Positions 1 to 64,000 of a DNA stretch of 64,000 bases are shown here, piece after piece. The DNA is from Dehalococcoidia bacterium (GTDB lineage: Bacteria > Chloroflexota > Dehalococcoidia > Lucifugimonadales > UBA3495): the NCBI GenBank assembly GCA_965215425.1, contig OZ244064.1, positions 1,244,095 through 1,308,094 of the forward strand, written 5' to 3'. The notes below the pieces were generated by a model. The model did no database searches, was not told where the DNA came from, and saw nothing but the letters and a program-made list of their open reading frames with translations. Position numbers and translations under genes: made by a program. The first letter of the stretch is position 1. Every line of letters begins with the position of its first letter.

Positions 1-1022
1 ATGGCGACTTCCTCGCCGCCGTAATACTTGGGGTCAATCAGACGAGTCAAGGTATCCCAACCGATGACGAAAACGCAACCGGGGAACAGGTCGGCTTTTT
101 TGCGGAAGGTTGGGGCGCGGGTCAGGGCCACGCGGCCCCGGCCGGCGAACCCGCCGACCCGTCGCATTATTTCCGATTCCGCCAGGGGCGGCTTGTCCAC
201 GTTCAGCACCGACAGCTCATAGACCACCGGGCAGCCCAGCATTTCCCCGGCGATGCGGGCCAGTTCCTCGTGGCCATAGTGCAGCGGGCTGAAGGAGCCG
301 GGCAGGACCGCCAACCCTCCCGGCTTCCCCTCCGGCGCCGCGCCCGGGGCCGACAAGTCCGGGGGCGGCGCGCCCGGGACGAGGGCCGCAGCGCGGGCGG
401 TCAAGCGTCCGTCGGGTTGGGCCAGAACAAGGTCGACCTCGCCGGACAGGAGGCGCTGTATCGGGCCGGGGTGCGCCACGGTCGTGATCTCCGGCTGCTC
501 CGCCCCGGTCAAGCCCACGTCCCGTTCCAGATCCAGCGCTGCGGCAAGGCCAAAGGCTCGGCCCAGGGCGTAAATCACCAACCGGCTGACTACTTCCTCC
601 TCGCCGGCCCGGTCCCTGCGGCCCTTATCCAGGGTCAGGTTATAGGTGGTAACCTGGGTGTCGTCCCAGGCGGCGATGCAGGCGCGGTGGTCGCCCCGCT
701 TGGGCCGGTCGGTAGCGATAGTAGCGGTGCAGGCCAGACCGACTACCGGGGAATCGTCCTCCCGCAGCGTCAGGCCCCGACGGTAGGCGGCGCGGGCCAT
801 GTCCCGGGCGTTTTGGGGCGATACGTACTGGGCTGGCTCCCGGCCCACCAGGTCAATCATGGAAAACCGGCCGTAGGGAACCCGGGCCTCCAACAGGGTG
901 CGGGAGGCGCCGGAGATGCCCAGCAGCCAGGACAGGGCGCTGCTGCCGGCGCCGGCGACTACCAACGCCGCTTTGTGCGGCGTGGCGTGGATTTTTACGA
1001 TAGCGTCATCGATTTCGTTCAT
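1..1022 (-). CDS. PncC/CinA-C-like domain fused to a cytidylyltransferase-like nucleotidyltransferase (3' end runs off the window)
   Basis: Missing from the ORF track because there is no stop in the window. My minus-strand translation from ATG 1022-1020 gives MNEIDDAIVKIHATPHKAALVVAGAGSSALSWLLGISGASRTLLEARVPYG (CinA-C/PncC-like). Further on it gives LPGSFSPLHYGHEELA, an HxGH nucleotidyltransferase motif. The listed + ORF 270..1091 is its Gly/Arg-rich antisense. Confidence 0.6.
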   Translation of the reverse strand, partial: MNEIDDAIVKIHATPHKAALVVAGAGSSALSWLLGISGASRTLLEARVPYGRFSMIDLVGREPAQYVSPQNARDMARAAYRRGLTLREDDSPVVGLACTATIATDRPKRGDHRACIAAWDDTQVTTYNLTLDKGRRDRAGEEEVVSRLVIYALGRAFGLAAALDLERDVGLTGAEQPEITTVAHPGPIQRLLSGEVDLVLAQPDGRLTARAAALVPGAPPPDLSAPGAAPEGKPGGLAVLPGSFSPLHYGHEELARIAGEMLGCPVVYELSVLNVDKPPLAESEIMRRVGGFAGRGRVALTRAPTFRKKADLFPGCVFVIGWDTLTRLIDPKYYGGEEVA

Positions 1023-1087
1023 AGCCAACCCCCGGCGGCCTTCCCCGGCGGTATTTCTCCGGTAGTCTTTACTACGGCATCCAGGGC

Positions 1088-1684
1088 CTAGGGGATCCAG
1101 GGCGTGTAATCAATGTCTCCCATGCGTTCCCTGGAAACCGCGATGTTTGCGCCGATTTTTACCAACCATTCCTCGTTCCACTCCGACGGAATGCGCCGCC
1201 GGGCTTCCCGCCAGGTCAGGGGTTCCGGGTCCGGGTCAGCGTAGCCATCCACCACTTCGGCCAAGAAGCAGGTCATATCGCCGCCGTCCATCCCGTTGAC
1301 CACCCGGCAATCCAGGTAGCCCAGGCAATCCTTAAGCACCGGACTGCCGGTTACTTTCTCCCCGTATTCCACCGCTGCCAGCTTGTCCCGGGCGGCGCCC
1401 GAAACAAAGCCGAAGTCCTTGATCAGCTGAAGTTGGTCCTTGCGCAGAAAGTTGAGGGCAAAGGCCCGGCTCCGGTAGATGAGGTCGTGGCTGTAGTTTT
1501 CCTTGTATATCTGAACCAGCACGCGGGGGCGGTCGGGTACGATGGCGGCGGCGGCAATAGCGACGGCGATCTGGGCATTGGTCCGGCCCTGCCACCGGCT
1601 GGTTACGGCGGCCAGGGGCGACCAGAGGCGGCCCATCAGGGGGGCGATACTCTGGTAATCCACGCTATGCCCGCCGCTATTCAT
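1088..1684 (-). CDS. flavin reductase-like (FMN-binding split-barrel) protein
   Basis: 198 aa. The segments LAAVTSRWQGRTNAQIAVAI and LDCRVVNGMDGGDMTCFLAEV resemble the flavin reductase domain family. Confidence 0.7.
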   Translation of the reverse strand: MNSGGHSVDYQSIAPLMGRLWSPLAAVTSRWQGRTNAQIAVAIAAAAIVPDRPRVLVQIYKENYSHDLIYRSRAFALNFLRKDQLQLIKDFGFVSGAARDKLAAVEYGEKVTGSPVLKDCLGYLDCRVVNGMDGGDMTCFLAEVVDGYADPDPEPLTWREARRRIPSEWNEEWLVKIGANIAVSRERMGDIDYTPWIP

Positions 1685-1857
1685 CTATGTCATCACCCCT
1701 ACTCAGCCAGGATGAGTGTAGCATCCGGCGCCGGGCTTGTCGAAGAGACGGTGATTTCAGGGCGCCCCTTCGCCCCACTCCGACCTTCCGGAGAAAAGAG
1801 TTGGAGGCGAGGGGACGACTCGGGGTTATTCGCCGTTCCTTAGCCAAAGGCGGGGGC

Positions 1858-2913
1858 TTACCAGTCCGGGGCGATGTCATCGAAGCTGTTGTTGGTTAAC
1901 CGTCGCTGCTTGCTGCCGTCGGCCTCCATCACCAGAATCTCGGCGGCGCCATACAGGTAGGTAACAAAGGCCAGTCGCTTGCCGTCGGGCGACCAGACCG
2001 GGGAGAGATCGGCGGCGCTGTTGCGGGTCAGCCGCTGCTGGTTGGCGCCGTCGGCCTGCATCGTGTAAATCTCCGGGTTGCCGTCCCGGTGGGAGACGAA
2101 GGCCAGGGTTTTGCCGTCCGGCCGCCAGGCCGGAGACAAGTCGTCGGCGTCGCCCCGGGTCAGCCGCGCTTCCTCCACTCCGTCAACCCAATCGCCGTCT
2201 TTGTACCGGCGGAGGACGTAGATGTCGGCGGCGGCGCCCTGCTGCCGGACGAAGGCGATGTAGCGGCCATCGGGGGACCAGACCGGGTGCGAGTCCTCGC
2301 CCTCGGTCAGCCGCACCAGGTTCACGCCCAGGGGATTGCGCAGCCACAAGCCCCGTTCTTCCCAGGAATCTTCGTTGTAAAAAACAATCCACTCCCCATC
2401 GGGCGACCAGTCGCCCAGCCGGTCCGCCGTGGTGTTGAAGGTAACGCGGGTAAGCTCGCCGCCCGCAGCGTTCATCGAGTAGATTTCGGTAACCGTTTCG
2501 CCCGCCGCGGCCCGCTCCGAGACGAACGCCAGCTTTTCCGCCTCCGGCGCCCAGCGGGGCGAGCCGTCGGCGCCGGGATTGTTGGTCAGCCGACGGAACT
2601 GGGCGCCCTTCCTGTCCAGAACGTTCAACTCGGCGTCGCCAGATTCGTAGGAGGTATAAACTATGTTTTCGCCGTCGGCGGACCACCGGGGATCAAGGTC
2701 GGCTCCCTGATTATTGGTGAGCCGGGTGGGCTCGCCGTTTTCCGGGTCCAGCAGGTAAATCTCCGGGTCGCCGTCGGAATCGGAAACAAAGACAATGGGA
2801 TTGCCGCCGCCGGGGAAACAGGCCGAACTCAAAGCCAGCAAAAAGGGCAACAGCATAACCCCGGCCAGCCGCGCCGCCGGCCTTGCAAGGGACCAGAAAC
2901 CCATCGCCAACAC
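1858..2913 (-). CDS. TolB-like PD40 beta-propeller protein, probable lipoprotein
   Basis: 351 aa with repeated PD40 units (SPDG/SADG...IAFVS...EIY...G...RLT). N-terminal signal ends in ...LALSSAC. Confidence 0.8.
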   Translation of the reverse strand: MLAMGFWSLARPAARLAGVMLLPFLLALSSACFPGGGNPIVFVSDSDGDPEIYLLDPENGEPTRLTNNQGADLDPRWSADGENIVYTSYESGDAELNVLDRKGAQFRRLTNNPGADGSPRWAPEAEKLAFVSERAAAGETVTEIYSMNAAGGELTRVTFNTTADRLGDWSPDGEWIVFYNEDSWEERGLWLRNPLGVNLVRLTEGEDSHPVWSPDGRYIAFVRQQGAAADIYVLRRYKDGDWVDGVEEARLTRGDADDLSPAWRPDGKTLAFVSHRDGNPEIYTMQADGANQQRLTRNSAADLSPVWSPDGKRLAFVTYLYGAAEILVMEADGSKQRRLTNNSFDDIAPDW

Positions 2914-3140
2914 CTCCGCACCGAGCCATGATAAGCCATGGTAAGGGAATAGGTTAGGACAAATCCCCCCGCCTTGTCCCTGTAATTTCCCCTCCGGTTA
3001 CGGGAAAATCAGGAGCGAAACACCGGAGCCGGGGCGCCTTTTACCGCAGAAACGTATGCGAACCCGGGAACAGGTCAGGACAAATCCCTCGCCTGGCCCC
3101 GGCGTTTTACGTAGGGGACTACTCAACGGACGGGTTGATG

Positions 3141-3189
3141 TGTATAATGCGTATTTCCAATCCCCGGATTATTGTGATATATTTAACAA
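3141..3189 (+). promoter_or_regulatory. possible gltB promoter -10 element plus downstream 18-bp imperfect palindrome
   Basis: TG-TATAAT at 3141-3148. TTGTGATATATTTAACAA at 3172-3189 is symmetric at 14 of 18 positions (TTGT...ACAA). It sits about 150 nt upstream of the gltB ATG. I found no convincing -35. Confidence 0.3.
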
Positions 3190-3332
3190 ACTGCCGGGCT
3201 GCGCCCGGCGGTGGCTCAGTTGAATCCTTTTCCCGGTGGACTACGCCGGAGTCCATTCGTTAGCGAAAGTTAGCAAATCTCTGGCGAGCCTGGTTTGACC
3301 CCTCGCAAACTCCTGGAGTAAGGGTAGCGTCA

Positions 3333-6300
3333 ATGAACCCGTTAAGAGAACTGGCCCGGCACGGGCTGTATTCTCCCCACCTGGAGCATGATAGTTGCGG
3401 GGTGGGTATGGTTGCCAACATCAAGGGCAGCCAGTCCCACCAGATAATTACCGAGTCTTTGCAGGTGCTGGTCAATCTGGGACATCGGGGAGCCTGCGGC
3501 TGCGACCCGGAGACCGGCGATGGCGCGGGCATTCTGTTGCAGATGCCCCATGCCTTTCTGAAGAAGGTATGTCCCGGACTGGGGATCGACCTGCCGGCGC
3601 CGGGGGCCTACGGCGTAGGGATGGTTTTTCTCCCGCCCCGGCCCGAAGCCCGGGCCAGGTGTCAGGACTTGATTGACCGCTCCATCGCCGCCGAGGGGCT
3701 GGAACTGCTGGGTTGGCGCGAGGTGCCGGTGGACCCCGCCAGGCTGGGGCGGGACGCCCGGTCGGTGCAGCCCGTAATTCGCCAGGTGTTCGTCGGCAGC
3801 GGGCCGGACTTTCCCGAACCGGAACAGCTTCAGCGCAAGCTCTACACCCTGCGCAAGGTCATCGAGAACGCGTTGCCGAACTGTGGCCTCAGTGAAGAGG
3901 ACGCCGACTACTTTTACCTTTGCAGTCTGTCCAACAGCACCCTGGTCTATAAAGGGCTGCTGATGGCCCACCAGGTCGCCGGCTTTTACCGGGACCTGGA
4001 CGACGAATCCCTGGTCAGCGCCTTTGCCCTGGTGCATTCCCGTTTCAGCACCAACACCCTGGGACATTGGAAACTGGCCCATCCCTACCGCTACCTGGCG
4101 CATAATGGCGAGATTAACACCCTACGGGGCAACACCAACTGGATGCACGCCCGGGAAGCCCAGTTCGAGTCGCCCCTGTTCGGCGCCGACATCCAGAAAA
4201 TACCCCCGGTGATGACCCCCGGGGCCAGCGATACCGCCGGCTTTGACAACGCCCTGGAACTGTTAATGATGACCGGGCGCAGCCTCGACCACGCCATGCT
4301 GATGATGATTCCCGAGGCTTGGGAGCAGCACGAGTCAATGTCCCGGGAGAAGAAGGACTTTTACGAGTACCACTCCTGCCTGATGGAACCCTGGGACGGC
4401 CCGGCGATGATTGTGGCCGCCAACGGGCATAACATCTGCGCCGTCCTGGACCGCAACGGCCTGCGTCCCTTCCGCTACACGATCACCAAGGACGACAAGC
4501 TGGTGATGGCCTCGGAGACCGGGGTGCTGGACATTCCTCCCGACCGGATACGGCAGCGGGGCCGCCTCCAACCGGGCCGGATGTTCCTAGTCAGCATGGA
4601 GGAAGGCCGCATCATCGGCGACGAGGAGTTGAAACGGAAGCTGTCGCGCCGCCATCCCTACGGCGCCTGGCTTCGGGAAAACCGGGTTTCCCTGGACGAC
4701 CTGCCGGAAGCCCCGGCGGTCGCGCCGCCGGACAAGGGAGAACTGACCCGGCAGCAGCGGGCCTTTGGCTACACCGGGGAAGAGCTGCGGCTCCTCACCA
4801 CCCCGATGGCGGCCAGCGCCTACGAGGCGATCGGTTCCATGGGCAACGACACGCCGCTGGCGGTGCTGTCCGAAAAGAACCAGTTGCTGTTCAATTACTT
4901 CAAACAGCTTTTTGCCCAGGTAACCAATCCGCCCCTGGACGCCATCCGGGAGGAATTGATTACTTCTCTGGAAGCCTTTATCGGCTGCGAACAGAACCTC
5001 TTTGCGGAAACGCCGCGGCACTGCCATCAGTTGAAGCTCAAGTCGCCGATTATTACCGATGCGGAACTGGAGAAAATACGCCGGGTTGACGTGGGCGACG
5101 TGCGGGCCATCACCCTGCCGGCCCGGTTCGACGCCCGGCAGCAAGGCTCCCTGAAAGCGGCGCTGGATACCCTGTGCGACCAGGCAGCTCAAGCCATCCG
5201 GGACGGTTACAGCCTCATTATCCTGTCCGACCGGGGCGTGGATGCGCGCCAGGCGCCGATCCCCAGCCTGCTGGCTACGGCGGCGGTACACCACCACCTG
5301 ATCCGAGAAGGCGCCCGCACCAAGGCCGGCCTGGTGGTCGAGTCCGGCGAGCCCCGGGAAGTGCATCACTTCTGCCTGCTGCTGGGCTACGGCGCCGGGG
5401 CGATCAACCCCTACCTGGCCCTGGCCACCGTCCGGGACCTGGCCGAACAGGGCGAACTGAACGGCGCCAAGCCCGATTACGCCGTCCAGAACTATATCAA
5501 GGCCAACGAAAAGGGCCTGCTCAAGGTGATGTCCAAGATGGGCATTTCCACAGTGCAGAGCTACCGGGGCGCCCAGATTTTCGAGGCCGTCGGCCTGAAC
5601 CGGGACCTGATTGACCGCTACTTTACCTGGACTCCCTCCCGGGTTGAAGGCATTGGCCTGGAAGTGGTGGAGGAAGAACAGCGGCAACGGCACCGCTTTG
5701 CCTTTCCGCCCCGGCCGGTCGCCGCCGCGCCGGAACTGGACCCGGGCGGCGCCTACCAGTGGCGCCGGCACGGGGAAGTCCACCAGTGGAACCCGGACAC
5801 CATCGCCAGGCTCCAGTACGCCACCCGGGCCAATAGCTGGGACTCCTACCAGCAGTTCAGCCAAGCGGTCAACGACCAGAGCAAGCAGTTGGCTACCCTG
5901 CGCGGCCTGCTGGAGTTCAAGGCCGTCCGGCCGCCGGTTCCCCTGGATGCGGTGGAACCGGCCCGGGAAATCGTCAAGCGCTTCGCCACTGGCGCCGCCT
6001 CCTTCGGCTCCATCAGCAAGGAAGCCCACGAGACCCTGGCGATTGCCATGAACCGCATCGGGGCGCGCAGCAATACCGGCGAGGGCGGCGAGGACTATCA
6101 CCGCTATACCCCCGACGCCAACGGGGATTCCCGGAACAGCGCCATCAAACAGGTGGCCTCCGGGCGGTTCGGCGTTACGCCCAATTACCTGATCAACGCC
6201 ACCGACCTGCAAATCAAGATGGCCCAGGGTTCCAAGCCCGGCGAGGGCGGACAGTTACCCGGCCACAAGGTGGACGAGATTATCGGCTGGGTGCGCCATA

Positions 6301-7877
6301 CCACCCCCGGCGTGGAGCTGATTTCGCCGCCGCCCCATCACGACATCTACTCCATTGAAGACCTGGCCCAACTGATTCACGACCTGAAGAATATCAACCC
6401 GGACTCCCGGATCCACGTCAAGCTGGTGGCGGAAGTGGGGGTGGGAACCATCGCCGCCGGCGTCTCCAAGGGTCATGGCGACGTGGTGCTGATCAGCGGG
6501 CACGACGGCGGCACCGGGGCCTCTCCCGAATCCTCCATCAAGCACGCCGGGCTGCCCTGGGAGTTGGGGCTGGCCGAAACCCAGCAGGTACTGGTCGCCA
6601 ACGACCTGCGCAGCCGCATCGTGGTGCAGACCGACGGCCAGCTCAAGACCGGCCGGGACGCCGCCATCGCCTTCCTGCTGGGGGCCGACGAGGTCGGCTT
6701 TGCCACCGCGCCGCTGATTGTCAGCGGCTGCATTATGCTCCGCAAGTGCCACCTGAACACCTGCTCGGTGGGCATTGCCACCCAGGACCCGGAGCTGCGC
6801 CGGCGGTTCGCCGGCAAGCCGGAATACGTCATCAATTACTTCTTCTTCGTGGCGGAAGAACTGCGGGAGATTATGGCGCGCCTGGGCTTCCGCACGGTGC
6901 AGGAGATGATTGGACGGGTGGAGGCGCTGGAGGCCAGTACCGCCGTGGCGCAGGGCAAAGCCCGGGGCCTGGACTACTCCAGGCTGCTGTACCGCCATCC
7001 CAAGTCGGACGAAGTGGTTATCTACCAGTGCGAAGAACAGGACCACGGGCTGGAGAATGCCCTGGACCACCAGTTGATCGCCCGATGCGGCCCGGCCCTG
7101 GAGCGGCGGCAGCCAGTCAAAATCGCCCTGCCCATCCGCAACTCCAACCGCACCGTTGGCGCCATGCTCAGCGGTAAAATCGCCAAGCGGTACGGGGAAG
7201 AGGGCTTGCCTTCGGGAACGATCCGGATAAACCTCGCCGGCTCGGCCGGCCAGAGCTTCGGCGCTTTCCTGGCCGAGGGCGTGGACCTCCGGCTGGAAGG
7301 GGACACCAACGACTATCTGGGCAAGGGCATGAGCGGCGGCAAGATTATCGTTTGCCCGCCGGCCGAATCCGACTTTGTGCCGGAGGAAAATATCATCATC
7401 GGCAACGTGGCCCTCTACGGCGCCACCGGCGGCCAGGCGTTCATTCGCGGGCTGGGCGGCGAGCGGTTCTGTGTCCGCAACAGCGGCGTCCAGGCGGTGG
7501 TTGAGGGCGTCGGCGACCACGGCTGCGAGTATATGACCGGCGGCATCGCCGTGGTCCTCGGCCCCACCGGCCGCAACTTCGCCGCCGGCATGAGCGGCGG
7601 CATCGCCTTTATTTATGACGCCGCCGGGGACTTCGCCACTCGGTTCAACGACGGCATGGCCGACCTGGAGCCGGTTTCCGACCCGGAGGACGTGGCGGTT
7701 CTCCGCCGGATGATTGAAGACCACCTGGAATACACCGGCAGCGGCCCGGCCCGGCGCATCCTGGCCGACTGGAACCAGGCCCTGCCCCGGTTCCACAAGG
7801 TAATGCCCCGGGATTATCGCCGGGTGCTGGAAGAACGCCGGAGAAACAGGAAAATGGAAGTAGCTAGTCATGGGTAA
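3333..7877 (+). CDS. gltB: glutamate synthase large subunit
   Basis: 1514 aa. Has the N-terminal amidotransferase Cys ([14 protein letters not shown]), the FMN/3Fe-4S central domain and the C-terminal GXGXG-type domain. Immediately followed by gltD. Confidence 0.97.
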
Positions 7878-9324
7878 CCCCAGCGGATTTATGGAAGCCG
7901 GCCGGCAGCCGCCGGAGCGCCGCCCGGTAGCCGAAAGAAAGGCGGACTACCAGGAGCTATACTTGGACTGGCCGGAAAAGGCCGCCCGGGAGCAGGGTTC
8001 CCGGTGTATGGACTGCGCCGTGCCCTTCTGCCACATGGGTTGCCCCCTGGGTAACGTCATCCCGGAGTTTAACCACCACGTTTACCGGGGCGAATGGCGC
8101 AAGGCGCTGAAGGTGCTGCACAGCACCAACAACTTCCCGGAGTTCACCGGCCGGATTTGCCCGGCGCCCTGCGAAGCCTCCTGCGTCCTGAGCATTAACA
8201 ACGACCCGGTAACCATTGAATACATCGAGAAGGAAATCGCCGACCGGGGTTATCAGGAAGGCTGGATACAGCCCCAGCCACCGGCCCGGCGCACCGGCAA
8301 GCGGGTGGCGGTGGTCGGTTCCGGCCCGGCGGGACTGGCAGCAGCACAGCAGCTGAACCGGGCCGGCCATTGGGTAACTGTCCTGGAGCGGGCCAACTAC
8401 GTCGGCGGCCTGCTGATGCTGGGCATCCCCGACTTCAAACTGGACAAGCAGGTAGTCCACCGCCGCGTCCGACTGTTGGCCGAGGAGGGGATCGACTTCC
8501 GCACCGGGGTCAACGTGGGCGTCAATTACCCGGTGGAGCAACTGCGGGCCGAGTTCGACGCCATCTGTCTCACCGGCGGCTCCACCCAGGCGCGGGACTT
8601 GCCGGTGCCGGGCCGGGAGCTGGACGGTATCCATCTGGCCATGGAATATCTGCCCCAGCAGAACAGGCTGCTGGCCGGCGAGACGATCGACCCGGCGGAA
8701 CGCATCAGCGCCGAGGGCAAGCGGGTGGTCATCCTGGGCGGCGGCGATACCGGGGCGGACTGTCTGGGCACCGCCCACCGCCAGGGCGCCGAGGTGGTGT
8801 ACCAGTTCGAGTTGCTGCCCGAACCACCGGAGCAGCGGCGTCCCGACAACCCCTGGCCCCAATGGCCGGCTATTCTGCGCTCCTCCCCGGCCCACGAGGA
8901 GGGAGGCATCCGGGACTACAACATCCTGACCAAATCCTTCTCCGGCAGTCAGGGCCGGGTGGAACGGCTGCACGCCGTCCGGGTGGAATGGAGCGCCGGC
9001 GACGCCGGCCGCTTTAATATGGCCGAGGTTCCCGGCAGCGAGCTGGAAGTGGAAACCGACCTGGTGCTGCTGGCGATGGGCTTCCTGCACCCGGAACATC
9101 AGGGGATGTTGACCGACCTGGGCGTGGCACTGGACGCCCGGGGCAACGTAACGGCGGACCAGAACAAGATGACCAGCATCCCCGGCGTGTTCGCCGGCGG
9201 CGACATGGCCCGGGGCCAGTCCCTGGTCGTCTGGGCCATCGCCGAAGGTCGGGAAATGGCCCGGGGCGTGGACGCCTACCTGGCCGGCCAGACCAGCCTG
9301 CCCCGATCGATGCCGTCGAACTAA
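7870..9324 (+). CDS. gltD: glutamate synthase small subunit (NADPH)
   Basis: 484 aa with Cys clusters ([18 protein letters not shown]) and dinucleotide folds ([27 protein letters not shown]). Overlaps the gltB stop by 8 nt. Confidence 0.95.
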
Positions 9325-9409
9325 ACTAACCGTACGGGAAAGGGCCGGCGCCGGGAAAGGGGAGGCAGCGCGGTTATCCCTTTCGGTTACCGGTCAAGCA
9401 TTGCCGGTT

Positions 9410-9832
9410 TCACTCCAGCGCCCGGTGCAGCAGGTCCCGGACTTCCGCCGACATCGCATATCCTTCCAGGCGGTTTTTGGCGACCCAGGCAAAGGTTTCG
9501 TGTTCCGACAGCCTTACCGTCCTTCCCGGCACGGTTGCCAGGAAGTTCAGTTGACGGGTCGGGACGCCGTTCCCGGCGGGATAGTCAAAGGAACCCAGGA
9601 ACCGGCCAATAGCAATGACTTCCAGTCCCGTTTCCTCGGCCACTTCCCGCCGCAGCGCCTGGGCCAGCGTCTCGCCGGCCTCCACCGCCCCGCCGGGCAA
9701 CTCGAACCAACCGCCCAGGTAGTCCTCCGGGGAGCGTCTGAGCAACAGTACCCCGGCGGCAGCGCGGATAACCGCCGCGACCACCACCCGCTCGATCCCC
9801 TGTGCTCGAGCCGTCGCAAAAAGCTCTTCCAT
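9410..9832 (-). CDS. NUDIX hydrolase
   Basis: 140 aa with a Nudix box: GGWFELPGGAVEAGETLAQALRREVAEETGL. Confidence 0.85.
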   Translation of the reverse strand: MEELFATARAQGIERVVVAAVIRAAAGVLLLRRSPEDYLGGWFELPGGAVEAGETLAQALRREVAEETGLEVIAIGRFLGSFDYPAGNGVPTRQLNFLATVPGRTVRLSEHETFAWVAKNRLEGYAMSAEVRDLLHRALE

Positions 9833-9872
9833 TCTTTGCTGTGCTGGCGAACCTGAACCGGGTTAAGGCCGG

Positions 9873-11345
9873 TCAATCCGCCGCCGCATGCTCCGCCGGG
9901 GCCGGCTCGGACTGGGCCGCTTGCACCAGTTGGGCGTGGCGGCTCAGGTATTCCTGCAGATCCAGCACCTGAATGGTGTTGGTGGTGCCGGATACGCCGG
10001 TCAGGCTGCCGTGGACGATGGTAACCACGTCCGATTCGGTTACCAGGCCGGTGGCGAGGGAGCCGCTGATCAGCATCGCCACCAGCCGGGCGATGTCCTG
10101 CTCCAGGGGGATGACGCCGCTGGGATAGAGGCCCCAACCCAGACACAGCTTGCGCAGGGTTGCCTCGTTATGGGAAAAGACGATGACGTCGCCCTCGGGA
10201 CGGTAACGGGCCACCTCAAAGGCGGCGCGGCCGGTGCTGGTAACCACAATCGGCTTGGAATGCAAGGCGCGCACCAGGCGGCTGGCGCCGGCGGCGATGG
10301 CCTGGGTGCGGTCTCTGGCCCGGAAATCCTTGTAAAAGGGGTAAATCTTTTCCGATTCCCGGATGGTAACGTCGGCCACCCGTACCGCCTCCACCGGGTA
10401 CTGCCCCACGGCGATTTCATCGGAGAGCAGGATGGAGTCGCAGCCATCCAGGACGGCATTGCTGATGTCCGACACCTCGGCCCGGGTGGGCGTGGGGGAT
10501 ACTACCATCGACCGAAGCATCTGGGTGGCGATGCAGGAGATCTTGGCCGCTTCGTTGGCCTTGCGGACGATTTCCTTTTGCACCAGCGGCACCCGCTCCA
10601 TCGGGATTTCCACGCCCAGGTCGCCCCGGGCGACCATCACGCCATCCACTTCCTCCAGGATCGAATCCAGGTTGTCAATCCCCTCGCCCCGCTCCAGTTT
10701 AGCCATCACCGGGGCCTGGCTGCCAATGCTTTCCAGGTACGCCTTGGCGTAGCGGACATCCTCGCCGGTGCGGACGAAAGACACGGCCACCCAATCGACC
10801 TGTTGCTCCACGCCGAAGCGCAGGGCGTCCTTATCCTCCTCGGTAAGCACCGGCAGGTCGATGGATACGCCGGGGAGATTGACCCCCTTGAACGAGGAGA
10901 TTATACCGCCGTTGCGGACCCGGGTTTTTATCTCCAGACCGTTGGTTTCCAGCACCTCCAGGCAAACAATGCCGTCAGAGATGAAAATCAGGTTGCCCTC
11001 CCGCAGGTTGCGCAGGACGCCGGGTTCCGGGAAGGGAATCGTGTTGGGGTCAGTGGCGGATTCCTCCGGGATTACCCGGTACTCCTCGCCGTGATAGAGG
11101 GTCTGCACCTCGTCCATCCGGCCCAGGCGCAGCTTGATGCCGCCCAGGTCTTGCAGGATCCCCACGTGGCGGCCATGCTTTGCCGACAGGCGGCGGACGT
11201 TGTGGATTATCTCCGCATGCTCGGCGAAGGTGCCGTGGGAGAAGTTAAGCCGGGCGCAGTCCATTCCATTGAGAATCAACTGCTCCAGGGTTTCCGGGTC
11301 CCGGGAGACCGGGCCGATGGTGGCGATAATCTTGGTTTTACGCAT
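9873..11345 (-). CDS. pyk: pyruvate kinase
   Basis: MRKTKIIATIGPVS...NFSHG...MVARGDLGVEIP. I trimmed the start to ATG 11345. The upstream in-frame Met codons lie inside the intergenic repeat. Confidence 0.95.
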   Translation of the reverse strand: MRKTKIIATIGPVSRDPETLEQLILNGMDCARLNFSHGTFAEHAEIIHNVRRLSAKHGRHVGILQDLGGIKLRLGRMDEVQTLYHGEEYRVIPEESATDPNTIPFPEPGVLRNLREGNLIFISDGIVCLEVLETNGLEIKTRVRNGGIISSFKGVNLPGVSIDLPVLTEEDKDALRFGVEQQVDWVAVSFVRTGEDVRYAKAYLESIGSQAPVMAKLERGEGIDNLDSILEEVDGVMVARGDLGVEIPMERVPLVQKEIVRKANEAAKISCIATQMLRSMVVSPTPTRAEVSDISNAVLDGCDSILLSDEIAVGQYPVEAVRVADVTIRESEKIYPFYKDFRARDRTQAIAAGASRLVRALHSKPIVVTSTGRAAFEVARYRPEGDVIVFSHNEATLRKLCLGWGLYPSGVIPLEQDIARLVAMLISGSLATGLVTESDVVTIVHGSLTGVSGTTNTIQVLDLQEYLSRHAQLVQAAQSEPAPAEHAAAD

Positions 11346-11348
11346 AGG

Positions 11349-11496
11349 CTGACACTCCCGCCCGCGCCGCATGGTGAACTCTCTATGGTTGCGGCCCGGC
11401 GGGGATAGTCGGGGGCCCCGCCCGCGCCGCATGGTGGACTCGCCGGCGCCAGGCGGTGGAGCCGGTCGCTGACACCCCCGCCCGCGCTATGATGCG
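11349..11496. repeat. three copies of a ~20-29-bp box at an exact 60-bp period
   Basis: CCCGCCCGCGCCGCATGGTG at 11357 and 11417; CCCGCCCGCGCTATGATG at 11477. Copies 1 and 3 share the extension GCTGACAC(T/C)CC. The intervening 40 bp are unrelated. Confidence 0.7.
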
Positions 11497-11573
11497 CCGG
11501 TCGAACCAACGTACCGTCCCCACCCCGCGACCGGTTCAGGAGGAGCGGGAACCCGGGCCTCCGCCGGCTTTTC

Positions 11574-12755
11574 TTACCGGCCGCGGCCGGTGTAGTAAGA
11601 ATCGGTGGCGACTTTCAGACCGGCCACCCGGTTGGCTTGCAAGCTCTCCCGGCGCTGGGCGGCCCATTGATTGGAGGCGACAATACCGGCCAGGCTGCCC
11701 TGGAAGTGGGGCATTACGTGGCGGGCCAGCAGTTCATAACTGCGCAGTATCTTTTCCCGGGGCGCCCAATCTTCCACCCGGATCATAAAGCTGCCAAAGC
11801 CTCCGCTGATCTCCTGCAACCGCTCGATACCGGCGATGCAGTCTTCCGGCGTACCCACAATCCACTGGTTATGTTCCACCATAAAATCAACTATCTGATT
11901 GGGCGGGACATCCGGCACCTCATTGCCCAGGGTGTTGCCGAAATACTCGGTAATCAGGCGGCCCCCGCCCAGGCGAATGTCCTCCATGGCTTCCTTTTTA
12001 CTTTCGGCCAGGTGCATACCGACTACCAGGCCCCAGTCCTCCCGGCGCACCATCTTGCCGTGTTCCGCCGCCGACTCCTCGGCGATCGACCATAGTTCCT
12101 TGAGGCTGGTGGCCCGCACCGTGTCCCGGGGGATGCTCATGGAAAGCACCGCCGCCCCGTGCTTGCCGGCCAGGCTGACCCCCGCCGGGGACTGGACCGA
12201 GGCCACCGCCACCGGCAGATGCGGCTGCTGGTAGGGACGGAGTTGCAGCACCGCCTCGTTCAGCTCGAACCAGTCGCTCTTGTAGGTCAGGGGTTCGGTT
12301 TCGTTGAACAGGCGCAGGATGATGCCCAGGGATTCGTCCATCATTTCCCGCTGCCGCGCCGGGTTGATGCCCAGCATCAAGGCATCGGAGGCCAGGGCGC
12401 CGGGGCCGACCCCCAGGATGACCCGTCCCCGGGTCAGGTGGTCCAGCAGCACCACCCGGTTAGCCACCATCAGGGGATGGTGATAGGGCAGGCTGATGAC
12501 GCCGGTGCCCAGACGGATGTTGCGGGTGCGCTCGGCGGCGGTGGCAATGAACACCTCCGGGGAGGCGATGGTCTCCCAGCCGGCGCTGTGGTGTTCGCCG
12601 ATGTAGGCTTCATCAAAGCCCAGCAGGTCCAGCCATTGCAGCAGTTCCAGATCTCGTTCCAGGGCCAAAGTCGGGTTTTCGCCTACCCGGTGGAAGGGAG
12701 CCATAAAGACCCCGAATTTCATTCGCTGGGCCGGGCCGTTACTAGCGCCTGTCAT
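11574..12755 (-). CDS. LLM-class (luciferase-like) flavin-dependent monooxygenase
   Basis: MKFGVFMAPFH...AYIGEHHS... is typical of the LLM fold. Start set at ATG 12755, which is preceded by GGAGGACTTTGCG. Confidence 0.85.
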   Translation of the reverse strand: MTGASNGPAQRMKFGVFMAPFHRVGENPTLALERDLELLQWLDLLGFDEAYIGEHHSAGWETIASPEVFIATAAERTRNIRLGTGVISLPYHHPLMVANRVVLLDHLTRGRVILGVGPGALASDALMLGINPARQREMMDESLGIILRLFNETEPLTYKSDWFELNEAVLQLRPYQQPHLPVAVASVQSPAGVSLAGKHGAAVLSMSIPRDTVRATSLKELWSIAEESAAEHGKMVRREDWGLVVGMHLAESKKEAMEDIRLGGGRLITEYFGNTLGNEVPDVPPNQIVDFMVEHNQWIVGTPEDCIAGIERLQEISGGFGSFMIRVEDWAPREKILRSYELLARHVMPHFQGSLAGIVASNQWAAQRRESLQANRVAGLKVATDSYYTGRGR

Positions 12756-13023
12756 CGCAAAGTCCTCCCCTCTATCCTTTCCATAATGCCTTTCCCCAGT
12801 AAGCTGCCGTTTCCCCAATACCCGGCAAGTATTGAGTCATTCTAACACGGGTTTGGCGGTTTCATCTATGCCCATCGCAAACCTCCGGCCCCGGCCCTTA
12901 CCCGGGCGGGCCGGGAGAGCGGGCAGAGAGCGCGGGCCGGATTACGGCGGGACGGGGGGTAGCCGCAACCTGACAAAAGTGTTATCTTGAGTCGGACTAT
13001 ACTACCGAGGGGAGGAGAACCAA

Positions 13024-13449
13024 ATGGCCCAGATAAAGCATATCGCCATCGCCACCAATGACCCGGAAGCGACCGCCAAGTTCTATTCCGAGGTGTTCGG
13101 ACTCCGGGAGGTCGCCAAGCTGAACAGTGAAAACGCCAAGGGTTATATGCTCAGCGACGGCAACGTAAACATGGCAATACTGGACTTCCAGAACGACGCC
13201 GTAGCCGGCGAACGGGGCAAGGATTGGGAGGGGATTCACCACATCGGCTTCGAGGTGGAGAGCCTGGAACAGATTGAGGCCCGCCTGTCCGCCGCCAACT
13301 CGAAACCTATGGACGAGGTCAACCACGCACTGCACATCGGTATGAGCAGCGCCCGGACGCAGAACGTGGAGACCAAGTACGAAGGCCCCAACGGGGAGAT
13401 GATCGACGTTTCCGAAACCGGCTGGGTCGGCACGCGGGGATTGGACTAG
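13024..13449 (+). CDS. VOC / glyoxalase-family protein
   Basis: 141 aa. MAQIKHIAIATNDPEATAKFYSEVFGL and GIHHIGFEVESLE. GGGGAGGAG Shine-Dalgarno (SD) sequence upstream. Confidence 0.8.
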   Translation: MAQIKHIAIATNDPEATAKFYSEVFGLREVAKLNSENAKGYMLSDGNVNMAILDFQNDAVAGERGKDWEGIHHIGFEVESLEQIEARLSAANSKPMDEVNHALHIGMSSARTQNVETKYEGPNGEMIDVSETGWVGTRGLD

Positions 13450-13480
13450 CGAGCCGGGCTAATCCGGCTTCCCCAATCCG

Positions 13481-13770
13481 CCTCCGGTAGCTCCGGGACG
13501 CGCCGGAGCTTCGAGCCGGGCGTCCCGGGGCTACCGGAGGATTGCAGCCGGCGACTATCCGGCGTATCCGGCCCGGGGCGCGCCGGAGCTTCGAGCCGGG
13601 TGGCCCGGAGCTACCGGGGGATTGCAGCCGGCGACTATCCAGTTCATCCGGCGTATCCGGCCCGGGGCGCGCCGGAGCTTCGAGCCGGGTGGCCCGGGGC
13701 TACCGGGGGCTACCGGGGGATTGCAGCCGGCGACTATCCGGTTCATCCGGGCCGGCCCGGTTGGTTAAAG
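13481..13770. repeat. tandem repeat (units of 79 and 89 bp, about 3 copies); the first unit forms a ~60-nt near-perfect hairpin
   Basis: CGCGCCGGAGCTTCGAGCCGGG recurs at 13500, 13579 and 13668. ATTGCAGCCGGCGACTATCC occurs three times. CCTCCGGTAGC (13481-13491) pairs with GCTACCGGAGG (13530-13540). The repeat sits in a convergent intergenic gap. Confidence 0.85.
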
Positions 13771-13792
13771 GCGTATTCCGTACCCGCGCCCT

Positions 13793-14206
13793 TTACGCCG
13801 GCCCAAAGGCCAGGGCCGGCGTATCCTCGTCCGGCTCGGCCAAAATCAAAGCCAGGTTCATTCCGGTGGCGATGGTGTGGGGGTTGGCGGCGTCCACGCC
13901 CAGGATACGGGCGCTGAGGCGCGGCCCCTCGGCCAGGGTAACGATGCCGGAGCAGTAGGGGTTATTGCGGCCATAGCCCTGTTCGGTCAGGGCCGCCGGC
14001 GCTACCGAGATGCAGGTAAAGGCGCTGAGCCGCCCCTGACCGCTGAACCGGAACCACTCCATCTCCCGGCTGTGGCAGGCCGGACACATCGGCCGGGCCG
14101 CGGCGTACAACTTGCCGCAGGCCCGGCAACGCACTCCCATAAATTGCCCCTCTTTCAGGTAAGCATAGAAGGAGGCGGCGGTAAACTCCCGGACGGCCTC
14201 GGCCAT
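13793..14206 (-). CDS. DUF35 OB-fold/zinc-ribbon protein (thiolase partner)
   Basis: CRACGKLYAAARPMCPACHS zinc ribbon followed by an OB-fold. Start ATG 14206 has GGAGGGGG upstream, overlapping the thiolase stop. Confidence 0.8.
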   Translation of the reverse strand: MAEAVREFTAASFYAYLKEGQFMGVRCRACGKLYAAARPMCPACHSREMEWFRFSGQGRLSAFTCISVAPAALTEQGYGRNNPYCSGIVTLAEGPRLSARILGVDAANPHTIATGMNLALILAEPDEDTPALAFGPA

Positions 14207-14211
14207 AATCC

Positions 14212-15498
14212 TTACCCCCTCCGCAGGATGTGGACCACACAAGTGCCGCCGGTGCCGCCGACGTTGTGGGTCAGGCCCAGTTCCAGGTTGGGATTCGGCA
14301 CCTGGCGCGGGCCGGCCTCGCCGCGCAGCTGGTGGAAAGTCTCGATTACCTGGGCCACGCCGGAGGCTCCTACCGGGTGGCCCTTGGCCTTGAGGCCGCC
14401 GGAGGTGTTGATGGGCCGGTCGCCGGTGCGGGCGGTGCGGCCCTCATCCACGGCCCGGGGGCCTTCGCCCGGCTCAAAGAAGCCCAGGTCTTCGGTGGCG
14501 ACAATCTCGGCGATGGTGAAACAGTCGTGGACTTCGGCCACCTGGATGTCCGCCGGCGTTACCCCGGCCATGGCATAAGCCTGGGCGGCGGCTTCCCGGG
14601 CGGCGGAAAGCGAGGTTAGCTCCGCCGCGTCATGCAGCGCGCGGCCCGAAGCCTGGCCGACGCCGGCGAGCTGCACCGGCTTGTCGGTAAAGCTGCCGGC
14701 AATCTCCGCCGCGACCAGCAGCAGACAGGAGGCGCCGTCGGTAATGGGAGCGCAGTCATACAGGCGCAGGGGCCAGGCAATCCACGGGTTGGCCCCGGCG
14801 TCGTTCAGAAAGTCCATTTCGTCCTGCCAGTCGGGAACCGGCTCGCCCCGCTGCTCCGCCCGGGCCTTGCGTCGTTCCAGCAGCTCCCGCAGGCTGACAT
14901 TGAATTGAGCTTTGGGATTCAAGGCGCCGTTGTTGTGGTTCTTGATACCCACCTTGAGCAGGTGGCTCAGGCTGGTCTCGTAGCGGTCCATATGGGCCTT
15001 GGCCAGGGCGCCGTAGATGCCGGGGAAGGTCAGCCCGGCGGGGACTTCGTACAGCCCGTCGGCGGCGGAGGCCAGCACGTCGGTAACGCCCTCGGTGGGC
15101 AGGTTGGTCATCTTTTCCACGCCGCCCACCAGCGCCACATCGTACATCCCGGAGGCAATCGCCATAATACCCTCGCGGAGGGCGCTGCCGCTGCTGGCGC
15201 AGGCGTTTTCGATACGGGTTACCGGGGTGGGGGTCAGGCCCAACCAGTCGGCCAGGATGGGCGCCGTGTGGCCCTGTCCTTCAAATAAATCGGCGGAGTA
15301 ATTGCCGATGTACCCGCACTCAATATCCGCGACGTCAATGCCCTGGTCCAGGTGTTCCAGCAGGTCCTGAAAAGCCTCCGCAAACAGGTCCCGGGTGGTC
15401 TTGTCGCGGAAAGCGCCAAACCGGGACATACCGGCGCCCACGATGGAAACGGGCCGGCCCAGCCGCCGCCTTTTCGCCGGGGTGAGGGAAGTTGCCAT
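14212..15498 (-). CDS. thiolase (SCP-x / acetyl-CoA C-acyltransferase-like)
   Basis: Catalytic motifs are present: ENACASSGSAL, KGHPVGASG, HNVGGTGGTC. Start set to ATG 15498 (GGAGGT, 6 nt spacer); ATG 15504 is an alternative. Confidence 0.85.
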   Translation of the reverse strand: MATSLTPAKRRRLGRPVSIVGAGMSRFGAFRDKTTRDLFAEAFQDLLEHLDQGIDVADIECGYIGNYSADLFEGQGHTAPILADWLGLTPTPVTRIENACASSGSALREGIMAIASGMYDVALVGGVEKMTNLPTEGVTDVLASAADGLYEVPAGLTFPGIYGALAKAHMDRYETSLSHLLKVGIKNHNNGALNPKAQFNVSLRELLERRKARAEQRGEPVPDWQDEMDFLNDAGANPWIAWPLRLYDCAPITDGASCLLLVAAEIAGSFTDKPVQLAGVGQASGRALHDAAELTSLSAAREAAAQAYAMAGVTPADIQVAEVHDCFTIAEIVATEDLGFFEPGEGPRAVDEGRTARTGDRPINTSGGLKAKGHPVGASGVAQVIETFHQLRGEAGPRQVPNPNLELGLTHNVGGTGGTCVVHILRRG

Positions 15499-15742
15499 GC
15501 GCATACCTCCGTTGGGGATTGGCCTGGGGTCATTATGGTGGCCGGCGGGGGTGACGTCAATGGCGGATTGATAGCATCGTTCCGGAGGGATATAATCCGG
15601 AAATGAAAATGAGCCGACTATCCAGGTTGGTTTCACCTGGAAGAGCCCGGGGGCTCTTTATCGCCGGCTCTCCTTAAACGCAGTGATAACATATACCATC
15701 AAGGCGAGATGGTCAACGCCCCGTTTTCACCCCTTTTTCAAT

Positions 15743-15798
15743 GGTTCCGTTTACAATCAGTGTTCACCCGGTATCAAGAAGCGGCAACTACCCCCTAA
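15743..15798. repeat. 56-nt motif shared with 26574-26629 (core GGTTCCGTTTACAATCAG)
   Basis: 47 of 56 positions are identical to the second locus by my count, and the first 18 nt are identical. Confidence 0.7.
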
Positions 15799-15867
15799 CG
15801 GGATGGGCTGAATCCAGCATCGTTACGGGTTAAGAATGCCACAGAAAACACCATAGAACCGCAATGC

Positions 15868-15896
15868 TTGATATGCAACCCGGTTTCCGGTATTCT
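15868..15896 (+). promoter_or_regulatory. candidate sigma70-type promoter for the Grx-DinB gene
   Basis: TTGATA (15868-15873), 17-nt spacer, TATTCT (15891-15896). Confidence 0.4.
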
Positions 15897-15934
15897 GGCC
15901 TTGCCGGCCGGAAAACGGCCAGCGGAGGAAAGGG

Positions 15935-16705
15935 ATGATGCAGGTACACGTTTACACCAACCCTGGTTGATTCAGTTGCCGGACGTTGGAGGAGTTTCTA
16001 ACGTCCAACGGTGTTCAGTATGAGCACCACGACATCGCCAGCGAACCGGGGGCCAGGGAGTTCCTGGAAGGCCGGGGCGTCAAGTCGGCGCCGGTAACGG
16101 TGGTGGATAATGAAATCATCATCGGCTATTACCCCCGGAAACTGATTGCCACCTTGCAGCTGGATACCCAGGTTGACCTGACCGGCCGGACCGGTTGGCT
16201 GGCCGAAAAGTACGATAAAATCCTGAACGCCGCCATCCGGGCCACCCTCCAGCTGGCCCCGGAGCAGTTGCAGCGAGAAGTGTCCTGGCGGCCCGAAACC
16301 CTGCGCGACACCATCGTCCATATCCTTTCCTTCCCCGAACTGGCCTGGCTCAGCCACCGCACCGGCAGTATGAGCGCCGACGATATGCAGGCTTGCCGGG
16401 AGCGGCTGGCCGGCGTGAACGACCCGGAAGCCATCGCCGAGTACGGCGGCGGCGTTATCCGTAACGTTACCGAGTTTCTCGGCAACGATGACAGCGATAA
16501 TCTGGCGGCCTTTGACCGGGTGGTTCCCGCCCACTATGGCGGCGAGGTTACGGTGGTGGAATTGTTGAACATCATCCTGAGCCACAGCGCCCACCACCTG
16601 AAACAGGTTTACTGGTTTATGGAAACCGAGTTGGGCGTCGCCCCGGTAAACCCGGCTACGGCCGCAGATATGGAAGGCATATTTACACCGGAAGCCCTGA
16701 TTTAG
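15935..16705 (+). CDS. glutaredoxin/NrdH-like domain fused to a DinB/YfiT-like domain, with in-frame TGA at 15968-15970 (candidate selenocysteine UxxC; otherwise a pseudogene or TTG start at 15986)
   Basis: GGAGG (15924-15928), 6 nt, ATG 15935. The translation reads MMQVHVYTNPG-TGA-FSCRTLEEFLTSNGVQYEHHDI...VKSAPVTVVDNEIIIGY (Grx fold). C-terminal part has IVHIL...HSAHHLKQ (DinB-like His triad). The reading frame is continuous with listed ORF 15986..16705. Confidence 0.55.
15984..16010 (+). other. SECIS-like stem-loop downstream of the in-frame TGA
   Basis: CGTTGGA (15984-15990) pairs with TCCAACG (16004-16010). The 13-nt loop GGAGTTTCTAACG begins with GG and starts 23 nt after the U of UGA. 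Confidence 0.4.
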
Positions 16706-16717
16706 CATCAAGATTTG

Positions 16718-16746
16718 GCGTCATTCCGGCTCCGCCGGAATGACGC
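16718..16746 (+). terminator. perfect 12-bp stem hairpin after the Grx-DinB gene
   Basis: GCGTCATTCCGG-ctccg-CCGGAATGACGC. There is no clear T-tract, so intrinsic-terminator status is uncertain. Confidence 0.4.
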
Positions 16747-16896
16747 TGGTGGGCGGCCCGGCCGTTTACCGGCGCCCCGGCGGGAGAACCTCCCGCGCAC
16801 CTCCGCTCCGCCAACTCAGCGAGCGTTTACCGGTGCGCCGGCAAAGGGACCCGGCCCATTCAACCCAATCCGAGAGCCACGAAATAAGGAGCGCTT

Positions 16897-17793
16897 ATGG
16901 CAACTTATGACCCGAGTCAAAAGTTTGAAGTGGCCGTCCACGAGCGGGAATACCGGACGGATGGCAGCGAATCCTGGATTGTGCGCGTCTATCAGCCCCA
17001 AGTCTCCGACCCAGAGTCCAGCCCGGGGTCTGGCCCGGGAGCCGGTCCCTTTCCGGCGCTGCTGGACGTACACGGGGGAGCCTGGAACCGGGGGGAACGC
17101 CACAACGACGAGGTGATGAACCGGGCCCTGGCCGCCAGCGGCATTGTGGTCGCCGCCGTGGACTTCCGCCTGGCCCCGGCCCATCCCTATCCCGCCCAGG
17201 TGGTGGACGTGAACTACGCCACCCGTTGGCTCAAGGCCCACGCCGCCGAGTTCAACGCCACCGCCGACCGGGTGGGCGGCATCGGTTCCTCCAGCGGCGG
17301 ACATACTCTGATGCTCAGCGCCATGCGGCCCGACGACCTCCGCTATGCGGTTTTGGAGTTGCCCGGCGCCGCCGGAGTTGACGCCACCCTGGCCTACACC
17401 ATCTGCTGCTGGCCGGTGCTGGACCCCTACGCCCGCTACCAGTACGCCCGGGAAGCGAACAACGAGCGGCTGGCCGCCTCCAGCGAGGCCTACTTCCTGA
17501 ACCAGGAGGCGATGCGGGAAGGGAATCCCCAGCAGATCCTGGAGCGCGGCGAAAAGGCGCTGCTGCCCCCCACCCTGATTATCCAGGGCACCCGGGACGA
17601 CAACGTGCCGCTGTCCATCCCGAACCGGTTTGCGGAAGCCTTCCGCGCCGCCGGCGGCGACATCCAGCTGGAAATTTTCCCGGAAATGCCCCACGGTTTT
17701 GGCAATACCCCCGGCCCGGAGTCGGACCGAGCCATTGAATTGATGCAGGCTTTTATCGCCCGCTGCCTGGCGACGGCCGGGGCGGCGGTTTAA
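16897..17793 (+). CDS. alpha/beta hydrolase (esterase/lipase, HSL-like)
   Basis: 298 aa. HGGAW oxyanion motif, GIGSSSGGH nucleophile elbow and a C-terminal His (EMPHGF). Confidence 0.85.
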   Translation: MATYDPSQKFEVAVHEREYRTDGSESWIVRVYQPQVSDPESSPGSGPGAGPFPALLDVHGGAWNRGERHNDEVMNRALAASGIVVAAVDFRLAPAHPYPAQVVDVNYATRWLKAHAAEFNATADRVGGIGSSSGGHTLMLSAMRPDDLRYAVLELPGAAGVDATLAYTICCWPVLDPYARYQYAREANNERLAASSEAYFLNQEAMREGNPQQILERGEKALLPPTLIIQGTRDDNVPLSIPNRFAEAFRAAGGDIQLEIFPEMPHGFGNTPGPESDRAIELMQAFIARCLATAGAAV

Positions 17794-18001
17794 CCGGGGT
17801 GGGTTTCGCTGAAGGAGCGGGGTTGCCGGGGCGGGCTTTGCTTTGTACCCGCCCGTTGCGCGCCGCCGCCGGATTGAACGGCAGCCGGCTTTGCGGTTGC
17901 CGCCGCCGGATTGCCGGGATGGGCTTGGCGCCGGCCCCGTTGCGCGGGGCCGGCCTTCCCTGGCGGGTAAGACGCGGGTAGGACGCCACAGGAGGCGTAC
18001 C

Positions 18002-19108
18002 TTGAGAATCGACCGAGTGGAAACGGCCTTATACCAGATTCAACGACAGCCGGGCCTGTCCAACTCCAGTTCGCAGATCGATTCCACCAGCCTGCTGCTG
18101 GCCCGGGTTAGCTCCGACGCCGGGCCGGAGGGCATCGGCTGGACTTACAGCCACGGCAGCAGCGGCCGGGGGATGAAGGAGGCGATCGACACCCTGCTGG
18201 CGCCCCGGCTGCTTGGCGAAGACCCCGGCCATCCCGGTGATATCGAAAGGCTGTGGGACCGGTTGTGGCGCAGCGTCTTTCCCAACATCACCATGGCCGG
18301 CCTCACCGCAGTGGCATTGGCGCCGCTGGATATTGCCCTCTGGGATCTGGCCGGCAAAGCCGCCGGCCAACCCCTCTTTCGCCTGCTGGGTGGCTACCGG
18401 AACCGGGTTCCCGCCTACGGTAGCGGCCTGGACCTGGCCTATTCCACGGAGGAGTTGCTGGACGAGGTGGAGAGCTTTATCGGCCAGAACTATTGGGGTG
18501 TGAAAATCAAGATCGGCCGGGAACGGCTGGAGGAGGACGTTGACCGGCTGCGCGCCGTGCGTCAGGCCATCGGCCCCCACACGCCCCTGATGGTGGACGC
18601 CAATCAACGCTGGACCGTCGGGGAAGCCATTACCCGGGCCCGGGCCATGGAGCAGTTTAACCTGTTCTGGCTGGAGGAGCCGATTCCGGCGGAAGACCAT
18701 GCCGGCTACCAGCGGCTGGGCCGCACGGTCAACGTCGCCCTGGCCGCCGGCGAGGGCGAGCACCTGACCGAACAATTCCTCGACCTGTTCCAGCGGGGCG
18801 CTATCCAGTTCGTGCAGGCCGACGTGTGCCGGGTCGGTGGCGTAACCCCCTGGATGCGGATTGCCCGCCTGGCCGACGCCTACCACCTGCCCATGGCCCC
18901 GCACCTGGTAGAGGAATTATCCGTCCACCTGTGCTGCGGCGCGTCCAACGGTTTCCTGGTGGAACACCTGCCCACCCTGAACCTGAACAACACCGGCTTC
19001 ATCCGGAACCCGGTCCTGCCCCAACAGGGAGTTTTCACCCCCCTGAAGACCCCGGGACATGGGGTAGAGTTCGACTTCCCGGCCCTGGAAAAGTTCCGGT
19101 TGGATTAG
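18002..19108 (+). CDS. enolase-superfamily enzyme (mandelate racemase / muconate lactonizing family)
   Basis: VKIKIG, MVDANQRW, FWLEEP and AAGE motifs. Start set to TTG 18002, which follows AGGAGG. The longer listed ORF has a Pro/Arg-rich, implausible N-terminus. Confidence 0.85.
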   Translation: MRIDRVETALYQIQRQPGLSNSSSQIDSTSLLLARVSSDAGPEGIGWTYSHGSSGRGMKEAIDTLLAPRLLGEDPGHPGDIERLWDRLWRSVFPNITMAGLTAVALAPLDIALWDLAGKAAGQPLFRLLGGYRNRVPAYGSGLDLAYSTEELLDEVESFIGQNYWGVKIKIGRERLEEDVDRLRAVRQAIGPHTPLMVDANQRWTVGEAITRARAMEQFNLFWLEEPIPAEDHAGYQRLGRTVNVALAAGEGEHLTEQFLDLFQRGAIQFVQADVCRVGGVTPWMRIARLADAYHLPMAPHLVEELSVHLCCGASNGFLVEHLPTLNLNNTGFIRNPVLPQQGVFTPLKTPGHGVEFDFPALEKFRLD

Positions 19109-19838
19109 GCTGCGCCAGCCGCCAGGCGTACAGGACTGCCGCCACCGCCGTTGCCAGGTTCAGGCTGGAGACGCCGGGCTGCATCGGGAGCGCAATACGA
19201 CTGGCGGCGGCGGCCAATAATCCGGGGCTGATTCCCTCCCGCTCCGAGCCAAAGGCCAGCAAAGCCCGGTCGGGGATTAGTCCGGGACGCAGCGCTTCCC
19301 CCGCCGGGTCCACCGCCACCAGAGATCTTCCGCCGCGCAATACGCCGCCTTCCGACTCCGGCTCCGCTTCCTTCCCGAACCGCAGCTTCCCGGCCCAGAC
19401 CACGGGCAGGGCGAAGTGCAAGCCGGCGGCGCCCACCAGGGCCGCGGGGTGCCAGGGGTCGTGTTCGCCGATAGCAACCAGGCCGGCGGCGCCCACCGCC
19501 GCCGCCACGCGGATGGCCGCCCCGATGTTGCCGTGGCGGCGCGGGTTTTCCAGCAGTACCACCGGCGCCGGGCCGGGGCGGCGCAGCAGGGCCGGCAGGG
19601 CGACTTCGGGACGTTGGGCGATGGCGATGACGCCGGTGGCCGGGGGTACGGGAGCGAGCCGTTGGAAAACCCGGGGCAGCGTTACCGTTGCGCCCTTTTC
19701 CAAAACCCCGGCCAAGTCCGGGGCCAGCGATTGGGTCAGACGAGCCAGTTCCGCCGCATCTACCGTAACCGTTTCAAGTATCGTCCCGCCAAAACGATGG
19801 GCGTGCTTGAGGGGATGAAATCCCTCCAGCACCGCCAA
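19035..19838 (-). CDS. SpoU/TrmH-family RNA 2'-O-methyltransferase
   Basis: VLLENPRRHGNIGAAIRVAAA, LLAFGSEREGIS, IALPMQPGVSSLNLATAVAAVLY. The start is uncertain: I chose TTG 19838, while the listed ATG 19973 would overlap the upstream HAD gene. The 3' end overlaps the convergent enolase-family gene by 74 nt. Confidence 0.7.
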   Translation of the reverse strand: MAVLEGFHPLKHAHRFGGTILETVTVDAAELARLTQSLAPDLAGVLEKGATVTLPRVFQRLAPVPPATGVIAIAQRPEVALPALLRRPGPAPVVLLENPRRHGNIGAAIRVAAAVGAAGLVAIGEHDPWHPAALVGAAGLHFALPVVWAGKLRFGKEAEPESEGGVLRGGRSLVAVDPAGEALRPGLIPDRALLAFGSEREGISPGLLAAAASRIALPMQPGVSSLNLATAVAAVLYAWRLAQPNPTGTFPGPGSRTLPHVPGSSGG

Positions 19839-19899
19839 GGAAGCGTCCCGGCGGGCGCGGCGGAACCGGTCGATGCGGGCCTGGCAATTCCGGGAGTCG

Positions 19900-20247
19900 C
19901 TAATTCGCCGCCTCCCACAGTTGGGCCACCTGAACATCGGGCAGCAGGAACTGGAACCCGGAACGCTCGGCATACCGGCGGTCTATTTCGGTGTCGCCGA
20001 TGTGGTAATAGTTTTCCGCCGCAAACTCCGCCTTCACCGCATCCAGTTGGTGCTTCAGCACCGTGAACGCCATGTTGATGGCGTTTTCCTCCCAGATGCG
20101 CCGCTGGTTGCTCACCGTCCGGTCTGAGCAACTGCCGATGATACAGCCCCGGGCCTGGGCCTGGCGCACCATTTCCAGGGTAATACAGCCGGGCGGGTCG
20201 CCCACTTCCAGAGTGCCGTCGATGTCAAAGCTGATTAGTTTAGCCAA
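19900..20247 (-). CDS. small HAD-superfamily hydrolase
   Basis: 115 aa. MAKLISFDIDGTL (DxDGT motif) and GDTEID. Confidence 0.7.
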   Translation of the reverse strand: MAKLISFDIDGTLEVGDPPGCITLEMVRQAQARGCIIGSCSDRTVSNQRRIWEENAINMAFTVLKHQLDAVKAEFAAENYYHIGDTEIDRRYAERSGFQFLLPDVQVAQLWEAAN

Positions 20248-20312
20248 AGGGGTTCCTCCAGGCCGGGGTAATTTTCACCGGCGCGCCGCCGGGTATGGGG
20301 GGCGCGCCGCGG

Positions 20313-21629
20313 CTAACCGGGATACTTGCCCAGCATCAGCCAGCCGCCGCTGCTGGGGGTGGTGAAGGCGCAGAGGGCCGTTTCGGCCCGGACCGTAACC
20401 TGCCGGGGGCCGGCGGTTCCCCGCAGTTGTTCAATGCTGTCGGTGTACATTGCCGTGCGGGTGCGCCCGTTACCCAGGTTGCCGCCGCTGGAACTGAAGG
20501 GGTGGGGGCCTTTCACGCTGATGTCGCCGGCGTAAAAGGCGAAGGCCTCGCCCCGCTGGACTCCGTGCCACCGGAAGCCTTCCAGGAAGAACTGGGTCAT
20601 GATGGCGTAGCCGTCATAGGGATTGAAAATGTCCACGTCCGCCGGGCCCAGACCGGCGCCTTCGTACATCCGCGCCGCCGCCCGGTCGGTCCATTCCTCA
20701 ACCTCGGCCAGGTCCGGCTGGGTGGTGCGGAACCGGAAGTTGTGCTGGGAATGGTTCAGCACATATACCGGCGGCGTTTTCAGCTCCCGCGCCCGCTCGG
20801 CGGTGGTGAACAGGTAGGCCGCCGCCGCGTTGACCGGCCGGTCGCAGTCCCAGATGCGCAGGGGATTCAGGATGTAGCGGGAGTTGACGTAGTCCTCCAC
20901 GGTGATGGGTTCGATGCCGTGATTGACGTTGAACCCCCAGGGAGTCAGCATCCCGTTCCGGTGCTGGTTGATGACAAAGGGAGCCAGGTCGTCGTGGCAG
21001 CCGCCGTATTTCAGGCAGTACTGGTTGTGCGGGAAGATGTTGATGAAGTCGTTGCCGCCGTGATTGCCCCAGGGCACCGTCCACTGGCGCACCCCCCGGG
21101 CGTAGTCGTCGGCGTTCTCCCCGCCCCGGCGGTAGCGACCCTCCAGGTTGCCCGTGGGGTAGATCACCAGGCAGGTATGGCAGACGCCGTCGCCCACCGC
21201 CTGCGCGGCCAGGCCCACCATCTCGCCGATAGTAGGCACCCCGGTGGGCGCGAACTTGACGTTGGGCAGGTTCATCGTCTTGACCAGCCAATCGCCATTG
21301 ACGAGGGTCAAGCCATACTCCGAGTCATAGGGCGGGTCGAAGTAGGGACGGGGCGCCCACCGGGAGGCGGAGCCGCCGCTGCCCCCGGCGATATGGCTGT
21401 CGCAGCAGATTACCCCGTCAATCTGGTCGGGGGTAACCCCGGCGTCCTCCATGGCCCGCTGGCAGGCCAGGATGGAGTAGGCGCCCAGGGTCTGGTCCAT
21501 GGAAACACCGTCCCAGCGCCGGTCCACCGGAGAATGGCCATAACCGGCGATGGCTACCTGCCCCCGGTGTTCCCACACCCCCAAACCGTCCCGGTCGCGC
21601 CGCCATTGAAAGTTATTGCCGCCGGTCAT
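20313..21629 (-). CDS. thiolase-fold protein lacking the catalytic Cys/His/Cys (Ltp2-like candidate aldolase)
   Basis: 438 aa. Aligns by eye to the thiolase at 14212..15498, but has APTGVPTIGE where that protein has ACASSGSAL. It has GNLGNGRT in place of KGHPVGASG, and TTPSSGGW in place of NVGGTGGTC. Confidence 0.7.
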   Translation of the reverse strand: MTGGNNFQWRRDRDGLGVWEHRGQVAIAGYGHSPVDRRWDGVSMDQTLGAYSILACQRAMEDAGVTPDQIDGVICCDSHIAGGSGGSASRWAPRPYFDPPYDSEYGLTLVNGDWLVKTMNLPNVKFAPTGVPTIGEMVGLAAQAVGDGVCHTCLVIYPTGNLEGRYRRGGENADDYARGVRQWTVPWGNHGGNDFINIFPHNQYCLKYGGCHDDLAPFVINQHRNGMLTPWGFNVNHGIEPITVEDYVNSRYILNPLRIWDCDRPVNAAAAYLFTTAERARELKTPPVYVLNHSQHNFRFRTTQPDLAEVEEWTDRAAARMYEGAGLGPADVDIFNPYDGYAIMTQFFLEGFRWHGVQRGEAFAFYAGDISVKGPHPFSSSGGNLGNGRTRTAMYTDSIEQLRGTAGPRQVTVRAETALCAFTTPSSGGWLMLGKYPG

Positions 21630-21836
21630 TGGTTATCCTTTCGCACTTTTTTCGCCCCGGCGACGCCGGGAGCGCCACAGTTTGCGGAGGTTCACTACTC
21701 CCTCCGGGTATTCGGTATCGTTTCCGGTATAGCCTCCGAGATCGTTTGGCTATCGTTGTTGTCCCCTTGCTGTAGTGCGGGGCTTACGCGGGCCGTCCCC
21801 TCTAACCCCTCAAAGGGGGGCCTGCCGGCGCGGGGC

Positions 21837-22247
21837 TTACTCCGCCACCCGCCATTCGTGGATTAGCCGGCCCGGGGCTACTTCCTCAAACATCACCTCC
21901 ACCGGCGCGCCTACGGGAACCGCATAAGGCGGCACGCCGGGCAGGTTGGAATAAAAGTTCACCGCCGGGTCGGCGTCCAGGGTTACCAGGGCCAGGTTGT
22001 AGGGCTGGTCGGGCATCCGCCGGTTCAGTCGGCCGTCCTCAATGACGATATAGGTGGCGATATGGCCCTTGCCCTCCACCTCCTGCCAGGACAGGGCGTC
22101 GGAAGAGCCGCAGAACTGACAGGCCGGTTGCGGCGGGTACTGGAACCTGGCACAAACGGCGCAATGCTGGAGCAGCAGCCGCCGCGCATTAACCGCATCC
22201 CAAAAGGGGCGGCTCAGTTCGTCGGGAACCGGGATTACCTTAGGCAT
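21837..22247 (-). CDS. DUF35 OB-fold/zinc-ribbon protein
   Basis: 136 aa. CAVCARFQYPPQPACQFCGS zinc ribbon followed by an OB-fold. Lies upstream of the thiolase-like gene. Confidence 0.8.
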   Translation of the reverse strand: MPKVIPVPDELSRPFWDAVNARRLLLQHCAVCARFQYPPQPACQFCGSSDALSWQEVEGKGHIATYIVIEDGRLNRRMPDQPYNLALVTLDADPAVNFYSNLPGVPPYAVPVGAPVEVMFEEVAPGRLIHEWRVAE

Positions 22248-22317
22248 AGTTATCTCCCACCAGATTCCAGATTACTGATTGCTTGAGCCTGATTGCTTGA
22301 ACCGGGGCGGAGACGGG

Positions 22318-22899
22318 TTACTCAATCGCATCGGCCACCGCCAGCGGTTCCGGCTCTATTGCCCGGGGGTCGGGGCCGTAGCGGTTGGGGCCGTCCTCGC
22401 CCTGGCGGGTCAGCCATAGCACGGCCCAAAGGATTATTGCCAGGTTGATTACCAGGGCGATGATGCCCACTCCCACCAGGGGAGCGATAATTGACCGGTC
22501 AAAATCGCCAAAGAACGCACTGGACAGGGCGATGCTGCCGACCAAAGCCAGGGGTATCCAACCGACGATGGCGATGACGTACCAGACCAGCAACCACCAA
22601 CCGCTCTTGCCGATGTCGTGCAGCCGCCGGGTGTCCACGGCGAGGGAGGGCAGCAGGATCGCCAGCGCAAATATGGTCTGCACCGGGCTGAAAGACCATT
22701 CATTCTGGGAATTAAAGGAGTTGACCGCGGCGTCAACCGAGGCCGCCATCAGAGTGCCCAGGAAAGCGGCCAGCGTCCACCACCAGCATTCGGCGCGGGT
22801 GGCCCGCCCGCTGAAATCGCCGTACTTTCGCAGGCACTGTTTTACTGCATCTACAAAGGTCATCATCGGCTTGGTCCGGGGCATTGCCGGCGCTTCCAT
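22318..22899 (-). CDS. DUF805-family inner-membrane protein
   Basis: KYGDFSGRATRAECWWWTLAAFL signature, multiple TM segments, RRLHDIGKSGWW, C-terminal NRYGPDPR. Several possible Met starts. Confidence 0.8.
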   Translation of the reverse strand: MEAPAMPRTKPMMTFVDAVKQCLRKYGDFSGRATRAECWWWTLAAFLGTLMAASVDAAVNSFNSQNEWSFSPVQTIFALAILLPSLAVDTRRLHDIGKSGWWLLVWYVIAIVGWIPLALVGSIALSSAFFGDFDRSIIAPLVGVGIIALVINLAIILWAVLWLTRQGEDGPNRYGPDPRAIEPEPLAVADAIE

Positions 22900-22992
22900 T
22901 TACCAACCCTCCTTGCCATTACTGACTGCCGGCGCCTATTCTACCACCTCCCGGCCTCCGGTTTTAAGGTGGCGGCGCGGCGGTCGGGGCCG

Positions 22993-23580
22993 TCAGAAAG
23001 ATTCCGGCTCCGTCGAACGGGGGCTGTGTCCATTTTCTCCCCGCCTCAAACCGAGCGAGTCGTCAGAAAGCTCATGGTTCCATTGCCGGGGATCGGGGCC
23101 GTAGCGGTTGGGGCCGGCTTGTCCCTGGCGGGTCAGCCACAGCAACACCCAGATGAATACCGCCAGCAGCGCCGCGGCCCCAATCAGCAAGACGAGCAAC
23201 ACTCCGGCCACCGCTCCCCCCACCGGGACCGCGGCGCCCAACTCAGTCCAATCCCCCGACAGGAAGACGAAGATCAAGCCGGCAGCGACAATCACCAAGG
23301 GGATCCAACCAACCAGGAAGATACCCCACCAAACCGCTTGCCACCAGCCGGTTCGGTTAATGTCGTGCAGCCGGCGGGCGGTTACGGCCAGACCGGGCAG
23401 GAGGACCGCCAAGCCGAATATCCCGCCAAGGACGGAGCCAATAAGGGGGAGGCTGTTGAGAATGAAGCCGGCCACCGACACGGCCAGCACCCACCACCAG
23501 TATTCGGCCCGGGTGGCCCGGCCGCTGAAGTCGCCATACTTTCGCATACACTGGGTTAGGGCCTGGCGCAAGGACAACAT
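22993..23580 (-). CDS. DUF805-family inner-membrane protein (paralog)
   Basis: KYGDFSGRATRAEYWWWVLAV, RRLHDINRTGWW, NRYGPDPR. Start set to the Met at 23580; 23616 is also possible. Confidence 0.8.
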   Translation of the reverse strand: MLSLRQALTQCMRKYGDFSGRATRAEYWWWVLAVSVAGFILNSLPLIGSVLGGIFGLAVLLPGLAVTARRLHDINRTGWWQAVWWGIFLVGWIPLVIVAAGLIFVFLSGDWTELGAAVPVGGAVAGVLLVLLIGAAALLAVFIWVLLWLTRQGQAGPNRYGPDPRQWNHELSDDSLGLRRGENGHSPRSTEPESF

Positions 23581-24041
23581 CGGCTTTGACCCGGATTGCG
23601 GCGTCTCGTACTGCATTGCGGTTCCTCTTCCCTCCGGTCGGTTAGCGCGTTCAGTTTACCATTTAACCGGTTAGCCGGACAATCGTCCACCCGGAAAAAG
23701 CCCAACCTTCCCCGGCAGGGGACGGGAACCGGGTAAATCACCGGCTCGGCCAGCACAAACCCGTAGGGGCCGCAGAACCAGGGGCTGGCGGAATGCTCCA
23801 CGCAGCCGGTAATGGTAACCTCGCCCACCAGGGCGCCCCGGGGCAGGTTCGGCGGAAGGACGATGCCCGCCCGCCGGAGATAGTCCCGCTGCTCCGGGAA
23901 AGCCTCCAGCGGCAGCGTCAGTTTCCCGGCGTGGACATAAACCCGCCCCCGGAACCGGGTGGCCCAGGTCCGGTTTTCAATATCCTTGTAACCGCTGACA
24001 ATCAGCCAGGCCCAGGGCTGGCGGATACTCAAAGCGCGCAT
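23556..24041 (-). CDS. ASCH-domain protein
   Basis: MRALSIRQPWAWLIVSGYKDIENRTW...GFVLAEP is typical of ASCH. Start trimmed to ATG 24041. Confidence 0.8.
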   Translation of the reverse strand: MRALSIRQPWAWLIVSGYKDIENRTWATRFRGRVYVHAGKLTLPLEAFPEQRDYLRRAGIVLPPNLPRGALVGEVTITGCVEHSASPWFCGPYGFVLAEPVIYPVPVPCRGRLGFFRVDDCPANRLNGKLNALTDRREEEPQCSTRRRNPGQSRCCPCARP

Positions 24042-24214
24042 TGACCGCTCCGATAGATCTACCAAGGCTCTACCAGATCTACATGCCGGTAGCTCGGCTG
24101 ATGGAGAGAGTAGCAAGACGCCGGAAAAATTGAAAGCCCGGCCTGGTAAACCCGGGCCGGGTTTATCCGGGTTTATATTGCGCCCCGGAACCGTCAGGCC
24201 GTACACTGAACCGG

Positions 24215-24505
24215 ATGATTATTCAGTCGGTCAGCCACCGGGGACTGCGCCGGTTAATTGAGGAAGATAATCCCCGATTGATCGGTCGGGAACTAGCCAA
24301 CCGAGTCCGCGTCATAATCACTGCCTTGAGGCGAGCCGAGGACATTTCCCGGTTCGTCGAAAGAGCGCCCCGGGGTTGGCGTGTCCACCGATTAGCCCGC
24401 AGCCGGGGCAGTGAATGGAGTGTTTCGGTATCTGGCAACTGGCGGATTACTTTCGAAATAGAGGGCGACCGCGTCTATAACTTGAGCTTGGAGGATTATC
24501 ACTAA
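24215..24505 (+). CDS. higB: HigB-like (RelE/ParE-superfamily) toxin
   Basis: 96 aa. WRVHRLARSRGSEWSVSVSGNWRITFEIEGDRVYNLSLEDYH matches the HigB killer-protein pattern. Confidence 0.85.
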   Translation: MIIQSVSHRGLRRLIEEDNPRLIGRELANRVRVIITALRRAEDISRFVERAPRGWRVHRLARSRGSEWSVSVSGNWRITFEIEGDRVYNLSLEDYH

Positions 24506-24810
24506 TGGAACGTCCGGGCATCAAAATGAATATGACTCCGGCGCATCCCGGCTTGTTCATCCAGACGGAGATTATTGATGAGTTGGGGCTGGACACGGCC
24601 CAAATTGCGGCAATACTGGGTGTGGCTGAGGCCGTCGTTTGCGCCCTGGTGAACCAGCAAACCCGTCTGACACCGGAGCTGGCACTGCGGCTGGAGAAGG
24701 CTTTTGACCTCCAGATGGACTTGCTGCTACCGGTACAGGCCTGGTACGACGCCGTGCAGATGCGCGCCCGGTGGGATGAGGCGCCGGTGGAACGCTACCA
24801 ACCCGGTTAA
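24505..24810 (+). CDS. higA: HigA-like HTH (XRE) antitoxin
   Basis: 101 aa. HPGLFIQTEIIDELGLDTAQIAAILGV...LTPELALRLEKAF. Its start overlaps the higB stop (ATAATGG). Confidence 0.85.
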   Translation: MERPGIKMNMTPAHPGLFIQTEIIDELGLDTAQIAAILGVAEAVVCALVNQQTRLTPELALRLEKAFDLQMDLLLPVQAWYDAVQMRARWDEAPVERYQPG

Positions 24811-24885
24811 CTGACCCGTACCCAGCATCGTACCCGGCGCTGTACCCGGCGCCGGACGAGGCAGGCCATCAAGTCAGGCCGGCAA

Positions 24886-26472
24886 TCAGGTGCGACTGTT
24901 GAAAATATAGTGGGGCGTTCCGGCAACTGGAGCAGCCACCGGCGCCCGGCTCCGGTAGAATTGAGCGACGTAAGGCAACAGCCGCTGCGCCATCCGCCGG
25001 GTTTCCAGGGTTTCGGGTTCCATGGGACGGGAGAGTTGCTCCCGCAATTCCCGTCCCACGTCCTCCTTGTTGACCCACCGGTGCGCTCCGTCCTGAAACA
25101 GAACCTCTCCGTCAATGATGACGGTGGCGATGTCCCGCGCCCTGGCTCGCCCCAGCGCCGCCTCCAGCGGGGGGACGCCGGGTTCCAGGTAAGGGTCTTC
25201 CAGAGCGTTCAAACGGAGCAGAACCAGGTCGGCCCGGCGGCCCGGCGCCAGCGCCCCGATGTCTCCGGCAAAGCCGGCCGGAGCGGCGGCGTTGGCCGTG
25301 GCCATGGCCAGGACCTGCTCGGCGGTGATGGCGGGAAGGTCGATACCCGGCTGCCGGTGGAGTTTGCTGACCAGCCGCATCTCCTGCAACAGGTCGTCAT
25401 CGTCGTTAAGGCCGGTGCTGTCGGTGCCTATAGCCACGTTGACGCCCCGGGCCAACAGGGGGTTGACCGGAGCGATACCGTTCTTGAGGCGCAGATTGGA
25501 GCTGGCGTTGTGGCAAACCGTAACTCCCGCCCCGGCCAAAAGCTCAATATCCCGGTCGGTGAGCCAAACGGCGTGGGCGCAGGAAAGCTCTGGCCCCAGA
25601 AACTCCAGATCTTGCAGATGCTCCACCGGCGTCTTGCCCCAGGTGCGCAGCCCGTAGTCCTTCTGGTAATGGCTCTCCACCAGGTGCATATGGATGCCGG
25701 TCTGATAGCGGGCCGCCTGCTCCTTGGCGCGCTGGAGAAAGGCATCCGAGTTCCACTGCACATTGCTGGGACTCAGCAAAACCCGGGTTTTGCCCGGGGG
25801 GTAGTCGTGGTATTGGCGGTAGGTCTCGGCGAAGAAGGCGAAGTAGTCATCGTCGGTCATATCAGTAACCGACAAGTGGCGGCGCACGCCCGCCGCCAGG
25901 TCTGCGGGCAAGCCGGACAGGAACTCCCGGTCATCGCCATACACCACCCGGTTCTGGTTGCGGAAGTAGCTGGAAAAAGCCACCCGCATACCGGCGTCGC
26001 GGAAGCCCCGCAGCACGGCGTCCACATCCTCCTTCAAGGTAGCCGTCGCCGTCTGGGGGTGATTATACATCACCGTGGTGGTTCCCGACTCCAGCATATT
26101 GAGGGCGGTATAGAGGGTCATCAGGTAGTGGTCGTAGGGCCGGCGCCCCCAGCCGGCCAGAATCCACAGTTCCAGACAATCGTCGCAGGTGCCCATCTGG
26201 AGGGTCGTTACCCCGCGGCCGTGGTGGTGAGAGTTGACCAGCCCGGGGATGATGGCATAGTCCAGGCCGCCGAGTTCCACGTCGGGCCGGTACTGCGCCC
26301 GGAGCGCCGGGTAGGGGCCAACGTCCTGGATAACCCCGTCCTCCTGGTAAACCGCCGCATCGTAAAGAGTTACGGCCGCGCCCCCGGCGGCGTCCGGGCC
26401 GGCGGGGCCGGCGGAAGCAGCGGAACCCGCCGGGCTGAGCAGGTGCTTGCCGCGAATCAATGAAGAAGCCAT
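24886..26472 (-). CDS. amidohydrolase-superfamily enzyme (chlorohydrolase / aminohydrolase-like)
   Basis: 528 aa. PGLVNSHHHG metal-binding motif, HLVESH, CHNASSN, GTDS. Confidence 0.85.
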   Translation of the reverse strand: MASSLIRGKHLLSPAGSAASAGPAGPDAAGGAAVTLYDAAVYQEDGVIQDVGPYPALRAQYRPDVELGGLDYAIIPGLVNSHHHGRGVTTLQMGTCDDCLELWILAGWGRRPYDHYLMTLYTALNMLESGTTTVMYNHPQTATATLKEDVDAVLRGFRDAGMRVAFSSYFRNQNRVVYGDDREFLSGLPADLAAGVRRHLSVTDMTDDDYFAFFAETYRQYHDYPPGKTRVLLSPSNVQWNSDAFLQRAKEQAARYQTGIHMHLVESHYQKDYGLRTWGKTPVEHLQDLEFLGPELSCAHAVWLTDRDIELLAGAGVTVCHNASSNLRLKNGIAPVNPLLARGVNVAIGTDSTGLNDDDDLLQEMRLVSKLHRQPGIDLPAITAEQVLAMATANAAAPAGFAGDIGALAPGRRADLVLLRLNALEDPYLEPGVPPLEAALGRARARDIATVIIDGEVLFQDGAHRWVNKEDVGRELREQLSRPMEPETLETRRMAQRLLPYVAQFYRSRAPVAAPVAGTPHYIFNSRT

Positions 26473-26573
26473 CGGTTCCCTCCGTCGGTTCCGTTTGAAA
26501 ACGGGATTTAGCCCCGCCGGGGCCGGGCGTATCGGCGCGCCGAAACGTTAAAATCCAACGGAACCCCTCCGTC

Positions 26574-26655
26574 GGTTCCGTTTACAATCAGGGTTTACCC
26601 CGTATGAGAAGCAGCGACTACGCCCTGAAATTACACCCTGAAAGTAAACGGAACC
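26574..26655. repeat. second copy of the GGTTCCGTTTAC motif, closed by an inverted copy (MITE-like or operator-like)
   Basis: GGTTCCGTTTAC at 26574-26585 and its reverse complement GTAAACGGAACC at 26644-26655. There is another GGTTCCGTTT at 26487-26496. CCCTCCGTCGGTTCCGTTT is duplicated at 26478 and 26565. Confidence 0.65.
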
Positions 26656-26662
26656 CCCGCCG

Positions 26663-27586
26663 TCAAAGGACTTGCGCCAGGCGCTGCTCCTGATACCAGG
26701 CGATGATTTCAGACCCGGTGGCCGCCCAAACCCCACCCTGTTCCATCATGTAACCCAATGCCCGGTCCACGCTGCCGATGCGGAAGGGCTGGCCGACCAG
26801 CCAGGGATGCCAGTTCAGCGCCATAACCCGGCCGCTAACCGAGCCGTCCTGACGCAAGGTATCGAAGCTCTCCGTGAGCATCCGCCGGTAGGCGGCCACG
26901 GTAACCTTCCGGTCGGCCAGGGCGGCCACATCGTCCAGTTCGTAAAGCAGCGGCAGGGCGAAGAACGGTTCCTGGCCGGTGGTCATCGGGTAGGGCTGCT
27001 CGTCGTTGGCCCAATCGCAAACGTAGCGCAGGCCGGCCTCGGCCAATAACCGGGGGGTGCGGTGAGACTCGCCGTACTCCGGCCCCAACCAGCCCTGCGG
27101 GACAACGCCGGTGGCCCGGGTCAGGGCGGCAAGGGAAGTCTGAATGTACTCCCACTCTTCCGCTTCCGACATATTGCTGGTAATCATGCGGCTGACGGAG
27201 ATACCGTGGCCGATGACCTCGCAGCCCCGCTTCAGGCAATGGCGTACCAGGTAGGGATAGTTTTCGGCGGTGAGCGCGTCCAGCGCGATGGTAGCTTTAA
27301 CGCCGTGTTTTTCCAGCACGTCCAGCAGCCGGAAGATGCCGACCCGGTGCCCGTATTCCCGGTGAGACAGCCGGGCGTAGTCCGGGAAGTCTCGGGGCGT
27401 GGAGCCGCCGGCCAGGCGAGCGACCTGAAAGCTCCCGGGCGGAGCTTGCCACTCCATATGTTCCAACACCAGGATGACGCAGAGGGCTACCCGGGCCTGG
27501 CCGGGCCAGCGCAGGGCCGGGCGGCCGGTTATGGGCGACCAGGCGTGGTGCGGGTGATCCATCCCGAAGGTACGTTGCGCCGGCAT
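26663..27586 (-). CDS. polysaccharide deacetylase-family protein (PuuE-like fold)
   Basis: MPAQRTFGMDHPHHAWSPITGRPALRWPGQARVAL... Start trimmed to ATG 27586. Confidence 0.8.
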   Translation of the reverse strand: MPAQRTFGMDHPHHAWSPITGRPALRWPGQARVALCVILVLEHMEWQAPPGSFQVARLAGGSTPRDFPDYARLSHREYGHRVGIFRLLDVLEKHGVKATIALDALTAENYPYLVRHCLKRGCEVIGHGISVSRMITSNMSEAEEWEYIQTSLAALTRATGVVPQGWLGPEYGESHRTPRLLAEAGLRYVCDWANDEQPYPMTTGQEPFFALPLLYELDDVAALADRKVTVAAYRRMLTESFDTLRQDGSVSGRVMALNWHPWLVGQPFRIGSVDRALGYMMEQGGVWAATGSEIIAWYQEQRLAQVL

Positions 27587-27739
27587 ATTGACCTCGCTTT
27601 TGATTGATGCGTTGCTGCGTCGCTCCGGGTCGCTCCGGTTCACGAAATCGGGGAAATAGTCGGGAAGCAACCGGGAAGGAAAGGCTTGGGAAACGGTCGA
27701 ACAGTCGCCGCGGCTCAGGCCGGGCCGCACCGGGCCAAT

Positions 27740-28705
27740 TCAGATACTCCCACTCCCGCCCCTGCCCCCGCGCCACTGAGGTTCGGCCGGGCCGCACCGG
27801 GCCAATTGCTGCGCGTGGGCCACGGCCTGGTCGTAATAGTTGGCGATGTAGTATTCGGCAATTTCGTCGGCGGTGGTCTGCCAGACGCCATCATGGGCCA
27901 TTATGTACCCCAGGATGTCGTCCAGGTACTTGACCCGGTGGGGTTGACCAATGAGGAAGGGATGCAGGGCAATGCACATAACCTGGCCGCTCCTGGCGCC
28001 TTCCCGGTAGAGCTGGTCGAACTGGGCCTTGCAAATCTCGGCAAAATAGTCGGTCCCGTAGTGATTGTCCCGCAGCACCGAGGAATCGTTCAACTCGATG
28101 GAGTAAGGCACCGACACCAGCTTGCCCGCATTGACTTTGATTGGCGTCGGCTGATCGTCGTGAAACCAGTCGGTATGGTAGATTAACCCGGCCTCGGCCA
28201 TCAGGTCAGGGGTATGCACGCTTCCCGAAATCGCCGGCCCCAACATTCCTTTCAACTGCTTCCCGGTATGCCGCTTCAGGGTATCAATACAATCCCGGTA
28301 GAACTCCCGCTCCTCATCCTCGGTGCCGGTATAAAGGTAACGGGTGTTGTAGATGCCGTGGCTCATATAATCCCAGTCCCGGGCCAACATCGCCGCCGCA
28401 ATTTCGGGGAAATGTTCCAGCACCGCCAGGTTCAGCGACACACAGCAACGGATTCCGTACTTATCCAACGGCTCCAGCATCCGCCAGAAGCCGACCCGGT
28501 TGCCGTAGTCCCGGTAGGAGTATTGCTGCACGTCCGGGTAGGGCGTGCGCGGCCACGGATTGCGCACGCCGGCGTGCTCCGGGAGATACTCGTAATGCTC
28601 CACGTTGGGGGAAATCCAGAGCGCAACCCGGGCCTCCCCGGGCCACTGGATAACGGGCCTATCGATAATGGGCAGGTAGTCAATGCGGTCGGGAGGCAGG
28701 GCCAT
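27740..28705 (-). CDS. polysaccharide deacetylase-family protein (paralog)
   Basis: 321 aa. IIDRPVIQWPGEARVALWISPNVEHYEY is collinear with the neighbouring paralog. Confidence 0.8.
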   Translation of the reverse strand: MALPPDRIDYLPIIDRPVIQWPGEARVALWISPNVEHYEYLPEHAGVRNPWPRTPYPDVQQYSYRDYGNRVGFWRMLEPLDKYGIRCCVSLNLAVLEHFPEIAAAMLARDWDYMSHGIYNTRYLYTGTEDEEREFYRDCIDTLKRHTGKQLKGMLGPAISGSVHTPDLMAEAGLIYHTDWFHDDQPTPIKVNAGKLVSVPYSIELNDSSVLRDNHYGTDYFAEICKAQFDQLYREGARSGQVMCIALHPFLIGQPHRVKYLDDILGYIMAHDGVWQTTADEIAEYYIANYYDQAVAHAQQLARCGPAEPQWRGGRGGSGSI

Positions 28706-28763
28706 CGGTCATCACTCCTGAAGTCAGCTGCGGCTCCGGCAAACCCGGCTCGCCGGCCGGGGA

Positions 28764-28916
28764 AGGTTGCGCCCCGGGCGCCGGGAACCATCCCGTCTGA
28801 CCTGGTTCCAAAAATAAGTGCGCACGGTTGCGCCCCGGGCGCCGGGAACCATCCGATTCACGTACGGCTGGCGGACACGCAGCCCCGGTTGCGCGCCCCG
28901 GGCGCCGGGAACGATA
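28764..28916. CRISPR. CRISPR-like mini-array: 3 repeats (29, 29 and a degenerate 31 nt) and 2 spacers of exactly 32 nt; no cas genes in the window
   Basis: GGTTGCGCCCCGGGCGCCGGGAACCATCC at 28764-28792 and 28825-28853. A degenerate copy with a 2-nt insertion lies at 28886-28916. The unrelated spacers are 28793-28824 and 28854-28885. The reverse complement ...GTTCCCGGCGCCCGGGGCGCAACC resembles type I-E repeats. Confidence 0.4.
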
Positions 28917-29273
28917 TTCAAGCCTACTTAAGCCTAACGTCAGCTGAAGTCTAACTCCGGGACGCCGCCCCGTCAAACCGGAGCGGCCGGGGTTAACGCG
29001 CCGGCCTCAAACCATCCTCGAACTATTACCCCGCCCTTGCCAACGGGCTGGCTCCATGCCTATGATGGGCTGCCGGCTGGCCCGCCACCGGCGATTTTGG
29101 CACGACGGCCGGCTCCATGCCTATGCCGGGCCTATGCTGGGCGGTATTCGGCGGACCGGCGACAGACCGGCGCGTGGCAGTTGCCAGCCTGAGACGCCGG
29201 GCGGAGGCGCCGGGCGGAAAGGTTCCTACCCCATTCCCCGCACGACAGATTCATTTACCGGGAGAGAAAAGTT

Positions 29274-29831
29274 ATGCGAACGCCTATAGTTACCCGCGAC
29301 CAGGTCCCCGAGAACTTGCGCGAAGCCTTCGACGCCGAAACTTCCGGCAGCGGCGGGGTGGTCGCCAGCGGCCCCGGTTCGGCGATGATTAACAGCCCGG
29401 AGATGCGCCGGCGGGCCAATGCCCTGGTCAACTACCTGCGGGACGAGTCTTCACTGCCCAAGAAAATTCAGGAACTGGCGATGATCGTTACCGCCCGGGC
29501 CAACGACTGCCCGTTTATCTGGAACGCTCACGCCGCCCGCGCCCGGGAGCAGGGAATCAGCGACGCCTTCGTGGATGCCCTGCGGGATAACCAGCCCCTG
29601 CCTTCCCTGCCCCCGGACGAGGCGGCGGTGGTCAGCCTGGGCAATGAGTTCTTCCAGACGCGCAAAATCAGCCAGGAGACCTTCCAGGCGGCTTTGGCCC
29701 AATTCGGCCCGCTGGGGCTGACCGAGCTGTGTACCCTGATGGGCTACTACGCCCTGCTGGCCTTTAACGCCAATGCCTTCCTGATTGACTTGCCCGAGGA
29801 GCGCAGCGAGCCGGTACTACCCATCGCCTGA
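29274..29831 (+). CDS. carboxymuconolactone decarboxylase (AhpD-like) family protein
   Basis: 185 aa. ELAMIVTARANDCPFIWNAHAARA is the CMD-domain core. Confidence 0.8.
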   Translation: MRTPIVTRDQVPENLREAFDAETSGSGGVVASGPGSAMINSPEMRRRANALVNYLRDESSLPKKIQELAMIVTARANDCPFIWNAHAARAREQGISDAFVDALRDNQPLPSLPPDEAAVVSLGNEFFQTRKISQETFQAALAQFGPLGLTELCTLMGYYALLAFNANAFLIDLPEERSEPVLPIA

Positions 29832-30062
29832 ACCCCCAACTACCGAAGCGTCAAACCTTACTGGAGCGTCAGGCCTTACTGACCTGCTGCGGGCCCGTTT
29901 AGTAAGGTCGGCAAGCGCTTCGGGCCATTTTATACCGGAGTTGGTTCGTATCCGGCGGATTAAGCCCACCACGGCAAAAGGCGGGCCGCCGCCGGCCCGC
30001 CCCATTACCGTCTATCGCCCGGTTGCCGGATGCGCCCGGTTCCGGTTAGAAACCGGGCCCGG

Positions 30063-32333
30063 TTACTGGTGGAACAAATTCAGCGCCGAGCCGAGACGGA
30101 ACCAGGCTATTTGCGACTCGCCGTAGGAATGGTTCAGGTACAGCGTTTCGCTGCTGCCGTCGCTGTGCCGGACGATGCACTCTACCGGCTTGCCGGGGGC
30201 CAGGTTTTGCAACCCCACCAGACTGAGGCGGTCATCCTCCCGGATCCGATCGTAGTCCTCCGGGTGGGGGAAGGTCAAAGCCAGGAGGCCCTGCTTTTTC
30301 AGGTTGCTTTCGTGGATGCGGGCGAAGCTGCGGACGATGACCGCCGCGCCGCCCAGCAGGCGGGGCGACAGGGCGGCGTGTTCCCGGCTGCTGCCCTCGC
30401 CATAGTTGAAGTCGCCGACCACCGCCCACCGGATTCCCCGGGATTGGTAGTCCCGGGCAATCCGGGAGAAGCCGACGCCCGCTTCGCCGGTTACCACGTT
30501 CTTGCCCTTGCCGGCCACGTCGTCGTAGGCGTTAATCGCCCCCATAAACATATTGTCGCTGAACCGGTCCAGGTGCCCCCGGAAGCGCAGCCACACGCCG
30601 GCCGGGGAGATGGAGTCGGTGGTGGTCTTGCCCTTGGCCTTTACCAGCACCGGCAGATCCAGAAAATCGTTGCCGTCCCAGGCCGGCCAGGGTTCCAAAA
30701 GCTGGATCCGCTCGCTGTCCGGCGCCACGGTCAACTCGATGTCGCCGCCGTCCCGGGGCGGAGCCTCGTAGGAAGATGCCCCCCGGTCAAAGCTCCGGGC
30801 CGGCACGTCCGGCGCCGTCTGGGGCGGCGCCAGGCGGAAGGGCTGCCCATCGGCGCCGGTCAGGGTATCGGTCAAGGGGTTGAAGGAGAGGCGTCCGGCC
30901 AGGGCCAGGGCGGTAACGATCTCCGGACTGCCGATGATGTTCATCGTGGAGGGTTCCCCGTCGTTGCGGGCCGGGAAGTTCCGGTTGTAGGAGGTTACGA
31001 TGGTGTTGGGCCGCCCCACCGGGTCGCCGACCCGCCGCCACTGGCCGATGCAGGGGCCACAGGCGTTAGCCAGCACCGTGGCCTCGATGTCCTTGAGGGA
31101 CTGCATCTGCCCGTCCCGCTCGATGGTGGCCCGCACCTGCTCCGAGCCGGGGGTAACCATAAAAGGCACCGCCGCCGTGAGGCCGTGGGCCTTGGCCTGT
31201 TCCGCCACGTCGGCGGAGCGGCTCATATCCTCGTAGGAGGAGTTGGTACAGCTGCCGATCAACGCCGAGGAGATTTCGTCCACCAGGGCGCCGTCCTGCT
31301 GCAACTCCAGGGCCATCATCGAGATGGGGCGGGCCCGGTCCGGCGAGTGGGGGCCTACCAGGTGCGGCTCCAGTTCCGACAGGTTTATCTCCACCACCTG
31401 GTCATAGTGCTGCTGGGGGTTTTCGGCGCACTCCGGGTCGGCGACCAGCAACTGCCGGTACTGCTCCGCCAGTTCCGCCAGCTCGCCCCGGCCGGTGGCC
31501 GCCAGGTAACGGGCCATGGTTGCGTCGTAGGGGAAGGTGGAAGAAGTAGCGCCCAGTTCGGCGCCCATATTGCAGATGGTGCCTTTGCCGGTGGCGCTGA
31601 TGCTGGCGGCGCCGGGGCCGAAGTATTCGATGATGGCGTTGGTGGCGCCGGAGACGGTCAACCGCCCGGCCAGGTGCAGAATTATATCCTTGGGCGCCGT
31701 CCAGCCGTTCAATTCCCCGGTCAGGCGCACGCCGATGAACCGGGGGTAGAGGACTTCCCAGGGCAGGCCGGCCATCACCTCAACCGCGTCCGCGCCGCCG
31801 ACGCCGACGGAAATGGAGCCGAGGCCGCCGCCGTTGGGCGTGTGGGAGTCGGTGCCCAGCATCAACTGGGCGGGAAAGGCGTAATTTTCCAGCGCCACCT
31901 GGTGGATGATGCCCGCCCCCGGCCCCCAGAAACCCACGCCGTACTTGGCCGCCGCCGTCCGCAGGAAGTTGTAAACCTCGCTGTTCTCTCCCAGAGATTC
32001 CTGCAAATCGGAGGCCCCCTCCACCCGGGCCTGGATGAGATGGTCGCAATGCACCGAGGTAGGTACGGCGGTGGTCTGCCGCCGGGTTTGCATAAACTGG
32101 AGCATGGCGGTCTGACCCAAAACATCCTGGAGGATCACCCGGTCGGGCCGCAGTTGGATATAGGTCTCCCCGCGCACCAGGTTGGTATCCGTCGGGTCGT
32201 CCAGATGGGACAGCAGGATTTTGTCGGCCAGGGTCAGCGGGCCGGTCCGGGTTTGCCGCACGGTTTGCAGATTCCGGTCCAGCCGTTCATAGATGCCGGA
32301 AACCAACTCCCTTGTCGGTTCAATCGTCGCCAT
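30063..32333 (-). CDS. acn: aconitate hydratase
   Basis: Motifs VHCDHLI, DSHTPNGGG, GSCTNSS, NACGPCIGQW, NRNFPARNDG. Start trimmed to ATG 32333 (MATIEPT...). Confidence 0.95.
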   Translation of the reverse strand: MATIEPTRELVSGIYERLDRNLQTVRQTRTGPLTLADKILLSHLDDPTDTNLVRGETYIQLRPDRVILQDVLGQTAMLQFMQTRRQTTAVPTSVHCDHLIQARVEGASDLQESLGENSEVYNFLRTAAAKYGVGFWGPGAGIIHQVALENYAFPAQLMLGTDSHTPNGGGLGSISVGVGGADAVEVMAGLPWEVLYPRFIGVRLTGELNGWTAPKDIILHLAGRLTVSGATNAIIEYFGPGAASISATGKGTICNMGAELGATSSTFPYDATMARYLAATGRGELAELAEQYRQLLVADPECAENPQQHYDQVVEINLSELEPHLVGPHSPDRARPISMMALELQQDGALVDEISSALIGSCTNSSYEDMSRSADVAEQAKAHGLTAAVPFMVTPGSEQVRATIERDGQMQSLKDIEATVLANACGPCIGQWRRVGDPVGRPNTIVTSYNRNFPARNDGEPSTMNIIGSPEIVTALALAGRLSFNPLTDTLTGADGQPFRLAPPQTAPDVPARSFDRGASSYEAPPRDGGDIELTVAPDSERIQLLEPWPAWDGNDFLDLPVLVKAKGKTTTDSISPAGVWLRFRGHLDRFSDNMFMGAINAYDDVAGKGKNVVTGEAGVGFSRIARDYQSRGIRWAVVGDFNYGEGSSREHAALSPRLLGGAAVIVRSFARIHESNLKKQGLLALTFPHPEDYDRIREDDRLSLVGLQNLAPGKPVECIVRHSDGSSETLYLNHSYGESQIAWFRLGSALNLFHQ

Positions 32334-32597
32334 AAAGGTACACCCCTGCGCTGAAATGGTTGGTGTTGAAATGGCTGATGTTGATGCGTCAACGGTCAGT
32401 GGCGGTAGTCTAAAAGGATCCGGGGTTGCTGTCAATCGGGGGGGTTGTTGCGCCGGGCGACGCCGCGCCGGCGCAGTGCGCCGGGAGGAACCGGCCCGCG
32501 GCGGCGAAACTCCGGCGTTTCTGCCGCTCCCGGTGGGGAAAGACGGCTATCGTACAGGTTCTGGTGGTATTGGTTGGGTTTTCTGCCGCTCCCGGTG

Positions 32598-32646
32598 GGA
32601 AAAACCCGCAAAAGGAAGACCCCTCCGGGCAAGGAGAGGTCTTTCC
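32598..32646 (-). terminator. intrinsic terminator after the ferredoxin gene
   Basis: On the minus strand: GGAAAGACCTCTCC-ttgccc-GGAGGGGTCTTCC followed by TTTTGCGGGTTTTT. Confidence 0.55.
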
Positions 32647-32667
32647 GGAAAGAGCCGGGGCCAGCGC

Positions 32668-32937
32668 CTACTTGCGCTTGAGGGCGTCCGGGTCGGTATT
32701 TTTGAAGTAGTCGTAGTTCATGGCGATGTAGTTTTCCCACTGACCGGGAACGGCGTCCTCAGCGAAGATGGCAGTTACCGGACAGACCGGCTCGCAGGCG
32801 GCGCAATCAATGCACTCGTCCGGGCTGATGTAGAACATATCGTCGGCATCGGTGGTGTAGATGCAGTCCACCGGGCAAACGTCCACGCACGCGGCGTCCT
32901 TCACACCTACGCAGGGTTCGGTAATGATGTAAGTCAT
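32668..32937 (-). CDS. fdx: ferredoxin (7Fe / 2x[4Fe-4S]-type)
   Basis: 89 aa. CVGVKDAACVDVCPVDCI and CIDCAACEPVCP. Confidence 0.9.
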   Translation of the reverse strand: MTYIITEPCVGVKDAACVDVCPVDCIYTTDADDMFYISPDECIDCAACEPVCPVTAIFAEDAVPGQWENYIAMNYDYFKNTDPDALKRK

Positions 32938-33279
32938 TCTCTTATTGCTCCTCTGAACTAGCGGTTATTGAGGATAACGGCTCCCCGACCGCCCGTCTCC
33001 CCCTGGAGGATAACCGGGGAACTATTAGAATTATAGCATAGCCCGGCGGGTTTGCAATACGATACCGGGACAATAACGGGACCGGGCGCTGGCTGCCGTC
33101 GCTCAAACCGGATGATTCCACAATCCCGGGACCACGGCGGGACCGGGACAAGCAGGGCGCCGCCGGGTCTTTTGAGGGGTCGGGCGGTAACCTCCCGGCA
33201 ACCGCCGCCTGATTCCCGGAGGGATCACCGGAGGGGCAAGGCCGCCGGGTTCCGGCGCTTACCGTTTACTTACCGCTAC

Positions 33280-33720
33280 TTACAGCACCAGTCCGTAAGT
33301 TCGCTTTTTGATGGACAGGTTCACGAAGGTCTCAGTGCGCTGCACCCCTTCAATGGGGCCAATCTTGGTGCGGAGAAAATGGCCCAGGCTTTCCGCCGAC
33401 TCCAGCCCGGCCCAGACAAATACGTCGTAAGCGCCGGTGGTAACCGCCACGTAGTGGGCCTCCGGCAGGCCAATCAGGGATTCGGCCACCCGGTCCGACT
33501 TGCCGGGGGCGGTTTGCATACCGATCAAGGCGGTAGTGGAAAAGCCCAGCTTTTCCAGATTGGGCACCGCGACCACTCGCACCACGTCGTCATCCAGCAG
33601 CTTGCCCAACCGGCGCCGCACCGTGCCCTCGCTGACCCCTACTTCCCGGGCGATTTTCGCATTGGAGGCCCGCCCGTCCAGTTGCAGCAGGGCAATTATC
33701 TTCCGGTCTAACTCATCCAT
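33280..33720 (-). CDS. Lrp/AsnC-family transcriptional regulator
   Basis: 146 aa. MDELDRKIIALLQLDGRASNAKIAREVGVSEGTVRRRL followed by an RAM domain. Confidence 0.9.
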   Translation of the reverse strand: MDELDRKIIALLQLDGRASNAKIAREVGVSEGTVRRRLGKLLDDDVVRVVAVPNLEKLGFSTTALIGMQTAPGKSDRVAESLIGLPEAHYVAVTTGAYDVFVWAGLESAESLGHFLRTKIGPIEGVQRTETFVNLSIKKRTYGLVL

Positions 33721-33960
33721 TCAGGATACTCCCGTTATGGTCTTTATACGAAACAAACGACTCCATAATAAGCCAGTGTCCATTTACTGTCAATACGGCA
33801 ATAAAATTTCCGAATATCGCATTTAATACACCGCAAAGGCGGGTTAACGCTGCGGAAATCGGAAAAGCCCCAGCCCGGCCCTGCTCCTTAAAAGCCATCG
33901 GGAATCACGGATTTTTAATTCGCAATTCGTAATTTCCAGTTGGACGCTGGCCGCCGGGCG

Positions 33961-33989
33961 TTGACAAGCCGGAACAAACGCCCTTTAAT
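33961..33989 (+). promoter_or_regulatory. candidate sigma70-type promoter upstream of the CaCA transporter gene
   Basis: TTGACA (33961-33966), 17-nt spacer, TTTAAT (33984-33989). Confidence 0.4.
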
Positions 33990-34095
33990 TCCTGATTGTC
34001 CAGCCGGGGCCGCCGGAGCGCCCCGGAAACGTCAGTTTAACCCGTAATTGACCGGGGGTAGTATAGTACGAAGGCGGACACTTTCCTAATTCGTA

Positions 34096-35166
34096 GTGGA
34101 AAGGAGCAATATGCCCGGACTTCCCGAGGCGGTTTCCCTGACCGTTTCCGTTCCCATCTTTCTTGCCAGCGCCGCTGCCGTTATCTTCCTGGGAGTGCAG
34201 CTTGCCAGGTATGGCGACGCCCTGGCGACTCTGACCGGCTGGGGCCGGCTGTTCGTCGGCAGCATCCTGGTGGCCCTGGCTACTTCCCTGCCGGAACTGT
34301 CCAACAACGTCACCGCGGTGCGGATTGACAACCCCCAACTGGCCCTGGGCAACGTGGTGGGGGCCAATATGATAAATATGTTCACCATGGCGGTGGTGGC
34401 CCTCCTCTTTGGTGGACGCCGTTTCCTGCAACGGGTGGCCCCGGAACAGGGTTACCTCATCGTCCTGGCCGCCATACTCACTGGGCTGGCCGTCCTGTTC
34501 GCCGGCTGGCACACCCTGGCCCCCAGCCCGGTTACCGAGCTCAACCTGTGGGCGATCGGGGCCTCCTCCATATTTCTGCTGGTAGTCTATGTTATCGGAA
34601 TGCGGATCGTCTATCAGAAAAGTCCGACCGGGGCGGCGGAGGAAGGGGGTGATGACCCGGGAATGTCCCTGGGCAAAGCCTGGGCGATGTTCAGCCTGGT
34701 GTCGGCGGGGGTGATCATCGCCGGGGTCTTTCTGGCCCAGAGCGCCGACTGGATTGCCGGCGCCACCGGCATATCCTCCGGCGTGCTGGGGATACTGGCC
34801 GTATCCATCGTAACCACGATGCCCGAGGCGTCGGCGTCGGTGGCGGCGGCTCGCATGGGCGCTGCGGATCTGGGCGTCGCCGGCTTATACGGCAGTTGCG
34901 TATTCAACGTAACCATCCTGGCCTACGCCGACCCCTTCTACCGGGGCGGGGAAAGCTGCGCTTCGGTGATAATACTCAACTGCCCCTCGCCGGAGCATTT
35001 CGTCGCCGGAATCAGCGCCATTGCCCTGATTTTATGGGGCGGGTTGCTGCTGTGGGGCCGGAACCGTTTCCCCCAACCGGTGGTAACCGGCGGGCTGGCG
35101 CTGATGGCCGCGGCATACCTGGCCGGGGCGGTGGGAGCGATACTGGTCTCCCGCCAGGGCGTCTGA
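34096..35166 (+). CDS. Na+/Ca2+ exchanger (CaCA, YrbG-like) membrane protein
   Basis: 356 aa, polytopic. Alpha-repeat motifs ATSLPELSNNV...GNVVGANMINMF and TTMPEASASV...GSCVFNV. Confidence 0.85.
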   Translation: MERSNMPGLPEAVSLTVSVPIFLASAAAVIFLGVQLARYGDALATLTGWGRLFVGSILVALATSLPELSNNVTAVRIDNPQLALGNVVGANMINMFTMAVVALLFGGRRFLQRVAPEQGYLIVLAAILTGLAVLFAGWHTLAPSPVTELNLWAIGASSIFLLVVYVIGMRIVYQKSPTGAAEEGGDDPGMSLGKAWAMFSLVSAGVIIAGVFLAQSADWIAGATGISSGVLGILAVSIVTTMPEASASVAAARMGAADLGVAGLYGSCVFNVTILAYADPFYRGGESCASVIILNCPSPEHFVAGISAIALILWGGLLLWGRNRFPQPVVTGGLALMAAAYLAGAVGAILVSRQGV

Positions 35167-35320
35167 TCCCGGGGCTTACCTACCCCTGGGGAAAAGGCGC
35201 CGGTCGTCATTGACGTCGGCGGGTACAGGACCCGCCGACTTCGATCGCAGTTGGACTACCCCAATGAAGGGACTCCGGCGGGTACAGTATCTGCCCCTAC
35301 CGCCCCGGCCCGCCGTCGAT

Positions 35321-35743
35321 CTAGGTCAACTTTCCGTAAACCCGTTCCGGGGTTACCAATATGCCCACCGCTTCCTGGGCCACCATCGCCCGGTCGTATT
35401 CCTCCCAATCGGGGTGGTCCTGGCCGCTGCACGCCCGGAAGATCTCCCGCAGGGTCAGCCGCAGTTCCTCGGCATCGGTATTATCCGCCGCCAACAGCCG
35501 GGCCGGGCCTTCCACCACCACGTAGCGGCGCCAGTCGTCGGTAACCGCCAGGACGGTGCATTGCGGGTTGCGCCGCAGGTTGCGCACCTTCCGGGACCTG
35601 GGATAGACCGAGGCCAGGGCCATGTAGCCCTGATAGGCGCCGCAGACCACCACGCTGGCCTGCACCGCTCCGTTGGGCTGAATCGTCTGCACCACCGCCC
35701 GGTGATTGGTCTCCAGAAAGGGCCGGATGTCCTCAAAGTCCAT
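35321..35743 (-). CDS. PPOX-class split-barrel protein (pyridoxamine 5'-phosphate oxidase / F420-dependent family)
   Basis: MDFEDIRPFLETNHRAVVQTIQPNGAVQASVV...RNLRRNPQCTVL. Start ATG 35743 is preceded by GGAGGT. Confidence 0.75.
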   Translation of the reverse strand: MDFEDIRPFLETNHRAVVQTIQPNGAVQASVVVCGAYQGYMALASVYPRSRKVRNLRRNPQCTVLAVTDDWRRYVVVEGPARLLAADNTDAEELRLTLREIFRACSGQDHPDWEEYDRAMVAQEAVGILVTPERVYGKLT

Positions 35744-35794
35744 AGCCGTCTGTACCTCCACATAAATCGGTTTGAAGACAGTATAGCAGAGGGT

Positions 35795-36784
35795 TCAGAA
35801 GGGCAGGTCGTCTTTCTGGTAACGGTTGGCGTAGGCCAGTTGGTTATCCAGGGACAAACGCGCTGTGTAGTCCGGGGAGTTCCGCAAATTGCGTAGGCTG
35901 ATCTCCAGAGTAGCTTTAGCCTGATATGCCTCGTAATGCCAGCGATCCTCGCAGCCGATTGCCGTATCCTGCAACACAACCTGGGCATCAAAGGGGCCCG
36001 GGGGTTCGGAGCTGCGGTTGAATCGGAAAACGAGTTGCGTATCGCTCATTTCCACCCGTTCAACAAAGGTCCATTTTCGGTTAAAGAGGCTGGGTTTAAT
36101 CACTATCTGCCGTAGCCACCGGGAGCGTGTATTCCGGGGCAACAGATACCAGAGAGTTTCGCGCTCCGCCGGGCTGCGACAACCGATGTAGCGCAGGCTT
36201 TCCAGCCCCATCCGCTGCGGAACCAGCACTTCGGCGGCGCGGCGATGGACTATCTGTCTGCGTTCCGAGGGGTCAAACCACGAATCATGATAGACCAGGT
36301 CGAAAGGGATTTGCTTGAGGAAGGAGACCGCGCCGCTGGGCGTCGCAGCGACAGCAGCGGCATTGCCCTCGGTAAAGAGGCAATCCTCCCGCGACAAAAC
36401 GGCCAGGGCGTCAAAGATGAAGTAAACCAGAACTGGACAGTGAGAGTCGAACTCCCGTTGCCCAACCGGTCGGAACCCCTCATTCTGATACTGCGTCGGG
36501 GTTTTGGGCCGGAAATACAACCGCACGTAGTCTTGCCACTGCGGGTTTGTGTGCGCAATAACCTCGGGAGCGGCTATATCCACCGCCAATTGACTCGTGC
36601 TTACCGCCAAGCTCCGGCTGAGCAGCTCGCCCTGTCGCAGTATGCTTGCCGCGTTGGTGATGTCGGTGCAATGGAACAAACAATCGGGCCACCACTGACG
36701 CGCTGGCCCTAACCAGTCGGCTTGGCGCAAGTTCGCCAGATGCTGGCGAATCTCAGCTATTTCCCTATCCGGGCGGAGGGTCAT
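35795..36784 (-). CDS. DarT-like (DUF4433) ADP-ribosyltransferase with N- and C-terminal extensions
   Basis: 329 aa. LFHCTDITNAASILRQGELLS, YVRLYFRPKTPTQY, LFTEGNAA and RRAAEVLVPQ line up with the conserved DarT blocks as I remember them (IYHITHIDNL..IL..G.L; VPFYF.PR.P; FTD.H; KQAEFLV). Its ATG overlaps the upstream stop (ATGA). Confidence 0.75.
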   Translation of the reverse strand: MTLRPDREIAEIRQHLANLRQADWLGPARQWWPDCLFHCTDITNAASILRQGELLSRSLAVSTSQLAVDIAAPEVIAHTNPQWQDYVRLYFRPKTPTQYQNEGFRPVGQREFDSHCPVLVYFIFDALAVLSREDCLFTEGNAAAVAATPSGAVSFLKQIPFDLVYHDSWFDPSERRQIVHRRAAEVLVPQRMGLESLRYIGCRSPAERETLWYLLPRNTRSRWLRQIVIKPSLFNRKWTFVERVEMSDTQLVFRFNRSSEPPGPFDAQVVLQDTAIGCEDRWHYEAYQAKATLEISLRNLRNSPDYTARLSLDNQLAYANRYQKDDLPF

Positions 36785-37716
36785 AAAAGTTCTACTGCGC
36801 CCACACCGGACAGCGAAAGTTGTTCCGGCTGCCTGGTGGGGCCACCTTTGCCGGGAATTATCCGCAACCCCAGAGTTTGCGGACTTACCCCTCTGGATCG
36901 CCTAGCCATCTTCACCGGCTGGATGTAGGGCAACTTTGCCATCAGGGGAATTATCCAGTCGGCATACTCACTCAGGCCGCCGGGCAGGTAATCACCACTC
37001 AGAAATCCGGCGGCGCGCAGTTGCTGCCAAAGATCCAGGAACGCCGCTTCGGGAATGGCAACTGACCCGTCAGCAAGCTCCAGGATTATTGAAACCTCGT
37101 CGGCGCCAATCCGCGCCGGGAAGGGATCGTCGCTGCCGTCCCCCGCCGCGCCGGCGCCAATCACCGAGACCAGATCCGTCCAGACCTCGGTAAAGGCCAG
37201 GGATTCCGGCTCGCCCCGCAGCCATTCCCTGGTTTCCCGGATACTGCGGTGTTCCGGCATATAGGGGTCTTCAAGGTCTTGCCGGTGAATGTAAACGTCT
37301 ATCGGCAGCTTGCCCAGATACTGCTCCATCAGGGGACGTACCTGAGTTTCCCAATTCAGTTCGCCGTTGCCGCAGCCCAGCAGGGGAAAGGAGATGTCCG
37401 TAATGCCATAAACGTGGTAAGTATCGGCAAATTTCCGCAACCCGGCCTCGATGTAATCGGGTCGGGAGGGGCTGCGCCAGTGTTTCTTGGTGGGAAAGTT
37501 CAGCACCCACTTGTGCGGCGTCCGGTAAAGCCACAGCTGGCCGGTGGCGAACAGACCCTTCTCGCACAGTTCCTGATACCGGGCAAACATTTCCGGGTAA
37601 ATGGTCTTGAAGTCCCTGGCGATCCCCTTCCCCATCACTCCCACGGTGTTCACCGTATTCACCAGAGTCCGGGCCGGACTGGTAAACAAGTCGCACACCA
37701 CGTAGGTAATCATCAT
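36781..37716 (-). CDS. DarG-like macrodomain protein
   Basis: MITYVVCDLFTSPARTLVNTVNTVGVMGKGIARDFKTIYPEMF...LNFPTKKHWRSPSRPDYIEAGL...FPLLGCGNGELNW closely follows the DarG macrodomain pattern. A C-terminal region of about 170 aa has unknown fold. Start trimmed to the ATG at 37716 or 37713. Confidence 0.8.
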   Translation of the reverse strand: MMITYVVCDLFTSPARTLVNTVNTVGVMGKGIARDFKTIYPEMFARYQELCEKGLFATGQLWLYRTPHKWVLNFPTKKHWRSPSRPDYIEAGLRKFADTYHVYGITDISFPLLGCGNGELNWETQVRPLMEQYLGKLPIDVYIHRQDLEDPYMPEHRSIRETREWLRGEPESLAFTEVWTDLVSVIGAGAAGDGSDDPFPARIGADEVSIILELADGSVAIPEAAFLDLWQQLRAAGFLSGDYLPGGLSEYADWIIPLMAKLPYIQPVKMARRSRGVSPQTLGLRIIPGKGGPTRQPEQLSLSGVGAVELL

Positions 37717-37847
37717 TAAACTCCCGGAAAAATTTTGATACCTTCGCTTCCTCTTCCTTTGATTCCGCAAGCTGCCATTTTGCCACGCCCGGCCCCGGGC
37801 CACAAGAAAGGCTTTGCACTGGTTCCGGCCAAATCGGTGGGATAAAT

Positions 37848-37876
37848 ATAATAGAATATATGTTCTGCATCTTCAA
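37848..37876 (-). promoter_or_regulatory. candidate promoter of the macro/DarT-like operon
   Basis: On the minus strand: TTGAAG, 17-nt spacer, TATTAT, within an AT-rich patch (GGGATAAATATAATAGAATATATG). Confidence 0.45.
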
Positions 37877-37903
37877 CCGGGAACTGTCAGGCCGGCAAGG
37901 GCA

Positions 37904-39415
37904 TCACCGGCCGTCCCGCCCTCCCGTCAGCAAAGCCGGCGCCAGCGCCAGCAAGGCGATTACCCCGGCAGCGCGGAAGAAGCGGTGGAACAGGCTCAGG
38001 CCGGCCCGGGTTACGGCGTCCTGATAGGCAACCAGCCGGGCCGCCGCCTCCGCCGCCGGTTCCCCGGGGGTTGGCAGGGGCAGGCTTAAACCGGCGGTCA
38101 GGGCCTGGAAGTGCTCGATGCCCCAGGCCGCCAGGGCCGCCAGACCCAGGGTCATCCCCAGCAGCCGCGACACCACCACCAACGCCGCCGCCGTCCCCCG
38201 GTAATCCTCGCTTACCGTGCGCAACGCCTGGGCCATTATCGGCGCAATGACCAGACCAAATCCCAGACCGGTTATTGCCAGGTGCAGCGTCAACGCCGGC
38301 TCCGCCACCTCCAGCCCCCAGCCGCCGACTAGGAACAAGCCCACCGCCGTCAGAACCAATCCGGCGGCAATCACCGACCGGCCTCCCCACCAATTGGGCC
38401 ACCACCGGGGCCACCACTTGGGCCACCAACCGGGCCAGGCCAGCAGTTGACCGCCGATAACCGCTCCCACCGGGATGGCGCCGGTCAGCCGCAGCAGCCA
38501 CAGGGCGCCGGTAAAGGGGTCTTTACCCATTACCGTGTTAGCCATCAAAGGCACAGTTACCAGGGTAATAATCAGCGAAACGCCTACCAGCAGTTGGGTC
38601 AGGTTGGCCGCCACGAAAGCTACCGACCGGAACAGCAACAGCGGCAACAGGGGCTGACCTACCCGCAATTCCAGCGCGCCCAGGCCCACCGCCAGGGCCA
38701 GCGCCAAGCCGCCCAGGAGGAAAGGCTGGGCCGAGGCCAGGGTGAACAGTCCGGGGCGGGACAGGGCCAGGGACAAGACCAGCAGCGTTGCCACCAGCAA
38801 AGCCCCGCCCAGGTAGTCCACCCGGGCCTCCCGGTTGCGGCGGTTGGGCAACCACAGCAGACCCGGCAGCAGCAGGGCGACCTGAGGCAGGTTCAGCCAG
38901 AAAAGCCACCGCCAGTCAGCCAACTCCACGATGACCCCGCCATAGGCCGGCCCCAGCATCGCACCGGCCTCGGCGGCGGCGCCGACGATGCCCAGCGCCA
39001 GGCCCCGGCGCTCCGGCGGCAACGCTCCGGCAGCCAGGGCAAACCCGACCGGCAGCGCCGCCGCGCCGCCGATGGCTTGAATGACCCGCGCCCCGATGAG
39101 CTCTTCCAGGCTGCCGGAAAGCGCCACCAGAATACTGCCCCCGGCGAATAGGCCCAACCCAATCATATAGACCCGCGGGCCGCCGTAAACGTCGGCCAGA
39201 CGGCCAATCAGCGGCATAAAGGCGGTGTAGCCCAGCAGATAGGCGGTAATAACCCAGGCTACCCGGTCCAACTCGGTTATCGGGATACGCAGGTCCAGCA
39301 TCATTGCCGGCAGGACGGTAACCACCACCGTCTGGTCCAGGGCGGTGAAAAAAGCGCCCAGACCGATGACGGCCAGGAGCAGCGGAACCCGGATTTCCCG
39401 GGGCTTGTCAACCAC
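37904..39415 (-). CDS. MFS transporter (14-TMS DHA2-like)
   Basis: 503 aa, polytopic. LDQTVVVTVLPAM and GRLADVYGGPRV motifs. Confidence 0.9.
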   Translation of the reverse strand: MVDKPREIRVPLLLAVIGLGAFFTALDQTVVVTVLPAMMLDLRIPITELDRVAWVITAYLLGYTAFMPLIGRLADVYGGPRVYMIGLGLFAGGSILVALSGSLEELIGARVIQAIGGAAALPVGFALAAGALPPERRGLALGIVGAAAEAGAMLGPAYGGVIVELADWRWLFWLNLPQVALLLPGLLWLPNRRNREARVDYLGGALLVATLLVLSLALSRPGLFTLASAQPFLLGGLALALAVGLGALELRVGQPLLPLLLFRSVAFVAANLTQLLVGVSLIITLVTVPLMANTVMGKDPFTGALWLLRLTGAIPVGAVIGGQLLAWPGWWPKWWPRWWPNWWGGRSVIAAGLVLTAVGLFLVGGWGLEVAEPALTLHLAITGLGFGLVIAPIMAQALRTVSEDYRGTAAALVVVSRLLGMTLGLAALAAWGIEHFQALTAGLSLPLPTPGEPAAEAAARLVAYQDAVTRAGLSLFHRFFRAAGVIALLALAPALLTGGRDGR

Positions 39416-39474
39416 GAATACCCCGAATCGGCGCGGAAAGTTTTCTCAACCTTTAGTTGTTTACTATTAGCTCT

Positions 39475-40467
39475 TTAGTTGCCAATTTCCGGCGCGGTTA
39501 TCTCCGCCGGGGGATCCAGGGCCTCCAAAGTCAGGGTGCGTCCGGCCGCCGCCGCGTCGCCGGGCGACAGCGGGCCAGCCAGCAGCGCCCGGGGCAGCCG
39601 GATTTCCGCCCGGTCGGCCCAGATTTCTACCGCCACGTCCGGCCCCGCCGTATCCGCCGTATCCGTCAGGACCGCCGGGACCAGTTGACCCAAAGTCGCC
39701 GCCGGCAGCGTCCCCCGTATGCGGTAGGCAGTGTAGCCTTCTAACGCCAACCGCTCCTCGCCGGCCAATTCCGGGGACTGTACCCCGGAAATAAGTCCGG
39801 CAAAGGTTTCGGCCGCATTATCCAGCCGGAAGGGAACCGCCTCCCGTTCCGTCCGTTCCCATTGGCCGCTGAACAGGTTGGTTATAAAGGCCCTCTCTTC
39901 CACCGCTATCACGCTGACTTGCAGGAAGGAGCCGGATGTCTCCAGGTCCAGCGTGATGTGGAAGTTTCCGGGGACAGCGGCGGGGGCGGCGACCGCGGTA
40001 TCACCCCCCGCAGTATCAACCCCCGCAGCAACAGGCCCCGCAGCAACGGGACGGTTGAAGACCCCCTCGGCCCGGGTCAGGAGCAGGCCGGGACCTATCC
40101 GGGCGCCGCCGGATTGGTGTTCCAGGACAAAGGCCAATGACTCCGTCGCCGCCACCCGCGCCGCCGCCCGGGACAGGATGGCCTGTGGGTCCGGCGGCGG
40201 AGTAGGAGTAGGGGTGGGGACAGGGGTGGGAGAGGGCCCGGGCAGCGGCAGCGGCGTCGAAGCCGGAGCCGGCCCCTCCCCGCAGGCCAATGCCACCTGG
40301 AAAAGCAGCAGCAACGGCGCCGCCGCCAGTAACCGCCAGGGTTTCGGTCCTTTCACCGGCAACCTCAATCCGGTCCCGGATCCGGGACGGCACCCGGGAA
40401 GGTATCCGGGATACCGATAACCGGGAGCCGGCGACCCGGCCTTTCCCTCCGGCGCGCCGGCCGGCAT
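39475..40467 (-). CDS. LppX/LprAFG-like lipoprotein
   Basis: Signal with lipobox (LLLFQVALAC), a Pro-rich linker, then a domain of about 230 aa resembling DUF1396. Sits directly upstream of the MFS gene, as in mycobacterial lprG-Rv1410c. The true start is probably internal (GTG before KGPKPWRLL). Confidence 0.6.
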   Translation of the reverse strand: MPAGAPEGKAGSPAPGYRYPGYLPGCRPGSGTGLRLPVKGPKPWRLLAAAPLLLLFQVALACGEGPAPASTPLPLPGPSPTPVPTPTPTPPPDPQAILSRAAARVAATESLAFVLEHQSGGARIGPGLLLTRAEGVFNRPVAAGPVAAGVDTAGGDTAVAAPAAVPGNFHITLDLETSGSFLQVSVIAVEERAFITNLFSGQWERTEREAVPFRLDNAAETFAGLISGVQSPELAGEERLALEGYTAYRIRGTLPAATLGQLVPAVLTDTADTAGPDVAVEIWADRAEIRLPRALLAGPLSPGDAAAAGRTLTLEALDPPAEITAPEIGN

Positions 40468-40476
40468 TCCCCGCCT

Positions 40477-42270
40477 CTAGTTCCAGGACCAGAAGGCTAC
40501 GCTGCCCGCGGCTAGCTCCGTCGGGGGAGCATTCCCCACCGCATCCAGCACGTACACCCGCGCCCCGGTGGGAGTATGGCCGTTGCGCCGCTCCGCCACC
40601 GGGCCGGGCGACCCGGCCACCACCAGCCGGGAGCTGTCCGGCGACCAGGGAGAATGGGAGTAGGCGTACTGGTCAAAGAAGCTGAGCATCGTAAAAACCT
40701 CGCCGCTGGGCCGGAACCGGAACAGTTCCCGCGCCGCCGCGCCGTTGTCCGGTTCGCCGGCCGAACCGCCTTCCGCCGGCGCGGCGGAGGCGGCCAGGTC
40801 GGCGACCTTCCACTCAAACACCTGCTCTTCCGCATCCACGGATACCCAGGCCAGGCGTTCCCCGCTGGGCGCCCAGTAAAAGGCCAGCAGCGGCTCCTCT
40901 ACCAGGGTACGGACCAAGGTACGAATCGGGGTACGGACGCCGGCGGCAACGGTCACCAACCGAATGCGTTGAAAGACGCTTCCCCGAACGCCCTGACGGT
41001 CGGCCACCGCCAGCGTGCTTCCGTCCGGCGACCAGATGAAGGCGGAAAAGGGCCCTACTTCCAGTATTTGCCGGGGCGTCGCCGGGGCGTCCGCTTCCCC
41101 CACGTAGAGCGTGCTGCCGGCGGCGCCGGATACCGGGTCGGATACCGGGTCAGACACCGTGTAGGCCCAGCGCCGTCCATCCGGGGACAGGGCCGGCGTC
41201 CGAAAGCTCGCCGTATCCACCAACCGCCAGGCCCGGTCGGGCCGGAAGGGTTTGCGCAGCAGCTTGACCGCCTCCCGGGAATGGACCATCAGGGAGTCGC
41301 CGTCGCCGCCCCAACTGTAGTAGAGGGGCGCCCCCCGCTCCAACGCCACCGCGCCTCCGGTGGTATTCGGGTTCACCGCAAACAGGGTTAACCCCTGCCG
41401 GGTGGTAGCCAGAAAGGACAGGTATTCACCATCGGGAGACCAGTAGAGATAGTGGGGGGCGCCGTCGGCAATCAACGCCGGAACGTCGTTCTCATATACC
41501 ATCCGGCCCCGGCCGGTGGCGGCGTCCAGCACCTGGACCGACACCTGCAAAGCGCGGTTGTCGGCAATCCGCACCCGGGAAACGGCCAGCCGGGTTCCGT
41601 CGGGCGACCAGGTAGGCCAGGCATAGACGTTGTTAAAGTCCAGATCCTGAACCCGATAGACGCCGGACGGGTCCGCAGCCCCCGGCGGGCCGTCCGGCCG
41701 GGGTTGCGGCGATTGAGGTGATTGCGGCGATTGAACCTGGCTGCCGCCGGTCAGCCGCCGCTCCCCACTGCCGTCGGGCCGGACGGTGAACAAGTCGCCA
41801 TAGGGACTGATGTAGGCAATCCGGTCAACGCTCAAGCTGACTGCCTCCCCGGTGGTTGCGCCGGTTGTTGCGGTTGTTGAGTCGGTTCTTGCGCCGGGTC
41901 TCGCACCGGTTTTTGCGCCAATCGTTGCAGCTGTTGCAGCTATTGTCGCTTCAGGCTCCCCGGTTACCGCCCCGGTGGTCGACCCGCCGGTTCTTGCGCC
42001 GACCGTTGCAGCTATTGTCGACCCGGGTTCCGCTCCGGGTTCCGCTCCGGGTTCGGTATCCCGGCCCGCGCCGGTCGCCGCGCCGGGTTCCGCTGACCGG
42101 CCCGGCGGGCCGGCCAGTTCGGGCAAGGGGTAGGGCAAGTTGCCACAGCCGGCCAGGGCCGGAATCGTTCCCAGCATCATCCCCAGCAGGGCTGCAATCT
42201 GGAACCACGCGGCCGGCCGCGCCAGGTACCCGGTCAAATACCCGGTCAAAAACCGGACCAAACGCTTCAC
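40477..42270 (-). CDS. TolB-like PD40 beta-propeller lipoprotein with a low-complexity linker
   Basis: Only the 3' portion of listed ORF 40477..43959 is real. It has a signal with lipobox (TIPALAGC), a Gly/Thr/Ala/Pro-rich linker, then PD40 repeats (SPDG...LAV..., WSPDGEYLSF). The start (GTG 42270) is approximate. Confidence 0.7.
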   Translation of the reverse strand: MKRLVRFLTGYLTGYLARPAAWFQIAALLGMMLGTIPALAGCGNLPYPLPELAGPPGRSAEPGAATGAGRDTEPGAEPGAEPGSTIAATVGARTGGSTTGAVTGEPEATIAATAATIGAKTGARPGARTDSTTATTGATTGEAVSLSVDRIAYISPYGDLFTVRPDGSGERRLTGGSQVQSPQSPQSPQPRPDGPPGAADPSGVYRVQDLDFNNVYAWPTWSPDGTRLAVSRVRIADNRALQVSVQVLDAATGRGRMVYENDVPALIADGAPHYLYWSPDGEYLSFLATTRQGLTLFAVNPNTTGGAVALERGAPLYYSWGGDGDSLMVHSREAVKLLRKPFRPDRAWRLVDTASFRTPALSPDGRRWAYTVSDPVSDPVSGAAGSTLYVGEADAPATPRQILEVGPFSAFIWSPDGSTLAVADRQGVRGSVFQRIRLVTVAAGVRTPIRTLVRTLVEEPLLAFYWAPSGERLAWVSVDAEEQVFEWKVADLAASAAPAEGGSAGEPDNGAAARELFRFRPSGEVFTMLSFFDQYAYSHSPWSPDSSRLVVAGSPGPVAERRNGHTPTGARVYVLDAVGNAPPTELAAGSVAFWSWN

Positions 42271-42316
42271 GATAAGCGCCACTAACACCCCCGGTACCGG
42301 TTTCCCAAGAATACCA

Positions 42317-42466
42317 CCCCCACCTCCCCGTAGCAACGGCGGGCGGTTGGCCAGTTGTCCCTGAGCGTTCCCGCAGAGGCCCACCCCCCGTAACAACGGG
42401 GCGAGGGCTCCGAGATGCCGAGTCGGAGGGTCTGCCAGCGCCCACCCCCCGTAACAACGGGGAGAG
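42317..42466. repeat. three hairpin-containing boxes at a 60-61-bp period between the divergent TolB-like gene and dnaA
   Basis: CACCTCCCCGTAGCAACGGCGG at 42321; CCCACCCCCCGTAACAACGGGG at 42380 and 42441. Each contains CCCCGT-aaca-ACGGGG. Confidence 0.7.
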
Positions 42467-42615
42467 GTTACCGGGCGGGGCGATCGGGCCGCAAACCCCC
42501 GAATATCGGCGTCCTTCCCGCCTTGCGGTTTTGGGTGGCCGGCCGCTAATCTGGTCAAACGGCCGCACGATACTATTTGCCGGGCGAGAAGCCTGCCGGG
42601 CTCTCCGATTGCGCT

Positions 42616-44004
42616 ATGACCAGCGAAAATACCTCGGCCAGGGAAACCTGGAACGCCACCCTGGGTCAACTGGAACTGGAGTTGCCCCGCGCCACTTTCG
42701 ATACCTGGCTGAAGCAGACCCGGGGCATCGGGTTCAACGGCGCCGACTTGTTGGTGGAGGTGCCCAACGCCTTTACTATTGCCTGGCTGGAACAACGGAT
42801 GTATCAGACCATCCGGCGTTCCCTGCGCCAGGCTTCCGACCAACCGCTGGACGTGCGGTTCCAGGTATCGCCGGAAGTCGCTGGGCCGGCGCCCCAGGCC
42901 CCTTCCCCGGAAGGCGTCGCCGCCCGGAACCGGGGAACGCCGGGGGGAACGATGGAAGGGCCGGCCGGCCCGCCGCCCGCCGCCGCCGGCTTCAGCTTCG
43001 ATGACAAGTATTCCTTCAACAGCTTTGTCGTCGGCAACTCCAACCGGATGGCCTTCAGCGCCGCCCAGGCGGTGGCCGACGCCCCCGGCCAGGCCTACAA
43101 CCCCCTGTTCCTCTACTCCGGCGTGGGGCTGGGCAAGACCCACCTGCTGCACGCCATCGGGCAGGAGACCGCCCGCCGGGGCCAGAGCGTCCTCTATGTC
43201 TCCTCCGAGCAGTTCACCAACGACTTCATTTCCGCCATCCGCAACCGCACGACCGAGGAGTTCCGGCAACGCTACCGGAGCGCCCAGGTGCTCCTGATTG
43301 ACGACGTGCAGTTTATGAGCGGGAAGGAGCAGACGCAGGAAGGGTTTTTCCACACCTTCAACGACCTCCATACCGCCGGCTACCAGATCGTGCTGACCTC
43401 CGACCGGCCGCCCAAATCCCTGGCCCTGCTGGAAGACCGGCTCCGCTCCCGCTTTGAATGGGGGCTGATTGCCGACATCCAGCCGCCCGACCTGGAAACC
43501 CGCATGGCAATCCTGTCCGCCAAGGCCGACCAGCTGAAGACCGCGCTGGAAGAAAGCGTGCTGGAGCTCATCGCCAAGCGGGTGCAGAAGAACGTCCGGG
43601 AACTGGAGGGCAGCCTGAACCGGGTGGTAGCCTACTCCCAGTTGATGAACACGCCGGTAACCCTGGAATCGACTTCCCGGCTGCTGGACGACCTGACGCT
43701 GGACACGGCCCGCCACGCCATCGACCCGGAGCGCATCCTGGAGCAGGTTTCCCGCCACTACCGGGTTGCCACCGCCGACCTGCTGGGCCGCCGCCGCAGC
43801 AAGATCATCGCCCTCGCCCGCCAGGTAGCCATGTACCTGCTGATCTACGAGCTGGAACTTTCCCCCACCGACGTCGGCCGGCTGCTGGGCAACCGGGACC
43901 ACTCCACCGTCATTCACGGCGCCGGCAAGATAAACGGGGAAATCAACGAGGATTACCAACTCCGCCAGGATGTGCTGAACATCAAAGAGGCGATATTTAC
44001 CTAG
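42616..44004 (+). CDS. dnaA: chromosomal replication initiator protein DnaA
   Basis: GVGLGKTHLLHAIG (Walker A), LLIDDVQF, a sensor region and the C-terminal DNA-binding domain (RQVAMYLL...DHSTVIHG). Start trimmed to ATG 42616. Confidence 0.95.
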   Translation: MTSENTSARETWNATLGQLELELPRATFDTWLKQTRGIGFNGADLLVEVPNAFTIAWLEQRMYQTIRRSLRQASDQPLDVRFQVSPEVAGPAPQAPSPEGVAARNRGTPGGTMEGPAGPPPAAAGFSFDDKYSFNSFVVGNSNRMAFSAAQAVADAPGQAYNPLFLYSGVGLGKTHLLHAIGQETARRGQSVLYVSSEQFTNDFISAIRNRTTEEFRQRYRSAQVLLIDDVQFMSGKEQTQEGFFHTFNDLHTAGYQIVLTSDRPPKSLALLEDRLRSRFEWGLIADIQPPDLETRMAILSAKADQLKTALEESVLELIAKRVQKNVRELEGSLNRVVAYSQLMNTPVTLESTSRLLDDLTLDTARHAIDPERILEQVSRHYRVATADLLGRRRSKIIALARQVAMYLLIYELELSPTDVGRLLGNRDHSTVIHGAGKINGEINEDYQLRQDVLNIKEAIFT

Positions 44005-44013
44005 GGGGTGTCT

Positions 44014-44382
44014 TCAAAGTAATTTAGTCCAAATGACCATCGCCCGAATCTGGCAGATGGCCAAGTAGGAAAGGGAGTTCTTGGCATACCGGGTTGCCAC
44101 CCCCCGCCACTGCTTGAAGTCCAGGAAGCCGTTTTCCACCAGGTGGCGCAGCTTGTACCGCGCCCGGTCATACTCCCGCTTTTCCCGGCGATTGCTCTTG
44201 GGCGGTATTACCGGGTTCATGCCCAACTCCGAGGCCGCAGCTATGATTTCATTGGTGTCGTAGGCTTTGTCAGCCAGCAGACACTCCGCTTCGATGCCTT
44301 CAATCAGGGGCAAGGCTTGGGTGCAGTCCGCTGCCGTGCCTCCGGTCACCATTACCCTTACCGGCATTCCGTGGGCATCCAC
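44014..44382 (-). CDS. IS5-family transposase, C-terminal DDE frame (orfB), joined to orfA by a -1 frameshift
   Basis: Re-reading one nt at AAAAGGGGG (plus-strand 44407-44415) gives ...RTKGGLNTKLHLAVDAHGMPVRVMVTGG...ADKAYD...RHLVENGF. This is a continuous DDE transposase. Confidence 0.8.
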   Translation of the reverse strand: MDAHGMPVRVMVTGGTAADCTQALPLIEGIEAECLLADKAYDTNEIIAAASELGMNPVIPPKSNRREKREYDRARYKLRHLVENGFLDFKQWRGVATRYAKNSLSYLAICQIRAMVIWTKLL

Positions 44383-44402
44383 CGCCAGATGCAGTTTGGT
44401 GT

Positions 44403-44792
44403 TCAGCCCCCTTTTGTGCGGGCGATGGCCTGGCTTCCGCCCTGGGCCCCGGCGCTGTGGGGATGGGCCTTGATGTAACTGGCGTCAATCATCAACCATT
44501 CAAAATCAGGATCGTCGACCAGGGCATCCAGCAGCATGTCCCATACCCCTCTGTCCCGCCAGCGGCAGAAGCGGCGGTGGGTGTTCTTCCAATCCCCATA
44601 GTCCGGGGGCAGGTCCCGCCAGGGGGCGCCGGTGCGCAAAATCCAGAACACGGCGTTGAGAAAGAGACGATTATCGCAGGCGGGCCGGCCCGTCTTGCCC
44701 TTGCCGCCTGGGAGAAGGGGGTCCAGGACTTCCCATACCCGGTCTGAAATATCGTGACGCCGGTGCGCCGGCACTGCCATTGCTGCTGACAT
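44403..44792 (-). CDS. IS5-family transposase, N-terminal frame (orfA)
   Basis: RLFLNAVFWILRTGAPWRDLP...RFCRWRDRGVW. Ends at ...ARTKGG-TGA, just after the A-AAA-GGG-GG run. Confidence 0.85.
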   Translation of the reverse strand: MSAAMAVPAHRRHDISDRVWEVLDPLLPGGKGKTGRPACDNRLFLNAVFWILRTGAPWRDLPPDYGDWKNTHRRFCRWRDRGVWDMLLDALVDDPDFEWLMIDASYIKAHPHSAGAQGGSQAIARTKGG

Positions 44793-45006
44793 AGCCCAAT
44801 CCTGCTACACTGGTTGCAATGTCAGCTTATCATCACACCCTTACTTTGACGACACCCCCTAGGTAAAGTCGTCAAAACAGGTGATTGCAAGGGCAGCGCT
44901 GCTCTGGAGCAAACCCTTTTGACCACCCGGTAACCACTCTGACTGGCCAAACCGTCAACGCCCGGGGGCGATATTCCGGGCGGCCGGAACAGATTAACGG
45001 AATAGA

Positions 45007-46104
45007 TTAACGACTCGGCGGCTGATAGCCGTCGGTAAGCAGCCTCCGGCAGAATACGGCCGTATCCACCAGATCGGGAATAACCACGTATTCATCTACC
45101 GTGTGCATCTCATTGGTTGCCATCCCCACCACTACGCTCTGGATACCCTGCCGCCGCATTACGTTGCCGTCGGTGCCGCCGCCGGAGGGTCGGATATTGG
45201 GTATCAGGGCCATCTCCTCCATTATACGGCGGGTCATACGGACTACTGACTCCTCCGGGTCCAGGTTATACATCTGGAAAAGGACTTCCATTTCTTCATC
45301 GATCGTCGCTTCCCGGTAGCGCCGCCGGGCTTCCTCCAGGGTGGCCTGAAGCTGAACTTTAAGCAGGGCAAAGGTCTCGGTGTTGCGGCTGCGGAACTCG
45401 CCCCCAAAGACCGCCTCTGCCGGAACGGCGTTGCGCACTGTACCGCCGTTGATCAGCCCCACGTTAAAGGTGCTCTCTGCATCCAGGCGACCCTGGGGCA
45501 GTTCGCCGATTATCTCCGATGCGATTCGGATGGCCGACAGGCCTTTCTCCGGCTCCACCCCGGCATGGGCGCCCCGTCCCTTGACCGTCACGTCAAAGCT
45601 CATATAGCTGGGACTGGAGCCGGTTATCGTATTCACCGGGCCGTTGCCGTCGAAAACCACCGCCTCCAAAGCCCGAATCCTGGAATAGTCCAGATTTGTT
45701 GCGCCCACCAGGCCGATTTCCTCGCCCCGGGTAAAAACCACCTGGACCGGGCGATGGGCGGCGCCATCCTCGACCACCGACTCCAGGCCCTCCATAATGG
45801 CCGCAATGCCGGCCTTGCAGTCTCCTCCCAGGATGGTGGCGCCATCGGAAACAATCCGGTCGCCCTGGATCGAGGGAGTGATTCCCCGGCCCGGTTCCAC
45901 CGTGTCCATATGCGCCGACAACAGTAGGGGCCGTTCTCCCGGCTCCGAGGCAATCACATTGCCGTGGGCGTCCCGTTCCACCTGAAAACCCAGCCGGCGC
46001 AGCCGCCCGGTCAGGTGTTGGGCAACTTCCTCTTCCTCGTCCGAGGGACTGTCTATTCGCACCAGGTCAAGGAAAGAATTTACCAACCGCTCTTGACTTA
46101 TCAT
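45007..46104 (-). CDS. M20-family metallopeptidase (PepT/ArgE/DapE-like)
   Basis: 365 aa. PSDEEEEVAQHL..., LLLSAHMDTV, DCKAGIAA, EEIGLVGA. Confidence 0.85.
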   Translation of the reverse strand: MISQERLVNSFLDLVRIDSPSDEEEEVAQHLTGRLRRLGFQVERDAHGNVIASEPGERPLLLSAHMDTVEPGRGITPSIQGDRIVSDGATILGGDCKAGIAAIMEGLESVVEDGAAHRPVQVVFTRGEEIGLVGATNLDYSRIRALEAVVFDGNGPVNTITGSSPSYMSFDVTVKGRGAHAGVEPEKGLSAIRIASEIIGELPQGRLDAESTFNVGLINGGTVRNAVPAEAVFGGEFRSRNTETFALLKVQLQATLEEARRRYREATIDEEMEVLFQMYNLDPEESVVRMTRRIMEEMALIPNIRPSGGGTDGNVMRRQGIQSVVVGMATNEMHTVDEYVVIPDLVDTAVFCRRLLTDGYQPPSR

Positions 46105-46241
46105 CGCTACTACCCTCTCGATTATTAACTTTGCCGGCCGCCCCCGTCGGTCATCCCCTGAAGGCGGGCAGCTATCGCGAGAATCTTATCGCGGAACCCG
46201 TCATTATACATCATCCATCCCCGGGTAGCTCCCCGCCAGTT

Positions 46242-47117
46242 CTAGGGAGACAGGGCGATCAGGGTCAGTCCCAGGACAATAAAAACGGAGCCCAGCAGAC
46301 GGCCCCGGCCAAATGGCTCCTGGAGAATGAAGACGCCCAGCAGCACGCCAACTACTATCCCTATCTCCCGGGCCGGGGCCACGTAGCTGACCCGGGAGAG
46401 GGAGAAAGCGGTCAGCACCAAACCATAGGTTACAAAGGTCAGAACTCCCGCCGCCAGGATACGCCAAGCGTTGATTTTCCACTCCAACCACACCGTGGCC
46501 GAGGTGTGGTTCCGCAATATATAAGGAGTCAGACCAATCATCGCGCCCAAGGTCAGCAGGTAGCTGTAGAGAAATGGCGAAACGTACTCTACGCCTCGCT
46601 TGTCCACCAGGGAATAAACGGTGATGGTCAAGCCGGTGAGGACAGCATATCGGGTTCCGCCGTCTTTCAGCAGGACCAGCGGATGATGGAGAATCAGACT
46701 GAACCGACCCCACCAGGATACGATGTAAATGCCGGCGACAATGGCGGCAAGACCCAGTATCGCCGGCAAGGCAATCCATTCCCCCAAAGTCAATACGGCC
46801 AGGACCGGAACCAGCATCGTGCCGATGCCCCGGGAGATGGGATAGACCAGGGAGAGGTCGCCCCGGGCATAGGCTCGTCCCAGCAACAGGAAATAGAAGC
46901 TGTGGACTACCGACGAAGCCAGGACCAGCCACCAACCCGGCGGCGGGATGGGGTTGAAATACAGCAACACCGCCCCCAGCGGAGCCAGCAGCAAACTCCC
47001 ACCGGCCAGGATGGACCAGGCAAAGACTTCCTGGTTCCCGGAACGCTTTACCAACAGGTTCCAGGAAGAATGGGCAACCGCGGACAGCAGCACGAAAACC
47101 AGGGATAATCCAGTCAT
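46242..47117 (-). CDS. EamA/DMT-family transporter
   Basis: 291 aa with about 10 TMS and two EamA-like halves. Confidence 0.85.
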   Translation of the reverse strand: MTGLSLVFVLLSAVAHSSWNLLVKRSGNQEVFAWSILAGGSLLLAPLGAVLLYFNPIPPPGWWLVLASSVVHSFYFLLLGRAYARGDLSLVYPISRGIGTMLVPVLAVLTLGEWIALPAILGLAAIVAGIYIVSWWGRFSLILHHPLVLLKDGGTRYAVLTGLTITVYSLVDKRGVEYVSPFLYSYLLTLGAMIGLTPYILRNHTSATVWLEWKINAWRILAAGVLTFVTYGLVLTAFSLSRVSYVAPAREIGIVVGVLLGVFILQEPFGRGRLLGSVFIVLGLTLIALSP

Positions 47118-47260
47118 GGGAAAAAGTATAACTGAGCCGGCAAGACATAGTAGGGAACTCGGGGCGGGAAATTAGCCCACCCCAACCTATCGAAAACCGG
47201 CCAGAAAGAAGCGGATACCGCGATTGGAACTGGAGGAGGAGAGAAGAGAAAAGAAAGGGT

Positions 47261-47337
47261 TGGTAGCGCATAGGGGATTCGAACCCCTGATCTCCGCCTT
47301 GAGAGGGCGGTGTCCTGGGCCGCTAGACGAATGCGCC
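47261..47337 (-). tRNA. tRNA-Glu (anticodon CUC), CCA encoded
   Basis: I folded the reverse complement by hand: GGCGCAT-TC-GTCT-AGCGGCCCA-GGAC-A-CCGCC-CTCTCAA-GGCGG-AGATC-AGGGG-TTCGAAT-CCCCT-ATGCGCT-A-CCA. The D-arm GUCUAG.GGCCCAGGAC is typical of tRNA-Glu. Confidence 0.85.
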
Positions 47338-47453
47338 ACACCAACAACCGGACACCAGCCCAGGGAGGTATCCAGCAAAAATAATATAGTAAACTTCGCC
47401 GGAATTGTCAACCACTCAGGGCCGGCAAAATCTCCCGGGGAAATCCCCCGGTT

Positions 47454-47760
47454 CGTGGATAACTCCCGGTTTTTCGTGGATAACTTGTTCTAATCGGTGG
47501 ATAGCTCTTCCCCGAAGGTGCAGCGTCTCCGGAGAACCGACCGGTAGGAACCGGCCCCCGGTTTGGCCGAAGCGGTTATCCACAGCGCTGCCAACCTTAT
47601 CCACACCCAACTCCTTCCCGTCCGTGTTAGAATAGGTGATGTCAACCGGAAATCAGGTTGGATAAATACCAGTTATCCACCTGTAAACCCCTTTATTATT
47701 ACCTTTCCTGTATATTAATTCTTCTATGATCGATACAGTAAGACTTAACATTAAAGCCGG
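47454..47760. other. candidate oriC: seven DnaA boxes plus an AT-rich unwinding segment
   Basis: TTATCCACA at 47576-47584 and 47597-47605. TTATCCACC at 47673-47681. Reverse-strand TTATCCACG at 47454-47462 and 47475-47483. Reverse-strand CTATCCACC at 47496-47504 and TTTATCCAA at 47658-47666. AT-rich tract 47688-47760 with a GATC, running into the obg start. Confidence 0.75.
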
Positions 47761-49048
47761 GGATGGCGGAAACGGCTGCGTCAGCTTTCTTCGGGAGAAG
47801 TTCCGACCCAAAGGCGGACCCAACGGCGGGGATGGCGGGGACGGGGGCAATGCCTACGTGGTCGGCGATGCCTCGCTGAACACCCTCCTGCATCTGAAAT
47901 ACAACAGCACGATTTACGTTGACCGGGGCGGTCATGGCAAGGGCAAGGGACAACGCGGCGCCAACGGCGAAGATACCATCATCCGGGTTCCCCTGGGCAC
48001 CGTTGTATGGCTGATGCGCCGGGGCGGCAACAAAGACTTCCTGACCGACGTGACCGACGCCGCTCCGCGATTGGTAGCCCAGGGAGGAATGGGCGGTTGG
48101 GGCAACGCCCACTACGTCTCATCCACCAACCAGGAGCCGGTCCTGTCTCAAAAGGGTGAAGGGGGGGAGTACGTGGTGCTTTTCCTGGAACTGAAGCTGC
48201 TGGCCGACGTTGGTCTGCTGGCCCGGCCCAATGCCGGCAAATCCACCCTTATATCCCGCTGTTCCGCCGCCAAACCCCGGATCGCCGACTATCCCTTCAC
48301 GACGGTCGAGCCGGTGCTGGGCGTAGTCAACAACCGGGGCCGGGACTTTGTAATGATGGAGGTGCCCGGACTGTTGGAGGGAGCGCACGAGGGGGTGGGC
48401 CTCGGCGACCAGTTCCTGCGCCACGCCGAGCGGGCGCGCCTGTACGTCCACGTCCTGGACGGTCTCTCCGCCGATCCGGTGGCCGACTTTCACATGATTA
48501 ACCGGGAGATTCAGGAGTTCAACCCGGCCCTGGCCCATAAACCCCAGCTGATCGCCGTTAACAAGCTGGACGTAACCGAGGTGCGCCAGCGCCGGGCCGA
48601 GTTGGAAGCGGCGCTGCGCCGGGCGGCGGCAGAATCCCCGGTCTTGCCCGGCGGAGCGGACCCTCCGGTACTCTTTATCTCGGCGGTCAGCGGCGAAGGG
48701 ATCGAGGAGTTGCTGGGCCGGGTAATTGAGCTGCTGGCCCAGCTACCCCAAGCGGAGCCGGCTACGCCGGCCGGCCGCCCCGGGGAAACAGCGCCGGCCC
48801 GGGCCGGCCCCGACCGGCGCCGGCCGGCCGCCCAACCCATCACCTTTTACCGGGAGAAGGGGGTGTACGTCATCCGCTCCGAGCAATTGGAGCGACTCAG
48901 CGCCCTGGCCGATACCCGGGACTACCGGGTGCTGCTCCAACTATGGCGGGAGATGACCCGTTTGGGCATTGCCCGGCGGTTGGAAGAGGCCGGAATTGAA
49001 CCGGGAGATACCATCCGCATCGGCCGGGCGGAAATGGAATGGTTCTAA
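47726..49048 (+). CDS. obg: GTPase ObgE/CgtA
   Basis: MIDTVRLNIKAGDGGNGCVSF...GGDGG (Obg fold), GLLARPNAGKST (G1), and a C-terminal OCT-like domain. Confidence 0.95.
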   Translation: MIDTVRLNIKAGDGGNGCVSFLREKFRPKGGPNGGDGGDGGNAYVVGDASLNTLLHLKYNSTIYVDRGGHGKGKGQRGANGEDTIIRVPLGTVVWLMRRGGNKDFLTDVTDAAPRLVAQGGMGGWGNAHYVSSTNQEPVLSQKGEGGEYVVLFLELKLLADVGLLARPNAGKSTLISRCSAAKPRIADYPFTTVEPVLGVVNNRGRDFVMMEVPGLLEGAHEGVGLGDQFLRHAERARLYVHVLDGLSADPVADFHMINREIQEFNPALAHKPQLIAVNKLDVTEVRQRRAELEAALRRAAAESPVLPGGADPPVLFISAVSGEGIEELLGRVIELLAQLPQAEPATPAGRPGETAPARAGPDRRRPAAQPITFYREKGVYVIRSEQLERLSALADTRDYRVLLQLWREMTRLGIARRLEEAGIEPGDTIRIGRAEMEWF

Positions 49049-49121
49049 TTCAACTCTGATTCAATCAGGAATTGGCGACTATAAAACCGGGCTTCGTAAT
49101 TTCTGATTCGTAATTATAGTT

Positions 49122-49736
49122 ATGCGGGTAGGTATTCTGGGCGGCACCTTCGACCCGATACACCTGGGCCACCTGATCATCGCCGAGGAGAGCCGCCTCG
49201 GTCTGTCGCTGGACCGGGTGCTGTTTGTTCCCGCCGGCCAGCCCTGGCTGAAGGAAGGGCAGCCCCTGACCGAGGCCGGCCACCGGCTGCGGATGGTGGA
49301 ACTGGCCGTCGCCTCCAATCCCCACTTTGACTGCCTCCGCAGCGAACTGGCCCGGCCCGGCCCCAGTTACACCGTGGATACGCTGGAAGAGTTGCGGGCC
49401 GGCCTGGGGCCGGAGGTTGAACTGCACTTCATCCTGGGCCGGGACGCCTTTGCCAGTTTTCACCGTTGGAAAGAACCGGAGCGACTGCTGGACTTGTCCC
49501 GGCTGGTGGTAGTGAGCCGCCCCGGTTACCGGGAAGAGCAGGGGGAGGGCGGCATCGACCGGATCCGGGCCCGCTACCGGGAGCGCGCCGCCCGCATAAC
49601 CGTACTATCAGTACCCTGGGTGAACTTCAGCGCTACCGAAATTCGCCGCCGGGCCGCCGCCGGCATCTCCTTCCGCTACCAGGTCCCGGAGCCGGTGGAG
49701 CGGTATATAACCGAGCATGGGTTGTACCGGGGATAG
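49122..49736 (+). CDS. nadD: nicotinate-nucleotide adenylyltransferase
   Basis: MRVGILGGTFDPIHLGH...ISATEIR. No SD is visible; TAATTA/TATAGT lies immediately upstream. Confidence 0.9.
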   Translation: MRVGILGGTFDPIHLGHLIIAEESRLGLSLDRVLFVPAGQPWLKEGQPLTEAGHRLRMVELAVASNPHFDCLRSELARPGPSYTVDTLEELRAGLGPEVELHFILGRDAFASFHRWKEPERLLDLSRLVVVSRPGYREEQGEGGIDRIRARYRERAARITVLSVPWVNFSATEIRRRAAAGISFRYQVPEPVERYITEHGLYRG

Positions 49737-49756
49737 GGCCCGGTAAGGGCCGGCTG

Positions 49757-49818
49757 TTGACAGGCTCCTTTTCTGCCTGTATTGTACCTTGAAATTAATC
49801 AGTGTGATGAAATTCACA
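49757..49818 (+). promoter_or_regulatory. candidate promoter plus a perfect TGTGA-N6-TCACA palindrome in the AT-rich leader of the PRTase gene
   Basis: TTGACA (49757-49762), 17-nt spacer, TATTGT (49780-49785). TGTGAtgaaatTCACA at 49803-49818. Confidence 0.45.
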
Positions 49819-49957
49819 ATACTGATCGTATATTTATAAAAGTATAAGAAGGTGTCAATACTGTTACCTTGACTGTAGCGTAGGCAGATACGCTATACCG
49901 TAGCAGTTTTCTTATATATTTTTGTTATTGGTTCAAATCAAGTAGTCCGGAGGCATC

Positions 49958-50587
49958 ATGCTGCTAGAAAAATCCAGAGCCGGCACAGCAACGAATCCGG
50001 TGGCTCTGTTGCAGCGATGCGGCGCCTTGCTGTTTGGCGAGTTTGAGCTGGCTTCCGGGAAGATTACGGATTACTACTTTGACTCCAAACGCTTGACGCT
50101 GGATCCTGAGGGGGCGGAATTCGTAGCGAAGCAGCTTGCCGGCAAGCTGGACGAGCTGGGTGTAGATGTGGTTGGTGGAACGGCCTACAGCGCGATTCCC
50201 ATCGCCTCCCACATTTGTCTGTACAGCCGGCTGCGACAAGGCCGGGAAATTCCGGCCTTTTATATCCGAAAGGAAGGCAAGGGTCACGGAACCAATGAGC
50301 TCGCGGAAGGCGTTTTGCCCGGCAAGGGCAAAAGGGTAGCAATAGTGGAGGACGTGGTAACGACCGGGGGGTCGCTGCTCGACTCGATCGACAAGTTCAA
50401 TACCATCGTGCAGGAAAAAAGCCTGGGTTGTACCTTGAAGTACGCAATTACTTTGGTTGACCGGGACGAGGGCGGCCGGGAGGCGGTAGAAGCGCGGGGT
50501 TACACGTTCTGGTCTCTCTTCACCGTGGTGCGCGACGACAAAGGCCAGGTCAACTTCCGTTTTAACGGCTTTGACGACCTGATTTAA
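49958..50587 (+). CDS. orotate phosphoribosyltransferase-like type I PRTase
   Basis: 209 aa. FGEFELASGKITDYYFD and the PRPP loop VAIVEDVVTTGGS. Visibly lower GC than its neighbours. Confidence 0.75.
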   Translation: MLLEKSRAGTATNPVALLQRCGALLFGEFELASGKITDYYFDSKRLTLDPEGAEFVAKQLAGKLDELGVDVVGGTAYSAIPIASHICLYSRLRQGREIPAFYIRKEGKGHGTNELAEGVLPGKGKRVAIVEDVVTTGGSLLDSIDKFNTIVQEKSLGCTLKYAITLVDRDEGGREAVEARGYTFWSLFTVVRDDKGQVNFRFNGFDDLI

Positions 50588-50609
50588 CCGGGCTGATCCA
50601 CTGCTCCGG

Positions 50610-51731
50610 CTACCCTTCCCCCGGCCCGAACAGTTGGGACAGGGCAATTATCTCGGCGCTGCCCTGGGCCGGGGCGGCCAGAGCTAGCTGGGCGCCGGCG
50701 GTGGCCCGGGCGGTGCGGACGTAGCCCAGGCCCAGCAGTTCGCCGGTGGTGGGTATGACTGCCAGGGACGTTACCTGACCCACGTTCCGTCCCTCCTGCT
50801 CCAGGTTCGCCCCCTCGGACACTGACCCGCCGGCGGAGAACCGCAGCCGTACCAGGTACTTCTGCACCTTTTTGTAGGTATCCAGCCGGGCGATGACCTC
50901 CTGCCCGATGTAGCAGCCCTTGGCGAAGTCGATGGAACCAATCAGGCCGGCCTCCAGCGGGTTATAGGCGTCGCCCAATTCCCGGCCATAACGGGGTACG
51001 GCGTATTGCACCAGCGCCGCCTCGTAGGATTCCAGCCCCGCCGGGGTAAGGCCGGCCGCCGTCAGGGTCTGCCAAATCGCCGGCGCCGCCTCCTTTCCGG
51101 TCAGCAGGTCAAAGGCCGGCAGTTCCCCCAGGGGCCGGCGGATAACCAGCGCTTCCTGGCCGGCGATGATGGTGGAAAAGGCGGAATAGGGTTCCAGGGT
51201 CTCCAGTCTCTTCCCGTCCCTTTCGGGCGCTCGGCCCGAAGTAAGACCGGTATCAAGGCCGGTGTCGCGGCCAGGGTCAAAGCCGGTATCAAGGTCGGTA
51301 TCGCGGCCGGTATCAAGAATGGAAGCCAGGGCCGCCTCGCTGCGGGGGCCGCATACCGTCAGGAGCGCCGTCGCCGTCGTCCCGTCGGTAACGGTCAAGT
51401 CCTCCATAATGGTGTATTTGTCCAGCCACTCCATCACCCGCTGCTGGGTGCCGGGACTGGTGAGCAGGAGAGTACAGGCTCCGGTATTAACCACGCCCAA
51501 CAGGTCGAGGATACGGCCCCGGTCGGTGGTCAGGATGGTAGGCGCGCCCCGGCCCGGGGGCAGGTTGACCACCCCGTTGGTGGAAAGGCGGTTGAGCAGG
51601 TCCAGGGCGTCCTCGCCCCGGGCCTGGAGCCGTCCGGTACGGGAATTGTCGTGGAGCGCGGCGGCCTCGGTAACCGCCCGGTACTCGGCGGCAGCGTCGG
51701 AATAAACCCGGGGCGGCGGGGGCAGGGTCAT
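50610..51731 (-). CDS. GcvT/YgfZ-family folate-binding protein
   Basis: 373 aa. The ...GCYIGQEVIARL... motif is typical of YgfZ/GcvT. Contains an internal low-complexity insert: GRDTDLDTGFDPGRDTGLDTGL. Confidence 0.75.
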   Translation of the reverse strand: MTLPPPPRVYSDAAAEYRAVTEAAALHDNSRTGRLQARGEDALDLLNRLSTNGVVNLPPGRGAPTILTTDRGRILDLLGVVNTGACTLLLTSPGTQQRVMEWLDKYTIMEDLTVTDGTTATALLTVCGPRSEAALASILDTGRDTDLDTGFDPGRDTGLDTGLTSGRAPERDGKRLETLEPYSAFSTIIAGQEALVIRRPLGELPAFDLLTGKEAAPAIWQTLTAAGLTPAGLESYEAALVQYAVPRYGRELGDAYNPLEAGLIGSIDFAKGCYIGQEVIARLDTYKKVQKYLVRLRFSAGGSVSEGANLEQEGRNVGQVTSLAVIPTTGELLGLGYVRTARATAGAQLALAAPAQGSAEIIALSQLFGPGEG

Positions 51732-51908
51732 GCTGAAACCTCCGGGGCAGTGTTCTTTCGGCAGGGTTCGCAGGGTTTCTGGTAGCGTTCTTTCCGGTTA
51801 TTGTAGCCCGTTCCGTACCCCGTTCTCTCCGGGACCCGCTCTCTCCGGGAAAGGGAGCCGGGGTTAAGGTAGCCGGCGCTGGCGCCGGTACGTTTGGCGC
51901 CGGTACGT

Positions 51909-52364
51909 TTAGCGCCGGGATGACGGAGCCAGCAGCGCCCGCTCAATGGCCCGGCGTACCGGGCGCAGGTAGGGGCGGGCCGCCCGCAGCCGGGTCATCA
52001 GGTTCGGCAGCGCCACCCATTGGCATTGGTCGATGCCTTCGGTCAAGTCGGGCTGCAAGGGGTCGGCCAGGGCGCCGGCGTAGTCCATAAAAAACCATTG
52101 CACCGTCTTGTTAACCGGCCCGATCCGGTAGTAGGAGATATAGCTGCTGCGGCAAAAGGGAGCGCGGATGGTAATTAACCCGGGACGCAGGCCCGTTTCC
52201 TCGGCCACCTCCCGCAGGGCGCATTCCTCGTAGGGTTCGCCGGGGTAGTCCAGCTTGCCCTTGGGCAGGTCCAAAAGCCGGTGCTTGCGGATAACCAGGG
52301 CATTGCCGCCACAGAGGACCAGGCCCCCGGCGGCGAACAGTTGCGGCAGCTCAGCTCTATTCAT
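51909..52364 (-). CDS. NUDIX hydrolase
   Basis: 151 aa. Nudix box LPKGKLDYPGEPYEECALREVAEETGL. Overlaps the PPK2 stop by 8 nt. Confidence 0.8.
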   Translation of the reverse strand: MNRAELPQLFAAGGLVLCGGNALVIRKHRLLDLPKGKLDYPGEPYEECALREVAEETGLRPGLITIRAPFCRSSYISYYRIGPVNKTVQWFFMDYAGALADPLQPDLTEGIDQCQWVALPNLMTRLRAARPYLRPVRRAIERALLAPSSRR

Positions 52365-53250
52365 GTATGTGAATCCGTTCCAGGATCCCCACCTGCTCGC
52401 GGTTTAACCCGGTGAACAACACCCCGTCCACCACCATATCGGTCAGCATATCCGTTTCTGCCGCCTGGTAAATATACTCGGGCCGCAAATCCTTGCCCGG
52501 GAAGTCAAATCGGGTCAGGATGTAGTGGATAGTGTTCAACCGGGCCTGCTGCTTGTTGTCCGAATCGATGATGACCCAGGGGGCATAGTCGGTGGAGGTA
52601 ACGGCGAACATCCGCTCCTTGAAATAGGTTAACAGTTGCCAGCGTTCCGCCACCTTGCGGTCGTTGGCCGAGTATTTCCAGTATTGCAAGTCGCTGTCCT
52701 GGCGTAGCCGGAACCGCAGGTCCTGGGACTCCCGGGACACCGACAGGTAGATTTTGATTATGGAGACCCCTTCATCTACCAGATCCTTTTCCCAGTCGTT
52801 CACCCGGTTCATAAAGTAATGATACTGGCGCATGGAGCAGTAACCCATGGCCGGCTGAACCAGGGCGCGGGAATACCAGGAACGGTCAAACACAATCATT
52901 TCCCCGGGCCGGGGCATCAGCTTGTAGTGGCGGCCCAACCAGTTGCGCATTTCCTGGGCTGAGGGGATGCCCTGGCTGATAATGGCGGAGGACCTGGGAT
53001 TCAGGTAATGGGTAATGGTGGCGGCGGTGCTGCCCTTGCCGGCGGCGTCCCGCCCCTCCAGGACGATGGCGACCCGCCGGCCATTGTCGATAACCGATTC
53101 CTGCAAGGCCAAGAGCTGGCGGCGCAAGATGCGCAGCTCGGCCCGGTAGGCCAGGTACTCGATACCCCGAAAGGCGGCTACGTCGTGTCGGGTTGCCGTA
53201 GTTTCGGGCAGGATACTGGCCTTTTCTTTTACTGCATCGTAAGCGACCAT
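52357..53250 (-). CDS. polyphosphate kinase 2 (PPK2) family protein
   Basis: VAIVLEGRDAAGKGSTAATI (Walker A of PPK2), FDRSWYSR, and a lid region. Start ATG 53250 is preferred over TTG 53268. Confidence 0.85.
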   Translation of the reverse strand: MVAYDAVKEKASILPETTATRHDVAAFRGIEYLAYRAELRILRRQLLALQESVIDNGRRVAIVLEGRDAAGKGSTAATITHYLNPRSSAIISQGIPSAQEMRNWLGRHYKLMPRPGEMIVFDRSWYSRALVQPAMGYCSMRQYHYFMNRVNDWEKDLVDEGVSIIKIYLSVSRESQDLRFRLRQDSDLQYWKYSANDRKVAERWQLLTYFKERMFAVTSTDYAPWVIIDSDNKQQARLNTIHYILTRFDFPGKDLRPEYIYQAAETDMLTDMVVDGVLFTGLNREQVGILERIHIHE

Positions 53251-53488
53251 GGGCCAACAACCGTCCAACCATCCAACCGGCTCTTTACGTCCAGTTTCCT
53301 CTGTTCCCTTGCCGGCTTATCCTAAATAACCCGGGGCGGCCCTGTCAATCGGCCTCGTCAATCTATAGTAGCGCCGCGGGCCGGAACGACGGCCGGGGAC
53401 TTGTGGTACACTGGTTTAACTGTTCCGAATACCGATACCGGGAACCGAACACCGGGAACCGAACCGGAAACCGATACCAGGAGGAGCT

Positions 53489-54031
53489 ATGCCCCCCAAG
53501 CAGTATGCCACCGCGCCGGAGTTGATTCTGGAGCCGACCAGGCGTTATTCGGCGACCATTCGCACCAATCACGGCGCGATGACCCTGGAGTTGTTTGCCG
53601 CCGAAGCCCCCCGCACCGTTAATAATTTTGTCTTTCTGGCCCGGGAGGGTTTTTACGAAGCCGGCTGCTTCCACCGGGTAATCAGGGACTTTATGATCCA
53701 GGGCGGCTGCCCCGAGGGCAGCGGCCGGGGCGGGCCGGGCTATCGCTTCCAGGACGAACCGGTTACCCGCCCCTACGTCAAGGGGACGCTGGCCATGGCC
53801 AACGCCGGGCCTAACACCAACGGCAGCCAGTTCTTCATCGTCCACGGCCAAAACGTGGGTCTGCCCCCCAACTACACCATCTTCGGAATGCTGGTCGCCG
53901 GCGAGGAAACGCTGGATACCCTGGCCAATGCGGCGGTAACCTCCGGCGGCAGCGGCGAAAGCTCCACTCCCGCCCAGCGGCTGGAAATACGCAACATAGA
54001 AATCGACGAACAGGAGATAACCCCCGCCTAG
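53489..54031 (+). CDS. ppiB: cyclophilin-type peptidyl-prolyl cis-trans isomerase
   Basis: FHRVIRDFMIQGG...GTLAMANAGPNTNGSQFFI. Confidence 0.92.
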   Translation: MPPKQYATAPELILEPTRRYSATIRTNHGAMTLELFAAEAPRTVNNFVFLAREGFYEAGCFHRVIRDFMIQGGCPEGSGRGGPGYRFQDEPVTRPYVKGTLAMANAGPNTNGSQFFIVHGQNVGLPPNYTIFGMLVAGEETLDTLANAAVTSGGSGESSTPAQRLEIRNIEIDEQEITPA

Positions 54032-54130
54032 ACTCACCCCTCAAGAGGAGCCGCCGGCGCAGCGGTTCAGCAGTGGTTCGCTGCGTCGGCGGCCTATCCG
54101 GGTGAAAATGCCCCTCAGTACTACGGGATT

Positions 54131-55081
54131 ATGGGCACGCTTTACGTTGTTGGCACTCCGATCGGCAACCTGGAGGACCTCACCCGGCGGGCCGCCCGCA
54201 TTCTGGGGCAGGTGGGCCTCATCGCCGCCGAGGATACCCGGGTTACCCGGCGGCTGCTGAACCACCTGGGCCTGCGGGTTCCGCTAATTAGCTGTAACCG
54301 CCACAACTGGCCGGCCCGGCTGCCGGAGTTGCTGCGAGCGCTGGAATCCGGGGACGCCGCCCTGGTTACCGACGCCGGTATGCCGGCGGTCAGCGACCCG
54401 GGCAGCGAGGTTACCGCGCAGGTCGCTGCCGCCGGGTTTCCGGTGGAGGTTATTCCCGGAGCCTCGGCGGTTACCGCGGCATTGGCCGCCGCCGGTATGC
54501 CGGCCGATTCCTTCCTCTTCCTGGGGTTCTTGCCCCGCCGCCGCAAAGACCGCCGGGCCCGACTGGCGGCGGCGGCCCCTTTGCCCTTTACCCTGGTCAT
54601 CTTCGAAGCTCCCCACCGGCTGCGGCCCACCCTGGAGGACCTGCTGGCGACCCTGGGCGACCGGAACATTGCCGTCTGCCGGGAGTTGACCAAGCTCCAC
54701 GAGGAAGTCCGGCGCAGCAGCATTGCCCAGGCGCGGGACTATTTTACCGCGCCCCGGGGCGAGTTCGTCCTGGTGGTGGCCGGAACCGGAACCGAAACCG
54801 GAAAGCAGGCCGGGCCGGCGCTGGAGACGGGCCCGGAGACGATGCTGGGAACGGGGCTGGAAAGGATGCTGGGAACGGCGCCAACCCCGGCCGGCCGGCC
54901 GGCGGCGCAAGCGCAACTGGCGCAACTGCGCCGGGAAGGTAAGCGGGGTCGCGAGGCGGTGGCCCGCGTCGTCGCCGCCACCGGCCTCTCCCGCCGGGAG
55001 GTTTACCGGCTGTGGGTGGAAACGGCGGAGACCAATACCCCCTCACCTCAACCAGCGCCCCAACCGGCTGATTCGGGGTGA
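54131..55081 (+). CDS. rsmI: 16S rRNA (cytidine1402-2'-O)-methyltransferase with a C-terminal low-complexity extension
   Basis: MGTLYVVGTPIGNLEDLTRRA...AEDTR...SDAG.P..SDPG pattern. The tail carries repeats: GTGTETGKQAGPALETGPETMLGTGLERMLGT. Confidence 0.9.
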   Translation: MGTLYVVGTPIGNLEDLTRRAARILGQVGLIAAEDTRVTRRLLNHLGLRVPLISCNRHNWPARLPELLRALESGDAALVTDAGMPAVSDPGSEVTAQVAAAGFPVEVIPGASAVTAALAAAGMPADSFLFLGFLPRRRKDRRARLAAAAPLPFTLVIFEAPHRLRPTLEDLLATLGDRNIAVCRELTKLHEEVRRSSIAQARDYFTAPRGEFVLVVAGTGTETGKQAGPALETGPETMLGTGLERMLGTAPTPAGRPAAQAQLAQLRREGKRGREAVARVVAATGLSRREVYRLWVETAETNTPSPQPAPQPADSG

Positions 55082-55156
55082 GGGTATATTGACCGGGAAA
55101 TACCGGGCGGAAGGCCCGGCCCAGCTAGGGCCGGGCCGGCCAGACTAACAAGGTGT

Positions 55157-55576
55157 CTAGGCTACGACGGCTACGCCCTGGCCGACGGCGGTGGTGTCGC
55201 CGTTCTGGTTATGGCACTGAACCTGCACCGTTACCTGCGTTCCCTGCTCCGCCGGCTCCTGATGAATTACCGAGCCGGATACGGTGATGGTGTCGCCGCC
55301 CTTGACCGGGCGGAGGAACTTCAGGTTGACGCTGCCGGTGTGGTTAAACACCTCCGGGCCGAAGAACTTGCGCAGGGCCTCGGCGGCGAAGGTGATGGAC
55401 ATCCGTCCCGAGGCGATGGCGTAGGTGGTGCCCAGCCGTTGGGCGGCCAGTTCCGGGTCGTTGTGGATGTTTTGCCGGTCCAGGATGCCACAGGACTCAA
55501 ACTGGTTGATGCTTTCCTGGGTGATGGCCTTGGTCAGCGTGGGGATGGTTGCGTCGTCTAGGATTGGGGATGCCAT
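55157..55576 (-). CDS. MaoC-like (R)-hydratase hotdog protein
   Basis: 139 aa. NIHNDPELAA hydratase motif. Confidence 0.8.
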   Translation of the reverse strand: MASPILDDATIPTLTKAITQESINQFESCGILDRQNIHNDPELAAQRLGTTYAIASGRMSITFAAEALRKFFGPEVFNHTGSVNLKFLRPVKGGDTITVSGSVIHQEPAEQGTQVTVQVQCHNQNGDTTAVGQGVAVVA

Positions 55577-56037
55577 TTCTTTCCCACCTCGTCGGGTTTT
55601 TTCATCTGGTAAGTGCGCAGTTTTTCCAGCAGGCGGCCGTCCTCGTCCTCGGCGGTGGCCTCGATGACCATGTAGGGCTTGTCCCGCCGCAGGTACTTGT
55701 CGTGGATACGCCCGGTAACCTTTATTCGCTTGCCGGGAATGGGCGGATTGAAGAACTCCACTTCGTTGCCGGCGTTCACCCCGCCGGTTTGGTCATCGTA
55801 AACCATATTGAAGGCGGTGGCGTCGTGCTTGACCGCCAGGGTCGGGAAGGAGGCGTCCGGGTCCGCCACCGAAGCGCGGAAGGCGTCCAGCATCTCCTGA
55901 GTCAACACGTATTCGTAGGAACCCAGCTCCTCGCCAATCTCAATATCGTCATAGTTGAAGGGCTTCAACTCTGCGTCGGCCATATACTCCACCCCTGGTT
56001 CATAGTTGCCTATACCATACTTGACGGAAAGGGGCAA
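55558..56037 (-). CDS. MaoC-N-like hotdog protein (partner subunit)
   Basis: 159 aa with a hotdog-fold pattern. Overlaps the downstream MaoC gene by 19 nt. The heterodimer arrangement resembles HadAB-type dehydratases. Confidence 0.65.
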   Translation of the reverse strand: MPLSVKYGIGNYEPGVEYMADAELKPFNYDDIEIGEELGSYEYVLTQEMLDAFRASVADPDASFPTLAVKHDATAFNMVYDDQTGGVNAGNEVEFFNPPIPGKRIKVTGRIHDKYLRRDKPYMVIEATAEDEDGRLLEKLRTYQMKKPDEVGKKWHPQS

Positions 56038-56166
56038 GTCAATTGCGGGAGGCGAGAACCGCGGGTTCTTTCGACAGCAGGCGACAGCAAGTTCTTTAAC
56101 GGTTGAGGGCGAAAATCTAAAGGCCCGGCTGGGAAGGGATAATCCACCGGGCCGCCAGGCCGGCGT

Positions 56167-56652
56167 TTACTGTTGCAATGGGCGGGTTACAAGCTCCAAC
56201 TCGTCCAAAACTTCGGTGAACAGGGGAAACTGGTATCGGAATAACCTCTCGTAACCGGCTTCCTCTCCGGTCAGCGGGTTGAAAACCCGGTGATGGTATT
56301 CAGCATCATTCCGGTGAACGTTGTGGTAGCGGAGTACCCGATGGCCGCCCTGGACCCAGGCGGCATAACGGTAGGAATAGCAGCGCACTTTGCGGAGGTG
56401 GCCGAAGTATTGGCTCTCGTACCACTTCTCCATTTCCAGCGCCACGCTCTGAAAACAGTAAACCCGGCCCTGCAAGGAAAGAACACCCTCGTCTCCCGTT
56501 TCCAGGAACTTCAGGGTGTTCGGAGTGGAGTGGTCTATGAAAGGATGCTCGCTTATCCGCCGTTCGTGGATATTCCGGTAGTGATCCCAGGTATTCCAGT
56601 CGTGGGGGTCGTTCCTTTCAGGGATTGACGCACGTGATAGGCTTGCATCCAC
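56167..56652 (-). CDS. DUF6516 / TumE-like protein
   Basis: VLRYHNVHRNDAEYHHRVFNPLTGEEAGYERLFRYQFPLFTEVLDEL resembles the RYDN...GDH.H...E..Y.F core of TumE-family toxins as I remember it. GTG start, with about 50 aa of N-terminal extension. Confidence 0.5.
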   Translation of the reverse strand: MDASLSRASIPERNDPHDWNTWDHYRNIHERRISEHPFIDHSTPNTLKFLETGDEGVLSLQGRVYCFQSVALEMEKWYESQYFGHLRKVRCYSYRYAAWVQGGHRVLRYHNVHRNDAEYHHRVFNPLTGEEAGYERLFRYQFPLFTEVLDELELVTRPLQQ

Positions 56653-56807
56653 TCGAGTAACTCCTCAGTCTCTTGAACCTGGCCTTCGGATAGCTGCCGG
56701 CTCATTTTCTCCGAGGACATTCGGTAGCGTTCCTTGCAAGCCTGGATACGGCGTTCCAGGTCGGCCTGCATTGCTTCAAGGGTGACGGTTACCACCGGGA
56801 TTGCCAT
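56553..56807 (-). CDS. small coiled-coil protein (putative antitoxin-like partner)
   Basis: 84 aa. LEAMQADLERRIQACKERYRMSSEKMSRQLSEGQVQETEELLEWMQAYH. The 3' 100 nt overlap the TumE-like ORF in another frame. Confidence 0.45.
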   Translation of the reverse strand: MAIPVVTVTLEAMQADLERRIQACKERYRMSSEKMSRQLSEGQVQETEELLEWMQAYHVRQSLKGTTPTTGIPGITTGISTNGG

Positions 56808-56860
56808 CGCTTACCTGCCTGTGTCGTACATTCCAATCCAGTCAGCGCCCAATACCAGCA

Positions 56861-56888
56861 AATTACAATAGCAACCCCAATACGGTCA
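56861..56888 (-). promoter_or_regulatory. candidate promoter for the small-ORF/TumE-like pair
   Basis: On the minus strand: TTGACC, 16-nt spacer, TGTAAT. Confidence 0.4.
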
Positions 56889-57191
56889 ACCCCCTTCAGC
56901 TTTTCAGGAGTTCTCAATCCACTCCGGAGTTCCCCGCGAATACCACCGGCTGGCGCCACCAGTCCATCCAGCAGCTGGGCAATCCGCACAGCATCGGGCA
57001 AGTCATCGATACCCCGCGAATGCCGCGGGCGGGCCGGGTAAAGGATACCGACGCGGGGCGAGGGGGTTGAGAAGGCCGGCCGGCCCGGTCCCGGTTTGCC
57101 GGCTGTACCCTATAGCCCCGCCGCCGTTGATGCTCTATAATCGGGTAGGCTGGATAAAAGATAAAAATTATTGATTTGGCAGGAAGAGCTC

Positions 57192-58019
57192 ATGGATTTG
57201 CAGTTTGACCGTGGCGACTACCTCCGGCCCAGGGGCCACGCCCTGGTTTATTTCCGGGTGGACACCGAGCCGGACCTGCTGTATGCCACCTACGTGGTGA
57301 TCCTGCCGGTGAAGGCCGACTTCGGCAAGTACGTGCCGCCGTTTCTGGCCTCCCACCTGGGCAACCTGTCCCTGAACGACTTTTCCGCCTTTGCGATGCC
57401 CCCGGTTCCGGAGCCGGTGGACGGCTACCGGGAATTGGAACGACTGAGCGAACTGCGGGGGGATGACCTGATCTTCGGCGCCAGTATGTTCTCCTTTGAC
57501 CTGCCCCGGATGATGGAATCCACTACCGATGCGGTGCAGTCGTACTCCCGACTGTGCGCCGACTACTTCGACCGGGGCCGCGCCGCCGCGCCACCACTGC
57601 GGGAAGGCGGCGCTCCCGGCGCAGCGGCGACAGCGGAAGCGGGAACGGGAACGGAAACCGGCGCCGAGTCGGACGCCTCCTACCAGGTCAACGAGGTCCT
57701 CTTCAGTCTGATGAGCGAGCGGGACAAGCTGGCCGAATTGGCCCGGCTGCTGGGCAAGCTCCAGTTCGCTCAGGAGGGGCAGGACGACGGTATGACCGGC
57801 GAGGTAACCGAAGAGATAACGGCGTTGGCCCGGCACCTGCCCGAGGAGTTCCAGGTGCTGAACCTGCTGGCCGCCGCCCGGGACGCCACCGCCCAAGGCT
57901 CCCGCCTGGCCCAGCTTTACCTGGACCGCTGCTTCCGCCTCTCCGACGGCGACGCCAGCAGCGCGCAGGTTCTGGAAGCGCAGATAGCGGAACTGCGGGG
58001 GCAAGCGGAAGAACGTTAA
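57192..58019 (+). CDS. hypothetical protein (no family recognised)
   Basis: Protein-like composition: MDLQFDRGDYLRPRGHALVYFRV...YVVILPVKADFGKYVPPFLASHLG..., then an acidic helical C-terminal half. AGGAAGAG lies upstream of ATG 57192; the listed TTG 57171 is also possible. Confidence 0.55.
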   Translation: MDLQFDRGDYLRPRGHALVYFRVDTEPDLLYATYVVILPVKADFGKYVPPFLASHLGNLSLNDFSAFAMPPVPEPVDGYRELERLSELRGDDLIFGASMFSFDLPRMMESTTDAVQSYSRLCADYFDRGRAAAPPLREGGAPGAAATAEAGTGTETGAESDASYQVNEVLFSLMSERDKLAELARLLGKLQFAQEGQDDGMTGEVTEEITALARHLPEEFQVLNLLAAARDATAQGSRLAQLYLDRCFRLSDGDASSAQVLEAQIAELRGQAEER

Positions 58020-58068
58020 GAACTTTAAGACCGTCAAGACCGTCAAGACCGTTAGCGCGGCGACCGGG

Positions 58069-58125
58069 GCCCGGGGGATCTTCCCCCGGGCTTCAGGTTC
58101 CATATTTCTTTATTTCTTTTCGTTT
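58069..58125 (+). terminator. intrinsic terminator
   Basis: A 10-bp stem, GCCCGGGGGA-tct-TCCCCCGGGC, followed by a T-rich tract (...TATTTCTTTATTTCTTTTCGTTT). Confidence 0.55.
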
Positions 58126-58238
58126 GAAAACCGGGTTTAAGCCCCGTAGCCCCCTGGCTGCACCCCCTGGTTGCAGTAGTAGGCGTGCGGATCTCGCCGC
58201 CGAACCCTGAAATCAAACGTAACTCTCCCGGCGCAACT

Positions 58239-58268
58239 TTGACACCCCATCCCCCGCCGGGTTATACT
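58239..58268 (+). promoter_or_regulatory. candidate glyA promoter
   Basis: TTGACA (58239-58244), 18-nt spacer, TATACT (58263-58268). Confidence 0.5.
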
Positions 58269-58313
58269 GCCTACCTATTTCCCATCACCAACCAAAGGCA
58301 GGTCGTTATTGTG

Positions 58314-59558
58314 ATGTCCCTGTTGGCCCGGCAAGACCCGGAAGTGGCCCGCGCCATCCAGCTGGAGGATGAGCGCCAGCGTAACTGCGTCGTCCTCATC
58401 GCCTCGGAAAACTACGCCAGCAAGGCGGTGCTGGAGGCCCAGTCCGGCGTGATGAACAACAAGTACGCCGAGGGCTACCCCGGTCGCCGCTACTATGGCG
58501 GCTGTGAGCACGTGGACGTAGTGGAAAGCCTGGCGATACAACGGGCCAAGGAGCTGTTCGGCGCCGAACACGCCAACGTGCAGCCCCACAGCGGGGCCCA
58601 GGCGAATATGGCCGTCTATTTTGCCCTGCTGGAGCCGGGAGATACGGTGCTGGGCATGGAACTGGCCCACGGCGGCCACCTGACCCACGGCGCCGGAGTC
58701 AACTTCTCCGGCAAGCTCTACAACTTCGTTCCCTACGGCGTCGACCGGGACACCGAGCAAATTGACTATGACGTGGTGGAACGGCTGGCCCGGGAACACC
58801 GGCCCAGGCTGATTGTCGCCGGGTGCAGCGCCTACGCCAGAACGCTGGACTTCCCCCGCTTCCGGGCCATCGCCGATGCGGTGGACGCCACCCTGATGGT
58901 GGATATGGCCCACATCGCCGGGTTGATTGCCGGCGGCGCCCATCCCTCGCCCTTTCCCCACGCCCACGTGGTTACCTCCACCACCCAGAAAAGCCTGCGC
59001 GGGCCTCGGGGCGGGTTCATTCTTTGCGCCGCCGACCTGGCGCGCAAAATCGATTTTGCGGTATTTCCCTTCATGCAGGGCGGGCCGCTGATGCAGGCCA
59101 TCGCCGCCAAGGCCGTCTGCTTCGGCGAGGCCCTCCGCCCCGAATTCGCCCGCTACGCCAACCAGGTGGTGGTCAATGCCGGGGTGATGGCGGCCGAAGT
59201 GTCCGAGGCCGGCCTGCGGCTGGTCTCCGGCGGTACGGAAAATCACCTGATCCTGGTGGACTTAACCCCCCTGGGCCTGACCGGTCAGGCGGCGGAAACC
59301 GCTTTGGAATCGGTGGGTATCATCGCTAACAAGAACGCCATACCCTTTGACCCCAAGCCGCCCCGGGTCGCCAGCGGCCTGCGCCTGGGAACCCCGGCCA
59401 TCACCAGCCGGGGCATGGCGGAAGTGGAAGTCAAGGAAGTGTCCCGGTTGATTGCCCAGACCCTGAACCAGATCGGCGATGCCCGGGCGCTGGGGCAGGT
59501 CAAGGACTCTGTCAAGGAACTCACCGCCCGTTTCCCGGTTCCGGGGCTGGATTCCTGA
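58314..59558 (+). CDS. glyA: serine hydroxymethyltransferase
   Basis: ASENY...[13 protein letters not shown]...[14 protein letters not shown] (PLP Lys). Start trimmed to ATG 58314. Confidence 0.95.
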
Positions 59559-59676
59559 CCGGTGGGGACGTTGGCCGGCCTCCCGACTATTGTTCCGGCC
59601 ATCGTCCGGCCTTCCCCCGCGCTCCGGGCCGACCCGGGCCGACGGGAATGGCGGAGAAAGCTCAACCCCCACCCGG

Positions 59677-59705
59677 TTGAGCGGTAAACCGGCCAGTGCT
59701 ATAAT
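59677..59705 (+). promoter_or_regulatory. candidate rpsF operon promoter
   Basis: TTGAGC (59677-59682), 17-nt spacer, TATAAT (59700-59705). Confidence 0.5.
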
Positions 59706-59739
59706 TGGGCGGCGGTTAAAACTTTTACAGGAGCGCCTT

Positions 59740-60321
59740 TTGCGTCATTACGAACTTGTAACCATCCTCAGCCCGATGCTCAGCCAGGACCAGGCCGCCG
59801 AGGCCTGGAGCCAGATTAGCGCCTTTATAACCAGTCGGAACGGGGAGATATTCCAGGAACAGCCTTGGGGTACGCGTCGGTTGGCCTACCCGATTCACCG
59901 GGGAAACCATCACTTTCTGGAGGGCAACTATCGCCTGATCCGTTTCTCCACCGAAAGGCCCTTCAACCAAGCCCTGGAAACCTTCCTGCGCGTGGATGAA
60001 CGGGTGCTGCGCTCGCTGGTGGTGTCCATCCCGGAGCCTACCGTTATCCCCGATGCGACCGCCGCGACCGGCGCGGCGGCTGCCCCGGCAGCGGCCCCGC
60101 CGGTCGCCGCCGTACCGGAAGCAACGCCGGCGGCGGAAGCGCCGGAGCCGGAGCCGGAACCTGGGCCAGAACCGGGCCCGTCAGCGGTGGAAGGGGAAGC
60201 AGCGGCAGCGCCGGTGGAAGCGACGCCCGCGGCAGCCCCCGCCCCGGCAGCGGAACCCCCCACCAGCGGGGAGAACGCCGGGGAAGACGCTGCCCCGGCA
60301 GCGGAACAGTCCTCAACATAG
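59740..60321 (+). CDS. rpsF: 30S ribosomal protein S6 with a long Ala/Pro/Glu-rich C-terminal extension
   Basis: TTG start after CAGGAG. RHYELVTILSP...WGTRRLAYPI...GNYRLIRF, followed by about 95 aa of low complexity. Confidence 0.85.
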   Translation: MRHYELVTILSPMLSQDQAAEAWSQISAFITSRNGEIFQEQPWGTRRLAYPIHRGNHHFLEGNYRLIRFSTERPFNQALETFLRVDERVLRSLVVSIPEPTVIPDATAATGAAAAPAAAPPVAAVPEATPAAEAPEPEPEPGPEPGPSAVEGEAAAAPVEATPAAAPAPAAEPPTSGENAGEDAAPAAEQSST

Positions 60322-60341
60322 GCAGGGTAGGCAGGTCGCGG

Positions 60342-60791
60342 TTGAACAAAATCATTGTCATCGGCAACGTGGGCCGAGACCCGGAAATGCGCTACACGCC
60401 CAGCGGCCAGGGGGTTACCTCTTTCAGCGTGGCCTCCAATCGCCGTTATCGCACCGCCGCCGGTGAGCAACGGGAGGAAACCGAGTGGTTTAACGTCAGC
60501 GCCTGGGGACGCCTGGCCGAAATTTGCAACCAGTACCTGACCCGGGGCCAGCAAGTTTATGTGGAGGGCCGGCTGCGCAGCCGGAGCTACCAGGGAAGCG
60601 ACGGCCAGCCCCGCTTTTCCCTGGAAATTACGCTGACGGAAATGCAGATGCTGGGTTCCCGCGGCTCCGGTATGGAGGAAGACCGCTCTCCCTACGGAAA
60701 TGAGGGCGGCCGGGGCGTGAGTGACTACGGCGGTGGTTATGGCGGAGGCTACGGCGGCCAACGTGACGAAATTGACGACCTGCCCTTCTAG
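60342..60791 (+). CDS. ssb: single-stranded DNA-binding protein
   Basis: NKIIVIGNVGRDPEMRYTPSG...WFNVSAWGRLAE, a Gly-rich tail and the acidic tip DEIDDLPF. Confidence 0.92.
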   Translation: MNKIIVIGNVGRDPEMRYTPSGQGVTSFSVASNRRYRTAAGEQREETEWFNVSAWGRLAEICNQYLTRGQQVYVEGRLRSRSYQGSDGQPRFSLEITLTEMQMLGSRGSGMEEDRSPYGNEGGRGVSDYGGGYGGGYGGQRDEIDDLPF

Positions 60792-60942
60792 GTCCTCGAA
60801 GCGGTATCCCAAAAACCGGGGCCGGCTTGCCGCCCCCGGCTATCGGCGGCGCTAACCGGCTCCCGATAACCAGCCCGAATTACCATAAATCAGCCCTGAT
60901 AGCTATAACCAGCCCTGATACTAACGGAGGAGAAGCACCGGC

Positions 60943-61365
60943 ATGACGACACCTGCCCCGGCGCCCGCGCCGGCAGCCCCGGCGCCCCGAACGTCCCCGG
61001 CTCCCCAGACCCGGCCGGCCCCCGGCGGCCGGCCCGGCCCGGGCGGTCCCGGCGGTTCCTACCAGTCCCGCGGCCCGCGTCCGGCCGGGGGCCCGCGTCC
61101 CGGCGGACGCCCCCGGGGCCGCTACGCCCCCCGGCGGCGCGTCTGTTCCTTCTGTGTGGACCACGTTAAGCTGATTGACTACAAAGACTTTGAGCGGCTG
61201 CGCCGGTACGTATCGGACCGGGCCAAAATCGAGCCGCGCCGCAAGAGCGGGGTTTGCGCCAGGCACCAGCGCGCCCTCAGCCTGGCAATCAAGCGGGCCC
61301 GGCATTTGGCGCTCCTGCCCTTTGTCCCCGTGCAGCAGGCTGTGCGGAGCGGGATGCGCCGCTAA
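60943..61365 (+). CDS. rpsR: 30S ribosomal protein S18 with a Pro/Gly/Arg-rich N-terminal extension
   Basis: The C-terminal core is [59 protein letters not shown]. It is preceded by about 65 aa of low complexity. GGAGGAG SD upstream. Confidence 0.85.
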
Positions 61366-61448
61366 CCGGTTGCCGTTGCCGCTCCCTCGGTATATCGAAA
61401 AACCCGTTTAATCCGGCGACGCAGAGGCCCGGAGGGAGACGACAGGAT

Positions 61449-61970
61449 ATGACGACGCTGCCCGCGCCCGGACGAAATACCCCGGAAGGCCACTTGGTCA
61501 TCAGCCGGGATTTCGTCAACCACGCCCGGAATGAGTTGGCCCGGGGCAACCGACTCCAGGCCTCGGAAAAGGTCTGGGGGGCCGCCTCCCATGCCTTGAA
61601 AGCCATCGCCATTCAGCGGGGCTGGCGGCACGGCCACCGCAGTTATATCTTCGCCATTGCCGAGCAGCTGGCGCGGGAATATGACCGGGCCGATTTTACC
61701 AGCAAGCTGGGCACTGCCGACTCGATGCACGGCAACTTTTACTCCAACGAACAGGGTGAGCCGGCTATTGGCAATGCCATCGCCGAAGTTGAGCGGTTCG
61801 TGGACGATTTGGACGCGGTGTGCGCCGCCCCGCCCCGGCCCTTTACGGTGGAGACCAACGCCGACCAGGACCGCTTGCAGCGGTTGTTGGGCCGGAAGGT
61901 CAATCTAGGCGACCATTCAGCCGCGGGATTCGCTCAAGCTCCCCGGCGGCGCGCCGGGTCTGCCGGGTAA
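61449..61970 (+). CDS. PaREP1-like (HEPN-superfamily-like) protein, copy 1
   Basis: ELARGNRLQASEKVWGAASHALKAIAIQRGW...SMHGNFY matches my memory of the PaREP1 pattern (QASEK.Y.AA..A.KA.A...LH..F). Start trimmed to ATG 61449. Confidence 0.55.
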   Translation: MTTLPAPGRNTPEGHLVISRDFVNHARNELARGNRLQASEKVWGAASHALKAIAIQRGWRHGHRSYIFAIAEQLAREYDRADFTSKLGTADSMHGNFYSNEQGEPAIGNAIAEVERFVDDLDAVCAAPPRPFTVETNADQDRLQRLLGRKVNLGDHSAAGFAQAPRRRAGSAG

Positions 61971-62025
61971 TTCGGAAAACCCGTTTAACCCGGCGACGCA
62001 GCGACCCGGCGAGAGACGACAGGAT

Positions 62026-62547
62026 ATGACGACGCGGCCCGCGCCCGGGCGAAATACTCCGGAAGGCCCCAGGGTTATCAGCCGGGATTTCGTCAACCAC
62101 GCCCGGGACGAGTTGGCCCGGGGCAACCGGCTCCAGGCTTCGGAAAAGGTCTGGGGCGCCGCCTCGCATGCCCTGAAAGCCATCGCCATTCAGCGGGGCT
62201 GGCGGCACGGCCACCGCAGTTATATCTTCGCCATTGCCGCGCAACTGGGAGCGGAGTACGGCCGCCCGGACTTTGCCAGCAAGCTGGGCATTGCCGACTC
62301 GATGCACGGCAACTTTTACTCCAACGAACAGGATGCGGATTCTATTGGCAATGCCATCGCTGAAGTTGAGCGGTTCGTGGACGATTTGGACGCGGTGCGT
62401 GTCGCCCCGCCCCGGCCCTTTACCGTGGAGACCAAAGTTGCTCAAGATCGCTTGCAGCGATTGTTGGGCAAGAGGGTCAATCTAGGCGACCATTCAGCCG
62501 CGGGATTCGCTCAAGCTCCCCGGCGGCGCGCCGGGTCTGCCGGGTAA
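62026..62547 (+). CDS. PaREP1-like (HEPN-superfamily-like) protein, copy 2
   Basis: 173 aa. Differs from copy 1 at about 20 residues by my count. Confidence 0.55.
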   Translation: MTTRPAPGRNTPEGPRVISRDFVNHARDELARGNRLQASEKVWGAASHALKAIAIQRGWRHGHRSYIFAIAAQLGAEYGRPDFASKLGIADSMHGNFYSNEQDADSIGNAIAEVERFVDDLDAVRVAPPRPFTVETKVAQDRLQRLLGKRVNLGDHSAAGFAQAPRRRAGSAG

Positions 62548-62612
62548 TTCGGAAAACCCGTTTAACCCGGCGACGTAGCGACCCGGCGAGAGAAATTAGA
62601 GGTTGAACAAGT

Positions 62613-63815
62613 ATGGCTTTCCCCCAGCCCCCGGCTGAAATCGCTCCCCCGGCCCCTTCCCGCCGCCGGCGCCGGCGGCGGGAACCGAGGGAGGATACCG
62701 GGCGTCAAGCGGCCCGCCGCGCCGAGGAACGCCGCCGCCAGCGCCTGGCGATTACCATCGGCGCGCTACTGATTCTGGCGATTGTCGCCATCGTCGCCGT
62801 GGGCTACTACCGGGAGTTCTACCAGCCGCCCCGGGTTCTGGCCGGACAGGTTCGCGACGTCAAGTTCACTATGGGCGACCTGGTTGACCGAATCCGGGTG
62901 CTTCAGGGAGTCAACCGCTACCAGGGCGGGCGGGTCGATTTGAGCACGGTTCCCTTCGAGTACCTCCAGGATATGATTCACGCCGAAATCTTGCGCCAGG
63001 CTTCCCCGGGCCTCGGTTTTTCCGTTACCGGGGCGGATATTGACGAAGAGCTGCGCCGGCGGTTCCGTCCCACCCCGCGCGAGGGGGTGGAAGTGGATCC
63101 CGGTCAGCTGGACCAGGAATATGAAAACGCCCTGACCAATTTCCAGACCGCCACCCGCCTCTCCGCGGGGGAGTACCGGGTGCTGGTGGAAGAGGACTTG
63201 CTGCGCCGCCAGCTATTTTTAGTCATCAGTTCCAGCCTCCCGGAACCGGTGGAGCAGGTGGAGGCGGCGTGGATTCGTCTGGAACTGGATGGCCCAGTGG
63301 AACCTCAGGAAGTCCGCGACCGGCTGGAGCGGGAGGATTTTGCCGTCGTCGCCGCCGAGGTGCACCGGTCTGCCGGCTTCACCAACCAGCAGGGCTATGC
63401 CGGTTGGGTGCCCCGGGAGGCTTTCTCCGATTTGGATGACGAGCTTTTCGGAAACCCGGAACGGGAAGAGCGGTCGCGCCCGGAGGGCGAGGGCAGCGAC
63501 TCGCCGCCAAGGTGGCAACCACTGGCGGTGGGGGAAATCAGCGAGCCCATCTTCACCCAGGACGGGACCTACATCCTCCACAAAATTTCCGGCCCGGAAG
63601 AACGGGAACTCTCCGACGTTATGGCCTTCCGGCTAACCCAGGAACGGGTTGACCAGTGGTTTGACGACCAGTTGTCCCGGGGTTCCGATGACGGCTGGCT
63701 GAAGATAAACTTCGACAGCGACCGCTACGCCTGGGTAGCCGACCAGGTTCACCTGTCCGCTCCCCGGATCCAGCAATCCCCGCCGGGCCAACCCGCGGGG
63801 CCGGGATTCCCTTAG
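62613..63815 (+). CDS. membrane-anchored SurA/PrsA-like protein with a parvulin-like domain
   Basis: Arg-rich N-terminus, one TM segment (LAITIGALLILAIVAIVAVGYY), a SurA-N-like helical region, and ...GYAGWVPREAF...GEISEPIFTQDGTYILHKI. Confidence 0.5.
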   Translation: MAFPQPPAEIAPPAPSRRRRRRREPREDTGRQAARRAEERRRQRLAITIGALLILAIVAIVAVGYYREFYQPPRVLAGQVRDVKFTMGDLVDRIRVLQGVNRYQGGRVDLSTVPFEYLQDMIHAEILRQASPGLGFSVTGADIDEELRRRFRPTPREGVEVDPGQLDQEYENALTNFQTATRLSAGEYRVLVEEDLLRRQLFLVISSSLPEPVEQVEAAWIRLELDGPVEPQEVRDRLEREDFAVVAAEVHRSAGFTNQQGYAGWVPREAFSDLDDELFGNPEREERSRPEGEGSDSPPRWQPLAVGEISEPIFTQDGTYILHKISGPEERELSDVMAFRLTQERVDQWFDDQLSRGSDDGWLKINFDSDRYAWVADQVHLSAPRIQQSPPGQPAGPGFP

Positions 63816-63832
63816 GCGGGCCGGGGCAGGAC

Positions 63833-64000
63833 ATGAGCGAATATCCTGAAATGAAGGACGAGGCAATAAATATCGGCTTGTTGGGTTTGGGCGTGGTCGG
63901 CGGCGGCGTTGCGGCGGCTCTGCTGAAGCAGCCGGAGGCCATATCCGCCAAAGCGGGCCGCCCGGTTAACCTCAAAAAGGCGCTGGTGCGCAATGCCGCC
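63833..64000 (+). CDS. hom: homoserine dehydrogenase (5' part only; runs off the window)
   Basis: My translation is MSEYPEMKDEAINIGLLGLGVVGGGVAAALLKQPEAISAKAGRPVNLKKALVRNAA, a typical Hom N-terminal NAD fold. Missing from the ORF track because there is no stop. Confidence 0.6.
   Translation, partial: MSEYPEMKDEAINIGLLGLGVVGGGVAAALLKQPEAISAKAGRPVNLKKALVRNAA

Follow-up and report, generated by a model that had tools for sequence, protein, structure and literature searches.

The locus raises the question of whether two adjacent genes, the first for a DarG-like macrodomain protein and the second for a DarT-like ADP-ribosyltransferase, both with additional domains, form an ordinary DarTG toxin-antitoxin pair or a separate branch of that family. 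The pair lies on the minus strand of the window, the whole 64,000-nucleotide stretch of Dehalococcoidia DNA that was analysed, with the following gene-level features:

36781..37716 or 36781..37713, minus strand: macro (DarG-like) gene, 311 or 310 aa (open reading frame, Pfam Macro)
35795..36784, minus strand: DarT-like ADP-ribosyltransferase gene, 329 aa (open reading frame, Pfam DarT)
37721..37725, minus strand: Shine-Dalgarno-like GGGAG, read from the sequence 5′ of the macro start codons

The TGA stop of the macro gene (36781-36783) and the ATG start of the DarT-like gene (36784-36782) form an ATGA overlap, in agreement with a sequence-only reading of this DNA that described the two genes as translationally coupled; both open reading frames are on the minus strand. 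Family alignments make the second ATG of the macro gene, at 37713, its most likely start, giving a protein that begins M-I-T-Y-V where homologues begin M-I-T-Y. The Shine-Dalgarno position is purine-rich in relatives too (GGGGG, GGAG). The pair is a predicted DarG-type eraser gene followed by a predicted DarT-type writer gene, that is, a variant DarTG.

Using a profile search, we identified 647 representatives (clusters at 50% identity) at E<=1e-30, mainly in Chloroflexota, and the best 150 of the 647 mostly match over their whole length. Diverged relatives of the pair are found on Rhizobiaceae plasmids. The macro gene lies directly upstream of the DarT-like gene in 47 of 52 family loci, with a 4-nt (NTGA) overlap in 36 of 46, whereas the writer precedes the eraser in all eight canonical plasmid DarTG2 systems; the reversed order first noticed at this one locus is that of the family. 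The same reading had allowed that the arrangement might turn out to be a common, already characterised subtype. It is common, but our literature search found no description of an eraser-first DarG-DarT subtype with extra domains. On these sequence comparisons, the pair is a large, previously undescribed branch of the DarTG family, belonging to the DarTG2 lineage as a distinct subfamily.

Related Dehalococcoidia carry the pair in the same context of MFS, PNPOx and Na/Ca-exchanger genes, and across this synteny the DarT-like protein is 66% identical, compared with 82% for MFS and 90% for PNPOx. The two genes have GC3 values of 0.69 and 0.71 against 0.79-0.84 for the adjoining Na/Ca-exchanger, PNPOx and MFS genes, in agreement with the remark that their codon usage is less GC-biased than that of the neighbours. 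The recent horizontal acquisition read into this difference does not hold, since synteny is conserved and, in 32 of the 34 family loci compared, the pair is lower in GC than its flanks by about 9 points, making low GC a family trait and not the mark of a recent event. Canonical DarTG2 pairs sit within type I restriction-modification operons; in Chloroflexota the pair is surrounded by housekeeping genes and not by defence islands, and the module is apparently kept as a stable, syntenic chromosomal gene pair. On the Rhizobiaceae plasmids the neighbours are TIR, SIR2, reverse-transcriptase and VapBC genes, and a TIR-DarT fusion is found within the family.

The eraser is divided into three parts:

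37279..37713, minus strand: DarG/TARG1-type macrodomain, aa 1-145 (DarG structure alignment, invariant columns, Foldseek)
36859..37266, minus strand: alpha/beta C-terminal domain of the macro protein, aa ~150-285 (AF2, family conservation)
36784..36858, minus strand: tail of the macro protein (pLDDT, conserved motif)

The expectation that the first protein begins with a DarG-like macrodomain was borne out by Pfam Macro (E 1.2e-14, residues 19-124) and by the PADLOC DarG model (1.1e-54, covering only profile positions 1-144 of 329). NCBIfam DarG (NF048014 antitoxin_DarG) scores 168 bits, below its equivalog cutoff of 250 and over the macro part only, and the PADLOC and NCBIfam matches are both confined to profile positions 1-147. 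Among DarG structures, M. tuberculosis DarG (5m3i) matches at 1e-31 and T. aquaticus DarG (5m31) at 1e-30. The motifs quoted for the pair, VNTVNTVGVMGKG, NFPTKKHW, GCGNG and AEVLV, are all present. By Foldseek the macrodomain superposes on that of T. aquaticus DarG with a TM-score of 0.86 and an rmsd of 1.9 Å at 40% identity, and overall it is 40-43% identical to DarG macrodomains, compared with 26-27% to TARG1. The positions of T. aquaticus DarG N22 and K80, whose roles have been described (PMC13309987, PMC11543638), are occupied by an Asn (in VNTVN-T) and a Lys (in NFPTK-K) that are invariant; residue invariance in both eraser and transferase was counted over 95-100 homologues. The gene 1 product is thus a predicted DarG/TARG1-type macrodomain hydrolase with the catalytic Asn + Lys pair, as in DarTG2.

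The long unassigned stretch that follows, about 165 aa, was likewise correctly recognised: it is conserved in homologues and has no Pfam or PDB sequence match. Its alpha/beta domain is modelled with pLDDT mostly 87-96 over aa 200-270 and is kept across the family, the Rhizobium binae protein included. A profile of this domain found no PDB chain, not even the M. tuberculosis DarT-DarG complex 7yk3, and hhalign against eight canonical DarG proteins gave a probability of 0.2%, meaning that the canonical DarT-binding domain is absent. The antitoxin therefore resembles that of DarTG2 in having two domains with the macrodomain N-terminal, and differs from it in an unrelated C-terminal domain, which is presumed to be the toxin neutraliser. 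The tail is poorly modelled (pLDDT <50 for aa 290-310) and contains a conserved G-L-R motif. It ends in VELL here and in the family mostly in VEPE (49 of 114 homologues).

The writer contains the DarT core with an addition on each side:

36683..36784, minus strand: N-terminal extension, aa 1-34 (AF2, conserved columns)
36083..36682, minus strand: DarT catalytic core, aa 35-234 (Thermus and M. tuberculosis DarT alignments, hhalign)
35816..36073, minus strand: seven-strand Ig/FN3-like beta-sandwich domain, aa 238-323 (AF2, Foldseek)
35798..35815, minus strand: C-terminal tail K-D-D-L-P-F-COOH of the DarT-like protein, a look-alike of the SSB C-terminal tip

Placement of this protein in DUF4433/DarT, proposed earlier from blocks such as AEVLV, is upheld by Pfam DarT (PF14487; E 2.8e-31, 109 bits against a cutoff of 22.5), which matches residues 37-234 over profile positions 1-200 of 201. 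PADLOC DarT matches at 2.1e-23, and NCBIfam NF048013 toxin_DarT gives 71.5 bits, below its equivalog cutoff of 150. With hhalign, nine canonical DarT2 sequences align to the core alone with a probability of 98.8% (E 7e-17). The AF2 model is confident (pLDDT 91, pTM 0.91), and Foldseek matches it to Thermus DarT (7omv, E 1e-12, TM-score 0.74 normalised to the target) and to M. tuberculosis DarT (2e-10); the structures matched in the sequence and fold searches were DarT2, with no DarT1 among them.

The catalytic residues were found by alignment. H38 and Y90 correspond to Thermus H13 and Y71, and E185 (codon 36230-36232, within AEVLV) corresponds to Thermus E160 and to the Glu mutated in M. tuberculosis DarT; this H-Y-E triad is invariant in 95 sequences. 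T40 and N44 occupy the positions that contact the NAD ribose, and N141 the base-reading position, where M. tuberculosis DarT also has Asn (residue roles from PMC9967889 and PMC11543638). The gene 2 product is therefore a predicted transferase with the DarT fold and triad. Among its invariant residues are R57, R88, C116-P117 and C202-R203, which are specific to the family.

Canonical writers have ~212-218 aa, compared with 329 aa here. The additional sequence had been described as an N-terminal extension of about 40 aa and a C-terminal domain of about 90 aa without resemblance to a named family. We find about 35 and 95 aa, neither belonging to a known family by sequence, but the similarity of the C-terminal end to an SSB tip had been missed. 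The N-terminal extension, which lies outside both the Pfam and the hhalign match, has a helix at aa 6-21 in the AF2 model, W24 in at least 90% of members and an invariant W32. The Ig-like domain is conserved in the family, with strands at high pLDDT over 241-323 and weak Foldseek matches to FN3/Ig domains (TM-scores 0.45-0.62). Against PDB sequences it has no meaningful match; a designed repeat propeller gives the sole low E (~1e-6) over the whole sequence, but none of its separate stretches matches significantly.

The comparator for the tail is encoded in the same window, outside the operon:

60342..60791, plus strand: host ssb gene, 149 aa, ending ...EIDDLPF (Pfam SSB 5.7e-39)

The last five residues, DDLPF, are identical in the DarT-like protein and the host SSB, and among 2156 stop-to-stop segments of at least 100 aa the ending [DE][DE][LIV]PF is confined to the host SSB and the DarT-like proteins. 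In 242 full-length members, Phe is last in 197, Pro is at -2 in 192 and Leu, Ile or Val is at -3 in 191, so that each of the three terminal positions is kept in 79-81%. Asp or Glu predominates at -4 and -5, and the commonest hexapeptide is DDDLPF. The family-wide pattern is [DE][DE][LI]PF-COOH, with LPF changing to IPF between classes as in SSB tips. AF2 models KDDLPF as coil with pLDDT about 72. SSB itself has the same arrangement, a flexible tail whose free C terminus consists of acidic residues and then [IL]-P-F (PMC5872125, PMC5531588), and partner proteins dock on its DDDIPF or DDDLPF end (PMC5872125, PMC5531588, PMC10018359); here the tip is on an enzyme without an OB fold. On a protein other than SSB, such a tip would be expected to bind SSB partners and not SSB itself. 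The Rhizobiaceae homologues lack it, indicating that it is not essential to the module. We know of no toxin or ADP-ribosyltransferase with an SSB-type tip.

The region upstream of the macro gene contains two conserved elements:

37848..37876, minus strand: promoter P1, TTGAAG-17-TATTAT (consensus scan)
37876-37871, minus strand: -35 hexamer TTGAAG (consensus scan)
37865-37854, minus strand: LexA-type box GAACATATATTC, one mismatch to GAAC-N4-GTTC
37853-37848, minus strand: -10 hexamer TATTAT (consensus scan)
37776..37805, minus strand: second conserved upstream element TTGTGG-17-(TGg)CAAAAT (conservation in relatives)
37786-37776, minus strand: GTGGCAAAATG within the second upstream element, exact in the window

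A promoter-like site is indeed present, as the sequence-only reading supposed when it assigned the pair an AT-rich promoter of its own, but the conserved LexA-type operator inside it had been overlooked. In the window the box has ATTC in place of GTTC. The family consensus, TTGAc-N5-6-tAGAAC-N4-GTTCTAt, places the box between -35 TTGACn and -10 TAtAnT, 5′ of the macro gene. At that position we observed GAAC-N4-GTTC perfectly in 10 of 46 loci and with one mismatch in 22, compared with 0.4% and 7.5% in random 260-nt windows from the same loci; at most one mismatch is thus seen in 32 of 46 loci against a background of 8%. Ten of the 19 perfect sites in the 629 kb examined are at the macro-gene promoter position, and across loci the half-sites are conserved but the N4 spacer is variable. 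Three Rhizobiaceae plasmid homologues instead have a perfect GTTC-N7-GTTC 29-49 nt upstream of the macro start. The eight canonical DarTG2 loci that were scanned have no such LexA-type box. GAAC-N4-GTTC is the Gram-positive LexA motif and GTTC-N7-GTTC the alphaproteobacterial one (PMC3323433). By its consensus, the Gram-positive motif, the conserved operator in this promoter is of the LexA type found in the host phylum, and the pair looks to be under putative LexA control. Dehalococcoides LexA reportedly binds the Gram-positive box, a finding attributed to Fernandez de Henestrosa et al. (2002, J Bacteriol). Our literature search found no link between DarTG and LexA. The second upstream element, in which GTGGCAAAATG is exact also in loci L001, L002, L005 and L016 and near-exact in L003, L008, L017 and L023, has no Rfam family match and may be a second promoter or a 5′-UTR element.

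Altogether, we consider it probable that the pair is an SOS-inducible, LexA-repressed and translationally coupled operon for adding ADP-ribose to nucleic acid and removing it, a distinct subfamily of the DarTG2 lineage whose writer is targeted to the SSB hub.

The same observations could be read as an ordinary DarTG2 toxin-antitoxin or abortive-infection module of type II layout, in which the palindrome is the antitoxin's own operator, bound through the macro C-terminal domain, and the LPF tail is an antitoxin contact or degradation signal, neither SOS nor SSB being involved. The antitoxin gene does come first and is coupled to the toxin gene by the ATGA, and overlapping genes in this order are the classic autoregulated type II layout (PMC11869752). 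PADLOC models match both proteins, the Rhizobiaceae plasmids have defence neighbours, and the GAAC-N4-GTTC box accompanies the module into a Bacillota-labelled MAG (locus L024). However, the operator type follows the host phylum, with an inverted GAAC-N4-GTTC in Chloroflexota and a direct GTTC-N7-GTTC in Rhizobiaceae, each the LexA motif of its group (PMC3323433), while the macro C-terminal domain stays homologous; a domain that retains its fold is not expected to exchange a palindrome for a direct repeat. The tail, moreover, equals the host SSB tip residue for residue, and its LPF to IPF switch between classes parallels that of SSB. We regard this reading as unlikely.

Within the favoured reading of an SOS-inducible writer and eraser, the active site raises a second question, namely what the writer modifies. 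At T79 the protein has Thr, invariant in the Chloroflexota clade, where DarT1 and DarT2 have the catalytic Arg (DarT1 R52; Thermus R51), and the position of Thermus M78 is also Thr in the hhalign alignment. Arg51 of DarT2 abstracts the proton from thymine N3 (PMC9967889). In hhalign the canonical Arg falls at the edge of a 9-residue deletion in a shortened loop, where the alignment is uncertain, and the Rhizobiaceae homologue keeps Arg at the T79 position. Because both residues are replaced by alignment, the enzyme could be weak or use another acceptor, and of the earlier proposal of a variant DNA-ADP-ribosylating toxin-antitoxin, the variant DarTG stands while a simple DNA-thymidine toxin is not assured. 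The accompanying alignment check on the catalytic residues returned an intact H-Y-E triad with the canonical Arg replaced.

These replacements would suit a damage-signalling pair that is no toxin-antitoxin, in which the transferase acts after SOS induction on RNA or on a protein of the SSB network and the TARG1-type macrodomain reverses the mark. TARG1-type macrodomains also strip ADP-ribose from acidic residues and phosphate ends (PMC11833690), the SSB-like tip would carry the enzyme to SSB partner proteins (PMC10018359), and the pair is stably inherited amid housekeeping genes. Yet the macrodomain is nearer to DarG than to TARG1, by the identities and TM-score given above, and the transferase is structurally nearest to thymidine-specific DarT, with the base-reading Asn of M. 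tuberculosis DarT and, in Rhizobiaceae relatives, the Arg. DarT has been described as lacking auto-ADP-ribosylation activity (PMC9967889), and our literature search found no protein substrate of DarT. A target other than DNA is in our view improbable.

The loss of the Arg in the Chloroflexota clade could also mean that the transferase is catalytically dead or nearly so and that the pair is a decayed or re-purposed remnant, for example a stand-alone eraser against foreign DarT-like toxins. Scores below the NCBIfam equivalog cutoffs fit this, as do an additional DarT-like copy in one genome (locus L043), which is frameshifted and lacks a macro gene, and a Rhizobium binae copy that is broken by insertion sequences next to an intact macro gene. 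We think it very improbable. All 329 aa are strongly constrained over hundreds of clusters, H38, T40, N44, Y90, E185 and the family-specific residues are invariant, and AF2 models the protein with very high confidence; an active, dangerous enzyme is also one that would be expected to be coupled tightly to an eraser and repressed by a damage-responsive operator.

For an SOS-inducible pair that writes and erases ADP-ribose at the SSB hub, we propose the following course. In the undamaged cell, LexA bound between the -35 and -10 would keep the operon off. RecA activated by ssDNA would lead to LexA cleavage, and both proteins would be made, the eraser first. The SSB-like acidic tip, perhaps together with the Ig-like domain, would dock the transferase onto the SSB interaction network, with the pockets of SSB partner proteins or the SSB OB fold as candidate docking sites, thereby bringing it to SSB-coated ssDNA at gaps and stalled forks. 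There it would ADP-ribosylate an ssDNA base, most likely thymine, and slow replication. The macrodomain would remove the mark, and the eraser C-terminal domain and acidic tail may restrain the transferase, as the canonical DarG C-terminal domain does. Triggered by damage or phage, the system would act as a reversible replication brake or an abortive response.

Known systems share parts of this arrangement. With DarTG2 (Thermus aquaticus, M. tuberculosis, EPEC; PF14487 + macrodomain) the pair has in common adjacent, co-oriented genes for a DarT fold and a DarG-type macrodomain, and it is set apart by its additional domains, substituted active-site residues and operator. DarTG1 (DarT1 + NADAR) and DarHTG (DarT + helicase + ARH-type DarG3) also combine a DarT-family writer with a dedicated eraser and show that the DarT core accepts more than one kind of partner (PMC11543638, PMC13069673); here, however, the eraser is a macrodomain rather than a NADAR or ARH enzyme, and there is no helicase. 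In the SOS-regulated modules tisB/istR-1, yafNO and symER, DNA damage likewise induces the toxin gene or the whole operon through a LexA operator placed in front of it (PMC11951105), but those toxins are membrane peptides or RNases and none is a DNA ADP-ribosyltransferase. As an analogy only, eukaryotic PARP1/TARG1 pairs an ARTD-class writer with a TARG1-class eraser in a DNA-damage context, whereas here LexA would control induction at the level of transcription, a base of ssDNA is the presumed acceptor and there is no evidence of chains.

A more far-reaching interpretation, which we offer tentatively and hold to be doubtful as a whole, is that at least one bacterial phylum has a PARP-like DNA-damage mark, in which a LexA-induced pair with a re-wired writer active site (Thr for Arg), brought to SSB-coated ssDNA through SSB-tip mimicry, reversibly ADP-ribosylates gaps or stalled forks as a replication checkpoint. 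If this is true, the Thr-for-Arg change would make the writer a physiological regulator instead of a lethal toxin, or would alter its acceptor.

Two minus-strand ORFs of the window, in which an ATGA joins the stop of a macrodomain gene to the start of a DarT-like gene, almost certainly form a DarT/DarG-type pair.

The gene pair in the window
36781-37716, minus strand: macro gene (DarG-like eraser), 311 aa from the ATG at 37716
35795-36784, minus strand: DarT-like transferase gene (writer), 329 aa

Alignment places the start of macro homologues at the next ATG, 37713, giving M-I-T-Y-V. Pfam Macro matches residues 19-124 of the upstream protein (E 1.2e-14), and the whole DarT profile PF14487 matches residues 37-234 of the transferase (E 2.8e-31), which assigns the second gene to DUF4433/DarT. 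PADLOC recognizes DarG in the macro protein (1.1e-54, covering profile positions 1-144 of 329 only) and DarT in the transferase (2.1e-23), and both proteins score below the NCBIfam equivalog cutoffs (168 bits against 250 for DarG; 71.5 against 150 for DarT). The macrodomain is near the solved DarG macrodomains (M. tuberculosis, 1e-31; T. aquaticus, 1e-30), and the transferase has only distant similarity, about 1e-3, to solved DarT enzymes; profile-profile comparison establishes homology to DarT2 for its core only (probability 98.8%, E 7e-17). A sigma-70-like site, TTGAAG-17-TATTAT, lies at 37876-37848, and GC and GC3 are both reduced in both genes relative to the neighbors. The sequence-only reading had described overlapping macro and DUF4433/DarT genes behind their own promoter and with lower GC than their surroundings, and all of this is present.

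Many full-length homologues of both proteins were found, co-occurring on the same contigs. A profile search of 1.84 billion representatives returned 2063 at E<=1e-3 and 647 at E<=1e-30, and the best 150 representatives mostly matched along the whole ~330 aa. Scanning one genome per species yielded 52 loci, nearly all from Chloroflexota (Dehalococcoidia, Anaerolineae, Phototrophicaceae and Aggregatilineales). The macro gene is directly upstream on the same strand in 47 of these 52, whereas none of eight canonical DarTG2 plasmid loci (E. coli, Meiothermus, Zymomonas, B. thuringiensis, Moraxella, Corynebacterium, Sulfitobacter and Synechocystis) has this order; all eight encode a writer of ~212-218 aa followed by an eraser of ~340-366 aa. 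The reversal noticed from the sequence is thus real. A 4-nt start/stop overlap (NTGA) is kept in 36 of 46 loci, and the additional domains of both proteins can be recognized down to ~25-35% identity. Known systems comprise DarTG1 (NADAR), DarTG2 (macro) and DarHTG (ARH plus helicase); our literature search found no paper describing the eraser-first type, and the family motifs are absent from the examined portion of a 5,000-sequence DarT tree supplement (PMC11481870). As to whether reversed order and extra domains mark a common, already characterized subtype, the arrangement is the rule in the scanned loci and the transferase has 647 representatives at E<=1e-30; as far as the literature searched shows, this is a large, undescribed and distinct DarTG subfamily.

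AlphaFold2 models built from ~100 homologues per protein were confident for the transferase (pLDDT 91, pTM 0.91) and good, apart from the tail, for the macro protein (pLDDT 82); with Foldseek they recovered the DarT core and DarG-type macrodomain folds.

Domains of the two proteins
Transferase, aa 6-21: N-terminal helix (AlphaFold2)
Transferase, aa 35-234: DarT core (Foldseek: Thermus DarT, E 1e-12, TM 0.74; next M. tuberculosis DarT)
Transferase, aa 241-323: seven-strand beta sandwich, weak FN3/Ig-like Foldseek matches
Transferase, C-terminal end: short, flexible tail
Macro protein, macrodomain: TM 0.86, rmsd 1.9 A and 40% identity to T. aquaticus DarG (Foldseek)
Macro protein, aa ~158-285: alpha/beta domain, well predicted
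Macro protein, tail (window 36781-36858, minus strand): pLDDT below 50 for aa 290-310

Profiles of the extra domains of both proteins gave no meaningful match to Pfam or PDB sequences; a Tako8 match was dismissed as an artefact, being to a designed repeat protein with individually insignificant stretches. Foldseek of the macro model against PDB and viral libraries returned macrodomain matches only, with none for the C-terminal domain, and a search with that domain alone gave 3 in-family matches and no new architecture. Profile-profile comparison of the C-terminal domain with canonical DarG gives a probability of 0.2%; in this subfamily an unrelated domain has taken the place of the toxin-binding half of DarG. 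The macro tail is conserved despite its low pLDDT: 49 of 114 homologues have the ending G-L-R...V-E-P-E-COOH, with VELL in place of VEPE in the window protein. A role as toxin-groove mimic or as degradation signal is possible.

The catalytic residues, including the Glu anticipated from the sequence, are found in the alignment: H38, T40, N44, Y90 and E185 of the transferase align with Thermus H13, T15, N19, Y71 and E160, whose roles have been described (PMC9967889), and are invariant in 95 homologues. Likewise invariant are the macrodomain Asn and Lys that match N22 and K80 of T. aquaticus DarG (PMC13309987). Such strong conservation makes it unlikely that the writer is a dead enzyme. The base-reading position is occupied by N141, as by Asn in M. 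tuberculosis DarT and by H119 in Thermus, and the counterpart of Thermus M78 is the invariant T97. In the NAD-binding loop, the position of the Arg known as R51 in Thermus and R52 in DarT1 (PMC11543638) coincides with a 9-residue deletion, its positional equivalent being the invariant Thr T79. Two other Arg residues are invariant and specific to the family, R57 after strand 2 and R88. The latter belongs to a V-R-L-Y-F stretch, which is V-P-F-Y-F in canonical DarT; it precedes the nicotinamide-stacking Tyr by two residues and therefore probably lies on the same strand face. The alignment shows an Arg deemed essential for base ADP-ribosylation to be seemingly dispensable or relocated here, a change relevant to substrate prediction across the whole DarT family. 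Whether the acceptor is thymidine in ssDNA we regard as evenly balanced; a rival account makes the pair a protein- or RNA-directed signaling module.

Expression of the pair is likely to be under LexA control, judging from the promoter region of the macro gene. Aligned across close relatives, this region reads TTGACn, 5-6 bases, AGAAC-N4-GTTC and, directly after it, TAT(A/T)nT. Within 260 nt upstream of the macro gene, perfect GAAC-N4-GTTC is found at 10 of 46 family loci (0.4% of random 260-nt windows of those loci) and the site with one mismatch at 22 of 46 (7.5% of random windows). Only 19 perfect sites exist in the 629 kb examined, 10 of them at the macro-promoter position. The half-sites are conserved, with free variation at the four positions between them, which is the signature of an operator for a dimeric protein. 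LexA of Dehalococcoides reportedly binds this very palindrome. It is also the Gram-positive LexA motif (PMC3323433).

Elements upstream of the macro gene in the window
37865-37854, minus strand: LexA-type box GAACATATATTC with one mismatch, set exactly between -35 and -10
37776-37805, minus strand: second element TTGTGG-17-(TGg)CAAAAT, containing GTGGCAAAATG, exact in several close relatives

One-mismatch sites number 19 in the window against 20.7 expected, so the window box alone is not significant and the case rests on conservation. The decisive observation is that the box changes type with the host. Three Rhizobiaceae homologues are without the palindrome; 29-49 nt ahead of their macro start they instead have a perfect GTTC-N7-GTTC, which is the LexA motif of alphaproteobacteria (PMC3323433) and has only two more copies in the comparison loci (96 kb). 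This host-specific switch makes it unlikely that the pair is an ordinary DarTG under autoregulation, with the operator belonging to the antitoxin. At the eight canonical DarTG2 loci, the host-type box is absent within 400 nt upstream of darT. The canonical locus on a Sulfitobacter plasmid (L062) has a perfect GAAC-N7-GAAC at 2417-2431, in the 3′ end of darT and 84 nt upstream of darG; it is one of only two outside family loci in the 96 kb and may be due to chance. SOS-controlled toxin-antitoxin modules are known (tisB/istR-1 and yafNO; PMC11951105), and the literature searched contained no paper linking DarTG to LexA.

Several other features were seen around these promoters. The element at 37776-37805, downstream of the LexA-type promoter but ahead of the start codon, could act as a second, constitutive promoter or as a 5′-UTR signal. 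Some 7-9 nt upstream of the macro-promoter -35, CTGACA is present in the window (37883-37888, minus strand) and at the same place in five comparison loci (L001, L004, L006, L007 and L020), with TGACA in two more (L003 and L008); it could be a UP-like element or a second site. Rfam had no match within 35000-38600 at E<=1, and hence no known riboswitch or leader in that interval. Approximate E. coli and B. subtilis queries detected no recA or lexA in the collected locus DNA. In a genome that also carries the pair, locus L028 contains two perfect GAAC-N4-GTTC boxes (3316-3357) whose starts are 30 nt apart. On the minus strand they immediately precede a 118-aa ORF with a resemblance, judged by eye, to the C-terminal ATPase part of UvrA; these would be a second candidate SOS operator in that genome.

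The transferase family alignment ends in an invariant L-P-F. Among 242 full-length members, Phe is terminal in 197, Pro is at -2 in 192, and position -3 is Leu, Ile or Val in 191; at -4 and -5 Asp or Glu predominate. The hexapeptide most often seen at the end, DDDLPF, is that of the Gram-positive SSB tip; E. coli SSB has DDDIPF. The SSB tip serves as the docking peptide for SSB partner proteins (PMC5531588, PMC5872125, PMC10018359).

Host single-stranded DNA-binding protein gene
60342-60791, plus strand: ssb, Pfam SSB 5.7e-39, product ending ...EIDDLPF

The window transferase ends ...QKDDLPF, its last five residues identical to those of the host SSB, and among 2156 stop-to-stop frames of at least 100 aa in all the DNA examined, only the host SSB and DarT-like proteins ended in [DE][DE][LIV]PF. 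Dehalococcoidia members mostly have LPF and Anaerolineae members mostly IPF, the same alternation between classes as between SSBs; the Rhizobiaceae homologues are without the tip. From these endings we lean, by a small margin, towards the tail acting as an SSB-tip mimic. The host gene lies in a plus-strand cluster resembling rpsF, ssb and rpsR (59479-61365), with ssb confirmed by Pfam.

The surroundings of the pair bear on its origin. Gene order in the window is AsnC-type regulator, Na/Ca exchanger, PNPOx-like, DarT-like, macro, MFS transporter, LppX-like lipoprotein, PD40-repeat protein and dnaA, and it is the same in a related Dehalococcoidia MAG whose DarT-like protein is 66% identical, with 82% for MFS and 90% for PNPOx. 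The pair is ~9 GC points under its flanks in 32 of 34 loci, so low GC is a family trait. The horizontal acquisition suggested by the sequence-only reading is accordingly not supported as a recent event, given synteny and the family-wide GC; in the window lineage the pair is, by this comparison, vertically inherited and evolving faster than its neighbors. Other clades have conserved contexts of their own, among two-component systems, ABC transporters and metabolic genes. With such neighbors we rejected a defense island in Chloroflexota, and PADLOC mad3/mad8 matches proved to be generic kinase and regulator matches; true defense genes are only occasional neighbors. The gene dnaA (42577-44004, plus strand; Pfam DnaA_N, Bac_DnaA and Bac_DnaA_C) lies ~5 kb from the pair, with equal spacing in the related MAG locus (L053), so the module is origin-proximal in this lineage. 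The darTG genes of M. tuberculosis are likewise found in an origin-proximal region, that of dnaB/ssb.

Outside Chloroflexota, Agrobacterium leguminum and Rhizobium acidisoli carry the eraser-first architecture on conjugative plasmids (macro 277-303 aa, DarT-like 329 aa, genes overlapping), next to TIR, SIR2, reverse-transcriptase and VapBC genes. Canonical DarTG2 differs in its neighbors, four of the eight loci adjoining type I restriction-modification genes. On Rhizobium binae plasmid p3 (L054 3013-5186), the macro gene is intact and keeps its alphaproteobacterial LexA-type box, and the downstream DarT-like gene is broken by IS3 and IS66, with remnants matching residues 28-164; here the writer is lost and the eraser retained. 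A second DarT-like copy on a Dehalococcoidia contig that also carries a family locus (L043 6001-6974, contig of L013) has no upstream macro gene, a match spread over two frames and no LPF tail, and is probably a decaying paralogue. Two proteins from the representative search have added domains: P0361 (482 aa) has an N-terminal TIR_2 fused to a family DarT-like protein, joining an NAD-consuming defense domain to the writer, and P0340 (587 aa) has a GreA/GreB C-terminal domain after its family DarT-like part, either as a genuine fusion or through an error of gene calling. A Hymenobacter sp. NBH84 plasmid (L066 1-3978) encodes a >1,300-aa protein annotated as DarT family, clipped by the locus end and matching residues 28-205 of the window transferase at 29% identity, which appears to be a DarT core inside a giant multidomain protein. 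On a Calothrix sp. PCC 7716 plasmid (L059 1345-3154), which has no DarT, a PIN_12-domain protein is encoded immediately upstream of a DarG-like macrodomain gene, with which it overlaps and which is seemingly split into two ORFs; a different toxin may be paired with a DarG-type macrodomain there. No family match was found among 50,697 phage records.

The operon thus combines a writer with an intact core triad and a DarG-type eraser, coupled eraser-first, with a LexA-type operator that follows the host and an SSB-like tip. We propose that LexA would hold the operon silent until ssDNA and RecA activation induce it, and that the SSB interaction network would then bring the writer to SSB-coated ssDNA, where it would ADP-ribosylate a base, probably thymine, and slow replication. 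The macrodomain would remove the mark. Restraint of the writer would fall to the new C-terminal domain of the eraser together with its acidic tail. Since DNA ADP-ribosylation by DarT triggers the SOS response (PMC5179494, PMC7003065), LexA control would form a feedback loop that the eraser must balance. Overall, we moderately favor this picture of a LexA-silenced, damage-induced operon whose writer is directed by the SSB network.

DarT systems have been studied as phage defense, as a regulator of replication in M. tuberculosis and as a genome-editing tool. The reversed gene order alone is a minor matter; of greater interest are the conserved operator, the likeness to the SSB tip, an active site that is altered and a toxin-binding domain that has been replaced, which jointly define the subfamily. 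A putative damage-responsive operator in the promoter would be a readable answer to how DarT is switched on, and a look-alike of the SSB tip on the enzyme would be one to how it finds SSB-coated single-stranded DNA, making the regulation and targeting of this subfamily directly testable.
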